Assembly: GCA_963555815.3 (NCBI GenBank)
Contig: CAUVWX020000001.1
Location: 640,001-704,000 of the forward strand
Direction of reading: 5' to 3'
DNA length: 64,000 nt
From: a bacterium
GTDB lineage: Bacteria; UBA8248; JACPRG01; G963555815
Shown here: in pieces, positions 1 through 64,000 of the stretch
Numbering within the stretch: the first letter of the stretch is position 1
How the letters are laid out: the number at the start of each line of letters is the position of its first letter
Notes under the pieces: generated by a model
Databases searched by the model: none
The model's input: the letters and a program-made list of their open reading frames with translations, nothing else
Told to the model about the DNA's origin: nothing
Program-made: the position numbers and the translations under genes

Positions 1-74
1 ACTACTAATAAAGTTAGTGCTCCCCGGCCCCCGCGTCAACGGTGAACGCCGTAGCAGAAGCCAAGCACAGATAC

Positions 75-103
75 ACGTTATCAATCGCCCCTTTTACTGT
101 CAA
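75..103 (-). promoter_or_regulatory. sigma70-like promoter for a gene left of the window
   Basis: Minus strand reads TTGACA-17 nt-TAACGT. Confidence 0.5.
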
Positions 104-184
104 CCCCTTTCCCAGCGCGGCAATCGACCCCCCTTCAAGGTCCTTTAATGGGGGGCCTCGCCGCCCATGCACAAGCCCCGATGT

Positions 185-1201
185 TCAGGCGAACCTGGGG
201 CGGCCAGAGATGTATCCATAATCTTCGAACCAACGGGCGGCGTCAGCGAGGGCGGTCTCGATGGGCGTCTGGGGGATGCCAAGCTCCCGCACGGCCTTGT
301 CAGAGCGGTAAAACATGTAGTTGCCCGCGTGGCGGACGCCTGCAATAGGAACCCGGGGCGCGCGGTGAGTCACGTAGTTGGAGAGATACTCGTTGGCATA
401 GGCGATGAGAAGGGCCAGGGAGTGTGGGATTCGAATGCGAGGAGCTTTCAGGCCCGTCACCCCGGCCAGGGTCTCGAAGATCTCCTTTAGTGTGAGATTC
501 CGATTCGCCAGGATATACCGCTCTCCGGGCCTCCCCTTCTCCATGGCCAGGAGGTGGCCCCGGACCACGTCCCGCACGTCGATGAGGTTGAGACCCGTCT
601 CGATGTAGGCGGGGAGATTCCCCTTAAGAAAATCCAGGATGAGCTTTCCTGTGGCGGTGGGCTTCACGTCCCAGGGCCCGACGGGTGCGCTTGGGTTCAC
701 CACGACCACCGGAAACCCGGTGGCATGGACAGCCAGGGCTTCCTTTTCCGCCAGGTATTTCGATTTCCGATAGGACCCGTACAAGGCTTTTACGCCAGGA
801 TCTGCGGATTCGTCTATGGGCGTCCTATCCGGGGAACCCCCCAGGACCGCAACGGAACTGGTGTGAACGGCCCGCTCCACTCCTGCGTCCCGTGCGGCCT
901 CCAGGATGGCACGAGTCCCTCCGACGTTAGCGGCGTACGTCCGCTTCTCGTCGCGAGCCCAGAGACGGTAAACGGCCGCCACGTGGTAGAGATACCTGCA
1001 GCCCTCAAGCGCCGGGCGCAGCGTATCCGGCGCCGTGAGGTCCCCCTCGACCCACTCCAGACGCTCCGGTGGCAGATCGGCCAGGTGGGTGCGGAGGCTC
1101 CCGGGCCGAATCAACGCCCGGACGTCATGGCCCTCCGACACCAGGAGACGGATCAGGTTAGTCCCGACAAAGCCAGAGCCCCCTGTCACAAATATTTTCA
1201 T
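185..1201 (-). CDS. hpnA: NAD-dependent epimerase/dehydratase, hopanoid-associated sugar epimerase HpnA-like
   Basis: 338 aa; TGGSGFVG Rossmann motif, YRKSK catalytic motif, 'HVAAVYRLW' and 'PVGPWDVKPTATG' typical of HpnA. Confidence 0.75.
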   Translation of the reverse strand: MKIFVTGGSGFVGTNLIRLLVSEGHDVRALIRPGSLRTHLADLPPERLEWVEGDLTAPDTLRPALEGCRYLYHVAAVYRLWARDEKRTYAANVGGTRAILEAARDAGVERAVHTSSVAVLGGSPDRTPIDESADPGVKALYGSYRKSKYLAEKEALAVHATGFPVVVVNPSAPVGPWDVKPTATGKLILDFLKGNLPAYIETGLNLIDVRDVVRGHLLAMEKGRPGERYILANRNLTLKEIFETLAGVTGLKAPRIRIPHSLALLIAYANEYLSNYVTHRAPRVPIAGVRHAGNYMFYRSDKAVRELGIPQTPIETALADAARWFEDYGYISGRPRFA

Positions 1202-1398
1202 TTCAGATGTCCCTGGAGTTGCACGCCGTCAGCGCGGTCCTCAATACCAAATCAAGCTAGGATACTACCAAAGACGAGTGGGGGATTCACATTGACCGAA
1301 CAGAAAGGCGCTGATATCCTCCCACCCTTTCCGGACATTTTCACACCTCTTGCTCCATCTCTTGAGAAAGTTTCAGGAAACGGGGAAAAAGGTCTCAG

Positions 1399-1605
1399 AT
1401 GGGCACTGGTTTCCCTATTCCCGCCGATGGTTCCTCTGAGCTTCTGGCCGCCCGAATCCAGATGGGATCCACGCTCGGGTTCCACATTGTCGTCGCCTGC
1501 CTTGGGGTGGGACTCCCACTCCTCATGCTTTTCGCGGAATGGCGCTTTCTCCGCACGGCCGAGGGTTTTCAGCCTTGCACGACCCTGCACCCTCTTGTAT
1601 CTTGA
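1399..1605 (+). pseudogene. cydA: N-terminal remnant of cytochrome bd oxidase subunit I
   Basis: 'LLAARIQMGSTLGFHIVVACLGVGLPLLMLFAEWRFLRT' resembles the first CydA helix with the heme-ligand His; ORF stops after 68 aa. Confidence 0.6.
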
Positions 1606-1635
1606 TATTCAGACTCTTGCGACAGGTGAGAAAAG

Positions 1636-2013
1636 ATGGTCCCACATAAAAAGGCTTCAGATTTTTCTTCCTTAAGGTTGGGGGTCCTCTCCGGCCTGCT
1701 GGGCATCTCCTGTTGCGTGGCGCCCGTTGTCATGGTGCTTCTAGGCCTCAGTTCAGTCTCCGCCGCCATCAGCCTGGGCAATACCCTGTACTACGACTAT
1801 GGATGGTATTTCCGAGGAGCCGCGCTCCTTCTGGCGGGGATCGGTGTCTACATTCACCTGAAGAAAAGGAACGCCTGTAGCCTCCAGGGGGCGAAGTCTA
1901 ATCGGAGGATGATCGCCGTCGTGTCTATCAGCATGGTCGTGGTCTATCTCGGCTTCCTTTTCTTCACCACCTGGCTCGAACAGATCTCTGCATCACCCCC
2001 CTCGCTCCCCTAA
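1636..2013 (+). CDS. MerT-like small membrane heavy-metal transport protein
   Basis: 125 aa, three hydrophobic segments, 'SCCVAPVV' Cys pair in TM1 and a Cys in the cytoplasmic loop. Confidence 0.6.
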   Translation: MVPHKKASDFSSLRLGVLSGLLGISCCVAPVVMVLLGLSSVSAAISLGNTLYYDYGWYFRGAALLLAGIGVYIHLKKRNACSLQGAKSNRRMIAVVSISMVVVYLGFLFFTTWLEQISASPPSLP

Positions 2014-2125
2014 ACGGTTTCTTGTAAACTTACTTGCAGATTCCCGTCCCAACCTGGGACCACCTTCAAGAGAGGTGACGGATCTCGCAGACTTCCTGAT
2101 TTTCCATTAGAGGAGAGAGAGGACT

Positions 2126-3580
2126 ATGGTCGAGGGAAACCCGTCTTTGGGCGTCCAGCAAAAGCGGGATGCGGACTTCATCTTCCACGAGTTTACGAGA
2201 AGTATCTGTCCTGAATGCCTGAAACTGATCGATGCCGAGATCATTTTCAGAAACAACAAGGTCTACATACGTAAGCGTTGCCCGGAGCACGGCTGGTTCG
2301 AAGGGCTCATCAGCTCCGACGCCGCCATGTACTTGGCCGCTGCCGCCTACAACAAGCCGGGCACCATTCCCCTGAAGTTCAGCACCGAGGTAAAGGACGG
2401 CTGCCCCCTGGACTGCGGCCTGTGCCCTGAGCACAAACAGCACACCTGCACTGCCCTCATTGAAGTAAACACAGGGTGCAACCTCAATTGCCCCATCTGC
2501 TTTGCCGACGCCGGCGACGGCTTTAGCCTCACGCTGGAAGAGGTGGAGCGGATGCTGGACCGGCTCGTGGAGCTGGAGGGGGACCCGGACGTGGTGCAGT
2601 TCAGCGGGGGGGAGCCCACCATCCATCCCCAGATCATGGACATGGTGCGGGCGGCAAAGGCCCGGGGCATCCGCTCTGTCGTGATCAACACCAACGGCGT
2701 ACGGATCGCCAAGGACGACCGCTTCCTGGAGGAATTGGAGGAGGTAAAGCCCTCGATATTCCTTCAGTTCGACGGCCTGGAGCAGGAGACGTACCGGAAG
2801 ATCAGAGGGGAGGATCTTCTGGAGATCAAGCTGCGCTGCCTGGAGCGACTGGCGGAGATAGACCTGAACGTGGTGCTGGTGGCGGCGGTGGAGAGGGGCA
2901 TCAACGAGCACGAGGTGGGCGCTCTGGTGAAATTCGGGATAGAGCATCCTGCAGCGCGAGGCATTCTCTTCCAACCTGTCACCCACACCGGCCGCCACCT
3001 GCCCTTCAACCCCCTGGAGCGCATGACCATACCGGACGTGGTCTACGGCATCGTAGAGCAGTCAGGAGGGGTGTTCAGAAAAGAGGATTTTGTTCCAGTG
3101 CCCTGCTGTTTCCCCACCTGTCAAATGAACACTTACGTGTACGCGGATGACTCGAAGGTGGTGCCTTTGCCGAGGATCGTGCCTGTGGAGCACTACCTGG
3201 ACTACATCTCCAATCGCACTGTGCCCCCGATGCCACCCCCCCCCGAGGTACAGAAGGCGCTGGAATCCCTGTGGTCGTCCTCGGCGGTGGCGGGGTCGGA
3301 AAAGACGGCAAAGGAGTTCGGCTGCGCCTGTGGAGTGGACCTCAGCCCGATTGGGGATCTGAAAAAGCTGAAAAAGCACATCTTCCAGATCGCCATCAAA
3401 GACTTCCTGGATGTTTACACCTTCACCGTCAAGCAGGTGATGAAGTGCTGCGTTGGGGTTCTGGTGCCGGACGGACGCCTCATTCCCTTCTGCGCCTACA
3501 ACACCGTGGGTTACCGGGAACAGGTGAGGGCCCAGCTGGCCAAGCGACCGGAGGAAGCGCGCAATGGTCGACGCCGATAA
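2126..3580 (+). CDS. radical SAM protein, Tes/GDGT-MAS (MJ0619)-like architecture
   Basis: N-terminal CPEC...CPEH, GCPLDCGLCPEH, radical SAM motif CNLNCPIC, SGGEPT, C-terminal CC...PDGRLIPFCAYN; purine-rich RBS upstream. Confidence 0.85.
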   Translation: MVEGNPSLGVQQKRDADFIFHEFTRSICPECLKLIDAEIIFRNNKVYIRKRCPEHGWFEGLISSDAAMYLAAAAYNKPGTIPLKFSTEVKDGCPLDCGLCPEHKQHTCTALIEVNTGCNLNCPICFADAGDGFSLTLEEVERMLDRLVELEGDPDVVQFSGGEPTIHPQIMDMVRAAKARGIRSVVINTNGVRIAKDDRFLEELEEVKPSIFLQFDGLEQETYRKIRGEDLLEIKLRCLERLAEIDLNVVLVAAVERGINEHEVGALVKFGIEHPAARGILFQPVTHTGRHLPFNPLERMTIPDVVYGIVEQSGGVFRKEDFVPVPCCFPTCQMNTYVYADDSKVVPLPRIVPVEHYLDYISNRTVPPMPPPPEVQKALESLWSSSAVAGSEKTAKEFGCACGVDLSPIGDLKKLKKHIFQIAIKDFLDVYTFTVKQVMKCCVGVLVPDGRLIPFCAYNTVGYREQVRAQLAKRPEEARNGRRR

Positions 3581-4361
3581 GGGGACGCGCCCGCAGCTCG
3601 CGTGCTGCTCCGACCTCTACGAGCTGGATCTGGTGCGGGACCTTCTGGGGGACAGTCTGCACCCCGGCGGGCTGGCCCTAACCCGATCCCTCGCCAAGGC
3701 GATGGGCCTGTCCGCAGGGCAACATCTGTTGGACGTGGCCTGTGGCCCTGGCCGCAGCCCCATCATGCTGGCTCAGACCTACAAGTGTCATGTGACGGGG
3801 GTGGATCTGAGTCGAAAAGCTGTAGGGATGGCGCTGGGGGAGGCGCGACGCTACCGCCTGGAGCCTCTCACCACTTTCCTAACAGGCGACGCCTCCTGTC
3901 TTCCCTTTTCACAAGACGTGTTTGACGCCGCCTTTTGTGAATGCTCTCTCACCCTGTTCCCTGATGATCAGAAAGCGTTGGCCGAAATGGCCCGCGCGTT
4001 AAAGCCCGGAGGCCGTTTGGGGCTCAGCGACGTCACTTTTGTCCTGGACGCCCTTCCCCCTTCCCTGGACTTTCTCGAGGCCCAGGCGATGTGCATCCCT
4101 TTTGATACAGGTCCCGAGAAGTACACCCAGGCTATGGAAAGTGTGGGTTTGACGGTGGAGCAGGCGACGGACTGTTCCCAGACGATCTTGCCCCTTCTGG
4201 AAGATATCAGGGCGAAGCTGGGGCTGGTCGCTTCCTTTGCAAAAGACGGCGGCCAAGAGTGGGGCCATCGCCTGGAGGAGACCATCGCCGCGGTCAAAGG
4301 GCTGGTAGAAGACGGCAAGCTGGGTTACTGGACTTTTATCGCCCAAAAGATCTCTAAATAA
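3564..4361 (+). CDS. class I SAM-dependent methyltransferase with N-terminal CC pair
   Basis: LDVACGPG motif I, LHPGG, LKPGGRL; overlaps the radical SAM stop by 17 nt, suggesting coupling. Confidence 0.85.
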   Translation: MVDADKGTRPQLACCSDLYELDLVRDLLGDSLHPGGLALTRSLAKAMGLSAGQHLLDVACGPGRSPIMLAQTYKCHVTGVDLSRKAVGMALGEARRYRLEPLTTFLTGDASCLPFSQDVFDAAFCECSLTLFPDDQKALAEMARALKPGGRLGLSDVTFVLDALPPSLDFLEAQAMCIPFDTGPEKYTQAMESVGLTVEQATDCSQTILPLLEDIRAKLGLVASFAKDGGQEWGHRLEETIAAVKGLVEDGKLGYWTFIAQKISK

Positions 4362-4476
4362 AAACCTTTAAGCGACCTTCCTGCGAGCATAATTCGGCTA
4401 TCCAACATTTAGGAGCTAAAGATATAAATCTACCCATTCGATGATCGCCGCTACACTGATTGCCCCTTGAATTCCC

Positions 4477-6261
4477 TCACCCGGGGAGGATGATGGGGGA
4501 GTCCGGTCTTTGGGAGGGAGGTTCTTTTGGGGGTTCTCTCTGCTCATAGGGACTGACGATGAGGGAGGACTCAGAGGGTTCCCCAGAGGGAGCTTCTTGT
4601 TCTTCAAGGGTGGCCAGAAGCCTCCTTTTGACGAGACCGAGCAGGAAGGGGTGGTCTACAGGTTCACCTTCTCCTGCTTTTGCCTGATCGGCGGCCGAGA
4701 GGGCCAGACGGGCCGCCTCCTTTCGCCTGAGACAGTAAAAGATATAGGCCATATCGTCCAACCTTCGCCCATATCGCTCGCGCCTGCCCTCATCCATCGC
4801 GGTGTTCGCAGCCTTTCGGCAGATCTCCTCAACCTGACCTTCGCGCTGATGCGGGCTCACGATGAGGGCGCTCTTTTTTAGCCCCCGAACCTCCTCTGCA
4901 AAATCCTCCAGCGCCTCCTCCTCAACAGCCCACCCGGCGAACTCCGGCTCTTTTAAAAGATCTTCCGACTGGCGCCAGAGCTCAGGCCCCGCCTCACTCA
5001 AGATGTCGGCCCGATGAGCCTCCACCGGGGAAACCGGGGTTTCCTCACTCGTGGAGATGAGGGCTTCCACCTGATCTCTATAAAGGGGGTAGTCCTCCGG
5101 GACCTCCACTTGTCGCTCCTGCGTTCTCTGATAGGCCAACCCCAGGAGGTGGGCGCAATAGGGCGTCGGGGCTTCGATGAGGGGGAACTCGTCACGGCTG
5201 AAGGCCGCCTTCAGGAACTCTTTGAGAGCGCGATGGGAGGCCTCAAAGGCCTTGAAGTCGAGGAGGCCCTGGACATCATTGCAGACGCCCTGGAAAAAGA
5301 TCCTCATCCCCCTGGGTTGGGGCCTCGAGATCCCGATCATCTGACTCCCTGAACCATCGATGGCGCTGAGATAGCCCTGGGGGGGCGTCACCGATGGCCG
5401 GTAGATAGCCTTCTTGGCCTGGGACTTGGCCCCTTTCGGGGTCAGACCCCGTTCCCGCAGACGATAAAGGGCGCGGCGAAGGCGCCGGGACGTCTCCTTT
5501 TCAGAATTGGCCTCGAGGAAACTCTCAAGGAGGTCAGCCGCCCTCGGGTCCTCAATCCGGGCGAGGGCGTCAATGGTCTCGGCGTGAAGGCGTGGCTCTC
5601 GACTCTGAAAGAGCCGGATGACGTCAAAGGCGGCCTGAGCGTGGGAGGCCGCCAGTTCGTCCAGCGTGTCCCGACGGAGGTCCGCAGGAAGCTGAAGGAA
5701 TTTGAGAAAGAGCGGGTGGGAGCCGTGAAGGGATTCCGGCCGAAGCCCGGGGAGCCCTTCCAGGACTTCCACAGCGTCGGCCAAGCATTCGGCGAACCCG
5801 CGCTCGAGGGGACTCCCGAGCTCCTCCAGGATCTCAGCCACCTTAAACTTGGCCCTCAAGTCAATGGACGAGTCAAAGACAAGGCGCTCCAGGTGAGGGA
5901 CCGCGGCGTGATCCTCCAACCGCGAGATGACTTCCAAGAGTTCCAGGCGCTCGGCGAGTTTGGCCTCTTCAATCCGCTGGACGAGGGAAGCCAGATAGTC
6001 CCCGCCCCATCGGCGAAGCTCCCCCAAGAGCTCTTCCGCCTCCTGAAAGGTCCCCTCATGTCGGATGGCTTCGAGAACGGTCTTCAGGAACTCGGCGAAC
6101 TTCTTTCGCTTGGAGGCATCGGGGAGAGGAGGCTTCGGCGAGCCCCTTGGGGGCGAAGTGCTCGGACCGTCGGGAGTGGCTTCGCTGAGACCAGGCTGAA
6201 CGACTGGTTCAACTTGCCCAGTCCCGTGTTTCTTTCGAGTTTTTCCAGAATGTTTGGGCAT
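4477..6261 (-). CDS. hypothetical protein with HEAT-like helical repeats
   Basis: 594 aa ORF; HEAT-like segments (DALARIEDPRAADLL); upstream promoter candidate. Confidence 0.7.
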   Translation of the reverse strand: MPKHSGKTRKKHGTGQVEPVVQPGLSEATPDGPSTSPPRGSPKPPLPDASKRKKFAEFLKTVLEAIRHEGTFQEAEELLGELRRWGGDYLASLVQRIEEAKLAERLELLEVISRLEDHAAVPHLERLVFDSSIDLRAKFKVAEILEELGSPLERGFAECLADAVEVLEGLPGLRPESLHGSHPLFLKFLQLPADLRRDTLDELAASHAQAAFDVIRLFQSREPRLHAETIDALARIEDPRAADLLESFLEANSEKETSRRLRRALYRLRERGLTPKGAKSQAKKAIYRPSVTPPQGYLSAIDGSGSQMIGISRPQPRGMRIFFQGVCNDVQGLLDFKAFEASHRALKEFLKAAFSRDEFPLIEAPTPYCAHLLGLAYQRTQERQVEVPEDYPLYRDQVEALISTSEETPVSPVEAHRADILSEAGPELWRQSEDLLKEPEFAGWAVEEEALEDFAEEVRGLKKSALIVSPHQREGQVEEICRKAANTAMDEGRRERYGRRLDDMAYIFYCLRRKEAARLALSAADQAKAGEGEPVDHPFLLGLVKRRLLATLEEQEAPSGEPSESSLIVSPYEQREPPKEPPSQRPDSPIILPG

Positions 6262-6335
6262 AAAAATAAAAGGGGGAAAAGAGAACCTTCGATCCCCTGA
6301 AAAGCCTTCAAATGCCGCCGAAACCTTCCCCAGCC

Positions 6336-6364
6336 AGTATCTAGGGAGCCTGGGCTTTTGTCAA
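6336..6364 (-). promoter_or_regulatory. sigma70-like promoter
   Basis: Minus strand TTGACA-17 nt-GATACT upstream of the 4477-6261 ORF. Confidence 0.5.
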
Positions 6365-6555
6365 CCCCTGGGCTGATGCATGCATTTCAAACACAGGTGC
6401 ACTCCACACCGAGCCAGCGCCTTTTCTGCCCCAGTAGGGTACAATGAATTGCCTCCAGCCCATTCAACGACCACTCCCCATTTACGGGCGCAGGAGGATT
6501 TATCTAAAATGGGACGCACAGGCGTCAAACTTCTCAAATCCTTGGTTCATCGGAG

Positions 6556-7398
6556 GTGAAAATCGCGCTGTCTTTTTACTCCCCTCGGGTGCTCCTTCCT
6601 CTCCTGGAGGGCCTTCTTATCGGGTGCGGGGCCATCGAGGAATTCTTCATCTTCCATCCGGGCCGCACGGTGCACGGAACGCCCAGCGCCCTGGGCCTCC
6701 GCTTTGAGGACGTCCGCTTCCCGGCCGCCGACGGGACGGAGCTTCACGGCTGGTTCGTTCCGGCCCGAGAGGGTGCCGCTTCTGCAACACTCGTCTGGTT
6801 CCACGGCAACGCCGGAAACATCAGCGATCGCCTGGAAAATCTCAAGATCTTTCACGACAGCCTGGAAGTCCACATCTTCCTCTTTGACTACCGGGGCTTT
6901 GGCAATAGCGATGGGAAGATTTCAGAGAAGGGGACGTATCAGGACGCCGAAGGTGCATGGACTTACCTTCAGTCCAGATCGGATGTGGACCCAAAGAAAA
7001 TGGTTTTCTTCGGCCGGTCCCTCGGGGCATCGGTCGCAGTGGAGCTCGCACTGCGCTACCCGCCGGCCGGCCTCATTCTCGAAAGCCCCTTTCTCTCCGT
7101 CCCCGCCATGGCCCGCTCCATCATCCCCCTCCCGCTCGGGCGGCTGTTCAAGACCCGCTACGATTCCCTGGCCAAGATCCCGCAGGTCCGGGTCCCCCTC
7201 CTTGTTCTCCACGGAGACCAGGACACCATCGTCCCCCTCAGCCAGGGGAAGGCGCTCTTTAAGGCGGCCAACGAGCCGAAATCTTTTTACCTCATCGCTG
7301 GGGCGGACCATAACGATACCTACCTCGTCGGCGGTGCGCCCTATCTGAAGGCACTCGCCGAGTTCCTCAAAGAGATAGCCCGAGGGCCGAAGGGCTGA
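6556..7398 (+). CDS. alpha/beta hydrolase (ABHD13/Bem46-like)
   Basis: FHGNAGN, DYRGFG, GRSLG nucleophile elbow, HGDQD and GADHND motifs. Confidence 0.9.
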   Translation: MKIALSFYSPRVLLPLLEGLLIGCGAIEEFFIFHPGRTVHGTPSALGLRFEDVRFPAADGTELHGWFVPAREGAASATLVWFHGNAGNISDRLENLKIFHDSLEVHIFLFDYRGFGNSDGKISEKGTYQDAEGAWTYLQSRSDVDPKKMVFFGRSLGASVAVELALRYPPAGLILESPFLSVPAMARSIIPLPLGRLFKTRYDSLAKIPQVRVPLLVLHGDQDTIVPLSQGKALFKAANEPKSFYLIAGADHNDTYLVGGAPYLKALAEFLKEIARGPKG

Positions 7399-7450
7399 CG
7401 CTCCCGCTGAGACATCGACTCAGAGAAGGTCTCACAAAAGGGGAGGTGCA

Positions 7451-8236
7451 ATGACTGGCTCGCAAGTGGTTCGCGTCGGGGGGGAGGGCCCCATCGGCCG
7501 GATCGTCCTCCAGCGGCCTGAGGCCCTGAACGCCCTGAACAGGGAGATGATTCGATCCCTGAGCCAGTCCTTTGATCAGTTGTCCGGCTTGGACGAGGTT
7601 CGGGTGGTCGTCATCGAGAGCGCCTGCGAGCGGGCATTTTCAGCGGGGGCCGACCTGAAGGAACGAAAGGCCCTCTCCGCGGCGGAAACGGAGGCGCTTC
7701 GAAATGAGTTAGTCATTGTGTTTCAAAAGGTTACATGCTTTCCAAAACCCCTTATTGCCGCCGTGCACGGATTCGCTCTGGGGGGTGGCTTCGAGCTGGC
7801 CTTGGCCTGCGATCTCATCTTGGCTGATGAGACGGCTGTCTTCGGCCTCCCAGAGGTAAGCCTCGGCATCATCCCGGCCGGCGGCGGGACGCAGGCCCTT
7901 CCCCGCCGGGTCGGCGCCAGCCGGGCGAAGGAGCTCATCTTCACGGGCCGGCGCATCGACGCCCGAGAGGCCGAACGCCTGGGAATCGTCCTCGAGGTCG
8001 TTCCCCCTGGCGAGGCTGCGAACAGGGCCCACGCCCTGGCGGAGGAGATGGCCCAGAACGCCCCCATCTCCTTGCGTCAGGCAAAAAGGGCCATTGATGG
8101 AGGTCTTGGGCGAAGCCCAGAGCAAGGCTGGGAGATCGAAGACGCCGCCTACAAGATGACCCTGGCGACAGAGGATCGAGAGGAGGGCCTTCGGGCCTTT
8201 GCCGAGCGTCGACGGCCCCAGTATCGGGGTCGCTGA
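7451..8236 (+). CDS. enoyl-CoA hydratase/isomerase family protein
   Basis: FSAGADLKE, ALGGGFELALACD, FGLPEVSLGIIPAGGGTQ crotonase motifs; GGAGG RBS. Confidence 0.92.
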   Translation: MTGSQVVRVGGEGPIGRIVLQRPEALNALNREMIRSLSQSFDQLSGLDEVRVVVIESACERAFSAGADLKERKALSAAETEALRNELVIVFQKVTCFPKPLIAAVHGFALGGGFELALACDLILADETAVFGLPEVSLGIIPAGGGTQALPRRVGASRAKELIFTGRRIDAREAERLGIVLEVVPPGEAANRAHALAEEMAQNAPISLRQAKRAIDGGLGRSPEQGWEIEDAAYKMTLATEDREEGLRAFAERRRPQYRGR

Positions 8237-8301
8237 GAGATGGTCTAATTCCCCCCTAAAGTGCTCCCCTGTCCGAATATGTCGTGGATGAGCAGACCGC
8301 C

Positions 8302-8330
8302 TTGACACAGGACCTTGAGGTTCCTAGAAT
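8302..8330 (+). promoter_or_regulatory. sigma70 promoter of the rpmH operon
   Basis: TTGACA-17 nt-TAGAAT. Confidence 0.7.
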
Positions 8331-8392
8331 AAAAGATGAGTTAGTCTGATAATTGCTTTGCCCTCCCGTTCCGAAGTGTCCGGAGACCTCGG

Positions 8393-8527
8393 GTGAAAAG
8401 GACCTATCAGCCCAAGCGCAGGAAACGGAAAAGGGTCCATGGCTTTTTTCAGCGAATGAGCTCGCCGGGGGGTCGCAGAGTCCTAAGCGCCAGGCGGCGA
8501 AAAGGACGAAAACGTCTTACTGTCTGA
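8393..8527 (+). CDS. rpmH: 50S ribosomal protein L34 (absent from the ORF track)
   Basis: Manual translation from [47 protein letters not shown], 44 aa. Confidence 0.97.
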
Positions 8528-8548
8528 GGGGGAAATCCTTCTTCAGGG

Positions 8549-8911
8549 GTGGCTGAGAAGTCTTCGGAAAGGATCTCCGACCGTCTCGGCAAAAGGGACT
8601 TCAGCACCATATGTGCAGCCAGGCCCCTTCGGTCTACACCGACCTTCAGGCTCTTCTGGGCGTCGAACACAGGGGCGCTGAAGCGCCTAGGGCTTTCGGT
8701 CTCCAGAAGGGTCGGGTCGGCAGTGGTGCGAAATCGGGTGAGGCGGCGCGTGAAGGAGATCCACCGGCAAAACGCCTTTCTTCTCCCCGACGGAACCGAC
8801 ATCGTGCTGGTGGCACGACCCGGGATTGTGAACCTTTCATATGATGAGCTTCGGACTGCGCTCCTTGAGTCTTTTGAGGCCGTCGCAGCCACAAAGGGTT
8901 CAAGCGGCTAG
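8549..8911 (+). CDS. rnpA: ribonuclease P protein component
   Basis: RLGLSVSRRVGSAVVRNRVRRR (RNR motif); follows rpmH. Confidence 0.95.
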   Translation: MAEKSSERISDRLGKRDFSTICAARPLRSTPTFRLFWASNTGALKRLGLSVSRRVGSAVVRNRVRRRVKEIHRQNAFLLPDGTDIVLVARPGIVNLSYDELRTALLESFEAVAATKGSSG

Positions 8912-9137
8912 AGGGCGAATCGAGCTCGCTCTTGGGACCACCCTCTCATACGTCATCACCCTCTACCGTGTCAGTCTCTCGCCCTTCCTGCCCCCCACCT
9001 GCCGGTTCAGCCCCTCTTGCTCCGAATATGCCCTGCAGGCCGTCACACGCCACAAACTGTTAAAGGCCATGCAGTTAATCTGCTGGCGGCTTTTGCGGTG
9101 TCATCCTTTCCACCCGGGCGGGCATGACCCGCTTTAA
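8841..9137 (+). CDS. yidD: membrane protein insertion efficiency factor (start uncertain, probably downstream)
   Basis: SPFLPPTCRFSPSCSEYA and RLLRCHPFHPGGHDP; conserved synteny. Confidence 0.9.
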   Translation: MMSFGLRSLSLLRPSQPQRVQAARGRIELALGTTLSYVITLYRVSLSPFLPPTCRFSPSCSEYALQAVTRHKLLKAMQLICWRLLRCHPFHPGGHDPL

Positions 9138-9152
9138 TTAGGAAAAGGCCCT

Positions 9153-10832
9153 GTGGAAAAGCGGGCTATTCTGGCAGCTGTCGTCTCAATCGTCATCCTC
9201 ATTGGCTGGCAGTATCTCTTTTTCCGCCCCGCAGAGAGAGCGGCGGAAATAGAGGGACAAGGATCCCAGGAGAGGGTGGCGGAAGTCGAAAGGACACCCT
9301 CTCAGGCAGAAATTCCTCAGAGGAGACCAGCTCCTCCAAGGGGGGAGGGGGTCATTGCCGCATCCCCCTGGCCGGGACCGCTTGCCGAAGGGGGAGAGGA
9401 CATCACTATCGATACCGGTGTGGCCCGGATTGTCCTCACGACCCGCGGGGCCGCTATCAAGCAGGTTCATCTCCTCCATTACGCCGATGAGACGGGGGAA
9501 CCCGTCAAGCTCGTTGTCGCCCCGAATGGGGAGGCCCTCCCGCTCCTTCCTCTTCAGCTCCGATCCACTGACCCCTTCGCCCAGATGGCGAACGAGGGCC
9601 TCTATCAGGCGAGTCAAAAAAGATTAACCCTGAGTCCCGACGCCCCCCAGGGGGAGATCTCCATGACTCTTCAGGGGAATGGGGAGGGCTTTTTGCGCAA
9701 GACGCTCTCCTTCCAGTACGGTTCTTACGCGACGGATGTCCGGCTGGAGTGGGGCGGCGCGGTCATGCCCGAGGGGCTTTCGGTCCTCTGGGGGCCTGGC
9801 ATTGGGGGCGAGGTGAGCGACGGTCGGGCAGGCTACTACAGCACCCTTGGACCCGTCACGCTCCTAGGGGGGGCAGGGGGGGCGAGGCGGGTTGAGGACG
9901 ACTCAGAGGAACCCCAGTTCCTTCGCCACCGGGGGGACATCATGTGGACCTCCCTTCACAGCAAATACTTCATGGCAGCCCTCATCCCGAGGGATTCGGC
10001 AGAGGGGGCGCTGGTGGAGAAGACAGCCGATGGGACAACGGCCGTGGGGCTTGAGTTTCCGGGCGATAAAGGGGAGGCAAGTTTCTTCCTCTACGCGGGT
10101 CCTAAGGAGTACTCGCACCTGAAGACCTATGGCGCTTCTCTGGATCAGGCCGTTGACTTTGGCTTTTTCGGCTTCTTGGCGAAACCCCTCCTCCTGGGGC
10201 TGAACTTTCTTTTCAAGCTAACCGCCAGCTACGGCTGGTCCATCATTCTCTTGACCGTCTTCATCAAGCTCGTCTTTGCTCCCCTGACCCATAAGAGCAC
10301 GAAGTCGATGCAGCAGATGGCGAAGCTTCAGCCTAAGATGAAGTCCCTTCGCGAGATCTATAAGGGTGACAAACAGCGTTTGAACGAAGAGGTCATGAAG
10401 CTCTACCGGGAGCACAAGGTGAACCCTCTGGGTGGCTGCCTTCCCCTCCTTCTTCAGATCCCCGTCTTCTTTGCCCTCTACCGGGTTCTCCTGAGCTCCA
10501 TCGAGCTTCGACAGGCCCCCTTCCTGTGGATCAACGACCTGTCAGCCGCGGAGGCGACGACGATTCCTGTCTTCGTCATCGCCATGGGGGCTTCGATGTG
10601 GCTTCAGCAAAAAATGAGCCCGACCTCGATGGATCCCACCCAGGCCAAGATGATGATGTTCATGCCGATCCTCTTCACCTTCTTGTTCTGGAGTTTTCCC
10701 GTAGGCTTAGTCATCTATTGGTTAGCGAATAACCTCTTGAGCATCGGCCAGCAATACATGACGAACAAGATGACCTCGTCGCCAGCGGTAAGCGCAAAAG
10801 CTCCGTCAAAGCCCGCGAAGAGAGCCAAATAA
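9153..10832 (+). CDS. yidC: membrane protein insertase YidC
   Basis: YAGPKE, NPLGGCLPLLLQIPVFFALY, GLVIYW motifs. Confidence 0.97.
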   Translation: MEKRAILAAVVSIVILIGWQYLFFRPAERAAEIEGQGSQERVAEVERTPSQAEIPQRRPAPPRGEGVIAASPWPGPLAEGGEDITIDTGVARIVLTTRGAAIKQVHLLHYADETGEPVKLVVAPNGEALPLLPLQLRSTDPFAQMANEGLYQASQKRLTLSPDAPQGEISMTLQGNGEGFLRKTLSFQYGSYATDVRLEWGGAVMPEGLSVLWGPGIGGEVSDGRAGYYSTLGPVTLLGGAGGARRVEDDSEEPQFLRHRGDIMWTSLHSKYFMAALIPRDSAEGALVEKTADGTTAVGLEFPGDKGEASFFLYAGPKEYSHLKTYGASLDQAVDFGFFGFLAKPLLLGLNFLFKLTASYGWSIILLTVFIKLVFAPLTHKSTKSMQQMAKLQPKMKSLREIYKGDKQRLNEEVMKLYREHKVNPLGGCLPLLLQIPVFFALYRVLLSSIELRQAPFLWINDLSAAEATTIPVFVIAMGASMWLQQKMSPTSMDPTQAKMMMFMPILFTFLFWSFPVGLVIYWLANNLLSIGQQYMTNKMTSSPAVSAKAPSKPAKRAK

Positions 10833-10843
10833 AGGGGTGACTG

Positions 10844-11476
10844 ATGGGCAGCATCGAAGTAGAAGGGAAAAGCAAAGAAGAGGCTATGGCCAAGGCCCTT
10901 GGCCAGCTTGGCTTGGTGGAGCAAGAGGTTCACACCGAGGTCCTGGAGGAAGGGCGGAAGTTTCTTGGACTCATTGGGGGCCAATCTGTCCGGCTCAAGG
11001 TGTGGTTTGACGACGAGCTCCTCCGGCTGACCACTGCGAAGCAGACCCTGGAGGAGATCCTGGCAAAGATGGGCGTCCAGGCCCGGGTCGAAGGCACCCG
11101 CCGGGATGGCACCCTCTATTTGAATCTTCACAGCGAGAACAGCGGCCTCCTCATCGGACGCCACGGTGAGACCATTGACGCCCTTCAGTTCATCACCCAT
11201 AGGATTGTCAACCGGGCTTACTCTTCCAAAATCCGGGTGGTCGTGGACACGGAAGGCTACCGCTACCACCGCGAGGAAAGACTCCGCCAGATAGCAACCC
11301 GCCTCGCCGAGCAGGTAAAAACCTCTGGCGAGGCTGTACCGTGTGAGCCCATGACCCCTGATGAGCGGCGAATCATTCACCTCGCCCTCCAGGGGGATAA
11401 GGATGTCGAGACCTCCAGCACGGGAGAGGGCGCCCTGCGGCGTGTCGTGATATCCCGGACCCGCGAAGGGGCGTAA
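10844..11476 (+). CDS. jag: RNA-binding protein Jag/EloR (KH and R3H domains)
   Basis: LLIGRHGETIDALQ (KH), PMTPDERRIIHLAL (R3H). Confidence 0.93.
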   Translation: MGSIEVEGKSKEEAMAKALGQLGLVEQEVHTEVLEEGRKFLGLIGGQSVRLKVWFDDELLRLTTAKQTLEEILAKMGVQARVEGTRRDGTLYLNLHSENSGLLIGRHGETIDALQFITHRIVNRAYSSKIRVVVDTEGYRYHREERLRQIATRLAEQVKTSGEAVPCEPMTPDERRIIHLALQGDKDVETSSTGEGALRRVVISRTREGA

Positions 11477-11534
11477 CCCATCGGCGAAGCGTTTCACCCG
11501 ACATCCCCCACCCCCACCCCTGCCTGCTCCAACG

Positions 11535-12230
11535 GTGGCTAACATCCCGCCTTGGAGATTTAATCGCCGCCAGATCGCCACTGCCTTTGAGGAAAGGGGT
11601 GTTCTCCTAAGTTCAAAGCAGGAAGAGCAGTTCGCCACCTTCCTCGAAGGGATCTGTAGGTGGAATCAAAGCGTCAGGCTGACTGGCATTAGAAACCCAG
11701 AGGAGATCTTGAAAGCACTTCTTGTTGAGTCGGCTGAGTTTTTGAATCTCTGGGAGCCCCCTGCTTCGGGCAGAGCTGTGGACGTGGGCTCGGGCGCTGG
11801 CATTCCCGGACTTCCCTTGAAAATTCTGAGACCCCATCTTTTCCTGTCCGTCGTGGAGGCAAACGAGAGGAAGACGGCCTTTCTGAAGGAGCAGGTCCGC
11901 CAGCTCGGCCTTCATGGGGTGGAGGTTCTGTGCGCCCGGGCCGAGGACCTCTGCGAGTCCGAGGACCACCGGGGGCGCTACCACGCTGCTTTTTCCCGGG
12001 GGGTTGGCCCCCTTGGGAGGCTTCTTCCCTGGGTGTGGCCCTTTCTCGTCCAAGGGGGAATTTTCCTCTTAAGACAAGGAAAACAATATATTAAAGAGAC
12101 AGAGGACGCCCTTCGCCAGTGGGAAGGGCTTGGCGTGCAGGTGGCAGGCGAGAGGCCCATGGAAAAAGGCCGTCTCATTGCGCTTCAAAAGGGGGATGTT
12201 TCACGTGAAACCCCCCTGCGGGTAGGCTGA
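11535..12230 (+). CDS. rsmG: 16S rRNA m7G527 methyltransferase
   Basis: WNQSVRLTG, VDVGSGAGIPGLPL, ARAED; upstream of parA. Confidence 0.9.
   Translation: MANIPPWRFNRRQIATAFEERGVLLSSKQEEQFATFLEGICRWNQSVRLTGIRNPEEILKALLVESAEFLNLWEPPASGRAVDVGSGAGIPGLPLKILRPHLFLSVVEANERKTAFLKEQVRQLGLHGVEVLCARAEDLCESEDHRGRYHAAFSRGVGPLGRLLPWVWPFLVQGGIFLLRQGKQYIKETEDALRQWEGLGVQVAGERPMEKGRLIALQKGDVSRETPLRVG
12197..12212. promoter_or_regulatory. parS centromere site
   Basis: TGTTTCACGTGAAACC, 15/16 match to the parS palindrome TGTTTCACGTGAAACA; inside the rsmG 3' end just upstream of parA. Confidence 0.88.
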
Positions 12231-12234
12231 TCCA

Positions 12235-12999
12235 GTGGCAAAGATTATCGCAGTTGCCAACCAGAAGGGCGGGGTTGGAAAGACTACAACGGCAGTCAAT
12301 CTGTCTGCCGGCCTCGCCCTTGCGCAGCGGAGAACCCTCCTCATCGACATGGACCCTCAGGGTCACAGCACAAGCGGCCTTGGCCTCGTAGACCCGGGCC
12401 CTTCGGGGGGGGCCTATCCAGTCCTCATCGGCAAGATAGGGGCACAGGAGGTCACCCGGGGAACCTCTCTGCCTTTTCTTCAGGTTATCCCCTCGGGCGT
12501 GGACCTGATCGGGGTGGAGGTGGAATTGGTCAGCGTGGATAACAGAGAGGGACGCCTTAGGGCTGCGATCTCGTCCCTTGACGCCCAGTACGAGTTCATC
12601 CTCATCGACTGTCCCCCTTCCCTCGGCTTCCTCACTCTGAACGCCCTGCTGGCGGCTCACTCTATCCTCATCCCCCTCCAGTGCGAATATTACGCCCTGG
12701 AGGGTCTGAGCCAGCTCCTTCGGACAGTGAACTTGGTGAGGACCCGTTTCCACCACAGTTCGCTAAGGATTGAGGGGGTCCTCCTCACGATGTTCGACCC
12801 CAGGACGGCCCTCTCCCACCAAGTGGCCGCCGAGGTCAGGGCCCACTTTGACGGGAAGGTCTTTGAAAGCGTGATCCCTAGAAATGTCCGGCTGGGAGAA
12901 GCTCCCAGCCACGGGAAGCCCGCTGTCCTGTACGATAGCAAAGCGAGCGGGTCTATGGCCTACCTTCACCTCACAGAGGAGATCCTCGCCAATGGCTAG
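12235..12999 (+). CDS. parA: chromosome partitioning ATPase ParA/Soj
   Basis: NQKGGVGKTTT deviant Walker A, IDCPPSLG, IPRNVRLGEAPSHGKP. Confidence 0.97.
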   Translation: MAKIIAVANQKGGVGKTTTAVNLSAGLALAQRRTLLIDMDPQGHSTSGLGLVDPGPSGGAYPVLIGKIGAQEVTRGTSLPFLQVIPSGVDLIGVEVELVSVDNREGRLRAAISSLDAQYEFILIDCPPSLGFLTLNALLAAHSILIPLQCEYYALEGLSQLLRTVNLVRTRFHHSSLRIEGVLLTMFDPRTALSHQVAAEVRAHFDGKVFESVIPRNVRLGEAPSHGKPAVLYDSKASGSMAYLHLTEEILANG

Positions 13000-13825
13000 A
13001 AAAGCTCTTGGAAAAGGCCTTGGAGCGCTTCTCACAATGCCAGAACCATCTATTTTAGATGGCGTTGCAGAGATTCCGATGGAGGAAATCCGACCGGGGG
13101 CACACCAGCCGAGGCGAAAATTTAACGAAAAAGCGCTCCATGAGCTCGCCGCCTCCATCCGAGGACAAGGGCTCCTCCAGCCAGTCGTCGTCAGACCCCT
13201 TCCCGAGGGGGGCTATGAGCTTGTGGCCGGCGAGCGTCGCTGGAGAGCGGCCAGGCTGGCAAGCCTTCAAGCCATACCCGCGGTCGTCAGGGAAGCCAAT
13301 GATCAACAGGCCACCGAGCTCTCTCTCGTTGAAAACATCCAGCGGGAAGACTTGAACGCGATCGAACAGGCCGAGGCCTACCGAAGGCTCATGGATGAAT
13401 TTGGCCTCTCCCAGGAAGACGTGGCCGCACAGACGGGGAAGGACCGCACGACCATTTCAAACTTCCTAAGGCTCCTGAATCTCCCTAAGATCATCCAAGA
13501 AGAGGTCATGGAGGGCAGGCTGACTGCGGGCCACGCTCGGGCCCTCCTCACGCTCCCCTCCCAGAAAGCGCAACTGGATCTTTGCAAGAAGATAAAAGCC
13601 AAAGGTCTTTCGGTGAGGCAAGCAGAGACCCTTGCGAAACAGTCAGAAAGGAAGAGCCCCGCACCCAGGTCCAAGGACATCTTCCTTTCGGAGGCTGAGG
13701 AGGCGCTTAGAAGGCGGCTTGGGACAAAGGTGAGGATCCAGGGGAGTGCGAAAAGAGGCAAGATCGAGATCAACTATTTCACGGGAGAAGAGCTGGAGGG
13801 CCTGCTCTCTCTTTTGACAGAATAA
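12992..13825 (+). CDS. parB: chromosome partitioning protein ParB/Spo0J
   Basis: Start MARKALGKGLGALL at 12992; AGERRWRAA, ENIQREDLN. Confidence 0.97.
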   Translation: MARKALGKGLGALLTMPEPSILDGVAEIPMEEIRPGAHQPRRKFNEKALHELAASIRGQGLLQPVVVRPLPEGGYELVAGERRWRAARLASLQAIPAVVREANDQQATELSLVENIQREDLNAIEQAEAYRRLMDEFGLSQEDVAAQTGKDRTTISNFLRLLNLPKIIQEEVMEGRLTAGHARALLTLPSQKAQLDLCKKIKAKGLSVRQAETLAKQSERKSPAPRSKDIFLSEAEEALRRRLGTKVRIQGSAKRGKIEINYFTGEELEGLLSLLTE

Positions 13826-13831
13826 AAAAAG

Positions 13832-14860
13832 ATGGAGCCCGCTCGAAGAATGGAGAAAGAGAAGATCGCCGTCATCGGGGCTGGCGCGTGGGGGACGACG
13901 CTTGCCAACTATCTCGCCAAAAGGGACCACCCCGTCTCCCTCTGGGCCTATGAGCCCGAGGTCTGCGAGGCCATCCGAAGCCGGCGCGAGAACCCGCAAT
14001 TTCTACCGGGGGTCTCCCTTCACCCCGGCATCTCTCCGACCAATCGTCTCTCCGAGGCGGCCCAGGGCGCTTCTCTCATCCTCTCGGCGGTCCCTTCTCA
14101 GGTGGTGCGCTCCCTCTGGCAAACGCTCTCCGCTCACCTCGCGTCTTCCACTGACGCGGTCAGCGTCTCCAAGGGGCTTGAGACGAGCTCTCTACTGACA
14201 ATGACTCAGGTCATCCGCGAGGCCGTGCCGGACTCCGTCGCACTTCGTCTCGCCGCCCTCTCCGGGCCAACCTTCGCGAGCGAGGTCAGCCAGGGATACC
14301 CCACGGCGGCCGTCGTGGCCTCCAAGGAGCCCGGCCTCGCCCAAAAAGTACAAACGCTCCTGTCAGGTCCTTCCTTGCGCCTCTACACCCACGACGATGT
14401 CCTCGGGGTGGAGCTGGGAGGGGCGTTGAAGAACGTCATGGCCCTTGGAGCCGGGATTTCAGACGGGCTTGGCCTTGGCTATAATGCGCGGGCCGCCCTC
14501 ATCGTCCGCGGGATGGCCGAGATGGCCCGACTTGGGGAAGCCATGGGGGCATGCGCCCAGACCTTCGCAGGCCTGGCGGGATTCGGAGATCTGGTCCTCA
14601 CTTGCACGGGCGATGCCAGCCGAAACCGCACCCTGGGCCTTCGCATCGGCGGGGGAGAAAAACTAAAGGATATCCTTCAAGGGATGCGGACGGTTGCAGA
14701 AGGTGTCGAGGCATCCCGGGCGGCGCGCCAGCTGGGTGAGCGTTTCCATACAGAACTCCCCATTACGGAGAAGGTGTGTCAGATCCTCTTCGAGGGAAAA
14801 CCGGCGCGGAAGGCCATGGGAGAACTGATGGCGCGAGAGCTGAAGCCGGAGTTCGCCTGA
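13832..14860 (+). CDS. gpsA: NAD(P)H-dependent glycerol-3-phosphate dehydrogenase
   Basis: GAGAWGT, LSGPTFASEV, GVELGGALKNV, GDLVLTCTG. Confidence 0.96.
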   Translation: MEPARRMEKEKIAVIGAGAWGTTLANYLAKRDHPVSLWAYEPEVCEAIRSRRENPQFLPGVSLHPGISPTNRLSEAAQGASLILSAVPSQVVRSLWQTLSAHLASSTDAVSVSKGLETSSLLTMTQVIREAVPDSVALRLAALSGPTFASEVSQGYPTAAVVASKEPGLAQKVQTLLSGPSLRLYTHDDVLGVELGGALKNVMALGAGISDGLGLGYNARAALIVRGMAEMARLGEAMGACAQTFAGLAGFGDLVLTCTGDASRNRTLGLRIGGGEKLKDILQGMRTVAEGVEASRAARQLGERFHTELPITEKVCQILFEGKPARKAMGELMARELKPEFA

Positions 14861-14930
14861 CGGATTTTCTGAAGAGATTTTTCCGAGAGGAGAGAAGCAG
14901 GCGCCTTATGATTTTCTTTCCCGGATACAG

Positions 14931-15515
14931 TTGATGGATCTTGCCGGCCTCCTTCGCTTCGACGTCCAAATTTTCCACCTCGTCAATTCCGCCGCGTGGC
15001 CCGAATGGTTCTCTACGCTCCTCGCCGTTCTCGCGCGCTCAAGCCTCTGGACGGCGCCCATCGCCATTTCCTTCCTCCTCCTGGTCATCGTCGGGAAGAG
15101 CCGGGCGAGGCTTTATGTGGCCTCAGCCATCATCACGCTCGCCCTCATAGAGCTTGTCGTCTCGAGCGCCCTGAAACCCCTCATCGCAAGGCCAAGGCCC
15201 TGCAAGGTGCTTTCCGACGTCCGGCTGGTTGGAGGATGCACGAGCTCCTTCTCCATGCCCTCGGGCCACGCGGCGAATTCTTTCGGGCAGGCGGTTCTCC
15301 TCGGCCTCTTTTACCCGCCCTCCCTGGCCTTCTCCCTGCCTGTGGCAGGGCTTGTCTCCCTTTCTCGCGTATCTCAGGGAAAGCACTATCCATCCGACGT
15401 GACTGCGGGAGCGGTCATCGGAATTGCGGTCGCCTTCGGGGTCAGACGGGGTTTTCTCTTTCTATGGCAAAGTTTCTTGACATTCCGAGCCCGTCGTCGT
15501 CATCCTCCTGGCTGA
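14931..15515 (+). CDS. PAP2-family phosphatase
   Basis: KPLIARPRP, SMPSGHA, SRVSQGKHYPSD motifs. Confidence 0.9.
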   Translation: MMDLAGLLRFDVQIFHLVNSAAWPEWFSTLLAVLARSSLWTAPIAISFLLLVIVGKSRARLYVASAIITLALIELVVSSALKPLIARPRPCKVLSDVRLVGGCTSSFSMPSGHAANSFGQAVLLGLFYPPSLAFSLPVAGLVSLSRVSQGKHYPSDVTAGAVIGIAVAFGVRRGFLFLWQSFLTFRARRRHPPG

Positions 15516-15540
15516 CCCTTCCCTGTCGAGAGGGACGCTA

Positions 15541-16596
15541 GTGCGCCAAGATCTCGCCACAGGAGCCGACCCCACGAAAAGGACAATGGGTGCAGGGATG
15601 ACAAAAGACGCCGTTAAGGGATCAGAAAGCTCTGCCGGGGCGACCGGGGCCCTCGACCTTTCCGTCGTCATCCTTCTGTTCAACGAGGCGGAGAACATCC
15701 CCACCCTGCACGCCGATATCTCCCAAACCCTCTCCCCCCTTGGGGTGAGCTACGAGATCCTTTATGTGGACGACGGCAGCACCGACGGGACGCACGAGAT
15801 CCTGAAAGGCATCCGGGAAGGAGACTCTCACACTCTCTTCATCTCCTTTCGCCGAAATTTCGGGCAGACCGCAGCCCTCCAGGCGGGCTTTGATCACGCC
15901 CGGGGGGACATCATCATCACCATGGATGGAGACCTTCAGAACGACCCTCGGGACATCCCCGCGCTCTTGGAGAAAGCCCGCCACCACGATGTCGTGAGCG
16001 GCTGGCGCCGGACCCGAAAGGATCCCTTCTGGTCTCGCCGGCTCCCCTCTACCATCGCCAACCGGCTCATCTCCTGGATCACGGGGGTCAAGCTCCACGA
16101 CTACGGCTGCACCCTCAAGGCCTACCGCCGGGAGGTCATCGAGAACATCCATCTCCACGGGGACCTTCACCGCTTTGTCCCGGCCCTCGCCGCCTGGGTG
16201 GGAATCGATCTGGTAGAGATGGAGGTCCGTCACCACCCCCGCCGCTTTGGAAAATCGAAATATTCCATCTGGCGGACCTTCGGGGTGCTCCTGGACCTTC
16301 TCGTGGTCAAATTCTTCCTGAGCTTCTCGGCCTCTCCCATCCGCATCTTCGGCGGCATCGGGGCCGTCACCTTTATGGGGGGGTTCGGGATCTCCCTCTA
16401 TCTCACCTTCCTCAAGCTGGTCCTGGGTCAGCAAATCGGTGGAAGACCCCTTCTCCTCCTCGGGGCCCTCCTGCTCCTCGTAGGGGTCCAGCTCATCATG
16501 ATGGGCCTCCTGGGGGAGCTCGTCGCCCGGATCTACTATGAGAAAAAACCCCTCTATATCCTCAAGCACCGCCCTTCCGAAAAGACGGCGAAATAG
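15541..16596 (+). CDS. GT2 polyprenol-phosphate glycosyltransferase (ArnC/DPM-like); start may be 15598
   Basis: VDDGSTDGT, RRNFGQTAALQAG, MDGDLQNDP, two C-terminal TM helices. Confidence 0.9.
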   Translation: MRQDLATGADPTKRTMGAGMTKDAVKGSESSAGATGALDLSVVILLFNEAENIPTLHADISQTLSPLGVSYEILYVDDGSTDGTHEILKGIREGDSHTLFISFRRNFGQTAALQAGFDHARGDIIITMDGDLQNDPRDIPALLEKARHHDVVSGWRRTRKDPFWSRRLPSTIANRLISWITGVKLHDYGCTLKAYRREVIENIHLHGDLHRFVPALAAWVGIDLVEMEVRHHPRRFGKSKYSIWRTFGVLLDLLVVKFFLSFSASPIRIFGGIGAVTFMGGFGISLYLTFLKLVLGQQIGGRPLLLLGALLLLVGVQLIMMGLLGELVARIYYEKKPLYILKHRPSEKTAK

Positions 16597-16727
16597 AAAG
16601 GCCGTAGCCGGCCTCTCGTAAGGTTCTTCTTCGAAGACAGGGCCGAGATCTCCCGCTCCTCCGAGGTGGGATCGGTGTTAGGATCCCCGTATCTCTCAAT
16701 CTCTTACACCAGAATGAGGATGGCGCT

Positions 16728-17276
16728 ATGGCTGACCTGACCACGCTACTCGATCGCAACCGGAGCTTTGCTGAGCAGTTCTCGGCAGGAGACCTCAAGA
16801 TTCTGCCCCGTCTGTCAACGATCATCTTGACCTGCGTCGACGCCCGCGTCGATCCTGCACACCTCTTCGGGCTCGGACTCGGCGACGCAGTCGTCATACG
16901 TAACGCAGGCGGCAGGATCACCCTCGCAGTGATGAGAGATCTCGGCATTCTCAGCGTTCTGGGCGCCACCGCCAACCCGCCAGGAACCAGCCCTATGCAG
17001 CCGCAACTTGTCGTTATCCACCACACCGATTGCGGAATGTCTCGTCTCGCCAACCCGGCCATCCAGGGACAGGTGGCAAAACGGCTCGGCCTCAGTGTCG
17101 ACGAGGTGTCGGCAATGGCGATCAGCGACCCTGCCAAGTCTGTGCAAGACGACGTCGAACGACTCCGTCACACCCCCGGAACGCCAGACCAACTGGTCGT
17201 CTCCGGCTTCGTCTACGACGTAAGCAACGGGACGATCAAACAAGTTGTGCCACCGGCCCCACTCCGCGCCTCCTGA
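16728..17276 (+). CDS. beta-class carbonic anhydrase
   Basis: TCVDARVD, RNAGG, HHTDCG zinc-ligand motifs. Confidence 0.9.
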   Translation: MADLTTLLDRNRSFAEQFSAGDLKILPRLSTIILTCVDARVDPAHLFGLGLGDAVVIRNAGGRITLAVMRDLGILSVLGATANPPGTSPMQPQLVVIHHTDCGMSRLANPAIQGQVAKRLGLSVDEVSAMAISDPAKSVQDDVERLRHTPGTPDQLVVSGFVYDVSNGTIKQVVPPAPLRAS

Positions 17277-17390
17277 ACCCAAGGTTGAACCCGGATGGGA
17301 GCGCAGGAAAGACAAGAAACCTTGTCGCATGACGGCCGGCTATAAGAAGGAAGAGCTAGGGCTATGGCTAACGTTCCGCTAAAATCCTAG

Positions 17391-17546
17391 GTCCCAACGC
17401 ACCTGTTTCCATACCAGCAACGCTTTCACGGTCTCTTTCGAAAAAACGAAGTTGTGCTGCTGGAAGGAGCGGGACACTTTATTCAAGAAGATGCCGCAAG
17501 GGAAATCTGTAGCGCGATCCACAACTGGTTCCAAGGGACCGTCTAA
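17391..17546 (+). pseudogene. C-terminal remnant of an alpha/beta hydrolase (haloalkane dehalogenase-like)
   Basis: Manual translation ...EVVLLEGAGHFIQEDAAREICSAIHNWFQGTV*, preceded by an in-frame stop with no obvious start. Confidence 0.5.
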
Positions 17547-17571
17547 CACCCCAGAGAAAGCCAATCGGGTC

Positions 17572-18567
17572 TTGAAACCAAAAGTCCTGGTGACTCGGCT
17601 TTTGCCGGAACAGGCGATGCAGATGGTCACAAAGGCCCTCGACGCCGAGGTGAACCCACACGACCGGCCCATGAGCCGCCAAAAGCTTCTGCAGGGGCTC
17701 AAGGGCAAGGCGGGTGTTCTCTCCCTCCTGAATGATCGGATGGACGCCGAGGCCATGGACCGAGCCGGCCCCCAGCTCAAGGTCATCGCCAACTATGCCG
17801 TCGGGTTTGACAACATTCAAGTGACCGAGGCAACGCGCCGCGGGATCGTGGTGACCAACACCCCTGAGGTCTTGACGGAGACCACCGCCGACATGGCCTG
17901 GACGCTCGTCATGGCCGTCGCCCGAAGGATCGTCGAGGGAGACAAATTTCTCAGGAAAGGAAAACCCTGGGCTTGGGCGCCCCTCATGTTCCTTGGGCGG
18001 GACGTCCATGGAAAGACGCTCGGGATCTTAGGTCTTGGGCGAATCGGTCAGGCGGTGGCTCGAAGGGCCAAGGGGTTCAACATGCGGCTCATCTACTACA
18101 ACGCCATCCGCCAAAAACCCGGGGTGGAAAAAAAGCTGGGCGTCAAGTTCAAACCATTCAAGACGCTTCTTCGAGAGGCCGATTTCATCACCTGCCACAC
18201 CCCCCTACGGCCGGAGACGAGGCACCTCATCGACCAAAAGGCCCTTCGGATGATGAAAAAAAGCGCCTATCTCATCAACACGTCAAGGGGGCCTGTGGTG
18301 GACGAGAAGGCCCTGGCCGAAGCCCTGAAAAAAGGGGAGATTGCCGGGGCGGGAATTGATGTCTTTGAGAATGAGCCCAGGGTCGAGCCAAAACTTCTCA
18401 AGCTCGAAAACGTTGTCGTTTGTCCTCACATTGCCTCCGCCACCGTCGAGACGCGGACGGCCATGGGCACTTTGGCCGCAGAGAATTTGATCAATGTCCT
18501 TCGCGGGAAGACCCCCCTCACGCCCATCAATCCTGAGGTCCTCAAGAGGTCTCGCCCAAAACCTTGA
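17572..18567 (+). CDS. D-glycerate dehydrogenase/glyoxylate reductase (2-hydroxyacid dehydrogenase)
   Basis: Likely TTG start at 17572; AVGFDNI, GLGRIG, INTSRGPVVDE, PHIASAT. Confidence 0.92.
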   Translation: MKPKVLVTRLLPEQAMQMVTKALDAEVNPHDRPMSRQKLLQGLKGKAGVLSLLNDRMDAEAMDRAGPQLKVIANYAVGFDNIQVTEATRRGIVVTNTPEVLTETTADMAWTLVMAVARRIVEGDKFLRKGKPWAWAPLMFLGRDVHGKTLGILGLGRIGQAVARRAKGFNMRLIYYNAIRQKPGVEKKLGVKFKPFKTLLREADFITCHTPLRPETRHLIDQKALRMMKKSAYLINTSRGPVVDEKALAEALKKGEIAGAGIDVFENEPRVEPKLLKLENVVVCPHIASATVETRTAMGTLAAENLINVLRGKTPLTPINPEVLKRSRPKP

Positions 18568-19201
18568 GGATTTCCTTCCAAGGAACAGCCCCTTCGCGGA
18601 TGAGCTTTGGCTGATCCCCTCGGACATCCAGAACCGTCGAGGCCTTCGTGGTCTTGCAGGGGCCCCCATCCAGGATGAGATCGACCCCCTGTCCCAGGCT
18701 CTTTTCCACTTGATCGGCTGAGACCGGGTCGGGACCGCCCGACAAATTGGCGCTTGTGGCTGTCACGGGGTGGCCGAGCTCCGAGATGACAGATCGAGCC
18801 AGGGCCGAGTTCGGAAGTCTCAGGCTCACGCCTCCGTCGGAACCTTTCAGGTCTGGGGGGAGATCGTCTCGCCCGGTGACGACGATGCTGAGCGGGCCGG
18901 GCCAAAATTTTTGGATGAGGCGTCTCGCCAACGCCGAAAATTTTTGCGCGACAAGCTTCGCCATTCCCTCCTCGGAGATGAGAAGCCCCAGGGGTTTTTG
19001 GCTGGAACGACCCTTGAGGGCTACGGCGCGCGCAACGGCCTTGGCGTTCAGCCCGTCGGCCGCAAGGCCGTAGAGGGTGTCGGTCGGAAGGGCGACGAGG
19101 CCGCCTTCGGCGAGGACGCGAGCCGCCTGGTGGATGATTTCAGGAGAAGGGCGGTCGGGCTCTACGGCGACCCGAAGGGGCTTTTTGGGAGTCCCTTGCA
19201 A
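18542..19201 (-). CDS. tsaC: L-threonylcarbamoyladenylate synthase (TsaC/Sua5)
   Basis: PTDTLYGL, KGR, FWPGPL, TATSANLSG, ASTVLD. Confidence 0.93.
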   Translation of the reverse strand: MQGTPKKPLRVAVEPDRPSPEIIHQAARVLAEGGLVALPTDTLYGLAADGLNAKAVARAVALKGRSSQKPLGLLISEEGMAKLVAQKFSALARRLIQKFWPGPLSIVVTGRDDLPPDLKGSDGGVSLRLPNSALARSVISELGHPVTATSANLSGGPDPVSADQVEKSLGQGVDLILDGGPCKTTKASTVLDVRGDQPKLIREGAVPWKEILKVLGETS

Positions 19202-19202
19202 G

Positions 19203-19703
19203 TCAAAGCCCGCCGATCCCTTTGGATTTTTTGGCCACTTCCTCCGCCATCTTTGCCCGGTACTGCCGGAACCTCGTGGCGAGGCCCTCGTCGTTTAGGG
19301 CGAGGATCTGGACAGCGAGGATGGCGGCGTTTCTCGCCCCCGCCTTCCCGATGGCCACGGTCGCCACCGGGATGCCCCCCGGCATCTGAACGGTGGAGAG
19401 GAGGGAATCGAGACCCTTCAGGTGAGGGCTCTCAAGAGGAACCCCGATGACGGGCCGATCGGTCTCGCTGGCGATCACTCCTGCCAGGTGGGCGGCCCCC
19501 CCAGCTCCCGCGATGAAGACTTTTACTCCTTGGCCTTCGGCCTTCCGGACGTAGTCCCTCAGCCTTTCGGGCGAGCGGTGGGCCGAGGCGACCAGAAATT
19601 CATAGGGGACGTCCAAGTCCTTCAGGATACTGAAAGCCTCTGACATGACTGGATGGTCACTGTCGCTTCCCATCACAATGCCAACTAGGGGTGTGGAGGA
19701 CAT
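19203..19703 (-). CDS. purE: N5-CAIR mutase
   Basis: GIVMGSDSD, SAHRSP, AGGAAHLAG, STVQMPGGIPVATV. Confidence 0.97.
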   Translation of the reverse strand: MSSTPLVGIVMGSDSDHPVMSEAFSILKDLDVPYEFLVASAHRSPERLRDYVRKAEGQGVKVFIAGAGGAAHLAGVIASETDRPVIGVPLESPHLKGLDSLLSTVQMPGGIPVATVAIGKAGARNAAILAVQILALNDEGLATRFRQYRAKMAEEVAKKSKGIGGL

Positions 19704-19888
19704 TTTGGGCTCACACGTGGGCGATATATTCAATTTTCTTCACTAAAAACACCCTCGCAAGACTTGCCGCCTTTTAGCACGGGCCGAGGGGCCTGTCAAT
19801 CAAAGCCCCTTCTGTCTTGACCCGGAAGGGCATCTGAACCTATGTTGGTTTTTGCTGGACTGGTGCGGTTTTCCTGGGGGCTTTTTGT

Positions 19889-21277
19889 TTGACCGAAAGT
19901 TTGGAACTCTTCGAATCACCAAAGGGAAGGGGGCGTTCGTCCCCTGAGCCTAAAGAAGTCCGCCCTCTCGCCGACCGGATGCGCCCCAAAGATCTTGAAG
20001 AGTTTCTGGGGCAGCAACACATCCTGGGGGAAGGCAAGATTCTCCGCCGGATCATCGAGGGGGACGAGCCCACCTCTCTCCTCTTCTGGGGCCCGCCGGG
20101 CTCTGGAAAAACAACCCTCGGCCACATCATCGCCAACCGGACAGGGACCCACTTCGAAGCTTTTAGCGCTGTCCTCTCGGGCGTCAAAGAGCTCCGGGAG
20201 GTGGTTGCCGGCGCCCAGCACCGCCTGAGCGTCGAGAGAAAACGCACGGTTCTCTTTGTCGATGAGATTCACCGGTTCAACAAGGCCCAGCAGGACGCCT
20301 TTTTGCCCCACGTAGAATCGGGCCTCATCACCCTGATCGGCGCCACCACTGAAAACCCCTCCTTCGAGATCATCTCCGCCCTTCTCTCGAGGTGCCAGGT
20401 CTTTGTCCTGGAACCTCTCAAGGAGGAAGAGGTGGTCGAGATCCTGAGACGAACCCTCGTCTCTGAACAGGGGCTTGCGCCCCTTCGGGTGGACGCCGAT
20501 GAAGATGCCATGGGGCACTTGGCCCAAATGGCGAACGGGGACGCCCGGATCGCCCTGAACGCGCTTGAGATGGCGGCCCTGGCGGCCGCGCCAGACCCCA
20601 GGGGACGGCGCAGGGTCCGCCTGGAGGACGCCGAAGGGGCCCTCCAGCGCCGCGCCCTTCTCTACGACAAGGCGGGCGAAGAGCACTACAACATCATCTC
20701 GGCCCTCCACAAGAGCCTCAGGGGGAGCGACCCCGACGCTGCCCTCTACTGGCTCGCCCGGATGATCGAGAGCGGGGAAGACCCCCTCTACATCGCCCGC
20801 CGGATGGTCCGGTTCGCATCAGAGGACATCGGTCTTGCGGACCCCCAGGCCCTCACCATCTCCATCGCCGCAAAGGACGCCTTTCATTTCATCGGCCCGC
20901 CCGAAGGCTATTTAGCCCTGGCCGAGGCGGCCGTCTATCTGGCCACGGCGCCCAAGAGCAATGCCCTTTACCGGGCCTACGGCGAGGCCTCGCGCGACGT
21001 CCGGGAGACCATGAACGAGCCGGTCCCCCTTCACATCCGAAACGCCCCGACGCGCCTCATGAAAAAGCTCGGCTACGGCAAAGACTATCAATACGCCCAC
21101 GACCGTGAAGAGGCTTTTGTGCCCGAGCAGACCCATCTGCCCGACAACCTGTCTGAGCGCATTTACTATCAGCCGACAGACCGGGGCTACGAAAAATCCG
21201 TCGCCGAGCAGTTGAACCACTGGAGAGAGCTGGTCAGGAGGGCAAAAAAACCAGGGAAACAAGACCCTAAACCATGA
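19889..21277 (+). CDS. rarA: replication-associated recombination protein A
   Basis: [41 protein letters not shown]. Confidence 0.96.
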
Positions 21278-21333
21278 TAAAAGTTCCTGGATCTCCTGCC
21301 CGTTCGCAAGACAAAAGAGAGAGGAGAGGATAA

Positions 21334-21729
21334 GTGCGAGTGGTCCCGGCCCTAGGAGGGCTGCTATCTGCGGCGTTCTTTCTGACCACAGTCGCCGCCC
21401 AGCACCCTCACTCTCCACCGGGTCCAGCGGCCGAAGAGGAGGGACGGGTTTTTGAATTGCGTATCCAGGACCAAAAGCTAACGGGGGCCGATAATGTGCT
21501 GCGCGTCACACAGGGGGAGACGGTGACCCTCCGCTGGACGAGCAACGAAGCAATGTCCGTTCACCTCCACGGCTACGACATCGAGGAGCAGGTGAAACCG
21601 GATGCCCCCGCTGTGTTCACTTTCAAGGCCCACGCCACCGGCCGGTTTCCCATCGCCGCCCACGGACTCGGCGGGCCTGCGCACGGAGAAGAAACTATCC
21701 TCCTCTATCTAGAGGTCCACCCCCGGTGA
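21334..21729 (+). CDS. secreted cupredoxin-fold-like protein
   Basis: Signal peptide, 'VTQGETVTLRWTS..VHLHGYD', His-rich segments. Confidence 0.65.
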   Translation: MRVVPALGGLLSAAFFLTTVAAQHPHSPPGPAAEEEGRVFELRIQDQKLTGADNVLRVTQGETVTLRWTSNEAMSVHLHGYDIEEQVKPDAPAVFTFKAHATGRFPIAAHGLGGPAHGEETILLYLEVHPR

Positions 21730-23306
21730 GTAGACACTGGAGAAAGCGGCTGGTCGGCCTGGGAGGAATCGCCGCCACCCTCGGCTGGACTGTGCCTGCG
21801 CACGCCCACGCTTTCGGCCAGCGTTACGACCTGCCCGTTCCCCTTTGGCTTTATCTGGCCGGCGCGGGCGCGGCGGTAGCCCTCTCATTCGCCGCCGTGG
21901 GTCTCTTTGTCCGAGGTAACCCGGGACTCCATGCCTACCCCCGCCTCAACCTGCTTCGCTGGCGCGGGGGCCGTTTCCTCGCTCATCCTTTCACCCTCTT
22001 CGTGGTGAAGCTGTTCGCCCTAGGCGTGTTCGTCCTGGTCCTCCTCGCGGGCTACCTGGGAAACCAAAACCCGATCAGGAATGTGACTCCGACCATGGTG
22101 TGGATCATCTGGTGGGTTGGTCTGGCCTTCGTCTCCCCCCTGCTGGGAAATCTGTGGGCGTTGATCAACCCCTGGAAGATCGCCTTCGCCTGGGCAGAGG
22201 CCCTCTACCGCCGTTTTAAACCCGGCGAAGAACTTTCGGCCCGCCACTCCTATCCGAAGTGGCTTGGGGTCTGGCCCGGGGTCATCCTGTTCTTCGCATT
22301 TGCTTGGGCGGAGCTGGTATGGGACGGCAGCGTGGTGCCTCTCAAGATCTCCTTCGCGGCGACTGTTTACTCCCTCATCACCTGGTTCGGAATGTTCCTC
22401 TTTGGAAGAGAGCAATGGCTTCGGCACGGGGAAGCCTTCTCCGTGGTCTTCGGCATCCTGGCGCGGTTTGCCCCCACCGAGGTCCGGGTGCGGAACCCGG
22501 CCGTCTGTCAGACCTGTTCCTCAGTCGAATACGGGTCAGCCGAATGCGGGCACGAGGACAAGGGTTGTGTCAATTGTTACGAGTGCTTCAGCCGGGCAGA
22601 CAAATCAGACCGCGAGTGGAACTTACGGCCCCCCGCCGTTGGTCTTATCAGGGACGGGGGGGTCCCTCTTTCCATGGTCGTATTTGTCCTGTTGGTCCTC
22701 TCGACGGTCACCTTTGACGGTTTCACCGAGACCCCCCCATGGGTGAAGATTGTGTTTTCCTTCTACAACTCCTTTCAATGGATGGGCGGGTATGAAGGTC
22801 CCCTTATCTCCACTCTGGGGCTCGTCGGCTTCCCGATTCTGTTCCTGGGTGTCTATTTCATCTTTTGTGCCCTGATGGCTGCTGTCAGCGACAACCAGCT
22901 TTCTACGGGGAAGCTGGCCAGCCTCTTTGTCTTTTCCCTCGTCCCTATCGCCATCGCCTACCACCTATCCCACAACCTCTCCTTCCTCCTGGTCCAGGGC
23001 CAGGACATCATCCGCATAGCATCCGACCCCTTCGGGTTCGGCTGGGACCTTCTGGGAACGGCACAGTACCGAATCAACATCGGGCTCATTGGCGCCCGGT
23101 TCATCTGGTTCACCTCGGTGATCGCGATTGTGCTAGGCCACATCATTTCCGTTTACCTGGCGCATGTGATGGCCCTGCGGGCCATGCGAGAAAGGAAACT
23201 CGCCCTTCGCAGCCAATATCCGATGTTGGCCCTGATGGTGAGCTACACCGTGGTCAGCCTCTGGATTCTTGCTCAGCCCATCGTTGAAACCGCAACGGCA
23301 GGATAA
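21726..23306 (+). CDS. polytopic membrane protein with Cys-rich loop
   Basis: 526 aa, signal-like AHAHAFGQRYDLP, about 11 hydrophobic segments, loop CQTC...C...CVNCYEC; GTGA overlap with the upstream gene. Confidence 0.75.
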   Translation: MSRHWRKRLVGLGGIAATLGWTVPAHAHAFGQRYDLPVPLWLYLAGAGAAVALSFAAVGLFVRGNPGLHAYPRLNLLRWRGGRFLAHPFTLFVVKLFALGVFVLVLLAGYLGNQNPIRNVTPTMVWIIWWVGLAFVSPLLGNLWALINPWKIAFAWAEALYRRFKPGEELSARHSYPKWLGVWPGVILFFAFAWAELVWDGSVVPLKISFAATVYSLITWFGMFLFGREQWLRHGEAFSVVFGILARFAPTEVRVRNPAVCQTCSSVEYGSAECGHEDKGCVNCYECFSRADKSDREWNLRPPAVGLIRDGGVPLSMVVFVLLVLSTVTFDGFTETPPWVKIVFSFYNSFQWMGGYEGPLISTLGLVGFPILFLGVYFIFCALMAAVSDNQLSTGKLASLFVFSLVPIAIAYHLSHNLSFLLVQGQDIIRIASDPFGFGWDLLGTAQYRINIGLIGARFIWFTSVIAIVLGHIISVYLAHVMALRAMRERKLALRSQYPMLALMVSYTVVSLWILAQPIVETATAG

Positions 23307-23688
23307 GAACCTGCGGAAAGAAAGGCGTTTCCGTCACGGGGCTGTCTCCGTCTTATTGGGGGCCTGCCTTCTCATCAGCTCGTGCAGCTCTGAGCCACAC
23401 ACTCAGGGCCCAATGAATGACATTCTGGTTCACTTCTATGCCATCAGGACCACCCTGAACAGGGGATTCCTGGAGCTGTCTTCTGCCCTTGTGGACGCGA
23501 ACCACATCGAGGCGAGCGCAAAGGCCCTCGAGGGGACATACACGGAGCAAGCTCAACAGGTTTTTGCCGAAAGGCTTCAGGAAAAGGCGCGAGAACTGGA
23601 GGCCGCCATATCCGAAGAGGATGCTGAAAGGACCCGCCTTCTTTTAGACGAGCTTCAAACGATCCTGATAGACCTCAACGCCCTTTAG
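23269..23688 (+). CDS. hypothetical helical lipoprotein (start uncertain)
   Basis: Lipobox-like LLISSC after a hydrophobic stretch. Confidence 0.5.
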   Translation: MLSPSLKPQRQDKNLRKERRFRHGAVSVLLGACLLISSCSSEPHTQGPMNDILVHFYAIRTTLNRGFLELSSALVDANHIEASAKALEGTYTEQAQQVFAERLQEKARELEAAISEEDAERTRLLLDELQTILIDLNAL

Positions 23689-23714
23689 CTTGTCGTCTGG
23701 AGTTCACAAACTCG

Positions 23715-24833
23715 TCAGAAAAAATTCACTATTAGGAAAAAGAGAAGCCCGCTCAGCAACGCCGCCAATGGAAGGGTGATAACCCACGCCGCCGAAATTT
23801 CCGTCACGGTCTTCCGTCTGCAGCTTCGATTCGCAACGCCAATGCCCAAGATAGCGCTGCAGGAGACGTGTGTCGTTGAGACGGGCACCCCAAAGAGCGA
23901 TGCGGAAAGCACCAGCGTAGAAGTAACCAGGTTGGCGGAGAGCCCCTGGCCCGGACTCAGATCGGTAATGCGGTGGCTCATGGTCTCAGCCACGCCCTGG
24001 GAGTTCAGCCACCCTCCCAGCACCATCGCCGCCGTGACACATCCGAGCGCCCAATAAGGCAAACCTCCTGGGGCGATCAGCAGCAAGGCGGCGATCTTCG
24101 GCGTGTCATTCACGGCGCGACTGAAGCACACCGCCCCGGCGCTGAGGTAATGGGTGCGGGTCACGACGTCCTCGGCTTCCAGGCCGACGAATTTCCCCTC
24201 ATATCGCTCCTTGCAGTTTTCCAACTGATCGACACTGACTCGCATCCCTGAAGCGGCCAGGACGACAGAGCCGTCCGTCCGCACGGAGACGAGAACCGGC
24301 GGTTCTTTCCCGATGCAGAGACAGGTCTGTCGTGTGATGCCGTAGACCGTCCGAAGGCGGCGCAGGACTGGATAGCCGCCTGCCGCTATGGCGACGGCGA
24401 GCACCGGGCTCAGAAGCATCGGTATCGCAAAGCCGTTGAGGAGTACCCCCCAGTTCGCTTCGCTTGCCGAGCCCGCGACCGCAATTCCGGCGAGGGATCC
24501 CGTCAACGCGTGGGTGGTCGAAGTAGGAAGCCCCAACCACGTCGCCAGCGAAATTGTCAAGGCGCTCCCGACTCCGACAGCGATCAAAACCGGGGCGGTC
24601 CCAGCCAGATCGTCCGGGATCAAGCCCTTCCCGCTGAAGGTGGCGATGAGCTTCCCCGCCGCGAACACGGAGACGAAACTTCCCGCGGCCGTGGCGACGG
24701 TCGCCCACACAAGGGCCTGTTTAAAGCTCGCGGTGGAGCTTCCGTAAACCGTGGCGACGCCCTTAAAATTGTCGTTGGCTCCGTTGGAGTAGGCGAGCCA
24801 AAAGACCACCACGGCGAGAATTGCCATTGTCAA
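23715..24833 (-). CDS. PiT-family phosphate/sulfate transporter
   Basis: NGANDNFKG, GLPTSTTH, NDTPK, GVPVSTTH signature repeats. Confidence 0.9.
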   Translation of the reverse strand: MTMAILAVVVFWLAYSNGANDNFKGVATVYGSSTASFKQALVWATVATAAGSFVSVFAAGKLIATFSGKGLIPDDLAGTAPVLIAVGVGSALTISLATWLGLPTSTTHALTGSLAGIAVAGSASEANWGVLLNGFAIPMLLSPVLAVAIAAGGYPVLRRLRTVYGITRQTCLCIGKEPPVLVSVRTDGSVVLAASGMRVSVDQLENCKERYEGKFVGLEAEDVVTRTHYLSAGAVCFSRAVNDTPKIAALLLIAPGGLPYWALGCVTAAMVLGGWLNSQGVAETMSHRITDLSPGQGLSANLVTSTLVLSASLFGVPVSTTHVSCSAILGIGVANRSCRRKTVTEISAAWVITLPLAALLSGLLFFLIVNFF

Positions 24834-24934
24834 TGAACGAATCCCCTAAAGACGACGGCCGGACCAGGAGCGTTCGGCGTGAAAGATCCTGGTTGTGCGG
24901 CGCAGCTTGCTGTCCCTGGGCTTACAAAGACAAA

Positions 24935-26596
24935 TTATAGCCCACCTGATTGGTGAGGGGACAAAGACTGCGGACTCACTCTCTTGGCCCGAAGGTGTCC
25001 AAACCAGCTTGCGACCCCAGCCCCGGACAGGAACAAGACGAGAGGCATCAGGGTCTCCCGATGTCGAACCAGCGTGAAGATGTTCGCCTCGTAAAGGACA
25101 AGAAACTGCATGTCTACCGCCAGGTAGGCCAGGAGGAAAACGACGAAGGTACGCTGACGGCGCCAGGCCTGTCGCAGCCCGAATACAGCCGCCGCCAGGC
25201 AGGCAACCCAGAGGACAAAGAGGCCGTTTGCCGCGGCGCCCTTCAAGCCGGCAAGCTTTCCGGGCAAGGGCTCGAGCCAAAAGTGGTAGAGCCCACGCCC
25301 GTAGGCAAGGGAAAGCTCCCCGGAGTTCCACTCCGTGCGAAAATCTAGCGCCTTTCCTTCGTAGTAGCGGTCCGGCCAGATTCGGTAGGTCGTTCCACCG
25401 GCCCTCTCCTGGGAGTAGTGATAACCGTAGTACAAAGCCCCAAGATCCAGAAGGGTCCGATGGGCGGGGGGGGAGCGGACCAAGGCGATGGAACCCGCAA
25501 CTAGCCCGACGATAAGGAGAACCCGGGCGCAGGGACGAAGCCGTCTGAAGGCCCAGATGACCGTCACGAGAAACGTGCCAAGGACCACAGCCGCGAGCAA
25601 CGTCACACCCCACCTGCCCCTCACCAGGAAAGCGCCAAAGACGAAAGCGGCAGCCAGGACATAGGCCGCAGGCCTCCGTTCACCCAGGGCGACGAAGAGA
25701 GACCAGGCGGCCCCCATCAGCATAAGGGCATAGTAGGGCTCCTTCAGCATGTCGAGAGACCAGACAAAGGAGGTCGGAAAGAAGGCGAGGAGAATGGCGC
25801 AGGCCCTCGCGGTGGTGGAACCGAACGCCCGACGCGTGAGGGCGAAACCAAAAAGGCTGACGGCGAAGCCCACTACGGCGGTGATCATCCTCGAAGCGAT
25901 GACTTCATCGCCAAAGAAGTAGAAAAAGAGGACCTGGGGCAAGAGGTGCCGGGCGTCGCTGTGGACAAAAAGGAAGCTGCTTTCCGCCCGCCCTATCTCA
26001 ATCAGGGTGGCGGGAGACACCCAGAGCCCACGCCAGGCTCTGGCGATCCCCTGGCTGAGGAGGGTCCTATCCGCCCCGTCCCCAAAAAGCATCGGCACCT
26101 GCGATGGAAGCTCCGGGTCAAGGTAGCCATAGACGCGGCCCATTTGGCTGAGAACCAGGAAGATGACGGCGACCAGCAACAAGCGGCCGCCCAGTCCAAA
26201 GGCGGCAAGGCCGTAAAGGAACCGCCTTTCCTCAGCCGGTTGGGTGCGGACAAAGGCCCACAGAAGGAAGGCCGTGCCTGCCAGGAGGACCGAGAGCCCC
26301 GGGGCCGCCCAGGTGAGAAACCCAATGCCGACCCCGACAGTGAACGCCAAAAGCATCTTGGGGGTGAGCGGATTTCGGGTGGACGAGGCCTCTTGGCCTT
26401 CCGTGATCTCCCGGCCGCTCCCCTGGACGCGGTTTGAACGAAATAGAAGGACAGCGATGGCGACCACCGCTGCGCCCCGCGCCAGGTAGCCATCGAGAAA
26501 AATCCGGCTCCCCGTCGCCCACACCAGGATGAGATTGGTCGCGAGGGCTGCCCCTGAGACCAGCGCTAGGACGCTGGGGGTCAAAACCCTTGGCAT
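24935..26596 (-). CDS. integral membrane GT-C/ArnT-like glycosyltransferase
   Basis: 553 aa, many TM helices, 'FFPTSFVWSLDMLKE' GT-C-like motif. Confidence 0.6.
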   Translation of the reverse strand: MPRVLTPSVLALVSGAALATNLILVWATGSRIFLDGYLARGAAVVAIAVLLFRSNRVQGSGREITEGQEASSTRNPLTPKMLLAFTVGVGIGFLTWAAPGLSVLLAGTAFLLWAFVRTQPAEERRFLYGLAAFGLGGRLLLVAVIFLVLSQMGRVYGYLDPELPSQVPMLFGDGADRTLLSQGIARAWRGLWVSPATLIEIGRAESSFLFVHSDARHLLPQVLFFYFFGDEVIASRMITAVVGFAVSLFGFALTRRAFGSTTARACAILLAFFPTSFVWSLDMLKEPYYALMLMGAAWSLFVALGERRPAAYVLAAAFVFGAFLVRGRWGVTLLAAVVLGTFLVTVIWAFRRLRPCARVLLIVGLVAGSIALVRSPPAHRTLLDLGALYYGYHYSQERAGGTTYRIWPDRYYEGKALDFRTEWNSGELSLAYGRGLYHFWLEPLPGKLAGLKGAAANGLFVLWVACLAAAVFGLRQAWRRQRTFVVFLLAYLAVDMQFLVLYEANIFTLVRHRETLMPLVLFLSGAGVASWFGHLRAKRVSPQSLSPHQSGGL

Positions 26597-26620
26597 GTCC
26601 CTATCCTTTTTTGACTCGCT

Positions 26621-26985
26621 CTATTGGCAGGGCCGATCGAAGAGGACCTCAAAGGACATCACCTGGTTGGTCGAATCGTCCCACTCGACAAAGGCCTGAA
26701 CCCGGGCAGTCGCGCCCGCCTGGATTAATTTCAAAAAAGACCCATGAACAGCCAGCTGCGGATACGTCAGGTGCACAGACCGGCCGTGCTGCATCCCGTC
26801 CCCGGTGAAAAAAAGACGCTGTCCCCCACCACGACTGCCATCGCGGCCGTGCCCGGGGGGGGAATCAGGTTGAAAAAGACCCTGTTGATGCACCCCGTCA
26901 CACGCTCCGGCGCCCCCTCCCCTTGAACAACGAGGCCGGCGCCCAGAAGGAGCGCGATCATCAGGGCCCCTATGGTCTTCCTCAT
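26621..26985 (-). pseudogene. secreted hypothetical protein probably split by a homopolymer frameshift
   Basis: Signal-peptide ORF 26767-26985 joins ORF 26621-26893 if one T is added to the T7 run (plus-strand A7 at 26808-26814). Confidence 0.4.
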
Positions 26986-27107
26986 CTTCCTCCCCTCCTC
27001 TCGCTCGGTTTCCCCTTAAGCCACCTTTCGAACCCCCCCATCCCGGTCTTCCATCATCCGGATCCTGTCAGATTCACCCCCCCCCCTCTGCCGAGCGCGC
27101 ATCGCCT

Positions 27108-27926
27108 TCACGGGCTCACCGGGTGGGCGCAGCGGAATCCTATGTCGGGGTGGCGGTTGTCAGGTAGAAAGGACGCCCGATTGGCAGTCCGGACAAAGGC
27201 TTGGTCGTAGCCCCAGCTCCCGCCGCGGATAACCCGGGCTTCGCCTTCTTCCGGGCCGGGGGGATCTCGCTCCGGCGCTCTTTGATAGTAGTCCGCCTCA
27301 TACCAGTCGGCCACCCACTCCCAGGCGTTTCCCGACATGTCGAGAACCCCATAGGGACTGGCGCCGGCAGGATAGCTCCCGGGCGAGGACGAACGCCCCA
27401 GATCACTCTCAAGAGAGTTCAGGCGAAGAGGGTCGAATTGATTTCCCCAAGGATACAAGCGGCTGTCTGTCCCCCGCGCGGCCTTCTCCCACTCGGCCTC
27501 GGTCGGAAGCCTCTTTCCCACTCCCCTGCAATGCGACGAGGCTTCATCCCAGGTGACCTCCGTGGCCGGCAGCTTCGCACCACCAGGGGGAACCGTTCGC
27601 CCTACGAGGGAGGTGAATTTTTCCCACGTGACCTCCTCGCGGTCGATGAGGAAAGCTGAAATATGGACGAGGTGGGCGGGAATCTCATCCTCAAAAGAAA
27701 GAGAAGCCTCGGGGTGAGCCTCTCGCGCCGCCGTCAGCGCCTCCTGGGTTTCAGCCTCTTGGCTCCCCATTAAAAAGGGTCCGGCTGGGATCAGGACCAT
27801 AGAGGCCATGTCCACCCCGACGGATTCTTGTCCCTCCTCCGCCCGGGCAGTCTCCGAGGCAAAAAAAGACAAGAGGGCGACCATCCCCAGCGCAAGGAAG
27901 GGCTTGAAAATTTCCCCCCTACTCAC
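27108..27926 (-). CDS. FGE-sulfatase (SUMF1/EgtB/PvdO) domain protein
   Basis: RLPTEAEWEKAARG, DMSGNAWEWV, RGGSW, IGFRCA; signal peptide. Confidence 0.92.
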   Translation of the reverse strand: MSRGEIFKPFLALGMVALLSFFASETARAEEGQESVGVDMASMVLIPAGPFLMGSQEAETQEALTAAREAHPEASLSFEDEIPAHLVHISAFLIDREEVTWEKFTSLVGRTVPPGGAKLPATEVTWDEASSHCRGVGKRLPTEAEWEKAARGTDSRLYPWGNQFDPLRLNSLESDLGRSSSPGSYPAGASPYGVLDMSGNAWEWVADWYEADYYQRAPERDPPGPEEGEARVIRGGSWGYDQAFVRTANRASFLPDNRHPDIGFRCAHPVSP

Positions 27927-28140
27927 TGGCCTGTCTCTCCTGTCTCCTGAAACTGACCTCCTGGTGGTTGGCGATATACGTGATGACCGTGGGGATTAAA
28001 AAGAAGACGGAGATGAACCATGCCAAGGGGATGGGGGCAAAGGCCGCGACCAGATAGAGGAGGCCTTCACCGACCCCCTTTCGCTTGAGTTGGAAGAGAC
28101 CCGGGACGAGGAGGAGGAGCCAACGGGGAGAATCTCTCAT
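27919..28140 (-). CDS. small membrane hypothetical protein
   Basis: 73 aa, hydrophobic, overlaps both neighbours in the operon. Confidence 0.55.
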   Translation of the reverse strand: MRDSPRWLLLLVPGLFQLKRKGVGEGLLYLVAAFAPIPLAWFISVFFLIPTVITYIANHQEVSFRRQERQASE

Positions 28141-28847
28141 CGCGGCCTGGACAGAAGCTTTTGAACCTTCTGGAGGTCTTCCCAGACAGGCCGTCTCTGA
28201 CCGGGGTTTCTCAAGAGGTAGGCGGGGTGGTAGGTCGGCATCACAGGGATCCCCTGGTACTCTCGGAACTGGCCCCGGATCTTCGAGATCTTCTCCTCGG
28301 TCCGAAGCAGGGTCTGGGCGGCGAACTTCCCCAAGGCGAGGATCGCCTTGGGTTGAATGGACCTGAGCTGGCGGACGAGGAAGGGTTCGCAGGAGATCAC
28401 CTCGTCGGGAAGGGGGTTCCGGTTCTCAGGGGGGCGGCACTTGATGACGTTGCAGATATAGACCTCTTCTCGGCTAAGACCGATGGCCACCAGCATCCGG
28501 TTCAAGAGCTGGCCCGCTCGCCCTACGAAGGGTTCTCCCTGAATGTCTTCGTCCCGCCCCGGGGCCCCACCTACGATGACGAGGTCCGCCCGAGCGCTCC
28601 CGACGCCAAAGACGATGCTCTTTCGCCCCTGGCAGAGGCGACACCTCTGGCAATCGCCAAGGTCAGTCCGGACTTCATGGAGGGTCTCCTGGCGGAGAGC
28701 CGGTTGTCCCTTCGAAGGCATGGAGATCTCCGGGTCTGAGACGAAGCCCTCCACACCGTCCGCCATTTGGTATCCCAGAAAGGTCTTCAGATCGCCCAGG
28801 GCTTCTCGAAGGTTCTTGCGCGCGTCCTGAGGGGGAGGGCCTCCCAC
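28137..28847 (-). CDS. udg: uracil-DNA glycosylase, family 4 (4Fe-4S)
   Basis: CQRCRL, PFVGRAGQLL, NVIKCRPPENRNP, TYHPAYLLR. Confidence 0.93.
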   Translation of the reverse strand: MGGPPPQDARKNLREALGDLKTFLGYQMADGVEGFVSDPEISMPSKGQPALRQETLHEVRTDLGDCQRCRLCQGRKSIVFGVGSARADLVIVGGAPGRDEDIQGEPFVGRAGQLLNRMLVAIGLSREEVYICNVIKCRPPENRNPLPDEVISCEPFLVRQLRSIQPKAILALGKFAAQTLLRTEEKISKIRGQFREYQGIPVMPTYHPAYLLRNPGQRRPVWEDLQKVQKLLSRPR

Positions 28848-28855
28848 GGTTTCCT

Positions 28856-30112
28856 CTACCCAGCCGCCCGGGGCCTGGTGCGGCCGAAAACCTTTGAAGA
28901 CCGGGCCTCAAAAATCTCTCGCACCCGATCAAGGACGATGTCGGCCAGGGCGGTCTTGGTCAGGGCTGGGGTCTCCGTGCGCCGGCCAGACGCGTCCAAG
29001 AGGAGGGCGCGGGTGACGTCGGCCCCCATGGTTTCCTCCTCCCCTCCGACGGAGTTCGCAACGACGAGATCCAGGTTTTTGGCTTTGAGCTTCGCCGCGG
29101 CATTCTCGGCGGAATTTGAAGTCTCGGCAGCGAAACCGACCAGGACGCGGTTCCCCTTTCTCTGTCCCAACTCAGCCAGAATGTCGGCGGTCCTCTCAAG
29201 GACCAGGGTTGTCTCAGGGGGACCCTTCTGACTCTTTTGGCGGATCGGATCCCGGGGTCGGTAGTCCGAGACAGCCGCCGCCTTGATGACGGCCTGGCAG
29301 TTGTCCAGAGCACGCCACACCGCCTGGCGCATTTCCTCGGCCGTCTCCACCCGGACCACCTCGACGCCGGGGGGATCGGGAAGGGAGGCGGGCCCGCTAA
29401 CCAGGATGACCTCGGCCCCCCGTCTTTGGGCGCAGGCGGCCAGGGCATATCCCATCTTGCCGGAGGAACGGTTCGTCAGGACGCGAACGGCATCCCAGGG
29501 TTCCCGGGTGGGACCTGCGGTCACCAAGATCCTCCTTCCGCGAAGGTCCCCGGAACGCTCAAGGATGGAAGCGGCGGCGGAGAGAATAATCGAAGGCTCG
29601 ACCAGACGCCCTTCCCCCTCGTCCAGGCACGCGAGCTCCCCCGTCTCCGGGTCCAGGATGTGAACACCCCGCTGTCTCAGCCGGGCCAAGTTCTCCTGGA
29701 CCGCTGGATGGCGGAGCATCCATTGATTCATGGCCGGGGCTAAGAGGACAGGGCAGGGAGCCGCCAGAAGACACGTCGTCAAGAAGTCGTCTGCAATCCC
29801 CCGGGCATATTTCCCGATGAGGTTCGCCGTAGCCGGGGCCACCACCACAAGGTCTGCCGCGTCTTTTTCTCCCTCCCCCTGGACCACGTGAATGTGCTCA
29901 AGAGGATCGGCGGGGTTAGGGGGGAAGAGGTCCGTGATGACGGGGTGCCCAGACAGGGTGTGGAAGGTGAGGGGCGTGACGAACTGGGTGGCGTGGGTCG
30001 TCATGACGACCCGGACGTCGGCCCCTCGCTGGGTGAGACCCCTTAACACCTCAACGGCCTTGTAGGCAGCGATTCCACCGCTGACCCCAAGGACGACACG
30101 CTTGTCTTTCAT
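28856..30112 (-). CDS. coaBC: bifunctional phosphopantothenoylcysteine decarboxylase/synthase
   Basis: GVSGGIAAYKA, APAMN, TAGPTRE, NRSSGKMG, VGFAAET. Confidence 0.96.
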   Translation of the reverse strand: MKDKRVVLGVSGGIAAYKAVEVLRGLTQRGADVRVVMTTHATQFVTPLTFHTLSGHPVITDLFPPNPADPLEHIHVVQGEGEKDAADLVVVAPATANLIGKYARGIADDFLTTCLLAAPCPVLLAPAMNQWMLRHPAVQENLARLRQRGVHILDPETGELACLDEGEGRLVEPSIILSAAASILERSGDLRGRRILVTAGPTREPWDAVRVLTNRSSGKMGYALAACAQRRGAEVILVSGPASLPDPPGVEVVRVETAEEMRQAVWRALDNCQAVIKAAAVSDYRPRDPIRQKSQKGPPETTLVLERTADILAELGQRKGNRVLVGFAAETSNSAENAAAKLKAKNLDLVVANSVGGEEETMGADVTRALLLDASGRRTETPALTKTALADIVLDRVREIFEARSSKVFGRTRPRAAG

Positions 30113-30158
30113 CTCTGCACCACCTTGTACAAACAATATAGCCCCTGTTCCCTCCAGC

Positions 30159-30770
30159 TCAAGAGGACCCTTTCTGGGAGCTCGATCTCGCGCGGACCCG
30201 ACAGCGCTCGGCCACAATAACAGCCTGAAGCTGGCCCGCCGCTTCCTCCAGGTCCTCGTTCAGAATGGTGTACTCATACTCGCTGATCCACCCCATCTCC
30301 TCACGGGCGAGTTGCAAGCGCCTTTCCAAAACGGCCCCATCCTCCCCCTTTCGCTCTCGCAAGCGCGCCTCCAAGACTTCCAGGGAGGGGGGCTTCACGA
30401 AGATCGTGATGACCTCGGGGAAAAGCTCCCGCACCTTTCTTGCTCCCTGGATCTCGATGGCCAGGATAGTGTCGATTCCCGTCTTCCGGTTGCTCTCCAG
30501 GGGGGGGCGAGGGGTGCCGTAAAGGTGGTCATAGACCTCGACCCACTCGATGAGCCCTCCTGAGGCAACCCGGCCCTGGAAGGCCTCCCGGCTGATGAAC
30601 TCATAATCCACGCCATCCTTTTCTCCTGGACGCGGTGGGCGGGTGGTGCATGAGATAGACCGCTTGAGGTCGGGCAGAGCCCGGACGGCCCGTTCCACCA
30701 AGGAGGTCTTCCCCCCACCGGAGGGGGCGGATATCACGAAGACAAGGCCTTCCCGCTTATTGACAGACAT
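30159..30770 (-). CDS. gmk: guanylate kinase
   Basis: SAPSGGGKTS, TTRPPRPGEKDGVDY, YGTP. Confidence 0.96.
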   Translation of the reverse strand: MSVNKREGLVFVISAPSGGGKTSLVERAVRALPDLKRSISCTTRPPRPGEKDGVDYEFISREAFQGRVASGGLIEWVEVYDHLYGTPRPPLESNRKTGIDTILAIEIQGARKVRELFPEVITIFVKPPSLEVLEARLRERKGEDGAVLERRLQLAREEMGWISEYEYTILNEDLEEAAGQLQAVIVAERCRVRARSSSQKGSS

Positions 30771-30805
30771 CGCTTCGCCTTTGGGACGCAAGGGGCCCAC
30801 AGATT

Positions 30806-31735
30806 TCATTCGAGATTCTGCACCTGCTCCCGGATCTTCTCCAGTTCCCCTTTAACCTCTACCACGTGGGCGGACACGCTGGAGTCCGGGGTTTTGGCCC
30901 CGAGCGTTGAGATCTCTCGATGCATCTCTTGAAGGAGGAAGTCGAGCTTTCGTCCCCCTGGGCTTCCCTGCCCGATCTGGGCCTCAAATTGGGCGATGTG
31001 GCCCATCAGGCGTGTCAATTCCTCGGTGACGTCACTTCGCTGGGTGAGATAGAGGACCTCCTGCTCCAGCCGGCCGGGGTCCAGGTTGGTCTGTCCCTGA
31101 AAAAGTTCCTCAAGACGCTGGCGCAGGCGCTCCCGCCACTGCTCGACCCCTACCGGAGCAGCGGCTTCAATGGCGACGATGAGAGCCTTTGCCGTCGCCA
31201 GACGCGCGCCCACATCTTTCATCAGGGCGGCCCCCTCGTGGCTCCGCATGGACTCCAGGGCACCCAGGGCGCTGTCCAGGGCGGGAAGGAACGTCTCCCA
31301 GGCCCCCTCGGGGTCCAGCTCTTTCTCCTCTAGTGGGAAGATCTCCCGAAGGCGGGCCAGGGTGTCGAGCGTAATCTCCCCGGACAGCTTAAGGGAGTCT
31401 TTCAGGGTCTTGAGGCTCTTCAAGTAGCCCTTCGCCAGGCCAAGGTCAAGCTGGAGGGATCGCTCCTGCGAGAATTCCGGGGAATTGGTGACGAAGACGT
31501 CGAACCTTCCCCGCTCGAACCTCTCCCGGATCCTCTGGCGGATCCGCGATTCGATGGCGGCAAAAGAGCGAGGGGCCTTGATGGAGATATCGAGGTGGCG
31601 GTGATTGACCGAGCGGACCTCTACCGAGAAGGCGCCGCAGGAACTCTGGGCCTGCCCCTTTCCCCATCCTGTCATGCTTCGCCACAGAGCGGCCGTCAGG
31701 GGTATCCTCCTTTCTCCCTGGTTTAAGTTAATCAT
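30806..31735 (-). CDS. yicC: YicC/YloC family endoribonuclease (true start probably near SMTG)
   Basis: SMTGWG, EVRSVNHRHLD, GRKLDFLLQEMHRE, EKIREQVQNLE. Confidence 0.93.
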   Translation of the reverse strand: MINLNQGERRIPLTAALWRSMTGWGKGQAQSSCGAFSVEVRSVNHRHLDISIKAPRSFAAIESRIRQRIRERFERGRFDVFVTNSPEFSQERSLQLDLGLAKGYLKSLKTLKDSLKLSGEITLDTLARLREIFPLEEKELDPEGAWETFLPALDSALGALESMRSHEGAALMKDVGARLATAKALIVAIEAAAPVGVEQWRERLRQRLEELFQGQTNLDPGRLEQEVLYLTQRSDVTEELTRLMGHIAQFEAQIGQGSPGGRKLDFLLQEMHREISTLGAKTPDSSVSAHVVEVKGELEKIREQVQNLE

Positions 31736-31811
31736 TTAAAAACAGTGGGATAGTCAAAGTCAAAGGAAATATTGCCGTTGAAAGGCGACTGGCCTAGGCC
31801 GTATACTGGTA

Positions 31812-33671
31812 TTGAAAAAGGAGCAGATGGAAATGGATGCCTTTGTGCTGAAGGCCATTGCAGGGGAGTTGGGCCGCGCCTTAAAGGGCGGGGTCATCGA
31901 CAAGGTCCACCAGCCTAACCGGTCGACCATCACCCTTGAACTCCGGGCCCCGTCGGCCAAGGAGGACAAAATGGGCCTCCCCAGGGTCGGCAACCACTAC
32001 CAGCTCCTCCTCTCTGCCGACAGCCAGCAGGCCCGGGCCCACCTCTCGGACGTCAAGATAGAAAACCCGCCAGCCCCTCCTCCCTTTTGCATGCTCTTGA
32101 AGAAGCACCTCGTGGGCTGCAAGCTGATGGGGGTTTCCCTCCGTGGGCTGGAACGGGCCCTCCATTTTCAACTGCAGAAGCGAGACCCTGTCGGCCGGAT
32201 CGTGAAATATTTGCTCGTCGCCGAGGTCATGGGCAGGCACAGCAACATCATCCTGATAGAGGGCAAGACCGGGCTCATCATCAACACCCTCAAACCTGCC
32301 CCGGCGACGAAGCAGATCAAGCGGCCGCTTCTGCGCGACCTCCCCTATGAGCCGCCGCCCCCTCAGGGGAGACAAGATCCCCTCGCCATCCAGGAGAAGG
32401 AGTTCCTGGCCCTGGCCAATTCCCACCCACCAGGGGAGGAGGAGTGGCTCGTAAAAACCTTTGAGGGCCTGAGTCCGACAGCCGCCAGGGGGATCGCCCG
32501 CCTCAACGTCAAGAAGGGGTGGTGGCCCGCCTTCCACGCCACGATGGAGCGAGTGGCCAAGGGGGAGTTTCGACCGGGCCTCCTGGTCAGCAACGAAGAC
32601 CCAGAGGTCCTGACGGTCCTTCCCGCCGCCGACGGGGAGCAGGTGGTGGCCTTTGAGAGCATGAACGCCGCCGCCAATGATTTTTACGGCCACCGCGTGG
32701 GGAGGGAGAAGATCGCCACCCGGCGCAAGGAGCTCCTCAAGAGAGTCCGAGCTCTCCTCGTCCGGCGCCGGAAGACGGCGAAGGCCATCCAGGGAGACCT
32801 CGCGCGGGCGAAAGGGGCCGAGGCCATCAAACAAAAGGGGGACCTGCTCACTGCGAACTTTCAATCCATCTCCAAAGGGGCAACGTCTGTCACGCTGGCG
32901 GACCCCGTGAGTGGCGAGATCGTGGAGATCACCCTGGAGCCTAGGCTCTCTCCCTCCGAGAACGTCCAGCGCTATTTCAGACGATACAAGAAGCTGAAAC
33001 GGTTGGTGGGATACGGACCCAAACGTCTAAAAGCCATAGAGACTTCAGTTCATCAACTTGAGATCACAGCGGCCGCCCTGGAGAAGGCCCCCGATCTGGA
33101 CACCCTTGAATCCCTGGCGAAGGAGACGGCCCTCGAAGGATCCGAAAATAAAAAGCCCGACAGGCCCAGCAAAAAACCGGCCCCCCCTCAGAGGGCCGCC
33201 GCCCCTAGGGCTAAAAAACGCCGGAAAGAGAAAGGACCTAAAGAGGACAAGGAGCCTAAAAAGGAGACGTCGCGAGCGGTTTCCTCCCCGGCCTGTCGTG
33301 TTCGCCTCGTCATGGACGGGTGGGAGATCCTGGTGGGAAAGAACAGCCGCGGCAACGACCGCCTCCTTCGGGAGGTCGCCCGGCCCAACGACCTGTGGCT
33401 TCACGCCGAAGGGTATCCCGGTTCCCACGTCCTCATCCAGCGAAAGGGCGCCAGGGGAGAGATCCCACTTCCGGTGCTAGAGGAAGCCGCTGGCCTCGCC
33501 GCCGCCCACAGCAAGGCCAACAAGGCCGGGAAGGTGGCCGTGGCTTATACCCAGGTCAAACACGTGCGCCGCGTGAAGGGTGGCCGGGCCGGCCAGGTCT
33601 CCTATACCGACGAGAAGACTCTCCTGATCCCACCGAAGGTTCTGGACAAAGAAGTGAAACAAAAAGGCTGA
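31812..33671 (+). CDS. rqcH: NFACT-family ribosome quality-control protein RqcH (FbpA-like)
   Basis: FCMLLKKHL, EVMGRHSNIIL, VGKNSRGNDRL, WLHAEGYPGSHV. Confidence 0.88.
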   Translation: MKKEQMEMDAFVLKAIAGELGRALKGGVIDKVHQPNRSTITLELRAPSAKEDKMGLPRVGNHYQLLLSADSQQARAHLSDVKIENPPAPPPFCMLLKKHLVGCKLMGVSLRGLERALHFQLQKRDPVGRIVKYLLVAEVMGRHSNIILIEGKTGLIINTLKPAPATKQIKRPLLRDLPYEPPPPQGRQDPLAIQEKEFLALANSHPPGEEEWLVKTFEGLSPTAARGIARLNVKKGWWPAFHATMERVAKGEFRPGLLVSNEDPEVLTVLPAADGEQVVAFESMNAAANDFYGHRVGREKIATRRKELLKRVRALLVRRRKTAKAIQGDLARAKGAEAIKQKGDLLTANFQSISKGATSVTLADPVSGEIVEITLEPRLSPSENVQRYFRRYKKLKRLVGYGPKRLKAIETSVHQLEITAAALEKAPDLDTLESLAKETALEGSENKKPDRPSKKPAPPQRAAAPRAKKRRKEKGPKEDKEPKKETSRAVSSPACRVRLVMDGWEILVGKNSRGNDRLLREVARPNDLWLHAEGYPGSHVLIQRKGARGEIPLPVLEEAAGLAAAHSKANKAGKVAVAYTQVKHVRRVKGGRAGQVSYTDEKTLLIPPKVLDKEVKQKG

Positions 33672-33676
33672 TCAGC

Positions 33677-33712
33677 GTGTTTCAGATATAATAAGTGTTT
33701 CAGATATAATAA
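33677..33712 (+). repeat. perfect 18-bp tandem duplication containing TATAAT
   Basis: GTGTTTCAGATATAATAA twice, just upstream of the WD40 gene RBS. Confidence 0.9.
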
Positions 33713-33729
33713 GGCTAAAGGAGCAAAAG

Positions 33730-35799
33730 ATGCGTGCGCGCCGGTTTTGCCTTCAGGCCCTGATCGTCCTTCTTCCTGCCCTTCTTGCGTCTCTTGCCTT
33801 CTCCCAAGAAGTTCGGGTCCTCAAGGGGCATGGATATTCGGTCGCTTTTTCACCCGACGGCCGCCTCCTCGCCTCTGGGTCAGGGAAGACCATTCGCCTC
33901 TTGGAGGTCTCCTCAGGGGAAGAATTTAGGCGCTTTGAAGGATTTGGAGCCATTCAGACCGTCTCCTTTTCGCCTGATGGCCGCCTCCTGGCATCAGGGT
34001 CCGAGAGCGAGAATACGGTCCGTCTCTGGGAGGTCTCATCAGGAAGGGAGCTAAGGCGCCAGCGCCTTCTCGGGCATGAAGGCAAGGTCTCGTCCGTCAC
34101 CTTTTCACCCGATGGCCGTCTCCTGGCTTCAGGGTCATGGAACGACACCATCCGCCTCTGGGAGGTGTCCTCAGGGAACGAATTAAGGATCCTTGATGGA
34201 CATAGAGATATCGTCCACTCAGTCTCCTTTTCGCCCGACGGCAGCATCCTGGCATCAGGGGCAAGTGAAAAGACCATCCGCCTCTGGGAGGTCTCAACAG
34301 GGAGGGAGCTAAGACGCCTTGAGGGCCATGAAAATGGGGTCAACTCCGTCACCTTTTCACCCGATGGCCGTCTCCTGGCCTCAGGGTCATATGACCGAAC
34401 CATCCGCCTCTGGGAGGTCTCATCGGGGAAGGAAGTAAGGCGTTTTAAGGGGCATGGGGATGTGGTCAACTCCGTCTCCTTCTCGCCCGACGGCCGCCTT
34501 CTAGTCTCTGGGTCACGTGACAAAACCGTCCGCCTCTGGGAGGTGTCCTCGGGTAGAGAGCTGAGGCGCCTTGAGGGGCACAGAAACAATGTGTTAGCCG
34601 TCGTCTTTTCACCCGATGGCCGCCTCCTGGCGTCAGGGTCATGGGACCGAACCATCCGCCTCTGACCGATTTCCCCCGCTGGGGCTCCCGTCGTCGCCAA
34701 AGCGCCATCTCCTGCGCCTGCTCCGGAGCCTCCTCCCGTTGCCGAAGCACCTGCTCCTGCGTCGCGTGTCGAGCCCCCACGTCGGGACCCCATCCAAGGG
34801 CTTCTGGCCCGGGCGGATTCTCAGTTCTCGCGCAAGCACTACACGACGCCCGAAGGAGACAATGCTTTCGAGACCCTTCAGGAGGTTCTTAAGCTAGACC
34901 CTGGGAGCGAGCGGGCCCTCCAAAGGCTTCAGGAGATGGCGCAGATATATCGAGGTTGGGGCGACAAGGATCTTGCGCGGGGTAATTTTGAGCGGGCTCG
35001 GCAGAATTACGAGAAAATTCTTGTCCTCTTTCCTAAGGATCGGGAGGCCCGGGAACAGCTGGCGGCCGTTGACCAAGCTGAACAGGAAGAGGCCCGAAGG
35101 GTCGCCCGGGAGGAACATGAAGAGGGTCTTAGGAGGGAACAGGAAGAAGTGGCCTCTGTGCCGCCGGAAGAAAGGAAATGGAGGTCGGCGGGGTCGGGGT
35201 TCTTCCTGGCCGGGTCCACGCATATTGTGACGAGCAACCACGTCGTCCGGGACGTAGAGGAGATTCGAGTTTCCTTCCCCTCAGGCGAACAGTATCAGGG
35301 CAGCGTCGTCGCAAGAGACGCCAACAACGACCTGGCCCTCGTCCTTCTCCAAGGAATTCAACCGAAGAGCGGAGGCTTTGTCGCCGACCTGAGTGCTGAG
35401 GTCCAGGCCGGCGAGCGCATTCACGTCCTCGGCTACACCCTTGGCACAAACCTCAGCCGAAGCCCGAGCATCATCTCGGGACAGGTGAACGCCGCCACGG
35501 ATCTTGGGGACAACATCGCCCAGTTCCGGACGAATGCGCTCTTCAACGAGGGGAACAGCGGGGGGCCGGTCCTCAACGAGTTTGGCAAGCTTGTCGGGAT
35601 CGCCCGCGCGGGCCTGATACAGCAAGGGGTCGAGGGGATTCGCTTCGGCACCAAGCTTTCGGCGGCCTCCCTCCTTTTTGGCCAGGCGCAAATCGAGCGG
35701 GAGTTCACCATCCAGGTGACGCCGAGGGAAACTCCTATGCGCCCCCAAGAGATTTTCAGCGAATTCTCGCCTTTCGTGGTGTTGATTGAAACCCGTTAG
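33730..35799 (+). pseudogene. secreted WD40 + Pro/Ala linker + TPR + trypsin-like protease gene interrupted by one in-frame TGA
   Basis: ORFs 33730-34665 and 34936-35799 share a frame and the gap is open; TGA at 34663-34665 sits at the conserved Trp of 'TIRLW'; protease triad TSNHVV, NNDLAL, GNSGGP. Confidence 0.8.
33811..34662 (+). repeat. seven highly similar WD40 coding repeats (about 120-130 bp unit)
   Basis: Repeated FSPDG(R/S)xLxSGS...TxRL(W) units with strongly similar DNA. Confidence 0.9.
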
Positions 35800-35809
35800 A
35801 GGACGGTTC

Positions 35810-36709
35810 ATGAAATCTCTTTTTCTTCTCGTCTTTCTTTTTCTCTTTCCGGCCCACGGCCTTGCTCAGGACACCGACGTTACTGAGATGGCCCAGGAAG
35901 AAAAGCGCTCCATCGTGGTGGTGGCGGTGGGCGTGTACCCTTTTGGGGAGGATGACACCCTGGCAGGTGCGAGGGAGCGGGCTTACCAGAACGCCCTGTA
36001 GAGGGCCTGCGCTATGGCGGGGCTGAAGCTGAGTAGCGAGGCCCTGGTCCAAAACGAACTCCTGAAATACTCCATCCTCAAGACCGAGTCGGGCTGCAAT
36101 CAAAAGGTGATCGAACGTAAGGACCCCGAGCTTACCGAGCTTAGGTTGAGGCAGCCCGCGCGCGTCGAGGTGAAGGTCGAGGTCCTCTATACCCTCCTCG
36201 ACCAGGAGAACCGCCCCGTCTCTCCGGAATCCCTGGTCAACATCCCCGATGCCCCCCTCACCGTTAACGTCTGGACCGAGAAGAGGCGCTACCGGCAGGG
36301 AGAGCATATCGTCGTCTTCGTTCGGGGCAACAAGCCCTTCTACGGGAGAGTGGTGAGCATCAATCCACAGGGCATAAAATTCCTGCTTCTTCCAAATGAG
36401 TTTCGACCGGACAACTTCTTTGAAGGGGGAAAGAACTACCAGATCCCGGACGAGGACCAGGGGGATCGGTTCGACTTCACCGTTGGCGAGCCCCCGTACG
36501 GCCGCGAGCAGATCGTGGTCTTCGCCAGCTCAGTCCCCCAGGGAGACCTTCTGACCGCCCCCATCGCTGGCGGGGTCATCTCGGAGTTTCCGGGGACTCG
36601 AGAGGCCCTCGACTTGAGCGTGAGAAACTTGCAAGTGACTCCCGGAGCCGGGGCCGGTTCCGAGGCCGATTTCATCGAGGCCACCTGGACGATAGAGACT
36701 TCTCCTTAA
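35810..36709 (+). pseudogene. secreted DUF4384-domain protein interrupted by one in-frame TAG
   Basis: Signal-peptide ORF ends at TAG 35999-36001 and continues in frame into ORF 36014-36709 (VWTEKRRYRQGE...LLPNEF...PPYGREQIVVFAS). Confidence 0.72.
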
Positions 36710-36893
36710 CCTGATCGGCGTCTCACACTTCCTCCACAGCTCAATCTAGCACCTCGCCAAGCGGGCGTTTTCCCTCTTCTGTTGGGCCGCCAGGGGCCCC
36801 TCAATTTTTCAGAAAAAACGGTAGTGGGTCGTTTTGATTGATTAATTAACGTGTTCGAGGGGGGGGGTGTTTTGAAAGGTTTTAGGGATCGTT

Positions 36894-36918
36894 AGTGCGT
36901 TATGCCGCTTAACGCACT
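36894..36918. terminator. hairpin downstream of doc
   Basis: AGTGCGTTA-7 nt-TAACGCACT, 9-bp stem, 16 nt after the doc stop; no strong U tail. Confidence 0.4.
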
Positions 36919-36934
36919 TCGGAGAGCACGTTTT

Positions 36935-37375
36935 TCAAGGTCTAGCAAAGTCCCGCAAGGAACACCTTGGAGACAGCCACTCTTCGAATTCTTCTTTTCC
37001 CGTCTGTCCGTCTGCAATTTGAAGGAAAACCGCCGCAATTTCGCCTTGTTTGGCGTCTAATGAATATCCGTTTAAGCCCAGGAAACGGACTACACTGAGG
37101 GCGGCAATCCTCTTGTTGCCATCATTAAATGCGTGGGCTTGGCAGACATGAAATTCATAGGCAGCAGCCATCCCAAGAGGGAAAGAGTGTAAATATTCAC
37201 CGCCTGATGTAGCCCTCGCTTGGTGGATTGCGCTCTCAAGGGCGTTTCGATCTCTTAGCCCTGGCATTCCTCCAAATTCTTCAATAGCTGTCAAATGGGC
37301 CCCTATAACGTCTTCAATAAACAAAAAAGCGGGGCCGTAGCTTCTCACACGACCCCGCCCCGTTAAAACCATCAA
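36935..37375 (-). CDS. doc: Doc (death-on-curing) Fic-family toxin
   Basis: HAFNDGNKRIA Doc-type Fic motif, FGGMPGLRDRNALESA, FLGLNGY. Confidence 0.9.
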   Translation of the reverse strand: MMVLTGRGRVRSYGPAFLFIEDVIGAHLTAIEEFGGMPGLRDRNALESAIHQARATSGGEYLHSFPLGMAAAYEFHVCQAHAFNDGNKRIAALSVVRFLGLNGYSLDAKQGEIAAVFLQIADGQTGKEEFEEWLSPRCSLRDFARP

Positions 37376-37376
37376 A

Positions 37377-37928
37377 CTAAAGATTTGCTAGGCTTTTAAA
37401 ATCTTCTCGGTATTTCTCTAGGCTCTCCTTGGTTACTTTCTCAAGAATTGCCTTTCGTCTGCACGCCATAGTCCCAACAATGTCTATACATTCATACTGC
37501 TTGGCCTTTACCATCGGTAGAGTAGAGTAGACATACTTAACGAATCTGCCCCACGGAAGCCTCCATGTGTCCTCAATAACCTTTCTTAGCACAATCTTTT
37601 CCTCGTTTGTAAGGGCTTCAGCGACAACCTGCTTTTGGAGATCGGTGGCTTTCCACTCATACCACCGCTTTTTATCGCCATACATGGTGACATCTTCGTG
37701 GATTTCAATCTTCTTCCCATCAAGAGACTCCACATAGGAATCACCGGCCCCAACAAATGGGCCATGGTTGTTAAAAATCCACCTTGTTTGCGTGAGTTGC
37801 TCTCCATTTCCCCACGCCCATTCAACATCTAGCAAGTAAATGAGCTTATCGAGCCTACCGCTCGTAAGCTCTTGGGGTCTGGGGTATTCTGAGACCAAGA
37901 AATCCACTAAGTCCGAGAATCTCGCCAC
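37377..37928 (-). CDS. Panacea (DUF4065/SocA-like) antitoxin
   Basis: 'LTSGRLDKLIYLLD', 'WIFNNHGPF', 'LRKVIEDTW...YVYSTLPM'; GGAGGTG RBS before GTG; 1 nt upstream of doc. Confidence 0.8.
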   Translation of the reverse strand: MARFSDLVDFLVSEYPRPQELTSGRLDKLIYLLDVEWAWGNGEQLTQTRWIFNNHGPFVGAGDSYVESLDGKKIEIHEDVTMYGDKKRWYEWKATDLQKQVVAEALTNEEKIVLRKVIEDTWRLPWGRFVKYVYSTLPMVKAKQYECIDIVGTMACRRKAILEKVTKESLEKYREDFKSLANL

Positions 37929-38039
37929 GGTTCGTCACCTCCACACTATTAATTTGGTAGATGGCGGTGAGGCACGTCAATAGCTTTTTCGCACTATGTA
38001 AAAAATATGGATTATTTTCTGCGTATCTATTAACACGCC

Positions 38040-38522
38040 ATGCCTCGGGGTCTATATTGTTTCTCAGCGTTTGACCTATTGGTAACCGGAGTGGATCCAA
38101 TAACTTTCAATGAGTCCGTAAAGAGCCAGATCGAAGTCCTCGCGGCTGGGGAGGCCCATATTCTAAGCACGATTGCTCCCCTACAAAAGGAGCTTGAGGA
38201 GATCAGGGCTCGGATGAACCACCTAGAAGGTTATTTGGCTGCCCTTGATTCGGGTGAGGCGCAAAAGGGCCTGAAAGAGAAAGAGCCCATAACGGATAAG
38301 ATTGTCCGTGTATTCGAAAGAGAAAAGCGTCCTCTTCACTACCTGGAGGTCTTGTCTTTGCTTAGGGAGCAGGAGGGGTTTGTTATGACTGGAAAAGACC
38401 CAAAGGCAAATATGACAGCAAAGCTAGCAGGAAGTGCAAGGTTTAGCCGTCTCGACCGTGGTATTTACGTTCTCACAGAGTGGACCAAACAAAATCAAAG
38501 AAAAGCCCCGCAGGAGGACTAA
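38040..38522 (+). CDS. coiled-coil + HARE-HTH (HB1/ASXL/restriction endonuclease winged HTH) protein; start may be GTG 38091
   Basis: 'IVRVFEREKRPLHYLEVL...GKDPKANMTAKL...RFSRLDRGIYVLTEW' matches the HARE-HTH pattern. Confidence 0.7.
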   Translation: MPRGLYCFSAFDLLVTGVDPITFNESVKSQIEVLAAGEAHILSTIAPLQKELEEIRARMNHLEGYLAALDSGEAQKGLKEKEPITDKIVRVFEREKRPLHYLEVLSLLREQEGFVMTGKDPKANMTAKLAGSARFSRLDRGIYVLTEWTKQNQRKAPQED

Positions 38523-38536
38523 CCGTGCGGGGCTTT
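38493..38536 (-). terminator. intrinsic terminator, strongest for the minus strand
   Basis: Inverted repeat AAAGCCCCGCA (38502-38512) / TGCGGGGCTTT (38526-38536); on the minus strand the GC stem is followed by TTTTCTTTGATT. Confidence 0.7.
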
Positions 38537-38548
38537 GAAATTACTGGT

Positions 38549-38639
38549 GGATAGGGATAGGGGATAGTTCCCCTCGGGGACTTAAAATCCCACATAGTAT
38601 CCGGGCGGATATGCGGTTCGATTCCGCCCCTCTCCACCA
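38549..38639 (+). tRNA. non-canonical (8/4) allo-tRNA-like gene, anticodon TAA
   Basis: Acceptor GGATAGGG/CCCTCTCC (8 bp, one T:C mismatch); D stem AGGGGA/TCCCCT with 4-nt loop; anticodon arm GGGA-CTTAAAA-TCCC; variable stem GTATCC/GGATAT; T arm GCGG-TTCGATT-CCGC (4 bp); discriminator A plus encoded CCA. Confidence 0.8.
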
Positions 38640-38732
38640 CCACAATATTTTTGGGTGGGCCTCAGCGGTAACTGAGGCCCCTGGCAACACCGCTTGGGAT
38701 GTGCCCCCTAGCGATGCACCCACCCTCTGACG

Positions 38733-38761
38733 AATTTAGGCTAAATCCCTCGATTCGTCAA
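38733..38761 (-). promoter_or_regulatory. sigma70-like promoter pointing away from the transposase
   Basis: Minus strand TTGACG-17 nt-TAAATT, overlapped by inverted repeat TGACGAAT (38728-38735) / ATTCGTCA (38753-38760). Confidence 0.6.
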
Positions 38762-38810
38762 GCATCCAACGGCGGGCATCACTCCCAGGCCCTTTTGGGA
38801 GTGCCTACCG

Positions 38811-39635
38811 ATGAACGTCCTGCCACTCAAGCGCAAGGCCCTGGTCCTGTCTGCCATTACCGAGGGCACCTCTATTCGGGGGGCCTCTCGGCTAACCGGC
38901 GTCCAGAAAAACACCATCATCAAGCTTATCTGCGACACAGCTGAGAAATGCTGGGCCATTTCAGACAGTAAACTCAATGGAATACAGGCAAACGATCTTC
39001 AATGTGATGAGCTTTGGAGCTTTGTCGGGAAAAGGGACAAGAGACTCTACGGCCACGAGAGGCCCTATCTCGGCAGCCAGTTCATCTTTGTGGCCCTTGA
39101 GGCTCAGACAAAACCGATCCCCTGCTTCACCGTTGGGAAGCGTGATCTCTATACAGCAACCAAATTTATGCGGGATCTAAGAAAAAGGGTCTCAGGTCGG
39201 CCTCAACTCACGACAGACGCCTTCCAGGCATATCACACAGCTGTCCGCTTAGCCTTTGGGTCCGACGTGGACTATGCTCGGCTGGCTAAATCCTTTGCCA
39301 ACAACGGGACCCCAAGGCGGGAAGGCTATGCCCCATCTGATTTCAGGGCGATTAAGCCTGTCGTAATTAGCGGGAACCCCGACCCAAATAAAATCTCAAC
39401 CTCTTACGTTGAAAGGCAAAATTTGACGCTGCGGATGCAGATGCGTAGGTTTACCAGATTAACCAACGCCTTCAGTAAAAAGCTCCCAAACCTTAGGGCT
39501 GCGCTATGGCTTCACTTCACCTACTACAATTTTTGCAGGGTGCATCAGATGCTGGGGGTTACTCCGGCTATGGCCTCAAATATTTCCGATTACCCCTGGA
39601 ATTGGAGGGAAATTCTGTCGTGGCAAGCCCAATAA
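38811..39635 (+). CDS. IS1-family DDE transposase, single uninterrupted ORF
   Basis: N-terminal HTH (SIRGASRLTGVQKNTI); QCDELWSFVGK, LTTDAF, STSYVERQNLTLR, RRFTRLTNAFSKK. Confidence 0.9.
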   Translation: MNVLPLKRKALVLSAITEGTSIRGASRLTGVQKNTIIKLICDTAEKCWAISDSKLNGIQANDLQCDELWSFVGKRDKRLYGHERPYLGSQFIFVALEAQTKPIPCFTVGKRDLYTATKFMRDLRKRVSGRPQLTTDAFQAYHTAVRLAFGSDVDYARLAKSFANNGTPRREGYAPSDFRAIKPVVISGNPDPNKISTSYVERQNLTLRMQMRRFTRLTNAFSKKLPNLRAALWLHFTYYNFCRVHQMLGVTPAMASNISDYPWNWREILSWQAQ

Positions 39636-39709
39636 GGGACCGCAGAAAAGGGGCGCCTTTTATCCACCAGGAAAACGACCCACTACCGAAAAAACCTGTT
39701 GAAAAGTCT

Positions 39710-39738
39710 TTGATAAGGCGCAGTGCTTGCGGTATAAT
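39710..39738 (+). promoter_or_regulatory. dnaA promoter
   Basis: TTGATA-17 nt-TATAAT; DnaA-box-like sites nearby: TGTTGAAAA (39697-39705), GTTTCCACA (39863-39871), TGTTGATAA (39874-39882). Confidence 0.7.
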
Positions 39739-39945
39739 GGTATAGGTTTGAGAGAGCGTCCCCTGCCGAGTAAAAAGCGGCCCTTTCATAATGTTTTCAG
39801 AACCGACCTTCAGCTTTATAGCACCTACAGGGAAAACCTGGGGCGGAAGGGCCTCCGGAAAAGTTTCCACATCTGTTGATAATCTGTTTGTGTGTGTGTT
39901 TTTAGGTAGATGTACCGTGTTGGCCTGGGGGATTTACACAGCATA

Positions 39946-41271
39946 ATGGAAGAGATTTGGAAAAACGCCCTTGATTCCCTCCGGAAAAGCGCCGGGGGGC
40001 ACTCCGTTGGGACCATGCTGGACCCCGTCAAACCCAAGTCCTTTGACGGGCAGACGTTGACCGTCGCGGTCCCAAACCGGTTCTTCCGGGACTACCTCAG
40101 CGAGCACTACGGGAAGGCCATCTCGGACGCCCTTCAGAAAATGGCCGGACAGCCCATTGGCTTTCACGTGGTCATAGAAGGAGACCCCCGCCGTCCTCGA
40201 GTTGTCGCCGACGAGACCCCGCCCGGGATCAACGAGACCCCCCAAAGCCCTCCGGTCTTTCTGAACGCCCGTTACACTTTCGAGAACTTCATGGTCGGGT
40301 CCTCTAACCAGTTCGCCCACGCAGCCGCCCAGGCTGTTGCCGAGAGCCCGGCGACCGCTTATAACCCCCTATTCATCTACGGGGCCGTTGGGCTGGGCAA
40401 GACCCACCTAATGCACGCTATCGGGCATTTCGTCTTTGAGCGAAACCCGCACGCGAAGCTATGTTACGTCTCCTCTGAGAGCTTCACCCTCGACCTTATC
40501 AACTCCATCCGCCACGATCGGATGGGTGAGTTTCGCAACCGGTACCGGAAGATGGACGTCCTCCTGGTTGATGACATCCAGTTTATCGCGGGGAAGGACC
40601 GGACCCAGGAGGAGTTTTTCCATACTTTCAACACCCTCTATGAGTCAAAAAAACAGATCGTTCTCTCTTGCGACAAATATCCCAAGGAGATGATGGACCT
40701 TGAGGAGCGACTGCGCTCTCGCTTCGAATGGGGGCTTGTGGCGGACATCCAACCACCAGACCTCGAAACCAAGGTCGCCATTTTCAATAAGAAGGCCGAA
40801 GAGAACGGGATTGAGATCCCCCCTGACGTGGCCCTTTACGTCGCGGGGAAGATCCGGGCGAACGTGCGGCAGCTCGAGGGATGCCTGATCCGCCTGGGCG
40901 CCTTCAGCTCTTTAACAAAAACACCCATTACCATAGCCCTGGCAGATAAGATCCTCCACCAGATACTCCAGGAGGAGGAGAAGGCTATCACCATCGAGAC
41001 TATCCAGAAGGCTGTGGCGCAATACTTCGGTCTCAAGGTGTCTGACCTCCGGTCAAAGAGGCGCCAGCGGACTATTTCTGAACCCCGCCAGATCGCCATG
41101 TTCTTGTCCAGGGAACTAACAAAGGCCTCTTTACCGGAGATTGGGCGCCGGTTTGGGGGGAAGGATCACAGCACAGTCATCCATTCGTGTAAAAAGATTC
41201 AGTCTGCCAGGGAAAGCAACCCGACTATCCAGGCGGCCATCGACCGAGTTCGGGCAACACTTGAGGTTTAA
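39946..41271 (+). CDS. dnaA: chromosomal replication initiator DnaA
   Basis: YTFENF, YGAVGLGKTHL, DDIQFIAGK, RLRSRFEWGL, GGKDHSTVIH. Confidence 0.98.
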   Translation: MEEIWKNALDSLRKSAGGHSVGTMLDPVKPKSFDGQTLTVAVPNRFFRDYLSEHYGKAISDALQKMAGQPIGFHVVIEGDPRRPRVVADETPPGINETPQSPPVFLNARYTFENFMVGSSNQFAHAAAQAVAESPATAYNPLFIYGAVGLGKTHLMHAIGHFVFERNPHAKLCYVSSESFTLDLINSIRHDRMGEFRNRYRKMDVLLVDDIQFIAGKDRTQEEFFHTFNTLYESKKQIVLSCDKYPKEMMDLEERLRSRFEWGLVADIQPPDLETKVAIFNKKAEENGIEIPPDVALYVAGKIRANVRQLEGCLIRLGAFSSLTKTPITIALADKILHQILQEEEKAITIETIQKAVAQYFGLKVSDLRSKRRQRTISEPRQIAMFLSRELTKASLPEIGRRFGGKDHSTVIHSCKKIQSARESNPTIQAAIDRVRATLEV

Positions 41272-43949
<2,678 letters not shown>

Positions 43950-44174
43950 GAGCGCCGGGCAGTTTTGAGTCAAGGGCCGCGGGCTGACACTGACGGCCCC
44001 TGCGGTGGCACAGGTAACACTCGCGCAACAAGACGATCAACCCGTCATCTTTCTTTGTAAAGGTCTCGGGCGAGCGCGGTTGCAGAAAAAGCCGTGGCTT
44101 CGCCCCATTGCCAGATAACTGGATGAGGGCTTGGGCAAACCGGCCCGGCTGAACACCTGAGCGAAAGGGCGTCT

Positions 44175-46691
44175 ATGAACCAAATCCAGGAGTCGCGCAT
44201 CCCGGTCCCCATCGAGGAGGAGATGAAATCCTCCTTCATGGACTACGCCATGAGCGTCATCATCGCTCGGGCGCTCCCGGATGTCCGGGATGGGCTAAAA
44301 CCTGTCCACCGGCGGATCCTGGTGACGCTGAACGACCTGAACCTTCGGCCAGGGCGGGGCTTCCGAAAGTGCGCCAAGATCGCCGGTGACGTCAGCGGGA
44401 ACTACCACCCCCACGGCGAGGCCATCGTCTATCCCTCTCTCGTCCGAATGGCCCAGGATTTCTCCCTTCGCTATCCCCTCGTCAAGGGCCAGGGGAATTT
44501 CGGATCGGTGGACGGGGATCCCCCTGCGGCCATGCGTTACACCGAGGCCCGTATGACGGCCCTCACTGAGGAGATGCTCCAGGACCTCGAGAGGGAAACA
44601 GTCGATTTCGTCCCGAACTACGATGAGACCCGCAGGGAGCCGGTTGTCCTCCCCTCGGCCATTCCGAATCTTGTCGTCAACGGCTCTGACGGAATCGCGG
44701 TCGGGATGGCCACCAAGATCCCGCCGCACAACCTCACGGAGGTGGTGGCGGGGATCATGGCCCTCTTGGACGACCCCGACCTGCCGCCGGAAGCCCTCCT
44801 GGCGCACATTCCGGGCCCCGACTTTCCGACGGGGGCCGTCATTTACGGGCGAAAAGGCATCCGGGACGCCTACCTGACGGGCCGAGGACTTCTACAGCTT
44901 CGCGCCCCAGCCTCTACCGAAAGGATAAAGCGGGCAGGGCGTGAGGTGGAAGCCATCATTATCAACGAGATCCCCTATCAGGTGAACAAGGCGAAGCTGA
45001 TCGAGCGGATCGCCGACCTGGTCCGAGACAAAAAGGTCGAGGGGATCTCGGACTTGCGGGACGAGTCGGACCGCGAGGGCATGCGGATTGTCATCGAGCT
45101 TAAGCGCGAGGGCGTCTTTTCGGTCACCCTGAACCAGCTCTATCGGCACACCCCCATGCAGGTCACCTTTGGGGTCATCCTTCTTGCCCTTGTGAACAAC
45201 CAGCCCCGCGTCCTCAATCTTAAGGAGCTTCTGGTCCACTTCATCAACCACCGCAAGGACGTGGTGGTTCGCCGGACCCAGTTCGACCTGAAGAAGGCCC
45301 AGGACCGGGCGCACATCCTGGAAGGGCTCCTGGTCGCCCTCGGGAAGATCGATGCCGTCATCAAGCTCATTCGGGGCTCCAAGACGGGCGAGGAGGCGCG
45401 CTCGGGTCTCATAGGACAATTCAAGATCACCCAGGTTCAGGCCCAGGCCATCCTGGAGATGAGGCTCCAGCGCTTGGTGGCTCTGGAGAGGAAGAAGATC
45501 GAGGCGGAACACCAGGAGCTCACAGAAAAGATCGCGCGCTTCAAGGCCATTCTGGCCGACGAGAAGCTGGTTGCCCGGGTCGTCCGAGAAGAGCTCCTCG
45601 AGGTCAAAAAGAAATACGGAGACGAGAGGCGGACGCAGATCGTAGATGAAACCTCCGAGATCACCTTCGAGGACACCCTCGTCGAAGAGGACATGGCGGT
45701 CACCATCAGCCGCTCGGGCTACATCAAACGGAACGCCGTCTCCCTCTATCGAAGCCAGCGACGAGGCGGCAAGGGCGTCCGGGGGATGGGGACCAAGGAG
45801 GAGGACATCGTAGAGGCCCTCTTCGTGGCTTCTACGCACGACACGGTCCTCTTCTTCACGAATCAGGGCCGCGTTCATTGGCTCAAGGTCTATCAGCTCC
45901 CGCAGGCCAGCAGGGCCGCCAAGGGAAAAAACATCGTCAACCTCCTTAAGCTGAAGGAGGGGGAGACCGTCTCCCAGACCCTCCCGGTGCGGGACTTTGA
46001 CGAAAAGAGGTTTGTCCTCATGGTGACGCGCAAGGGCGTGCTCAAGAAGACGGCCCTGTCGGCTTTTCGCCGGCCCAAGGCAGGGGGGATCATCGCCATC
46101 CAGCTCAGGGAGGGGGATGAGCTTGAGGCCGTGCGCCTCACGGATGGCCAGCGAGAGGTCTTCCTCGGCTCCAGCAAGGGAAAGGCCGTGCGCTTCTCTG
46201 AAGAACGGGTTCGCCCGATGGGGAGAACAGCGGCCGGCGTGAGGGGAATGGCCCTTGGACAGGGAGATGTCATCGTGGGGGCCGAAGTGGTCGCAGAGGG
46301 TTGCACCGTTCTCTCGGTGACGGAGAAAGGCTATGGGAAGCGGACTTCCCTTGAGGACTATCGCCTCACGAACCGTGGCGGAAAGGGGATCATCAACCTC
46401 AGGGTGGTCAAGAAGAACGGGCCCGTCGTGGGGATCATGCAGGTCTATGAGGATGACGAGTTCATCCTGATTACGTCGGGAGGACAGGTGATCCGCTCAA
46501 AGGTCAGGGATATTGCAGTCCATGGCCGGGGGACCCAGGGGGTCAAGGTCATCAACCTTGCGTCGGGAGACCGCGTCGTGGGGGTTGCTCGCCTGCCCGA
46601 ACAGGAGGAAACGGGCGAGCTGGCTCCCCAAGATGGGGATCAAATGCCCGGGTCCGAGGAAGGAAATAACGAGAAAGAGGCGAAACGCTAA
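44175..46691 (+). CDS. gyrA: DNA gyrase subunit A
   Basis: RALPDVRDGLKPVHRR, YHPHGE, AAMRYTE, GyrA box QRRGGKG. Confidence 0.98.
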   Translation: MNQIQESRIPVPIEEEMKSSFMDYAMSVIIARALPDVRDGLKPVHRRILVTLNDLNLRPGRGFRKCAKIAGDVSGNYHPHGEAIVYPSLVRMAQDFSLRYPLVKGQGNFGSVDGDPPAAMRYTEARMTALTEEMLQDLERETVDFVPNYDETRREPVVLPSAIPNLVVNGSDGIAVGMATKIPPHNLTEVVAGIMALLDDPDLPPEALLAHIPGPDFPTGAVIYGRKGIRDAYLTGRGLLQLRAPASTERIKRAGREVEAIIINEIPYQVNKAKLIERIADLVRDKKVEGISDLRDESDREGMRIVIELKREGVFSVTLNQLYRHTPMQVTFGVILLALVNNQPRVLNLKELLVHFINHRKDVVVRRTQFDLKKAQDRAHILEGLLVALGKIDAVIKLIRGSKTGEEARSGLIGQFKITQVQAQAILEMRLQRLVALERKKIEAEHQELTEKIARFKAILADEKLVARVVREELLEVKKKYGDERRTQIVDETSEITFEDTLVEEDMAVTISRSGYIKRNAVSLYRSQRRGGKGVRGMGTKEEDIVEALFVASTHDTVLFFTNQGRVHWLKVYQLPQASRAAKGKNIVNLLKLKEGETVSQTLPVRDFDEKRFVLMVTRKGVLKKTALSAFRRPKAGGIIAIQLREGDELEAVRLTDGQREVFLGSSKGKAVRFSEERVRPMGRTAAGVRGMALGQGDVIVGAEVVAEGCTVLSVTEKGYGKRTSLEDYRLTNRGGKGIINLRVVKKNGPVVGIMQVYEDDEFILITSGGQVIRSKVRDIAVHGRGTQGVKVINLASGDRVVGVARLPEQEETGELAPQDGDQMPGSEEGNNEKEAKR

Positions 46692-46978
46692 ACGCAATTC
46701 AAGGTCTTGTTCGCACCGCACAAAAGAAGCCTTTTCTTTTGGTAGTCAAGAGATAAGCCACCCAACTCCATGATTACCCACCCCCTTTCTTCAGGCGCTC
46801 CCCCTCTCGTAGTCAAGGCCGAATAGGGTCGCATTGGTTGAGCACCCACAAGAGGACGAGGGAGAACGCAATCAGATATAGAAGGCTCAGGCGGAACTTT
46901 CCCATGGAGATCTTACGGCCCCCCCGGCCGCCGAAGGCGGAAGGCCCCTAAAGTCAATGGGAAAGAGAGGCCTTGCCG

Positions 46979-47007
46979 TTGACGGCGTCAATGCTCAATG
47001 TTAGCAT
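46979..47007 (+). promoter_or_regulatory. serS promoter
   Basis: TTGACG-17 nt-TAGCAT. Confidence 0.55.
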
Positions 47008-47041
47008 GAGGGAGAACTTCGAAGGAAGGAATTCAAGGTCT

Positions 47042-48481
47042 ATGCTGGACATTAAGGCGATTCGCGAGGACCCGGATGGGTTTCAATCCGCCCTGGGCCG
47101 AAGGGGGGAGGGCTTTGATCTCTCCCAGGTCCTGGCGCTGGACGCTCGTCGTCGCGCACTCATCTCAGAGATTCAGACGCTCAAGGCGAAGCAAAAGGAG
47201 ATCTCTCGGACAATAGCCATCCCGCCGACAGGAGTTTCACCGGTTGGAGAACCGCCGCAGCCTGAGGAGGTAACCGGGGCAATCAGGGAACAGGCGAGGG
47301 CTTTGGCGGCGGAGGTGTCGGATACCGAGGGGAAGCTTCGCGCCGTCGAGGAAGATCTTCGGTCGGCCCTTCTTGAGATCTCGAACCTCCCCCACCCTTC
47401 CGCCCCCATGGGAAAAAGCGCGGAAGACAATGTGGAGGTTCGGCACTGGGGAGACCCCCCCAACTTTTCTTTTGAGCCCAAGGACCATGTCGTCATTGGG
47501 GAGCGGCTGGACATCATTGACTTCAAGCGGGCGGCCAAGATGGCCGGGGCCCGGTTCGCCGTCATGAAGGGGCTGGGAGCCGCCTTGGAAAGGGCCCTCT
47601 TGAATTTCATGCTGGACATGCACACCCGAAGGCATGGCTACACAGAGGTCCTCCCCCCCTTTCTGGTGAACGCGGAGAGCATGGAGGGGACTGGACAGCT
47701 GCCGAAGTTTGAGGGGGACCTGTTCAAGGTGGACGGGGGGGCGTTCTACCTGGTCCCTACGGGGGAAGTGCCGGTCACGAACATCCACCGGGAGGAGATC
47801 TTGAACGAGTGCAACCTCCCCGTGAAATATGCCGCCTACACCCCCTGCTTTCGGCGGGAGGCCGGCTCCTATGGAAGCGAGACCCGAGGGCTGATTCGCC
47901 AGCACCAGTTCAACAAGGTGGAGCTGGTGAAGTTCACGACCCCGGAGAGTTCGCATGACGAGCTGGAGAGCTTGACGAACGATGCCGAAGAAGTGCTGAG
48001 AAGGCTGGAGCTCCCCTTCCGCGTGGTGACGCTCTGCACGGCGGATCTTGGCTTTGCGGCGACCAAGACCTACGACATTGAGGTGTGGCTCCCCTCCCAG
48101 AAGGCCTATCGGGAGATCTCTTCGTGCAGCAATTTTGAGGCTTTTCAGGCACGGCGAGCGGGGATACGCTTCAAGCGGGAAGGGGGGAAACCCGAGTTTG
48201 TCCACACGCTGAATGGCTCCGGCCTCGCTATTGGGAGGACCGTTGTGGCCATCCTGGAGAATTTTCAGCAGGAGGACGGAAGCGTCATCATCCCAGAGGG
48301 TCTTCGGCCTTACATGGGTGGGGCCGCCGTCATCTCCCGGGGAAAGGGGAGTGCGAGCCCCTCTCGATCCGGGAAGCCGGCGGAGGCGCGCCAAGACCCT
48401 CCGAGAAAGCCTTCGAGGGATGCGACCCCTGCGAGGGGCGCAACCCCTTCTGCGAAAAACCCGGGTGCGAAGGGGAAATGA
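47042..48481 (+). CDS. serS: serine--tRNA ligase
   Basis: Start [50 protein letters not shown]. Confidence 0.97.
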
Positions 48482-48495
48482 GGAGCTTTCGGAAT

Positions 48496-48587
48496 GGAGG
48501 GATGGCCGAGCGGCTGAAGGCGGCGGTCTTGAAAACCGTTAGGGCCCGAGAGGACCCTCGGGGGTTCGAATCCCTCTCCCTCCGCCA
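48496..48587 (+). tRNA. tRNA-Ser (anticodon TGA)
   Basis: GGAGGGA...TCCCTCC-GCCA, anticodon loop CTTGAAA, long variable arm, GGTTCGAATCC. Confidence 0.96.
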
Positions 48588-48649
48588 AGAAGACAGCCCC
48601 GCATAGCGATTTCTGGAGCCAGGGCGGCCATTCTGGTGGCCCCGCAAGT

Positions 48650-48741
48650 GGAGAGGTGGCCGAGCGGCCGAAGGCACTCGCCTGCTAAGCGAGTGACCGC
48701 AGCAATGTGGTCCGAGGGTTCGAATCCCTCTCTCTCCGCCA
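48650..48741 (+). tRNA. tRNA-Ser (anticodon GCT)
   Basis: GGAGAGG...TCTCTCC-GCCA, anticodon loop CTGCTAA, long variable arm. Confidence 0.96.
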
Positions 48742-49001
48742 CGCCCTTACATCTTTGATATTGCTACGTTTTTTGTGGATCTCGTCCCCGTTTTTCGCCC
48801 AAATCCCGGGCGCTTGCCGATGCTTTGGTGAGGGGCTTCGGTTGGCAGAGACGCTTCTGCGTGGCGTTGGCGTAGTGTTTTCACACGCCCGTCTCTCAAG
48901 CCCTTTTCAGTGGTACGGGTTTCGAGGGCGTCATCGGTTGACACGGTTCTCTATGATCTGTGCCCAGCGACAGAACCGGCCGGCTTGGGATGGACCGGAG
49001 A

Positions 49002-50753
49002 TTAAGCGGGCGCGAACCCGAGCCGCTTCCTCTGGGCTTCCCAACTGAGCGGCAGACGGGTGTTTCTCATGAGCTTTTCGGCGGTCAGCTCGGGCGGTTG
49101 CTGCCCGGCGACGATGGCGGTGGCGATGTCCGGGGCGAGGTAGCTCAGCCGCAGCAACCGGGTGACATAGGAGGGTGAGACGCCTTCGACCTCGGCGATC
49201 CGTTGCAGGGTGAGATCGGGGTTTTGCTCCAATCGATCCTGGATGGCGAAGGCGCGCAACAGCAGCCGGATCAGGCCCGGGGCGCACTTGGCATTGTTGC
49301 GGGCGCCGGGGACGACTAGTTTCATGCCCGTGCCAGCGCGCTTAAGGGCGATTGGAATATCCAGGATGATCGGATGTTTGGCTGGCTGAGCGTCCTGCCT
49401 CGATCTTTTTATTGAGACGACGTCCGGTCCTGCCAGGAGGGTGGCCAGGGCCCGCTCGCCGTCGATCTCGATCACGACGCGGGCGGACTCGACGATCACC
49501 CGCCGGAGAAGCGCATTGAGATAGGCCTTGGCCTGGTGCGGTTTCAGCTCAGGCCACCGGTCCGCGAGCGATTGCGCCTGGGTGATCAAGCTGGCATGAG
49601 CCGATGCCTCTTGAGGGTCTCCATCGATGACAGCGCTGATCGCGGCCGCATCAGCGAGCCAGTCCCTGAGACGGACAGTAACGAGGCCTTCGAGATCCGC
49701 CGCCGGGAGGCGCCACCCCTTGCGGCCGGGTCGCTTGCCCTCGAGGATGAGATGGCGGGAGACGTAGTAGCGATAGCGCCGTCCCTTCTTGACGGCATGG
49801 CTGGGTGAGAGGCCCTCGCCCTGCTCGTCAACGACCAGGCCCGTCAGCAGGCTCGGTTGCCGGGTCCCTTCTCGGCGCTCGCCGTTCGTGTTGGCGGCCA
49901 GGGTGGCTTGAACCTCATCCCACAGCGCTTCATCGACAATGGCCTCATGCTGGCCGGGATAGGCCTTGTCCTTGTGGACCATCTCGCCCCGGTAGAGGCG
50001 ATTGTGGAGCAGGTGATACAGCGCCCCGCGGTTGATGGGTTTGCCGCCGACAATACTGCCGTCGCGCCTCACTCGCCGCTTGCTGGTGACGCCTTCGGCG
50101 GCGAGCCGGTCGCGCAGTTCACGCACGGATTCGATTTCCCGGTACTGGCGGATGATAGACCGGACCGTTTCGGCCTCGGCCTTGTTGACGATGAGCTTTT
50201 TGTCCTTCACATCGTAGCCCAAGGGCGGGTTGCCGCCCATCCACATTCCCTTCTTCTTCGAGGCGGCGATCTTGTCGCGGATGCGTTCGCCCGTGACCTC
50301 GCGCTCGAACTGGGCGAAGGAGAGCAGGACGTTCAAGGTCAGACGCCCCATCGAGGTGGTGGTGTTGAACTGCTGGGTGACGGAGACGAACGAGACGTCC
50401 TTTCGGTCGAAGATCTCCACAAGCCGGGCAAAATCCGACAGCGTCCGGGTCAGCCGGTCGACCTTGTAGACGACGATCGTGTCGATCCGCCCGACCTTGA
50501 CATCGGCGAGCAGGCGTTGCAACGCCGGGCGCTCCAGGGTGGCGCCGGAGACGCCGCCATCGTCGTAACAGGTGGGCAGCACGATCCAGCCCTCGTGCTT
50601 CTGGCTCGCGATATAGGCCTCGCAGGCCTCCCGCTGCGCCTGCAGCGAGTTGAAGTCCTGCTCAAGGCCTTCTTCGGAGGATTTGCGGGTGTAGATGGCG
50701 CAGCGCACCGTGGCCAGACTCCTCGCCCGTGGTGATTTCCGATGCTCAGCCAT
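49002..50753 (-). CDS. large serine recombinase
   Basis: RCAIYTRKSSEEGL, YKVDRLTR, LSFAQFERE, WMGGNPPLGY, recombinase domain; start MAEHRK at 50753. Confidence 0.93.
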   Translation of the reverse strand: MAEHRKSPRARSLATVRCAIYTRKSSEEGLEQDFNSLQAQREACEAYIASQKHEGWIVLPTCYDDGGVSGATLERPALQRLLADVKVGRIDTIVVYKVDRLTRTLSDFARLVEIFDRKDVSFVSVTQQFNTTTSMGRLTLNVLLSFAQFEREVTGERIRDKIAASKKKGMWMGGNPPLGYDVKDKKLIVNKAEAETVRSIIRQYREIESVRELRDRLAAEGVTSKRRVRRDGSIVGGKPINRGALYHLLHNRLYRGEMVHKDKAYPGQHEAIVDEALWDEVQATLAANTNGERREGTRQPSLLTGLVVDEQGEGLSPSHAVKKGRRYRYYVSRHLILEGKRPGRKGWRLPAADLEGLVTVRLRDWLADAAAISAVIDGDPQEASAHASLITQAQSLADRWPELKPHQAKAYLNALLRRVIVESARVVIEIDGERALATLLAGPDVVSIKRSRQDAQPAKHPIILDIPIALKRAGTGMKLVVPGARNNAKCAPGLIRLLLRAFAIQDRLEQNPDLTLQRIAEVEGVSPSYVTRLLRLSYLAPDIATAIVAGQQPPELTAEKLMRNTRLPLSWEAQRKRLGFAPA

Positions 50754-51204
50754 GGTCCGCCGCCGATGCGATCTCGTCTGAAGGCCGCAGGCCGAAGAAG
50801 CGGGGACCGGACCAGTGCGCACCGGTGATCCGTTGGGCGATAGCGGTCAAGGAACCATAGGCCTCCCCGTCGTAATTGAAGCCGTCTTCGGTCGCGGTGA
50901 CGACATGGGTCCGGCCCTGCCATTCGCGCACCAGCCGTGTGCCGGGGCGCACCTTGGTGCCGTTGTCGGGGGCGACCCGGCCGGTCTCGGAGAAGGCTTT
51001 GGCCAGGGTCCGGAGACGCCGCTGCGTCGCACGGCTTAAGCCGCCATACACTTGCTCCTGGCGCTTGTAGGCGATCCCCCGGATAAGCAGGTCCCGGCTG
51101 AGCCGCCGGGGCGGGGGCGCCCGGTGATGGCGGCGCCATTCATCGCGCAGCGCCGGCAGGTCCATCTCCTGGATCTCGGTCATTTGGGTCTCGATCGTCG
51201 GCAT
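50746..51204 (-). CDS. DUF2924 family protein
   Basis: AYKRQEQVYGGL, PGTRLVREWQG, SLTAIAQRITGAHWSGPRFFGL; directly upstream of the recombinase. Confidence 0.85.
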   Translation of the reverse strand: MPTIETQMTEIQEMDLPALRDEWRRHHRAPPPRRLSRDLLIRGIAYKRQEQVYGGLSRATQRRLRTLAKAFSETGRVAPDNGTKVRPGTRLVREWQGRTHVVTATEDGFNYDGEAYGSLTAIAQRITGAHWSGPRFFGLRPSDEIASAADHG

Positions 51205-51848
51205 CTTGTGGCCTCCTCCGGGCAGGCTCGTCATCGATGATTGCCGCCCGGGTCACCTCCATTGACGCTCCGTTGCCCGGTGGAAGTCCAGTCCGAAAGC
51301 GAATTTATCAGGCTCGTGCAAAAAGGGAGGGCGTCTCTGTGTGGTGAAGCGGCTCATGAGCGTTCAATGTCGTCCGTTCGCAGGCTGTAAGCTTTTACGA
51401 ACGGCTCCGTCGATGAATCTCGCGGCGGCCACTGTTGGCCCCCTCAATGCAGTCATCGCGACTGAAACAGGGAGCCGCATATGTTAGCGTCATCTTCGGG
51501 GTAACAAGTATGGGAGTCACGGTGGGGATCCGTCGGTGCCTGCGTTGCCGGTCCCACTGCCAGCGCAGAAACTGCGTGGAACGGCCTCGAAGGCATGTTC
51601 GTCTGGTATCTCGGACCTCGAACGGGGGCTAAGTGCGCACGATACGCGTTTCAGGTACCTTGCCGCGGCCACCTCACCGCTGCGGCCGTTGCGGTGGCTG
51701 CCACCCCAGAAACCGGCGGCGAGGCCCCCACCCAACCCCGCTCGAAGTCCGCCTGCGTCCAGTCGCCGCACATCGGGCGGCACCGAGACCCAGCACCCGC
51801 AGGACATCCGGCTTCGTCACCAGCTCGGCGGGCGGCGTTCCAAGTCCA

Positions 51849-52238
51849 TCACGCTGTCTCCCCTTCCGCGATCAACTCCCGCAGGCCGCGCAGGTCCTCG
51901 TCGGTCAGCGGGGACAGGTCGGGCCGGGTCTCTTTAGGTACGTGTTTTTCCAGCTTCTCGGGCACGTGTTTATCGATCAACTGGAGCAGCTTGATCTGAT
52001 CGTTCATCGACCCGTGGAGCGCTTTCGAGACCAGGCTTTCCACCAGCGCCTCGAACACGGTCACCCGCCGCGTCCTGCCGTTCTCGCGGAGAGTCACCTT
52101 GCGGTCGATCACTTCCCGGATCACCGAGCGCTTGTTCCTGCGGCCCCTGGGCCGGCCCGCCGGGTTGCCCGACCGGCCTGGCTGGAACCGGTTCCGCTCC
52201 GGCGGTTTGCCGTAGCCGATCTCGTAGTCGTCCATCAT
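51849..52238 (-). CDS. DUF5681 family protein (terminase small subunit-like)
   Basis: YEIGYGKPPERNRFQPGRSGNPAGRPRG. Confidence 0.8.
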   Translation of the reverse strand: MMDDYEIGYGKPPERNRFQPGRSGNPAGRPRGRRNKRSVIREVIDRKVTLRENGRTRRVTVFEALVESLVSKALHGSMNDQIKLLQLIDKHVPEKLEKHVPKETRPDLSPLTDEDLRGLRELIAEGETA

Positions 52239-53602
52239 GGCGATTCCCGTTCGAGCTCGGCCAACGTCCGTCCGCTTTCGGTCTGCACCGGCTCCTGGCC
52301 TGTGAAGTCCCGGAAGCGCTTAAGCGTCGCGTCGACGTATTTCGGGTCGAGTTCGAGGCCGAAGCCGCGCCGGCCCGACCGCTCCGCCGCGAGCAGCGTG
52401 GTGCCCGAGCCGGAGAAGGCATCGAGCACGATGCCGCCGCGCCTCGAGCAGTCCAGGATGGCGTCTTCGACCAGCGCCACCGGCTTGACTGTCGGGTGCA
52501 TGGCCAGCTCGGCGTCGCGGTCCGCGCCGAAGGCGTTGACGCCGGCATAGTCCCATACATTGGTGCGGTAGCGCCCGTGCGCCCCCAGCGCGACGTTGTT
52601 GATGTGTGGCCCCCGCCCGGCCTTGAACACGGCGACTAGCTCGTGCTTGGAGCGGTACAGCGATCCCATCCCGCCGTTGGTCTTGTTCCAGACGCAGAGG
52701 TTCTTCAACTCCTCGTAGACCTTCCGTCCCGCCGTCAGCAGCTCGAACAGATGCCGCCAGTCCATGCACACGAAGTGGATGGCGCCGTCGTTGCTGTGCA
52801 ACGCGAGTTGGCGGAGCACCGTCTCGAGAAACGCCGTGAACTCCGCTTCCGACATCTCGCCCGCGGCCATGGCGAATTCCCCATGGCGCGCCCGGCCCCG
52901 GCCGCAGACATGGCCGTCGATGGGCACGTTGTAGGGCGGGTCGGTGAACACCATCTGGGCGATCTTGCCGTCCAGCAGGCGGTCATAGGCACCCGTCCGG
53001 GCCGCATCCGCGCACAACAGCCGGTGCCGGCCGAGCCGCCACAGATCACCGGGCCGGGTGATCGGCGCCGTGTCGTCGATCGCGGGCAACCGGTCGGCAT
53101 CGTCCTCGCTCCCGGCGCCGCTCAGTCCGGCGATCAGCGTATCGATCTCGGCCGTCTCGAAGCCCGTGATCTCGATGTCGAAGTCGAGGTCGATGGTCGT
53201 GAGCGTTTGCAGCTCAATCGCCAGGAGTTCCTCGTCCCAGCCCGCCAGCTCCGCCAGCCGGTTGTCGGCGATGAGGTACGCCCGCTTCTGCGCCTCGTTC
53301 AGGTCGCCAATGCAAATCGTGGGCACCTGGGACAGCCCGAGCCGCTTCGCCGCCTCAAGCCGGGCGTGCCCGGCCATCACCTGGCCGCGCTCGTCGACCA
53401 GGATCGGGTTGGTGAAGCCGAACGTGCGGATGCTGTCGGCGATCCGCCGGATCTGGCGTTCGGAATGCGTGCGCGGATTGCGCGCGTCGGGCTGGAGGGC
53501 CAATATCGACTGATAGGTGATCGACGGCCGGCTGTGGGCGCAATCGGACGTCGAGCGCGTCGGGGTTTCCGCTTTCGCTGTTTCCTTCATCAAAAACCTC
53601 AA
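52235..53602 (-). CDS. ParB-like N-terminus + N6/N4 DNA methyltransferase
   Basis: SIRTFGFTNPIL, AGHARLEAA, FTDPPYNV, HPTVKP, DAFSGSGTT. Confidence 0.9.
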   Translation of the reverse strand: MRFLMKETAKAETPTRSTSDCAHSRPSITYQSILALQPDARNPRTHSERQIRRIADSIRTFGFTNPILVDERGQVMAGHARLEAAKRLGLSQVPTICIGDLNEAQKRAYLIADNRLAELAGWDEELLAIELQTLTTIDLDFDIEITGFETAEIDTLIAGLSGAGSEDDADRLPAIDDTAPITRPGDLWRLGRHRLLCADAARTGAYDRLLDGKIAQMVFTDPPYNVPIDGHVCGRGRARHGEFAMAAGEMSEAEFTAFLETVLRQLALHSNDGAIHFVCMDWRHLFELLTAGRKVYEELKNLCVWNKTNGGMGSLYRSKHELVAVFKAGRGPHINNVALGAHGRYRTNVWDYAGVNAFGADRDAELAMHPTVKPVALVEDAILDCSRRGGIVLDAFSGSGTTLLAAERSGRRGFGLELDPKYVDATLKRFRDFTGQEPVQTESGRTLAELERESP

Positions 53603-53905
53603 TCGAGATCTATTAACATCCTAGAATTAGCTGCCGGTGCGCGACATCGCCGAGGATCCACCGAAGGATTGGACAGGGTTGACCAACGGTGGAGGAACCG
53701 CTCTCGTGAAGCGAAGTCGCATGGCGATAACATACCGGCTCTTGAAAGCTTTACTGTTGGACCTGATCGGTTCCAGTGCAGGATTTTTTTGGCGCATTTG
53801 GCAAAACCCTCGGGTCATAAGCGGACCATTCGGGGAGTCTAGTCACCGCTCGGCGGATTATCGAACTGATGATTCCGGCGGTAATGTTCGTTACGGCTCC
53901 AATGT

Positions 53906-54493
53906 TCATTTCGCCTTTTTCAACCGGGCAGTTATTTCATTTACGTCCCGTTTCATTTTCAGCCAGACGCTCAAGACCCCTTTGTAGGTCCGTCCCAATT
54001 CCTTTGCGACCGCATCGCAAGCCGAATGCCCCACGGAGGCGTCGTTGCGCGTCGCCGTCATCCCACGGCTGACCAGTTCGATGATCGCCTCCCAAATGAG
54101 CAGGTTTCGATGGTAGAGGCCTGATTTACTTGGACCCGTTTTCCGCTTCGGCGGCTCTATGTTGTCAGTCAGCACGTCGGCAATGAAAAGGCGCAAACCG
54201 TCCGCGAGCGGCACGTTGTTGCGCAGAAGGCACCCCGCGAAGACACACAGGGCATCCCACCACTCGCGATCCTGGTGGGCGAGTTTGATGTATTCCGCCA
54301 ACAGGCTGGGCAATAGGTCCGGTTTGCCCAAAGCCACAATAGCCAATTCCGAGCGCACCGGCCCGGCCGAAGTCACCGGTCCATCCCAGAGTGCCTCCCC
54401 GGACGGGTGGCCCGTCACAACCATGTGATCAGCTAAAGAGAGGTAAGCGCGAGCGATTTTCCTCGCGTCCTCGAACGTTATCGGCTCCGTCAT
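53906..54493 (-). CDS. hypothetical protein
   Basis: 195 aa ORF with plausible composition; possible C-terminal HTH. Confidence 0.55.
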   Translation of the reverse strand: MTEPITFEDARKIARAYLSLADHMVVTGHPSGEALWDGPVTSAGPVRSELAIVALGKPDLLPSLLAEYIKLAHQDREWWDALCVFAGCLLRNNVPLADGLRLFIADVLTDNIEPPKRKTGPSKSGLYHRNLLIWEAIIELVSRGMTATRNDASVGHSACDAVAKELGRTYKGVLSVWLKMKRDVNEITARLKKAK

Positions 54494-54526
54494 GGTCCCA
54501 CCATCGCGATACGGTGCAGCCTAGCA

Positions 54527-54792
54527 AAGCCTACAGACAATCCTTTCATCGAAGCCTTCAACAGTCACTTCCGAGCCGAGTGTCTCAATCAACACTGGTT
54601 CCCAGACCTGAAGGACGCCACAATGAAGATCAACGATTGGCGGCAGGACTACAATCAGATCCGACCCCATGGAGCCATCGGCAATCGGGTGCCAATGGAC
54701 CTCCTGAAACCGACCGATCCGCCAGGGCGAATCGGTCCAAAATAACCGGATCTCTGACCTCTCAAGTGGCCCAAGTCTCGGGTAGCAGACCA
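54527..54792 (+). pseudogene. 3' remnant of an IS3-family element
   Basis: Manual translation KPTDNPFIEAFNSHFRAECLNQHWF...WRQDYNQIRPHGAIGNRVP (integrase core C-terminus), stop 54743-54745, probable end ...GACCA. Confidence 0.8.
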
Positions 54793-54986
54793 TCAACGGG
54801 CAATACTCACCTTGGGGGTGGATCTATTTTTGGGAGGAGATTAGTTGTTCTTGGTGTCGGACTCCTCCGCGACCCCGTCCACGCACGCTCCGTAGCAGTA
54901 ATTTCAGGGGTCCATGGGGCCGTCCGAATTGGAGTGGGTAGTCGTTATTCGATCCGTAGGGCATTGTCACGTTAATCGTGTTGGGC

Positions 54987-56099
54987 GGCATTGGTGCATG
55001 AATCGGCGTAAGCGGGCACGCTAGCATCGGCGGAGGGATCCGGTCCATTATGGAGATCAAGGGGGCAACGTCATGGCCGCAGGGAAGTCGAGCCGAATCA
55101 ACCGCCAGTACAAGGCGAAGTACAGAATCCGGAACTGGAGGGAGTACGAGCGTGGCCTCAGGAGCCGCGGGGACGTCACGATCTGGCTGAGCGAGGATGC
55201 GATTGCCGCGTGGATACCACCGAAGAACGGTCTCCGCGGAGGGCAGCGTCGATACTCGAACCTCGCGATCCGGACCGCGTTGACGCTGCGGGTCGTCTTC
55301 GGCCTACCGCTTCGCCAGACGGAGGGGTTCCTGGACTCGCTGCTCAGCTTGATGGAGCCGCGACCTCAAGGCCCCGGACCACACCACCCTCTCGCGCCGG
55401 AACCAAATTGTTGTGGTGCCGCCCCTGACCCGAGCCCACGACGGCCCGATCGACCTGATCGTTGATTCCACAGGGCTGAAGATTCTGGGTCGCGGCGAAT
55501 GGAACGCGCACAAGTACAAGGCATTAAAGAAACGCCGGGATTGGCGGAAGCTGCACATCGGGGTGGATGCGGAGGGGTTCATTGTGGCGGCCGAGCTCAC
55601 AGCGAGCAGCCGGGACGACGCCTCCACACTCCCTGATCTTCTCGCCCCGCTCGAGGTTCCCATCCGGCGTTTCACGGCGGACGGGGCCTCCGACCACAGA
55701 TCGGTCTACGATCGGGCCAGCGCGGCCGGTACAGAGAACGTCGTGATTGTGATCCCCCCTCGTCGCTCTGCGCTGTCGGCGGTGCCCACCGACGGCCCCT
55801 GGGCGCAGCGTGACACGGCTCTTGAGAGGATTCGCAAGGTCGGGCGACGGGAGTGGCAGAAGGAGTCGGGCTACCGACAGCAGGCGCGCGTTGAGAACAG
55901 CTTCTTCCGATACAAGTCCATGTTCGGAGGCGACCTGAAGGCGAGGCACAGCAAGGCGCAACGCAGAGAAGCCGCGATCGGGTGTCACATCCTCAACCGG
56001 ATGGCCGAGCGCGGTAGGCCATCGTCGTACGCTCTTGGTAGGTGATGGACCTGTGAGTCGGGTTCGTTGCGGGCCAGTTCCGATTCATGCACCAACGCC
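54987..56099 (+). mobile_element. IS5-family (IS903-group-like) insertion sequence
   Basis: TIRs GGCATTGGTGCATGAATCG / CGATTCATGCACCAACGCC (18/19 match); no target duplication seen. Confidence 0.88.
55073..56045 (+). pseudogene. frameshifted IS5-family transposase
   Basis: YRIRNWREYERGLRSRGDVTIW...LPLRQTEGF, frameshift near 55355-55362, then PDHTTLSRR, VDSTGLK, WRKLHIGVD, VENSFFRYK. Confidence 0.85.
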
Positions 56100-56126
56100 A
56101 GAGTAGTCCGATAAAGGCGCTCATCT

Positions 56127-58724
56127 TCATATCTCAAACACCTTCAGCACCTCGTCGCCATAGTGGTTGATGACCTTCACGGCGAACTTGCCCGTTTCAG
56201 GCTTGTCGAACGGCCGGCTCACCGTCTTGTACAGACTGCTCCAGGCTACTTCGTCGATCTCCGCCTGTAGCGCTTGTTTGAGCTTGTCATATGGTGCTTC
56301 GGCCCCTGTGAAGTAGGCGTGGTGCACGAAGAAGCTCTCGCCGTTGTAATTGGTATCTATGAACCAGCAGGCGATGTCGTCGGTGGAGGCGCTACGAATC
56401 TGCCCGGTGGTCGGGTCGTAGACATCGACGCCCTTGATCGTGGCGACGAGCTGGCCGTTCTTCTGCTTCTTGATGTCCATATCTGGCTCGCCGAAGACCA
56501 TGAAGAGGTTGCCGGCACCTGTCTTTTTGAGCAGTTCGTCGCCCATCGCCAGGTCGGGGTTCATCTTGGTGGGTAGGACGGTCAGCTTGCCGTAGCGCTT
56601 CACCTCTTCGGCGACGTGCGGGTCGAAGGCGAAGCCACAAACGATCAACATGTCAAAGTCTATGCCCTGCACCGCTTCCTTGGCAGCTTCCTTCACCTGC
56701 TGCGGGCTGACAGTGCCGTGTTCAGGGCCGATAGAGACAGCAACGCGCCGAGTCTTGCCGACAGCGTCGGTGCATTCACCCGTCGCGTGCAGCCATGTGC
56801 CGGCGTAGGGGTCAAGGCGGTCGAAGGCGAGGCGTTCGTCTTTGCGGGTGTTCTGCACGCCCGCCTTCTTGAGATTGTCCAAGACCATCGTCGCGAAGTC
56901 CTGCTGCTTGCGGGCTTCCTGTTCAGTGACAGTGCCGTTGTGATGTTCGTCGGCGGTAGAGAGCACTCGATGCGGCGAAAGGCTCTCCACCGAGAACGGC
57001 CCGCACACCCGCACGCGCTTGTTATCCTCGTAGGTCTGGTCGTAGAGCATTGCCGTCTCGGCCTGGCGGGCGACGACGACGCCGATCTGCTCGCGCGTCA
57101 TGCCTTCCTTGATATCCGGGTTGTTAGCGATGGATCCGAGCGTCAAGTGCGGAACACGCTTATATACAAAGCCCTTGCGTATGTCACCTCCGGTCTTGTA
57201 TTCGGGCGGTATCTTGCCGGTCAGTCTGGCTTCCTTCTTAATACCTTCGGGTGAGTCGGCCAGCAAGTAGTACGGGTACCTCGCGGCCATCATACGGGTA
57301 CGCGCCAGCGCTAGGGCGATGCGGCTGGTGTCACAGGTGATCCAGCGCCGCCCCCGCTGCTCGGCGACGTAGGCGGTCGTGCCACTGCCGCAGGTCGGGT
57401 CGAGCACCAAGTCGCCGGGGTCGGTGGTCATCAGTAGGCAGCGCTCGACGACTTTCGTACTGGTTTGGACGACATACTCCTTATCAGTGGCCCCCTGCGT
57501 GTCCATCCACATATGGCTAATTTCTTGGACCGGATAATCATCAAAGTACAGTTTGTAGCGGAGGGAATTGCCTGTAAAGAATAGCCGGTTAGCTATGAGC
57601 AGTTTTTGCATTCCTTCGAGATTCGTCTTCCAACTTTTGCCGCCAGATGGAAAGAACTTCTGGCCAGCGAACTCGAATTCGAAGACGCACGATTCTGTAC
57701 GTCCTGACGAAGTGAGGTTCATTGATTGGAAGAGTCTTCCACCTGGAGGGACAGTGCCATCGTCACCTAATTTGGCACGGGATAGACACTTGCCCGAAGG
57801 CAGTTCAACATATCCATAGTCTCCGGCGTTCGAATCGTTACGGCTCGTAAATAACCTTTTGAATTTTGTCTGCTTGGAGTCCTTCCCGTACCACATGAGG
57901 TAATCGCACATCGTAAAAATATACGTCTCGCCGAGCGGCATCTTTTTTCTGAAAGCGATATTGGCAATGAAGTTCTCACTCCCAAATACTTCATCCAGCA
58001 CGCAGCGCACTAGATGCACGTTCTCATCACCAATTTGCACGAAGACGCTGCCGGTCTCTGTGAGAAGGCTCCGAGCCACCACCAACCGGTCACGCAGGTA
58101 CGCCAGGTAAGAGTGAATGCCCAGCCTCCAAGTATCACGGAACGCGCGTACCTGTTCAGGCTGGCGCGTAGCGTCCTCGGCCCTGTCCCTAACCTCGCGC
58201 TTGCGGGTGCTCACCTGCCAGTTGGAGCCGAACTTGATGCCATAGGGCGGATCGAGGTAAATGGTCTGCACCTTGCCCTTGAGGCCTTCCTTCTCGGCCA
58301 GAGAGGTCATCACCAACAGCGAATCGCCCAGGATGAGTCGGTTGGACCAGTTCTGCTTGTGGTGGTAAAAGTCGATCTTCTGCGCGAAGTCAGCCGGGCC
58401 GCCGTTGAAGTCGGCGAAGAGGCTCGTCTGGTCACCGCCGGGCTGCTCAGTGCGAGGCAACGCGTCAATGATAGCCTGCGGGTGAATCTTTTCCTGGATG
58501 TAGATCGGCACCACGGGGACGGCGAGATCTTCCCGGTCCTGTTCGTCCTTTCCCTTCCAGACCAGTTGTGGGTCGAGGGAAGAATCGCGCGGGTAGAGCA
58601 TTGTTTTTGGGGCAAGTTCTTCGTCGGCAACGAAGTCGCGCAGTTCCTCTGTGGGAATATTGGCGCGCTTATCTTTGTGCCGGATGGATTCGACTATCTT
58701 GCGAGTGTTCTTTTTCTTAGCCAT
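56127..58724 (-). CDS. type III-like R-M DNA methyltransferase (Mod)
   Basis: 865 aa; YLDPPYGIKF (motif IV), DPTCGSGTT (motif I); overlaps the Res stop. Confidence 0.9.
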   Translation of the reverse strand: MAKKKNTRKIVESIRHKDKRANIPTEELRDFVADEELAPKTMLYPRDSSLDPQLVWKGKDEQDREDLAVPVVPIYIQEKIHPQAIIDALPRTEQPGGDQTSLFADFNGGPADFAQKIDFYHHKQNWSNRLILGDSLLVMTSLAEKEGLKGKVQTIYLDPPYGIKFGSNWQVSTRKREVRDRAEDATRQPEQVRAFRDTWRLGIHSYLAYLRDRLVVARSLLTETGSVFVQIGDENVHLVRCVLDEVFGSENFIANIAFRKKMPLGETYIFTMCDYLMWYGKDSKQTKFKRLFTSRNDSNAGDYGYVELPSGKCLSRAKLGDDGTVPPGGRLFQSMNLTSSGRTESCVFEFEFAGQKFFPSGGKSWKTNLEGMQKLLIANRLFFTGNSLRYKLYFDDYPVQEISHMWMDTQGATDKEYVVQTSTKVVERCLLMTTDPGDLVLDPTCGSGTTAYVAEQRGRRWITCDTSRIALALARTRMMAARYPYYLLADSPEGIKKEARLTGKIPPEYKTGGDIRKGFVYKRVPHLTLGSIANNPDIKEGMTREQIGVVVARQAETAMLYDQTYEDNKRVRVCGPFSVESLSPHRVLSTADEHHNGTVTEQEARKQQDFATMVLDNLKKAGVQNTRKDERLAFDRLDPYAGTWLHATGECTDAVGKTRRVAVSIGPEHGTVSPQQVKEAAKEAVQGIDFDMLIVCGFAFDPHVAEEVKRYGKLTVLPTKMNPDLAMGDELLKKTGAGNLFMVFGEPDMDIKKQKNGQLVATIKGVDVYDPTTGQIRSASTDDIACWFIDTNYNGESFFVHHAYFTGAEAPYDKLKQALQAEIDEVAWSSLYKTVSRPFDKPETGKFAVKVINHYGDEVLKVFEI

Positions 58725-61722
58725 GCACGACTTCCTTTGTTGGCTCTATGTGCAGCTGTTTCAGAAAGCCGCGGATTAGATTCTGTGCGTCCCAAGGATC
58801 AGCGACTTCGAGAAATGCCCAGCGCCCGAACCCGCCATGATTGTTGATAGCCGACACCCACAACGAGCGCGCCGTGGCGACCTTGGCGGCCTTGTCTTTC
58901 TTCTTCTCTCCGGTCACTTCGACGATCAGGTTCAAGAGGTCATCCGGGCCGCGACCGTCTTCAATGCAGGCGACGAAGTCGGGGATGTAGTTCTTCTCCT
59001 CGCCGTTTAGCGTGTAGGGGATGGTGAAGCCGAGGTTGTGATTTTTGACGTAGTGGATGACCTCGGGCATGTTTTCCAGGGCTTCGGCCATTTTCTGCTC
59101 CCACGAGTCGGTATCGGCGACGACGTGGGAGATGTGGCACTTGTCGGCGCGGGTTGCAAAGACGGGCCGGGTAGTGTCGAAGTCAACATAACGGGTGGAG
59201 CCGATGGTGTCATACGGTCGCAGGATGGGCTGGAACGCTGCCGTGCCGTCCGTCGAGGCGACGATAGCCTTGTAAATACGGTCTGCGGCGTGGTGCGCTA
59301 ATTCGGTCAGCAGCAGCAGTTGCGGGAAGCTGTTGTCCTTGAGCGTGACGCATTCGTTGAGCCAGCATTTGGCAATGCCGAGCAGTTGCGGGAAGAACCA
59401 TGGCTTGTCGTTGCCGTTGTCGTCGCGGAAGTATTTTTCCAGCGTGAGCTTGGCCAGCAGGAAGGCCACTTCGTTGGCCCGGCGGCGCTTGAGATCGTCG
59501 AGGGTGTGGATGCTGGACTCGCCGACGATGGGCGCGTTCTCGGTCTGGGTGGGGATGTCGGCAGTGGAAAGCGTGAGATTGGATTCGTCGGTGAAGGTCG
59601 CGGTGAGGCGTTCACCTGCCACGTCGTAGCGGTAGCCGAGCAGCCGGGGAAAGGTGATCTCGCAGTCGATGCGGCTTTCCAGGGCGCGGACGCGAGTGGG
59701 CAGCGGTCCGGTCTTGGGGTTTGTGGTTGCGCCGCTGCAGGGGATGAAAGAAAACGGCACACCATAAACTTCGGCGTATTCGGGGCTGAAACGCCCCTTT
59801 GCGTCAGCGGCATAACTCATGCGCCGCAGGGCGCGCCCGACCACCTGCTCGCATAGCAATTGCGTTCCGAAGGCGCGTACGCCAAGAACATGGGTGACGG
59901 TGTTGGCATCCCAGCCCTCGGTGAGCATGGAGACGCTGACCACGCACTTCACTTGCTCGCCGAGTTTGCCGGCCTTGCCCACGGTGTTCATGACCTCACG
60001 AAGAAGGTCTTTGTCGGTCAGATTCTCCGCATCGCGGCCGGGGAAGCGTGCTCGGTATTCAGCCTTGAATTCTTCGATTTCTCGGGCGGCGACCTTCTTG
60101 AATTCGTTGCTCATTGATTCGCCGGATTCGAGTTGTTGGCTGTCCACCCGGACGCTGCTCGGGCGTTGTAGCCAGCCACCTTTGCCGTCGTCGTTGCAGA
60201 AGATGGGCAGTTGCCCGGCCTGGACGATAGTTTCTTCGCCGATCTGCTTTTCCCATCCGGCAACAAAGTCGAAGACCAACTTGGAGACGTTGGTGTCGTT
60301 GCAGACGACGATGAACACCGGCGGCGTGATACCGCGTGCTCGGGCTTCGGTATTTTTCTCCCACAGGCGGTAATACTTCTCGTAGTTGCCGTAGAGACTG
60401 AGTAGCGCACCTTGCAGTTCGATGGGGAGATTCGGTTCGCCCCCCAACTTATCGGTTTTGTGGCCCTTTTTGGGTAGATGCTCGCGGATGCGGAGCCACA
60501 GGTCGCGGTAGGTGGGCTGCGCACCTGTCATCGAGTCATCAGCCACCGGCACGCGCGGCACTTTGACGACACCGGCCTCGATGGCGTCAATTAGCGAAAA
60601 ATCCGAGACCACCCACGGGAAAAGTGTGCCTTCGGAATAGCCCGAACCACGCAGAAAAAACGGCGTGGCCGAAAGATCGTAAATGGCCTTCACTCCGATC
60701 TTGGTCTTCACGGCCTCTAGGCCGGAAATCCAGACGCGAGCCTCTTGGTCGCGTTGCTTGGCTTCAACGCGATCATCGCCGGTGAGTTTTTCATCCTCGG
60801 CGTCGGGTTTGCGGCGGTAGCAATGATGGGCCTCGTCGTTAAAGACGATGATGTTCTTTTTGGTTCTCAACTCGCGGCAGACGCGGCGCACCATCTGGTC
60901 GGGAGTCTCGGTGAACGGACTTGACGGCCCATCGGCGAGAATCGACTTCGTGATCTTTCCGGCGGCAACTCTCTCGCGCAGTTGGAAGGTGTGGTAGTTG
61001 GTGATGATGATTTTGGCTTGTCCGAGCTGGTCCTGCAGTTGGGCCGGGACAATGTCACGCTGGCGGTAGTAATTGTCTGGGTCGTTCGGCAACAGCACGC
61101 GTAGCCGGTCGCGGATGGTGATGCCGGGCGTGACGATCAGGAAGGTGTCGGAAAAGCGGGCGTCCTGCGGGTTGGTGCGCTTGTTGAGAGTGTGCCAAGC
61201 GATGAGCATGGCCATGACGACGGTTTTGCCTGAGCCGGTTGCCATCTTGAACGCCGTACGCGGCAGTCCGGGGTTCGATGTATCGTTCGCCTCGCGTATC
61301 GCGTTCTCTATCCATGCATCCCCGTACTTCTTTGCCACCTCGGCAATGTAGATAGCGGTTTCAAGGGCTTCGGTCTGGCAGAAGAATAGTTTCTTCTCGC
61401 GGTTGGGGTCGGTCCAATAGGCAATCAACCCTCCGGTAGTCGCCGTCACGCCAACGTAGCCGCCCTTGCGCCATAATGCGACGCGGCGACGGATATCGTT
61501 GACGAGCTTGTTTTCTTCGATGCGATCCTGCGTCCATTCCGTGTCGAACTGAAGGTGTTTGGACCCCTTTTTCTTTGGCCTCGCTATGGGTACGAAGTAC
61601 GAACTGGTCCGGCGGCCGTCGGCGATCTCGTCGGTGATGCCCTCGTCGCTAAACCTGAAATGGCGGGTCGGCTCGTCGAAAGGCGAGTTGATGATCGGGT
61701 TCTCGATGACAACTTGGCTCAT
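58717..61722 (-). CDS. type III-like restriction endonuclease/helicase (Res)
   Basis: 1001 aa; KMATGSGKT, NDEAHHCY, LSATP, MLTEGWD, QVVGRALRR, C-terminal YIPDF...IVEVTG nuclease. Confidence 0.9.
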   Translation of the reverse strand: MSQVVIENPIINSPFDEPTRHFRFSDEGITDEIADGRRTSSYFVPIARPKKKGSKHLQFDTEWTQDRIEENKLVNDIRRRVALWRKGGYVGVTATTGGLIAYWTDPNREKKLFFCQTEALETAIYIAEVAKKYGDAWIENAIREANDTSNPGLPRTAFKMATGSGKTVVMAMLIAWHTLNKRTNPQDARFSDTFLIVTPGITIRDRLRVLLPNDPDNYYRQRDIVPAQLQDQLGQAKIIITNYHTFQLRERVAAGKITKSILADGPSSPFTETPDQMVRRVCRELRTKKNIIVFNDEAHHCYRRKPDAEDEKLTGDDRVEAKQRDQEARVWISGLEAVKTKIGVKAIYDLSATPFFLRGSGYSEGTLFPWVVSDFSLIDAIEAGVVKVPRVPVADDSMTGAQPTYRDLWLRIREHLPKKGHKTDKLGGEPNLPIELQGALLSLYGNYEKYYRLWEKNTEARARGITPPVFIVVCNDTNVSKLVFDFVAGWEKQIGEETIVQAGQLPIFCNDDGKGGWLQRPSSVRVDSQQLESGESMSNEFKKVAAREIEEFKAEYRARFPGRDAENLTDKDLLREVMNTVGKAGKLGEQVKCVVSVSMLTEGWDANTVTHVLGVRAFGTQLLCEQVVGRALRRMSYAADAKGRFSPEYAEVYGVPFSFIPCSGATTNPKTGPLPTRVRALESRIDCEITFPRLLGYRYDVAGERLTATFTDESNLTLSTADIPTQTENAPIVGESSIHTLDDLKRRRANEVAFLLAKLTLEKYFRDDNGNDKPWFFPQLLGIAKCWLNECVTLKDNSFPQLLLLTELAHHAADRIYKAIVASTDGTAAFQPILRPYDTIGSTRYVDFDTTRPVFATRADKCHISHVVADTDSWEQKMAEALENMPEVIHYVKNHNLGFTIPYTLNGEEKNYIPDFVACIEDGRGPDDLLNLIVEVTGEKKKDKAAKVATARSLWVSAINNHGGFGRWAFLEVADPWDAQNLIRGFLKQLHIEPTKEVVHG

Positions 61723-61873
61723 TTCGGCATGCCCGCGAAGTGTGTAAGCTCTTGCACGGTGTCGAGTCCGTCAATCCAATGAGGTTGGGGAATTGTGCAA
61801 GACAATGCCCCCATGCTTCGCGAGCATCGTCTCGATGAGCTTGCCAGACTATCTCTCGGCTCGGTCGTTCCGC

Positions 61874-62296
61874 TCATGCGCCGTTCCATGGGTCGAATAT
61901 TTCGATCCCCATGTCGTCAAAGTCACGAATGTTGCGCGTTGCCAAGGCCATACCGCGCGCCCGAGCAATCGTCGCGATCTGGCAATCGGCTTGCGCGATC
62001 GGCCGGCCCCGTCGACGCCGTGCGGCGGCGATCCCGGCATAGGCGCGCGCCGCGCCACTGTCGAACGGCAGGATACGATTCGCAAAGCCCGTTTCCAGCA
62101 TCCGATCGAGGCCCGCCGCAAGGCCGTCCCGGCGCTTGCCCGGCGGCATGACCGCAAGACCGAAGCGCAACTCGGCCTCGGTCACCGCCGTCAGAAACAG
62201 GCTCGATGTCGCACGTTCTGCGACCCACGACGCAATCACGGGATCGGGCGCCGGGCGCATCAACTCGGACACGACATTGGTATCGAGAACAAACAT
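61874..62296 (-). CDS. vapC: PIN-domain toxin VapC/FitB
   Basis: VLDTNVVSELMR, TEAELRFG, ADCQIATIA, LATRNIRDF. Confidence 0.93.
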   Translation of the reverse strand: MFVLDTNVVSELMRPAPDPVIASWVAERATSSLFLTAVTEAELRFGLAVMPPGKRRDGLAAGLDRMLETGFANRILPFDSGAARAYAGIAAARRRRGRPIAQADCQIATIARARGMALATRNIRDFDDMGIEIFDPWNGA

Positions 62297-62305
62297 CGGC
62301 GAGCC

Positions 62306-62548
62306 TCAACTGAAGTCGGGAGGCTCGCGCATCGGTTCGCGTGGCGGTAGTTCGAGGTCCACGCCACCCAATGGCGCAAAGCACTCTTGGATGAAACTAG
62401 CTAGGTTCTCAGGTTCGGCTTTCCGGCCGATCGCCTCGCGCAGGATGACCCGTGCCTCCTCTTCCATCGAACGACCGTTGGCGGATGCGCGAATCCGAAG
62501 TCGGGTCTTCACATCGTCGTCGAGGTGGCGGATCGTGATGCTCGCCAT
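62306..62548 (-). CDS. FitA-like ribbon-helix-helix antitoxin
   Basis: MASITIRHLDDDVKTRLRIRASANGRSMEEEARVIL; GGAGG RBS; directly upstream of vapC. Confidence 0.9.
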   Translation of the reverse strand: MASITIRHLDDDVKTRLRIRASANGRSMEEEARVILREAIGRKAEPENLASFIQECFAPLGGVDLELPPREPMREPPDFS

Positions 62549-63059
62549 TGTTACACCTCCTTGTCTGTAACAAGCTTATACGACGATTGCGTTGCAATCA
62601 AGGCCGTCGCCTGTGCATCCAGGTAAAGAGCGCGTGGCTGACGTCCGAGCAGAAGTGGTCACACCAGGAGCTTGTTCCCGTAATCCGCTTAGGACCGGAA
62701 ACGATCGTGGAGTGTAAGAAGGTTGAGGCATGGCTAAAGACGTTTCGTGAATGGGACATGGCTCAGTCGGCACGGTCGCCATCCCGGACAGGGTAGCCAA
62801 CGGCGTGCTCGGTCGGCTCGGCAGCCTTCCTGCAGGGATTGATTCAGGGACGGGAGCGACCCTCCGGGAGGGTGGCATGGGCGTGCACATGACCACCCTC
62901 TGGAATGCCGACCCAGGCAGTCCAAATAGGGGGATCGCTCCCGTCCATCCTCATCGACAGACAGGCCCAACTCCTGGGCGGCCTTCCGCCGCTCGGCGTC
63001 TGCGGCCTCTTTTCCGTCCCGAACCCGCGCCGTCTCGCTGCGTCGAGCGACGGCGCTCT

Positions 63060-63206
63060 TCAGCTCCGCGTCGATGCGGATGCGCCGGATGGAAGCTCCT
63101 TGGCGGCGGCGACACGCGTGCGCACCTCGGAGAGAGATGTCTCTGCGCCGTCGGAAAGCGCCTTAAGAACCGGGAGCATGAACGATTGAAAGTCAGGGAC
63201 GGGCAT
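63060..63206 (-). pseudogene. mrr: N-terminal remnant of Mrr restriction endonuclease
   Basis: MPVPDFQSFMLPVLKALSDGAETSLSEVRTRVAAA resembles Mrr_N; stops after 48 aa. Confidence 0.7.
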
Positions 63207-63747
63207 CTGTCTTCGCTCCTCTACGCCGCCGTTTGCCGGGGCTTCACGCGATCGGCGATCTGACGGCCCTCGTCGATCTCGGCCCTGCTCGTTCGCGTTG
63301 CGCCGTCCTCGCTGCCCGGCCGGTGCGCTGCGGTAGCAGTGGCTAACCGGTTCCCGCGTGACACCCCACACTCATGGGAATTGTATGGGAATTATATCGA
63401 AAAGTACCATTCCGCTCTTTGCCTGATTAACTATGCCATTGTTGAATTGACAACGCGGGGCGTCTGGCTCGCTCCTGAGAGTGCTTTCTAGGTTCCTGCT
63501 TCTTTGCCGATGGCGCAGACCTGAACGAATGGATGGTTCGCCGGGGTCACGCTCTGGCGTACCGCGAATACTCGACCCGCTACGTTGAAGCCGAGTAGCG
63601 CGGCCCGTCAGGAAAAGCTCGGCATGTGGGGGGGGTAAGTTTATCGAGCCGTGGACTAAAGATAACATTTCACATTTGCATTAGACAAGGACACCGGATC
63701 TGTTGTTGTTAGTCATCGCAAAAAATACTAGGCGGAGGGGACAGGCA

Positions 63748-64000
63748 ATGAACAGACTACCTCTTCTGTTCTCGTTCAAAGAGATGGTCTTTGGGGATGG
63801 TTTTCTGGCAGAAGTCGTTGCGAAGGGCCGAATGTTGGCAGAAAAAGAAAAGGGTGGCGTTTGGATCTACGGTGTTCAGCCCGGCGGTTTGTCCGCAGGG
63901 GGTAAAGACGAAAACCAAGCTTATATGGAATTCAAAAGCACGTTCATAGAAATTCTGTCTCATATGGCTAAGAAATCGACTTACGAGGAATTCAAGGAAG
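63748..64000 (+). CDS. hypothetical protein, truncated by the window end
   Basis: GGAGG RBS then open frame MNRLPLLFSFKEMVFGDGFLAEVVAKGRMLAEKEKGGVWIYGVQPGGLSAGG...; not in the ORF track. Confidence 0.6.
   Translation, partial: MNRLPLLFSFKEMVFGDGFLAEVVAKGRMLAEKEKGGVWIYGVQPGGLSAGGKDENQAYMEFKSTFIEILSHMAKKSTYEEFKE

Follow-up and report, generated by a model that had tools for sequence, protein, structure and literature searches.

A possible brake on transposition in an IS1-like cargo element: a tRNA-like gene, a predicted regulator and a structured leader 5′ of the transposase

The window analysed here is a whole stretch of bacterial DNA, 64,000 nucleotides long, and all positions refer to it. 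It contains an element of 2868 bp (GC 49.8%, against ~60% for the genome) whose passenger genes lie within one pair of terminal inverted repeats (TIRs) and move as a unit, as in transporter IS. The features are:

36812..36819, plus strand: 8-bp target duplication, left copy, read from the sequence; the empty site in genome G001 has it once
36820..36835, plus strand: left TIR, 16 bp, read from the sequence
36935..37375, minus strand: passenger gene for a Doc-type Fic toxin (Pfam Fic, TIGR01550, alignment to P1 Doc with HxFxDxNKR)
37326..37361, minus strand: terminator-like hairpin across the doc 5′ end (sequence prediction, function inferred)
37377..37928, minus strand: gene for the Panacea (PanA) antitoxin, immediately 5′ of doc (PF13274, 33.3 bits against a cut-off of 25.7)
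38030..38058, plus strand: predicted sigma-70 promoter of the HTH-tRNA unit (consensus match 10/12 only)
38040..38522, plus strand: gene for a coiled-coil and winged-helix (HARE-HTH-like) protein (profile match and relatives)
38504..38536, no strand assigned: hairpin between the HTH and tRNA genes that reads as a minus-strand terminator
38549..38639, plus strand: 8/4 allo-tRNA-like gene (anticodon UAA at 38583-38585, long variable arm, A73, encoded CCA; fold by inspection)
38657..38716, plus strand: hairpin 1 of the leader, together with a direct repeat of the transposase RBS/start region that lies upstream of it and has a uORF start
38733..38761, minus strand: conserved antisense promoter, whose predicted RNA would base-pair with the RBS of the transposase gene
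38775..38805, plus strand: hairpin predicted from sequence to occlude the transposase RBS
38811..39635, plus strand: single-ORF IS1-like DDE transposase (D66, D136 and E201 invariant; TTA at the invariant Leu217, 39459-39461)
39672..39687, minus strand: right TIR, read from the sequence
39688..39695, plus strand: target duplication, right copy, close to and 5′ of the predicted dnaA promoter

The TIRs are perfect inverted copies and GAAAAAAC stands at both outer edges, as a first-pass annotation of this DNA had noted. That annotation also suggested looking for an empty site in a relative, and G001, a genome of the same genus, has one, its flanks joined across one GAAAAAAC; contigs of eight runs, all of them checked, yielded no empty-site joints. 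The description as a mobile IS1-type cargo element is supported. The element was also called recently mobile; mobility is borne out by the empty site, whereas recency needs qualifying, since the same insertion is present in strains with 42–43 differences per 3901 bases and is thus older than their divergence.

IS1-family elements have TIRs beginning GGT and make duplications of 8–9 bp; here the TIRs start with GGT and the duplication is 8 bp, as it is in 82 of 103 TIR-bounded relatives. The transposase is one uninterrupted ORF of 274 aa with its catalytic residues in place, as first described, and the two overlapping ORFs with −1 frameshift of canonical IS1 were not found in it. It scores 27.4 on PF03400 (cut-off 24.1), and 64.8 bits (E 1e-17) on NF033558, below the cut-off of 100. 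In a fold comparison TnsB and integrases reach no better than E 3e-3 to 4e-3, and the model has pLDDT <50 at residues 161–187, where it is unreliable. The element may belong to a subgroup of the IS1 family, ISMhu11 by name. It resembles passenger-carrying IS1-family elements or transporter IS, as far as these are covered in the part of PMC9330008 consulted, in its IS1 Pfam DDE transposase, GGT TIRs, 8-bp duplication and cargo between TIRs. It differs from the IS1 family as known there in its frameshift-free single ORF, its score below the NCBIfam IS1 cut-off, the missing N-terminal zinc finger, and the presence of a tRNA gene and structured leader.

PanA and Doc form a plausible toxin-antitoxin pair, the Panacea gene lying directly 5′ of a Doc-motif gene in type II layout. 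Both match their families (Fic E 8e-11, TIGR01550 over its cut-off, HAFNDGNKR motif intact; Panacea E 1e-7, over cut-off, with a 43% identical homolog in the closest sibling, L029). The doc start is uncertain, at 37375 or at an in-frame GTG a few codons on, and Doc has weak PADLOC PDC matches via the Fic domain. The hairpin at 37326-37361 is predicted to hold toxin output under antitoxin output. The sole RNA run yielded a 227-nt piece of panA only. Such pairs are published: the portions of Kurata et al. 2022 (PMC8832971) consulted list 32 Fic/Doc-like partners of PanA and validate a PanA-Doc-type pair of C. doosanense as a translation inhibitor. The present pair shares with these a Panacea antitoxin 5′ of a Doc-type toxin, and differs in being IS1-like cargo, in the terminator-like hairpin over the toxin start and in that its activity is predicted.

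The tRNA-like gene with a UAA anticodon is present as first annotated. It scores 50.4 bits on the Rfam tRNA-Sec model, is missed by ARAGORN, and has the traits of 8/4 allo-tRNAs: a 12-bp branch split 8/4, a long D stem with tetraloop and a long variable arm. tRNA-Sec identity was rejected, the anticodon being UAA not UCA and the branch 12 bp not 13 bp, with the host tRNA-Sec gene elsewhere; a 9/3 fold call, which takes pairs from the D arm, was set aside for 8/4. Base 38552 is G in all five runs covering it, giving a perfect 8-bp acceptor stem, so the T of the window is likely an error or private change. The discriminator is A73, against G73 or U73 in most Ser-type 8/4 allo-tRNAs, and A73 with a UAA anticodon fits leucine identity. 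The allo-tRNAs of Mukai 2017 (PMC5389517), in the parts compared, likewise show an 8/4 branch, a 6-bp D stem with tetraloop, a long variable arm and a non-Ser anticodon, and are reported near toxin-antitoxin genes and one transposon protein; they differ in G73, present in 16/16 of the UAA rows compared. Those parts place none of them in a defined IS family and describe no link between anticodon and transposase codons.

The HTH gene (likely start GTG 38091) encodes a predicted regulator. It matches HARE-HTH PF05066 at E 6e-5 and 23.8 bits, below the cut-off of 25.9, while its relative in L049 scores 35.7; the third Atlas match has PF05066 on 14% of members. Sigma-70-like sites, such as the one predicted before it, number 3 in the region against 2.8 expected. 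A strong hairpin lies in the interval between HTH and tRNA in 5/6 clade members. The antisense promoter motif occurs in 8/8 clade members and in 12/184 other elements, and in 6/8 clade members the predicted pairing of its RNA with the RBS beats at least 98% of shuffles. This conservation points the same way as the codon data below, to restraint of a transposase. IS10 RNA-OUT and IS200 art200 (PMC5006887, PMC4513863, in part) offer a likeness, an element-coded restraint of transposase translation with an RBS-occluding structure, as does the regulator-versus-transposase frameshift switch of IS1 (PMC5009743, in part), also an element-encoded control. Judged by the same portions of these papers, the predicted pairing differs from IS10/IS200 antisense in using an upstream direct repeat, not start overlap, and the tRNA proposed here as a second, codon-level control sets the element apart from all three.

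Among relatives, a tRNA-like hairpin lies ≤750 bp 5′ of the transposase in 37/210 elements, against 1/210 shuffles, and ARAGORN finds a same-strand tRNA upstream of the transposase in 14/160, against 0/70 further inside; the majority of the family has no detectable tRNA. The HTH gene accompanies 8/29 tRNA-bearing elements and 10/153 others, some enrichment in a set with biased seeds. L029 has Panacea, HTH and a tRNA with another anticodon, doc being absent and an IS3-type element in its place. Anticodons switch between lineages. Toxin-antitoxin cargo varies whether or not a tRNA is present (Panacea in three tRNA-bearing and three tRNA-less elements), and tblastn found Doc at no other of ~225 related loci. 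The first-pass annotation had proposed that toxin, tRNA and HTH travel and act together; these counts do not support it. It had also named as refuting the lack of a recurrent association between the tRNA-like gene and TA or HARE-HTH cargo, and in part the outcome was the reverse: the tRNA-like gene recurs, with the HTH somewhat enriched. The recurrent part, judged from these loci, is a module just 5′ of the transposase, and it is the transposase, not the toxin, that the tRNA-like gene and HTH track. PanA-Doc would be interchangeable cargo, probably a self-standing addiction or defence pair. A scan of genome contigs with a single protein query found two loci only, and viral contigs gave none with a single-transposase query, the UAA allo-tRNA pattern or the HTH alignment. 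A tRNA-first scan found one of 120 viral UAU loci adjoining such a transposase (the L118 contig; flanks were available for 80 loci), suggesting that most phage UAU tRNAs are unrelated to the element.

The anticodons of these tRNAs tend to match codons in one part of the transposase, residues 155–192. The cognate codon ranks 1–2 for enrichment there in 9/17 clear-loop and 6/12 motif-called elements, and pooled cognate codons number 36/61 (11.5 expected) and 34/62 (8.3 expected), counted apart from the ambiguous loops of L219–221, L049 and L234, in related and hence not independent elements, with the window and position 217 picked after the first cases were seen. Outside 155–192, the motif set has 8/223 cognate codons against 23.8 expected. 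Among unambiguous elements labelled later, rank 1–2 was reached in only 4/12. Matches involve anticodons UAU, UAC, UAG, GAG and UGG on separate branches; L372 joined the anticodon set after the tree. In nine Leu-anticodon elements the codon is cognate at Leu158 in five and at Leu217 in six including the present one (0.75 and 1.13 expected), against 2/72 at eight other Leu columns; later Leu cases are cognate at 217 in 2/5. The IS1595-type element C has no CCA cluster (2/10), and the link does not extend to it. Stop-codon readthrough was considered and rejected: five transposases with in-frame stops have no upstream tRNA call, and in L095 and L232, whose tRNAs carry stop anticodons, the ORF is intact. 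A codon link between tRNA and toxin was likewise absent from the cargo genes checked (TTA is 3/13 Leu codons in doc against 10.8% in cargo, an enrichment that is not significant).

In the present element the coupling of tRNA and transposase is weak, at the one site Leu217. TTA in 155–192 stands at 0/1 (rank 52), Leu158 is CTG, and a lone TTA at Leu217 has a chance background of ~9%.

By our own reading of 33 calls, 12 tRNA bodies have G3.U70 and A73 and eight are long-armed with G73, and none of these Ala- or Ser-marked bodies has a matching Ala or Ser anticodon. Ser is absent from columns 158, 186 and 217 of the transposase alignment (0/212), as is Leu from Pro175 (0/212). Ser and Ala marks with foreign anticodons suggest mistranslation that restrains the transposase. 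In the parts of Mukai 2017 (PMC5389517) consulted, allo-tRNAs with GAG and UAA anticodons put Ser at Leu codons, and none of the six UAU species there was active in suppression.

Our main reading, to which we give a probability of about 45%, is that the HTH gene, allo-tRNA and structured leader jointly brake the element's own transposase, with PanA-Doc as interchangeable passenger; the tRNA likely tunes, and probably dampens, transposition rather than acting with the toxin. A synthetase blind to the anticodon would charge the tRNA: SerRS in the present element, and in relatives AlaRS or LeuRS. The wrong residue would enter at cognate codons on conserved transposase positions that follow the second catalytic Asp and precede the helix bearing the catalytic Glu. 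The product would be a DNA-binding yet inactive transposase whose dose climbs with copy number, and the antisense RNA would block initiation in parallel. The present element fits such a brake weakly: its cognate codon is not clustered, and its A73 would permit ordinary Leu charging.

If so charged, the tRNA would be an ordinary decoder, and we consider it unlikely that these tRNAs are private decoders, correctly charged (with Leu here), that help rare transposase codons and so promote or gate transposition. The fit to Leu identity and the rarity of TTA in the host (1.6% of Leu codons) favour this, the codon-matching counts serve it equally, and the strongest clusters (L183, L185 and L188) go with short tRNA bodies without G3.U70 that could be Val-charged, as could the short UAC tRNAs. 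Yet tRNAs with UAA, UGG and UAC anticodons are encoded by the host itself, CTC is its commonest Leu codon and TTA occurs in its dnaA and gyrB, so codon supply is not needed; matches include the common codons CTC, GTA and CCA, most tRNA bodies bear Ser or Ala marks, and supply leaves the depletion outside 155–192 unexplained. Somewhat more doubtful is that the present tRNA is a vestige or recent swap no longer matching its own transposase: besides lacking a TTA cluster, the element has CCA at 3/5 in 155–192, as does sibling B with its CCA-reading tRNA, the anticodon stem has four pairs only, and the source lineage carries a D-loop variant at 38566. Against this, the tRNA retains an intact acceptor stem, T arm and CCA, and TTA sits at Leu217, where five other Leu-anticodon elements also have their cognate codon.

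Two further readings seem improbable. The tRNA could be a toxic RNA that causes mistranslation throughout the cell and is checked by the overlapping antisense RNA, as an addiction or anti-phage module; induced allo-tRNAs are reported, in the literature consulted in part, to kill E. coli, the predicted antisense transcript would run through all of the tRNA gene on its way to the terminator at 38504-38520, and A-ending codons are rare in the GC-rich host. However, anticodon-specific codons at fixed transposase sites would go unexplained, and the tRNA-less L032 and L033 have the antisense promoter too. As little credence goes to a single EF-Tu-centred device for abortive infection or addiction made up of Doc, tRNA and HTH, for which speak the shared TIRs, the PADLOC matches of Doc and, in the part of Mukai 2017 (PMC5389517) compared, allo-tRNAs near toxin-antitoxin genes; the modules are divergently transcribed, and the absence of Doc elsewhere, the toxin-antitoxin cargo of tRNA-less elements and the missing codon link to toxin genes all tell against it.

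The Doc-Panacea cargo is an ordinary pair of a known type. Allo-tRNAs have been engineering tools since 2017. The parts of their literature compared offer no explanation of a natural role, and an anticodon that covaries with codons of one neighbouring gene makes such a role directly testable. More tentative than the brake itself is the broader idea that programmed mistranslation is how a widespread IS1-like lineage regulates its transposase, through tRNA bodies that anticodon-blind synthetases charge, anticodons switched between lineages and matching codons re-placed at vulnerable positions of the protein. If true, this would serve as a copy-number control instead of the frameshift switch of IS1, and many allo-tRNAs would have it as their natural function; the brake, if real, would be deliberate mistranslation used as gene control and a new self-limit on transposon spread.

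The element occupies positions 36820-39687 (2868 bp, 49.8% GC) and is bounded by perfect 16-bp terminal inverted repeats (TIRs), with GAAAAAAC flanking both ends. TIRs, target duplication and all the genes claimed by the first-pass annotation are present as described, although two profile scores are low: the HARE-HTH match falls under its Pfam cut-off and the transposase under the NCBIfam IS1 cut-off. Because the flanks are joined over a single GAAAAAAC in the same-genus genome G001, the element is a true insertion. It lies directly upstream of the predicted dnaA promoter, and since strains with 42-43 differences per 3901 bases share the insertion site, on a single contig, the insertion is older than those strains. 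The predicted dnaA -35 box is ∼15 bp downstream of the insertion (window 39660-39900); DnaA-box-like motifs can be seen by eye around it, one of them within the element's right end. Positions 33730-36709, upstream of the element, encode a WD40-repeat protein, a TPR plus trypsin-like protease and a DUF4384 protein.

The element is real, and its cargo is ordinary. PanA-Doc is a pair type already published and validated (Kurata et al. 2022, PMC8832971). A single low-depth contig, from sequencing run X12, has lost 1 bp of doc and 5 bp of panA (window 37300 and 37517). Joint decay of the pair would look like this, but the deletions may be an assembly error. The predicted transposase model combines a helical N-terminal domain with an RNase H-like core; TnsB and retroviral integrases are the top fold matches, all weak. 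The tRNA-like gene is as follows, its fold assigned by inspection.

38549-38639: tRNA-like gene, anticodon UAA, A73, CCA

Its acceptor stem has 8 bp, its T stem 4 bp and its D stem 6 bp with a tetraloop, and the variable arm is long. The single acceptor mismatch is gone in all five runs covering base 38552, three of which have G at D-loop base 38566. It resembles the 8/4 allo-tRNAs of Mukai et al. 2017 (PMC5389517), where GAG and UAA allo-tRNAs put Ser at Leu codons, induction kills Escherichia coli, and toxin-antitoxin genes are noted nearby. The discriminator differs, being A73 here and G73 in 16/16 UAA rows inspected from their table.

We gathered ∼225 related loci, taking the best 80 of 592 from the metagenome scan and the best 80 of 140 from the viral scan. 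TIR pairs bound 103 of them (1.3-4.8 kb), 82 of these with 8-bp duplications. Cargo was scanned in 65 ORFs, mostly of tRNA-bearing elements, and in 150 of the 262 ORFs from 85 tRNA-less elements. Panacea occurs in three elements of each kind; other cargo includes RelE-like/HTH pairs, PemK, HipA-like, restriction-modification and GmrSD genes. Doc had no match in any other of the ∼225 loci so sampled, and in L029, the closest sibling, Panacea, HTH and a tRNA (anticodon UAU) are all present but doc is absent. With cargo this variable, the proposal that Doc, tRNA and HTH travel as one conserved unit is not borne out.

What does recur is the tRNA-like gene, just upstream of the transposase in 37/210 elements (a sample skewed to close relatives) versus 1/210 shuffles, and to a lesser extent the coiled-coil winged-helix gene, in 8/29 tRNA-bearing versus 10/153 other elements (seeds biased). 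A single clade (support 0.999) contains most of the tRNA-bearing elements, and the anticodon has changed repeatedly within it. Two tRNA-less clade members, L032 and L033, have a different hairpin-rich segment where the tRNA would sit. At L177:4626-4876, three irregular tRNA-like genes stand in tandem upstream of the transposase, recalling the polycistrons of Mukai et al. (PMC5389517). Stop anticodons precede intact transposases in L232 (CUA, alanine mark) and L095 (UUA, Ser-type body). The host genome, G000, holds further cargo elements, two with the order HTH-like gene, long-armed tRNA(UGG), transposase.

G000:C1:980285-982252: element B (L004), IS1-like; TIRs, 8-bp duplication, coiled-coil HTH, long-armed tRNA(UGG), CCA cluster in transposase
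G000:C1:813276-816442: element C (L005), IS1595-type; 8-bp duplication, long-armed tRNA(UGG) upstream of transposase
G000:C1:339485-341949: L213, third IS1-like; no tRNA call

The TIR of the window element also occurs, as one isolated exact copy, at the end of the element C transposase gene. Three more IS1595-like transposases lie on G000:C1 near 1074058-1074870, 1147122-1148000 and 1352833-1353649.

We asked whether each transposase contains the codon read by its own element's tRNA. The cognate codon is concentrated at transposase residues 155-192, an interval chosen once the first cases had been seen.

Cognate codon use inside and outside residues 155-192
L029, ATA: 4/6 inside, 0/15 outside
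L183, GTA: 8/9 inside, 1/20 outside
Element B, CCA: 3/5 inside, 0/4 outside
L214, CTA: 3/3 inside, 3/16 outside
L372, CTC: 3/3 inside, 3/25 outside

With five ambiguous elements and the two with stop anticodons excluded, 9/17 clear-loop and 6/12 motif-called elements have their cognate codon in first or second rank; among unambiguous elements labelled later the figure is 4/12. For Leu anticodons, the cognate codon stands at Leu158 in 5/9 (0.75 expected) and at Leu217 in 6/9 (1.13 expected), versus 2/72 at eight other Leu columns; four of the nine elements had themselves suggested the position. The window element matches (TTA) only at Leu217 and fails the residues 155-192 test (TTA rank 52). 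It is a weak example of the proposed regulation of a transposase by its tRNA, and element B is the better test case.

AlaRS, SerRS and LeuRS largely ignore the anticodon. Among 33 tRNA-like calls, 12 bear the G3.U70 alanine mark and eight are long-armed with G73; by reading, none of the 12 has an Ala anticodon and none of the eight a Ser anticodon. Element B's tRNA joins a Pro anticodon to what we take, by comparison with the consensus, to be a Leu-type body. The residue such synthetases would insert is found in 0/212 at columns 158, 175, 186 and 217, the best-conserved targeted columns, so mischarging would impair the enzyme instead of completing it. In addition, some of the matched codons are common and served by the host's own tRNAs. 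On these grounds we favour the tRNA as a brake, in which charging by an anticodon-ignoring synthetase would place a wrong residue at cognate codons and damage the transposase. A correctly charged tRNA (with Leu in the window element) might instead help translate these codons, and the window tRNA might simply no longer match its transposase. Both readings stay alive since A73 leaves Leu charging of the window tRNA possible and the strongest codon clusters belong to three elements whose short UAC tRNAs lack the alanine mark.

The brake would not be the only candidate control. In the interval between tRNA and transposase, the RBS/start region is repeated in direct orientation, one hairpin is conserved and another would occlude the RBS; changes on both sides are seen in 9/27 predicted pairs of this leader. 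A minus-strand promoter motif, defined after inspection, is present in 8/8 clade members versus 12/184 others, the sequences being related. In 6/8, the predicted antisense RNA outdoes at least 98% of shuffles in its pairing with the transposase RBS. It might act like IS10 RNA-OUT or IS200 art200, and tRNA-less members have the same arrangement.

The literature searched, with subscription journals and ISfinder outside the search, yielded no description of IS-encoded tRNAs matched to transposase codons. New here are the finding that codon matching extends to five anticodons, the case for mistranslation built on charging marks, and the antisense promoter. The regulatory idea, of a tRNA acting on its own element's transposase, is a candidate that is directly testable.

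Follow-up and report, generated by a model that had tools for sequence, protein, structure and literature searches.

The window, a 64,000-nt stretch of bacterial DNA, contains an IS1-family element with an antisense RNA module that, judging from comparison among related elements, is real, conserved and uncurated, and that would probably act to repress translation of the transposase by locking its ribosome-binding site (RBS) in a closed hairpin. We take this to be the likely job because the conserved, covarying part of the antisense RNA is predicted to pair with a segment of the RBS switch in the transposase leader. Observed directly in the DNA are the element and its motifs, the conservation of these motifs, a fold that favours one strand and complementarity that is specific to each element.

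The antisense promoter and terminator are hosted by a 2,868-bp element (36820-39687) that has the features of the IS1 family, namely terminal inverted repeats, a target-site duplication in the 8-9-bp range, an empty site and an IS1-type DDE transposase. The left terminal inverted repeat (36820-36835, plus strand) is 16 bp long and perfectly matches the right one (39672-39687, minus strand), and the 8-bp target-site duplication (36812-36819 and 39688-39695) occurs as a single copy at the empty site of a same-genus genome (G005). Canonical IS1 relies on an InsA/InsB frameshift, and single-ORF members of the family also exist. This frameshift is absent in the window element, where the transposase (38811-39635, plus strand; Pfam DDE_Tnp_IS1) is one ORF of 274 aa that scores 27.4 bits against PF03400 (cut-off 24.1) with D66, D136 and E201 invariant. 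The cargo includes a Doc/Fic-type toxin gene (36935-37375, minus strand; Pfam Fic, E 8e-11) and a SocA/Panacea antitoxin gene (37377-37928, minus strand; Pfam PF13274, E 1e-7). Upstream of the transposase is a winged-HTH ORF (38040-38522, plus strand; HARE-HTH, E 6e-5, under the curated cut-off) with a 55% homolog in G002; its true start is probably at 38100, which is ATA in the window and ATG in strain contig X7. Relative to X7, the window copy has decayed, with an acceptor mismatch in the tRNA-like gene, an altered D loop and the ATA at the HTH start. The insertion point lies ~220-260 bp upstream of a gene that we take, from its translation, to be dnaA, directly before its promoter-like site at 39710-39738 (window 39688-39946).

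The antisense promoter (38733-38761, minus strand) is a sigma-70-type TTGACG-17-TAAATT site with 9/12 matches and a predicted start near 38726, and it is also an inverted repeat (38729-38759). The intrinsic terminator T1 (38497-38536, minus strand) consists of a hairpin of -18.9 kcal/mol followed by TTTTCTTT; the U-tract is found on the minus strand only, and none was found at T1 on the plus strand. With its end 221-228 nt past the predicted start, the antisense RNA is predicted to be 228-230 nt long and to cover the whole tRNA-like gene (38549-38639). The promoter, the terminator and the full antisense overlap described in the initial annotation are all present, and both promoter and terminator recur at corresponding places in related elements. 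The minus strand over these 230 nt has a folding energy of -114.4 kcal/mol (z -5.8). Raw motif counts in the region are at chance level (4 promoters versus 2.4 expected and 3 terminators versus 3.1 expected), and the case therefore rests on comparison among relatives. When scored with an approximate weight matrix, the homologous antisense promoter ranks first among 301 minus-strand positions in 7/8 close relatives and second in the remaining one. A small share of the reads of one RNA run gave a single 227-nt contig that lies only on the Panacea gene, and a second run gave none, which speaks neither for nor against the antisense RNA. We consider a functional minus-strand RNA likely. The initial annotation had seen no clear plus-strand promoter just upstream of the tRNA, but a plausible one exists farther away, upstream of the HTH gene (38030-38058, plus strand; 10/12 matches), and two relatives (L164 and L165) have TTGACA-17-TATATT at the matching place. 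We infer that this site would be the source of an HTH-tRNA-transposase mRNA, with read-through of the T1 hairpin.

A transposase search of 51 genomes of the phylum gave 16 matches in 9 genomes, and eight transposases with 50-100% identity form one clade (SH-aLRT 99) in a quick tree from which L083 and L037 were left out. An antisense TTGA-17-TA site is found at the matching place in 8/8 members of this clade, and a tRNA-like gene occupies the same spot in 6/8, with bodies and anticodons that differ. The two other members (L167 and L173) lack the tRNA, yet they keep the promoter, the structured segment and the antisense terminator. A ninth close member (G047), which is tRNA-less and truncated, was found by the RNA model described below; altogether, 3/9 close members are without a tRNA, and the promoter, two-hairpin fold and terminator persist in the tRNA-less L167, L173 and L265.

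Two hairpins make up the first ~80 nt of the predicted RNA: SL1 (38683-38726, minus strand), a G-U-rich 5' hairpin whose loop is complementary to the core of the segment that we call anti-anti-SD, and SL2 (38653-38681, minus strand), which is not followed by a U-tract in the window. This fold is more stable on the minus strand in 8/8 close relatives (-43.8 to -58.9 versus -28.3 to -41.2 kcal/mol on the plus strand), with 5-7 G-U pairs versus 0-2. A seven-member consensus has 26 pairs (-32.3) on the minus strand versus 15 pairs (-18.6) on the plus strand, where SL1 is nearly gone. In the minus-strand structure, which was derived from the same rows that were scored for pairing, 93% of cells are paired and 8 pairs are changed on both sides, against 38-50% paired in slid controls. 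In strain contig X7 (a single contig at depth 5.7), SL2 differs by three G>A changes, which the minus-strand hairpin tolerates as G-U pairs (-12.7) and which disrupt its plus-strand counterpart (-5.6); because G>A is the commonest change in that contig (16/42), we regard these changes as supporting rather than decisive. At the gathering score, Rfam has no family for the module in the window and 20 related loci, and only weak, unrelated matches appear at E<=5.

On the plus strand, the transposase leader contains a hairpin (38774-38805; -23.1 kcal/mol, z -2.9) in which an anti-SD arm (38774-38788) pairs with the SD arm (38795-38805), giving what would be the OFF state. A hairpin that hides the SD just before the start codon is found in all eight clade members (-18.8 to -28.3 kcal/mol). 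The predicted target of the antisense RNA is the anti-anti-SD segment (38693-38706, plus strand), for which the cognate duplex has an energy of -35.3 kcal/mol with 0/500 shuffles as good. Across the clade, the segment under SL1 is complementary to the anti-SD arm in an element-specific manner (cognate mean of -31.0 versus -22.4 kcal/mol for non-cognate pairs), with the true pairing being the best of 40,320 permutations and 0-8/500 shuffles as good, although these duplex tests used segments picked after the pairing had been seen by eye in eight members that are kin, and part of the signal could be local duplication because the anti-anti-SD segment resembles the SD arm. When the stretch that the antisense RNA would occupy is masked, opening the RBS becomes more costly in 8/8 members, by 7.4-13.0 kcal/mol. 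The nascent leader (38690-38800) folds in the ON form (z -3.97), whereas the full leader of the window favours OFF at equilibrium by 6.5 kcal/mol (-72.7 versus -66.2 kcal/mol), and the switch would therefore need kinetics or a ribosome. A candidate for the latter is a putative leader-peptide ORF in the -1 frame that overlaps the transposase start (38714-38944, plus strand). An ATG aligned under SL1 opens such an ORF through the transposase start in 6/8 clade members, and the -1 frame is open in 25/31 module elements versus 12 and 15 for the other frames. A start codon is present in only 11 of the 31, and the leader peptide is thus possible. The antisense promoter keeps step with the transposase start, its -35 lying at -44 to -50 from that start in 7/8 clade members and at -27 in L172; in the window, the antisense RNA starts 85 nt upstream of the transposase ATG and does not overlap the RBS. 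No sense terminator was found in the window leader, and control would therefore be translational.

The mechanism that we propose, each functional step of which we infer from sequence and folding models, would begin with a sense mRNA that runs from the promoter at 38030 through the HTH gene, T1, the tRNA and the leader. During its synthesis, 38693-38706 would pair with the anti-SD arm and leave the SD open (ON), perhaps aided by a ribosome on the leader peptide. Capture of 38693-38706 by the loop of the antisense RNA would instead allow the anti-SD:SD hairpin to form (OFF), and action of the antisense RNA in trans would provide copy-number feedback. The 3' part over the tRNA would result from transcription running on to T1, and it may in addition keep the tRNA from maturing; the mechanism leaves the conservation of this read-through unexplained.

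The module extends beyond the close relatives. We fetched 240 further transposase loci (214 non-redundant), in which a strict rule places a promoter-like site directly before the gene on the sense strand in 50, on the antisense strand only in 28, on both in 6 and on neither in 130. Among the 28 antisense-only loci, the minus-strand fold is the better one in 21 (mean of -30.2 versus -23.0), while 56 sense-promoter controls show no such preference (-17.9 versus -17.3). A covariance model built from seven clade members and run on 257 sources matched seven held-out elements (L006, L008, L013, L223, L247, L249 and L258; E 1e-4 to 0.4), all on the minus strand and just before the transposase; it did not detect L002/L172, L001 or the Zn-ribbon group. 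Among 23 distant candidates for the module, masking has an effect of at least 5 kcal/mol in 12, of 3-4 in 2 and of <2 in 9. A pattern scan of viral contigs for SL2 of the clade found none. We rejected the mere presence of an antisense promoter anywhere in -170 to 0 as a diagnostic, since 116/189 tRNA-less elements have one, probably representing divergent cargo promoters. An antisense promoter downstream of the tRNA is found in 25/38 tRNA-bearing elements versus 8/48 host tRNAs. The RNA model also matches upstream of small non-transposase ORFs (L161:5172-5250 and L142:4070-4162), and the module may therefore be portable.

The tRNA-like gene under the antisense RNA (38549-38639, plus strand) is of the 8/4 allo-tRNA type, with anticodon UAA (38583-38585), A73 and an encoded CCA, and it scores 50.4 bits with the Rfam tRNA-Sec model. 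It has the 8/4 acceptor branch, the long D stem with a tetraloop and the long variable arm. The acceptor stem contains one U-C mismatch, where strain contigs X6 and X7 have a G-C pair instead. In place of the serine-type G73/U73 discriminator of most allo-tRNAs, A73 precedes the CCA. A73 is a Leu determinant and the anticodon is that of Leu, and the tRNA may therefore not mistranslate. We rejected an ochre suppressor, as the UAA of the anticodon loop reads the Leu codon UUA. Same-strand tRNA genes are enriched in the 500 nt before the transposase (9/135 loci versus 0-2 in other bins); an ARAGORN search relaxed to 85% gave too much noise. A correspondence between the tRNA and the codons of its transposase was rejected for the window, where the transposase has 2 UUA codons and the others have 0-4. 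It does hold for both elements with a UAU-tRNA (L164 and L165), which have 4 AUA codons each, at positions 159, 177, 183 and 185, while the other six clade members have 0-2. In L165, a tRNA minihelix (acceptor stem, T arm and ACCA) stands in tandem before the full tRNA(UAU), at ~-320 to -270 from the transposase start, suggesting a possible role in processing for the tRNA top half, as a signal. Within the cargo, a strong terminator-like hairpin with a U-run (37320-37375, minus strand) lies within codons 1 to ~17 of the doc ORF, immediately behind an early UUA codon; in a post hoc reading, translation-coupled attenuation tied to tRNA(UAA) is possible.

How far the tRNA is itself a target can be judged from a set of 32 hand-picked module elements, of which 20 have an adjacent tRNA and 12 do not. 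Within the 20, the first antisense terminator-like site is past the tRNA 3' end in 15, before the tRNA in 2 and undetected in 3; in 3 of those 15, the first site is a weak one inside the tRNA, with a stronger one beyond. The layout around odd tRNA genes is conserved in relatives (15/20); the initial annotation had proposed such a check for homologous allo-tRNA(UAA) genes. Overall, 18/20 have no antisense terminator before the tRNA, while among the 12 that lack an adjacent tRNA, 6 terminate within 95 nt, and placement is associated with tRNA presence (Fisher p 0.03, in a hand-picked set whose kin are not independent). As coverage of the tRNA is a conserved trait, anti-tRNA action stays plausible as a second role. 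The initial annotation had gone further and proposed an anti-tRNA sRNA as the main product, and one could extend this to an odd tRNA that is a mistranslating RNA toxin neutralized by the antisense RNA as its antitoxin. Type VIII toxin-antitoxin (TA) systems are such pairs of an RNA toxin and an antisense RNA antitoxin. Consistent with this reading are the difference in terminator placement, the recurrence of the layout in three separate clades and three elements (L016, L044 and L180) in which an antisense promoter-like site within 70 nt of the transposase start lies near the 3' end of a degenerate tRNA-like gene without the two hairpins; furthermore, according to the available part of one report, an allo-tRNA(UAA) caused Leu codons to be read as Ser, and inducing allo-tRNA was lethal to E. 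coli (PMC5389517). We nonetheless consider it unlikely as the main job. The co-occurrence expected of a toxin RNA and its antitoxin RNA is not seen, with the module lacking an adjacent tRNA in 12/32 elements and 15/38 tRNA-bearing elements falling outside the module list. The covarying part targets the RBS switch, the combination of A73 with a Leu anticodon and the acceptor mismatch of the window copy argue against a mistranslating toxin, and the slot holds varying anticodons and bodies, some of them only minihelices. Because the module persists without a tRNA and because the tRNA lies outside the antisense unit in an IS1595 element (L001), anti-tRNA action is not the core role. Conceivable, though doubtful, is a combination of the two in which, across a widespread IS1 lineage, a single antisense RNA serves a double purpose: with its 5' hairpin it would close a plasmid-style switch on transposase translation, and with its 3' extension it would silence a captured, swappable tRNA in a fixed slot. 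The outcome would be an addiction or mistranslation module made only of RNA and set free along with transposition.

Alternatively, the promoter might act mainly through convergent transcription, with polymerases colliding or RNase III degrading the duplex, or its inverted repeat might serve as a DNA operator; the RNA fold would then be secondary. The inverted repeat is present in the clade, the predicted transcripts overlap by ~230 nt and OFF is the equilibrium state in the window, but neither the G-U-biased SL1 fold right at +1 nor the cognate anti-anti-SD pairing is explained in this way, making this reading quite improbable. The proposal of the initial annotation that the RNA pair forms a switch coupled to the TA system, here Panacea-Doc, fares worse and is in our view very unlikely. 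In its favour, the element carries both Panacea and Doc as cargo, 4 of the 146 doc codons are UUA (versus 1.9 per 1000 in long ORFs of the genome), and TA genes are common beside allo-tRNAs in the available text of PMC5389517. The cargo, however, differs between sister elements: Panacea is alone in G002, G037 carries Gp49/RelE-like and HTH_3 genes, G009 carries HTH_3 and a similar ORF without a Pfam match, a PemK toxin occurs without a tRNA in G040, and L002 and G039 have a tRNA without recognizable TA genes. As the module persists without a tRNA and with no constant toxin-antitoxin pair, coupling is not supported. Base pairing of the RNA to the TA mRNA was likewise rejected, as the longest complement is 9 nt and is equalled or beaten by 17/30 shuffles. 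Finally, that the motifs are due to chance or that the transcript is an mRNA for the 60-aa ORF on this strand is hardly credible: regional motif counts do equal chance levels and the ORF does exist, but the positional conservation, strand-biased covariation and held-out model matches speak against chance, and the ORF, which as noted in the initial annotation belongs to no recognized family (no Pfam match), has no counterpart in the other seven clade members, leading us to reject a peptide role.

Repression of transposase translation, the reading that we favour, would most resemble the logic of the Inc RNA of plasmid ColIb-P9, which is encoded ~100 bp upstream of the repZ start and competes for a segment that opens an SD hairpin, as described in the available part of PMC4705826. 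Common to that system (PMC4705826) and to the predictions for the window element are an antisense RNA encoded upstream of the start, an SD held in a hairpin, its opening through long-range pairing with a segment farther upstream and competition by the antisense RNA; in the window element, the hidden SD and its opening by the antisense target are predicted and covarying, and an overlapping leader ORF is possible as well. Unlike Inc, which controls a plasmid replication initiator, the window RNA would target a transposase and also covers a tRNA gene; no homology between the two was detected, and the leader ORF is putative. The ON state of ColIb-P9 is described in the same text as a pseudoknot nucleated by 4 bp, whereas that of the window is a predicted long hairpin of 10-15+ bp, from folding programs that exclude pseudoknots. 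IS10 RNA-OUT and IS200 art200, as presented in the available sections of PMC4513863, are also cis-antisense RNAs inside an IS, opposite the transposase leader and with a stable stem-loop, and IS200 has an SD-sequestering 5'UTR hairpin like that of the window element. In this known form of transposase control, the RNA covers the translation start region (PMC4513863), whereas the window RNA starts upstream and would act indirectly through the anti-anti-SD segment; in addition, the IS families differ and the window module has no Rfam match. With its other target or position and without an Rfam match, the window module is a member of neither the ColIb-P9 Inc nor the RNA-OUT/art200 group, and we found no description of it in IS1 elements in the open-access literature. 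An uncurated RNA family hence appears to use indirect, plasmid-type logic (anti-anti-SD competition) in IS1-family elements of several phyla.

Allo-tRNAs have been reported beside TA genes and a transposon (available parts of PMC5389517 and PMC7609411). The window tRNA shares this neighbourhood (PMC5389517) and has the 12-bp 8/4 acceptor branch, 6-bp D stem with tetraloop, long variable arm and non-Ser anticodon of these tRNAs (PMC5389517, PMC7609411), differing by its A73 from the G73/U73 of known ones (PMC5389517). Neither of these texts, in the parts available, describes an antisense unit or a transposase switch beside allo-tRNAs. The unexplained allo-tRNAs thereby gain a defined genetic context, a slot in a transposase leader that is bracketed by an antisense promoter and terminator, and their role and the tolerance of the host become testable with simple reporter fusions.

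In pT181/pIP501 attenuation, an antisense RNA decides between two leader folds. The window leader differs in having no sense terminator, and the likeness is instead with a sister IS1595 element in the same genome (L001:5030-5305; G000 C1 ~814,030-814,305). This element has a short two-hairpin antisense unit with a TTGACA-17-TAAAGT promoter. The target of the unit and the 5' arm of a sense terminator, located before a long-arm tRNA(UGG) and the transposase, can pair with each other. As predicted by folding, the terminator forms either way at equilibrium and the antiterminator fold is seen only in nascent RNA; on this modelling, L001 is an attenuation version of the module. The same locus has an exact copy of the terminal repeat of the window element (L001:6276-6291) that overlaps the IS1595 transposase gene at its end; no partner was found in the locus. 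A second IS1-family element in the genome of the window (L002:4286-6253; G000 C1 ~980,285-982,252) has no recognizable TA cargo and carries an HTH gene, a long-arm tRNA with a Pro (UGG) anticodon and the same type of antisense promoter.

Follow-up and report, generated by a model that had tools for sequence, protein, structure and literature searches.

A serine-type (8/4) allo-tRNA gene with a UAA anticodon as cargo of an IS1-family element: a possible regulated misreader of UUA

Introduction

What might a tRNA gene that joins a serine-type body to a leucine anticodon contribute to a bacterium that already encodes a canonical tRNA-Leu(UAA) and its own tRNA-Sec? The question is raised by a locus in the window, a stretch of 64,000 nucleotides from a bacterium of the UBA8248 lineage (contig CAUVWX020000001.1, positions 640,001 to 704,000). 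tRNAs of this general kind were defined as (8/4) and (9/3) allo-tRNAs (Mukai et al., NAR 45:2776; PMC5389517), and their natural role has been open since that description. At this locus the role is directly testable, since the element is small and bounded, promoters can be predicted, the host tRNA makes it redundant, and both natural variation (two alleles) and a relative with an empty site are known. The reading tentatively preferred below, whose chance of being right is somewhat less than even, is that a serine-bodied UAA allo-tRNA in an IS1 element is likely charged with serine, misreads UUA and acts as a regulated, mildly toxic cargo beside a Doc/Panacea pair.

Structure and class of the tRNA gene

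The gene and its parts, all on the plus strand, are as follows.

38549..38639, +: (8/4) allo-tRNA gene, 91 nt, with serine-type acceptor start, UAA anticodon, A73 and CCA
38545..38548, +: 5' leader TGGT, which can pair with the terminal ACCA (by folding)
38549-38556/38628-38635, +: acceptor stem, 7 of 8 pairs, mismatch T38552:C38632
38559-38564/38569-38574, +: D stem, 6 bp, loop TAGT
38576-38580/38588-38592, +: anticodon stem, four standard pairs and a G38576:A38592 mismatch
38583-38585, +: UAA anticodon within the loop CT-TAA-AA
38597-38602/38607-38612, +: V stem, 6 bp
38613-38616/38624-38627, +: T stem, 4 bp
38636, +: discriminator A73, followed by the encoded CCA

The initial annotation had described this cloverleaf, and the 8-bp acceptor with its T:C mismatch, the stems and loops, A73 and CCA all lie where it had placed them; the G:A mismatch of the anticodon stem is an addition to that description. 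Its start at 38545 needs adjusting: the RNA proper begins at 38549, on the plus strand as claimed, and 38545-38548 form a 4-nt leader. Minimum-energy folding of the 91-mer yields the cloverleaf (-36.3 kcal/mol), with pair probabilities of 0.6-0.7 for the V stem and just 0.3-0.4 for the D and anticodon arms. When the leader is included, none of 200 shuffles is as stable as the 95-mer (z = -3.39), and the fold contains the suggested pairing of TGGT with ACCA, which is not found in the closest homologue (L264). The gene is followed by a further CCA, but E. coli trailers have been described, in the available part of the source, as resembling CCACCA tags (PMC5824355), so no weight is placed on it.

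Standard models gave a divided result, with Rfam matching the gene to tRNA-Sec at 50.4 bits (gathering 47; E 2.8e-8) and ARAGORN, run over the locus, not calling the 91-nt gene. Covariation is more informative. Across seven close homologues, 91% of stem cells are paired and 15 pairs have two-sided changes, with compensatory changes in every helix; the score was matched by 0 of 500 shuffles and slid controls fell far lower, although the V-arm alignment is poor. The 8/4 register proposed at first annotation is also favoured. All of a set of 29 8/4 sequences form the eighth acceptor pair, with 14 two-sided changes, and six form the alternative fifth T-stem pair (7/5 register). As the 29 were picked as 8/4 by an in-house folding script, this demonstrates consistency more than an independent test, and their D and anticodon arms are imperfectly aligned (about 60% paired).

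The gene belongs to the (8/4) allo-tRNAs of Mukai and colleagues. Its 12-bp branch is split 8 + 4 (with one mismatch in the window allele), its D stem is long and tRNA-Sec-like (6 bp, tetraloop TAGT), and its variable arm is long with a 6-bp stem. Most (8/4) allo-tRNAs have G73 or U73 and this one has A73, but 'major' rows with A73 exist in the published table, making G73 or U73 typical rather than defining. The UCA anticodon, G73 and 13-bp or bulged 8/4 branch of tRNA-Sec are lacking, as are the 7/5 branch, C2:G71 and large D loop with G18G19 and A20a of canonical tRNA-Leu, with which the gene shares A73 (A38636). UAA-anticodon allo-tRNAs were indeed known, as first annotated: in the available part of the source, sheet 1 holds 16 UAA rows, 15 'major' (about five distinct sequences) and one 9/3, all with G73, and the A73 'major' rows, among 17 of 88 places listed, have GUC, GCG and UAU anticodons (PMC5389517). 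With the published UAA rows all G73 and the A73 rows bearing other anticodons, the class is known and, relative to those rows, the combination of UAA with A73 is new.

Wider searches returned few further members. An in-house covariance model found no further allo-tRNA among its 50 best loci in 51 + 151 genomes, bar its two founders; 74% of its matches were tRNA-Sec, 37-47 bits below the allo-tRNA gene. Pattern scanning of metagenomes returned mostly ordinary tRNA-Leu (111 of 120 matches), the same scan of viral sequences gave no allo form in 120 matches, and the plasmid search gave no tRNA match and four distant transposases only. The best false match of the detection script on the host genome scored 39.8, against a cut of 41. 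Six distinct UAA allo-type genes were found in metagenomes, five with G73 and one with C73, and one of the two with enough flank has an IS5-type transposase downstream. A separate metagenome contig (L217) carries an ETX/MTX2 (aerolysin-like) pore-forming family gene at 105-875 together with a 7/5 serine-type UAA tRNA with G73.

The IS1-family element

The tRNA gene is cargo of a 2,868-bp IS1-family element that extends from 36820 to 39687, a setting absent from the initial annotation.

36812..36819, unstranded: target-site duplication, left copy (8 bp), single in the empty site of G001
36820..36835, +: left terminal inverted repeat, starting GGTA (repeat search)
36935..37375, -: Doc/Fic-family toxin gene, 146 aa (Pfam Fic 8e-11; TIGR01550 DOC_P1 above cut-off)
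37377..37928, -: Panacea/SocA-domain antitoxin gene, 183 aa (PF13274 1e-7)
38100..38522, +: coiled-coil and HARE-HTH gene, predicted regulator, start ATA (all seven database homologues have their initial M at this position or beside it)
38811..39635, +: single-ORF IS1-family DDE transposase, 274 aa (PF03400 above cut-off; NF033558 1e-17, the best family, below cut-off)
39672..39687, -: right terminal inverted repeat (repeat search)
39688..39695, unstranded: target-site duplication, right copy (8 bp)

Inverted repeats, an 8-bp target duplication and an empty site in the congener G001, where the 8 bp are present once, identify an IS1-family element with passengers. The proximity to a toxin-antitoxin (TA) system that had been noted for such tRNAs applies here, with the Doc/Panacea pair lying next to the gene. 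In the available part of the original description, TA systems and one transposon-related ORF are reported near allo-tRNAs, rather than carriage in a bounded IS (PMC5389517). PADLOC gave weak domain matches only on the element.

The surroundings offer several separate observations. The insertion point is some 220 bp 5' of the dnaA ORF and immediately ahead of a promoter-like site; gyrB and gyrA directly follow dnaA with no room for dnaN or recF (window 39688-46691). A copy of the left inverted repeat lies at G000:C1:815275-815292 inside the IS1595 element described below, with no IS1 transposase near, and is probably a remnant. Elsewhere in the window, a perfect 18-bp tandem duplication (33677-33712) just precedes a WD40-repeat gene (33730-34665).

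Amino acid identity

As the initial annotation proposed, the identity elements are mixed, a serine-type start and long arm being joined to A73 and a leucine anticodon. All four host tRNA-Ser types have the acceptor start GGAG with G73, and the allo-tRNA start agrees with every host tRNA-Ser and with no host tRNA-Leu. The C2:G71 pair found in all five host tRNA-Leu is absent from it; this pair acts as an antideterminant against SerRS, according to the part of the source available (PMC9976931). In L264, the closest homologue, the discriminator is G73, the acceptor pairs perfectly and the anticodon is UAG, for leucine. All distinct phage 8/4 genes of the same scaffold that were retrieved have serine anticodons, so the scaffold is a serine body.

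In the accessible parts of the identity literature (PMC7609411; PMC7590224; PMC9976931), the long arm is the main Ser element; G73 is a moderate Ser element, which acts as a determinant in vivo though not with in vitro transcripts, and a block against LeuRS; A73 is the main LeuRS determinant; and LeuRS requires A15:U48, G18G19 and A20a in a Leu-type D loop. By these rules, A73 would weaken serylation and lift one barrier to LeuRS, yet the D loop is wrong for LeuRS, as a loop of four nucleotides cannot supply the required elements. The same sources give G73 as the strongest serylation element of tRNA-Sec, which is the closest structural model for the allo-tRNA, and by this analogy the G73 dependence counts against serine charging. 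The predicted ranking places charging with serine first, poor charging second and charging with leucine last. The accessible allo-tRNA identity literature yielded no tested case of an A73 allo-tRNA without G3:U70.

A leucine-charged helper would arise if A73 had made the gene a cognate tRNA-Leu(UAA), which could aid UUA decoding of the AT-rich genes of the element or replace a host tRNA cut by a toxin. Such a helper is distinctly unlikely. It is consistent with A73, which is kept across strains, with the long arm and with an anticodon arm identical to that of host tRNA-Leu(UAA) over 15 nt, and the Doc gene has four TTA among its 15 Leu codons; but this TTA use does not exceed that of passenger genes at large (p = 0.056), a tRNA-Leu(UAA) is already encoded by the host, and the D arm is without Leu elements. 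Moreover, G73 is found in the 16 UAA rows of the published sheet 1, as available, and in five of six metagenome UAA genes, and no other cargo tRNA appears cognate.

Codon usage bears on the same question. TTA is the rarest sense codon of the host, at 2.09 per 1000 codons or 1.9% of Leu codons, with a share that rises from 1.3% among high-GC3 genes to 8.7% among low-GC3 genes and 10% among passenger genes (counts from a crude ORF set, n = 1049). It is nevertheless present in 568 of the 1049 long host ORFs, so the host would also be hit by UUA misreading. Across 17 elements, the codon read by the cargo tRNA is neither consistently avoided nor enriched in the elements' own genes. The suggestion that the tRNA supplies the rare UUA codon is therefore weakened, because the host has tRNA-Leu(UAA) and the element genes have no codon link.

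Alleles in other strains

Contigs from two other studies (X6 and X15) carry G at 38552, restoring the fourth acceptor pair, and G at 38566, giving the D loop TGGT as in the outgroup and homologues. Both retain A73 and the G:A pair of the anticodon stem, and the HARE-HTH start reads ATG in X6 (A38102 to G) where the window has ATA. The T:C mismatch and TAGT loop are thus peculiar to the window allele among the strains compared, in a low-depth comparison made among the variant rows listed. With an intact fourth pair and a TGGT loop in X6, X15 and the outgroup, the window allele is probably derived and weaker, having a broken fourth pair, A at D-loop position 18 and an upstream ATA start; this direction rests on runs X6, X12 and X15 and the outgroup L264. 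As A73 is kept in other strains, it is not merely decay. The tRNA has 3 differences in 91 positions against 31 in 3140 elsewhere, an excess that is not significant (p = 0.07). A weakened allele suits relief from a costly gene, but drift too. Of the RNA runs, X17 alone covers part of the element: one of its contigs spans 37425-37651, in the Panacea gene, and none spans the tRNA; such contigs show neither level nor strand.

These changes are relevant to the possibility that the gene is a non-translating mimic or a decaying remnant, which is folded and processed but poorly charged, and which would either lure toxins or nucleases that target tRNAs, as a decoy, or mark the transposase transcript for processing, its allele perhaps dying. 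This reading is somewhat unlikely, though several observations suit it. The window-allele changes strike an acceptor pair and G18, the upstream start is ATA, many sister tRNAs have odd loops or bodies, and six UAU allo-tRNAs were inactive as suppressors in the available part of the original study, which also describes inactive UAU species near transposons (PMC5389517). Against it, the stems are intact in other strains, the anticodon loop is perfect in an arm that equals host tRNA-Leu(UAA) over those 15 nt, and the excess of tRNA differences does not reach significance.

Predicted promoters and a predicted antisense RNA

38030..38058, +: predicted sigma70 promoter serving the HARE-HTH gene, the tRNA and the transposase (10/12 consensus)
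38496..38537, -: hairpin and U-tract, predicted terminator just beyond the tRNA (-21.7 kcal/mol)
38657..38680, +: leader hairpin, common to sister elements
38714..38944, +: upstream ORF, predicted leader peptide, running across the start of the transposase gene in a different frame
38733..38761, -: predicted outward promoter TTGACG-17-TAAATT
38775..38806, +: hairpin, predicted to sequester the ribosome-binding site of the transposase gene at 38797-38801 (unpaired probability 0.00-0.05, four folds)

On the plus strand, the arrangement TTGACA/T-17-(T/G)ATATT recurs upstream in four sister elements, and L285 and L286, sisters without the HARE-HTH gene, have a promoter directly before the tRNA. 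In the leader, the ATG of the upstream ORF is placed at -91 to -97, with its relative frame conserved, in seven of the eight closest elements, and the frame is open across the transposase start in six. On the minus strand, the outward promoter lies 43-49 nt from the ATG in six of the eight (0-9 of 500 shuffles) and at 26 nt in a seventh, and a strong terminator follows beyond the tRNA slot in seven, a count made with no shuffle control for terminators. An antisense RNA of about 230 nt from the outward promoter is predicted to cover the leader and the entire tRNA. The promoter and terminator expected of a type VIII-like antisense RNA are predicted and conserved, though found also in tRNA-less elements: the whole unit is in L287 and the terminator also in L265. 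As the unit exists without a tRNA, it may serve the transposase only. L265 and L287 hold a different, mutually similar structured sequence in the tRNA slot, about 150-230 nt upstream of the transposase.

Related elements and their cargo tRNAs

A set of 144 distinct related transposase loci was assembled, drawing on this phylum, on Acidobacteriota and on viral contigs; a transposase search of the genome collection yielded two loci only. Inverted repeats bound 99 of the 144, 78 of these with an 8-bp duplication. By an in-house scan, 20 of the 99 bounded elements, including the window one, contain tRNA-like genes (22 matches, one doubtful) and 79 have none; among the eight closest elements, six carry a tRNA. 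Matches occur within 400 nt upstream of the transposase at 17 of 143 loci, a placement that also agrees with a processing signal, and in the next 400 nt at 0 of 142 (Fisher p = 9e-6, with related elements non-independent). Overall, 22 matches in 231 kb inside elements compare with 25 in 392 kb of flanks, 13 of the latter in one phage array, so the signal is slot position together with body/anticodon mismatch, not density. The cargo tRNAs of L596, L597, L289 and L600 point away from the transposase, which means that a role in transcript processing is not general.

Read by standard identity rules, none of the other 20 credible cargo tRNAs looks cognate, each having a mismatched body and anticodon or reading a stop codon. 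Ser/Leu bodies occur with UAU, UAG and UGG, and short-arm bodies with Ser, Ala, Pro, Gln and Leu anticodons. In this phylum, nine of ten have U34 anticodons for A-ending codons (one loop being degenerate). In several, a degenerate loop or a short-arm body should make charging by any synthetase poor, which fits a non-coding role. Rfam confirmed tRNAs in 11 of 20 loci submitted and missed 8/4, 9/3 and degenerate forms, which rest on the in-house script. About one in five of the sampled related elements carries mismatched tRNAs that standard annotation misses or mislabels. The literature search, which covered titles and the openings of abstracts outside subscription, found no account of IS-borne mismatched tRNAs apart from the remark of Mukai and colleagues. 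The other cargo of the related elements is TA and defence-like, in a subset of 122 of 369 ORFs.

The host genome holds three such tRNA-bearing elements, counting the window one. The other two are an IS1 element at C1 980285-982252 (L002) and an IS1595 element at C1 813276-816442 (L001, L293), each with a long-arm UGG tRNA, annotated as tRNA-Pro, just before the transposase and each with an empty site in G001. The tRNA of the former has a clean leucine-type body, A73 and CCA, and is a candidate Pro-to-Leu mistranslator.

Further afield, tRNA-like genes of 9/3 and 8/4 form, predicted readers of stop codons (L596, L597, L598, L320 with loop UUA, L369 with loop CUA), lie in or beside IS1 elements of Acidobacteriota and a viral contig. 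Elements L289, L583, L595, L599 and L344 contain short-arm tRNAs that combine U73 with an Ala, Ser or Pro anticodon but lack the identity elements to match. A distant clade (L003, L288, L289, L290) has a conserved basic ORF of about 75 aa near the left repeat, with no Pfam match and no counterpart in the window element. In the G003 sister, an IS3-like element (L283:2235-3418) is seemingly nested next to the Panacea gene, where a toxin gene would otherwise follow.

Integration into tRNA genes is common, and the gene could act at the DNA level as a surplus attachment site, drawing off integrases that target tRNA-Leu or tRNA-Ser genes. The 15-nt identity with the anticodon arm of host tRNA-Leu(UAA) and a stray tRNA 3' fragment before the tRNA in L263 would suit this idea. 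It is highly improbable, given that the stems covary as RNA, that 0 of 21 credible cargo genes are split by an integrated element, and that L285 and L286 place a promoter immediately upstream.

A proposed role and its implications

For the preferred reading, a serine-charged misreader of UUA, the following course is proposed. The allo-tRNA would be transcribed together with the HARE-HTH gene and the transposase, and released by normal tRNA processing. SerRS would charge it through the G1:C72, G2:C71, A3:U70 start and the long arm, with A73 lowering efficiency, and the charged tRNA would then put serine at UUA, the least used sense codon of the host. An antisense RNA that starts at the outward promoter would damp it. 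The benefit would likely be addiction, or harm to AT-rich invaders that use UUA about five times as often. A precedent is given in the available part of the original study, in which (8/4) GAG and (9/3) UAA allo-tRNAs put serine at Leu codons in E. coli and killed cells on induction (PMC5389517). Counted against this reading are A73, the lack of a codon signature, the absence of the tRNA from most elements and the odd sister tRNAs.

A broader and unlikely proposal is that the IS1/IS1595 lineage uses mis-built tRNAs as interchangeable RNA toxins that recode host-rare, invader-common codons, with a cis-antisense RNA, which also controls the transposase, as antitoxin. If true, it would represent a natural mobile genetic-code firewall or an addiction module of RNA alone. 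If the cargo tRNAs mistranslate, transposons would regularly make the genetic code of bacteria locally ambiguous.

Comparison with known systems

Bacterial tRNA-Sec (RF01852) has a similar D arm and long V arm, and its gathering score is passed, but the window gene has a 12-bp rather than 13-bp acceptor branch, UAA rather than UCA, and A73. IS10 RNA-OUT and plasmid R1 CopA/tap are antisense-controlled leaders, and CreTA is a type VIII RNA-RNA toxin-antitoxin. The element resembles these in its predicted outward promoter and hidden ribosome-binding site, its leader ORF and a putative RNA toxin acting on decoding; unlike them, its putative toxin is a tRNA and its antisense RNA is a prediction.

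The 'transporter IS' of the IS1 family (ISMhu11 subgroup) have a DDE transposase, repeats starting GGTA, an 8-bp duplication and TA or defence-like cargo, all as found here; compared with such passenger IS, the window element adds tRNA cargo. Relative to the distant clade, a leader with an upstream ORF and outward promoter replaces the small basic gene.

Phage (8/4) tRNA-Ser share the scaffold and acceptor start with the window gene but differ in their serine anticodons, G73 or U73, and location mostly in tRNA arrays; those with long flanks gave no IS1 or IS1595 transposase match alongside. The UAA 'major' allo-tRNAs, as far as given in the available rows (PMC5389517), share the 8-bp acceptor, 4-bp T stem, long D stem with tetraloop, long V arm, GGA start, non-serine anticodon, Leu-like anticodon arm and nearby TA genes. 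The window gene is set apart from those rows by A73 in place of G73, an encoded CCA, a 6-bp V stem and, in its own allele, the TAGT loop and fourth-pair mismatch.
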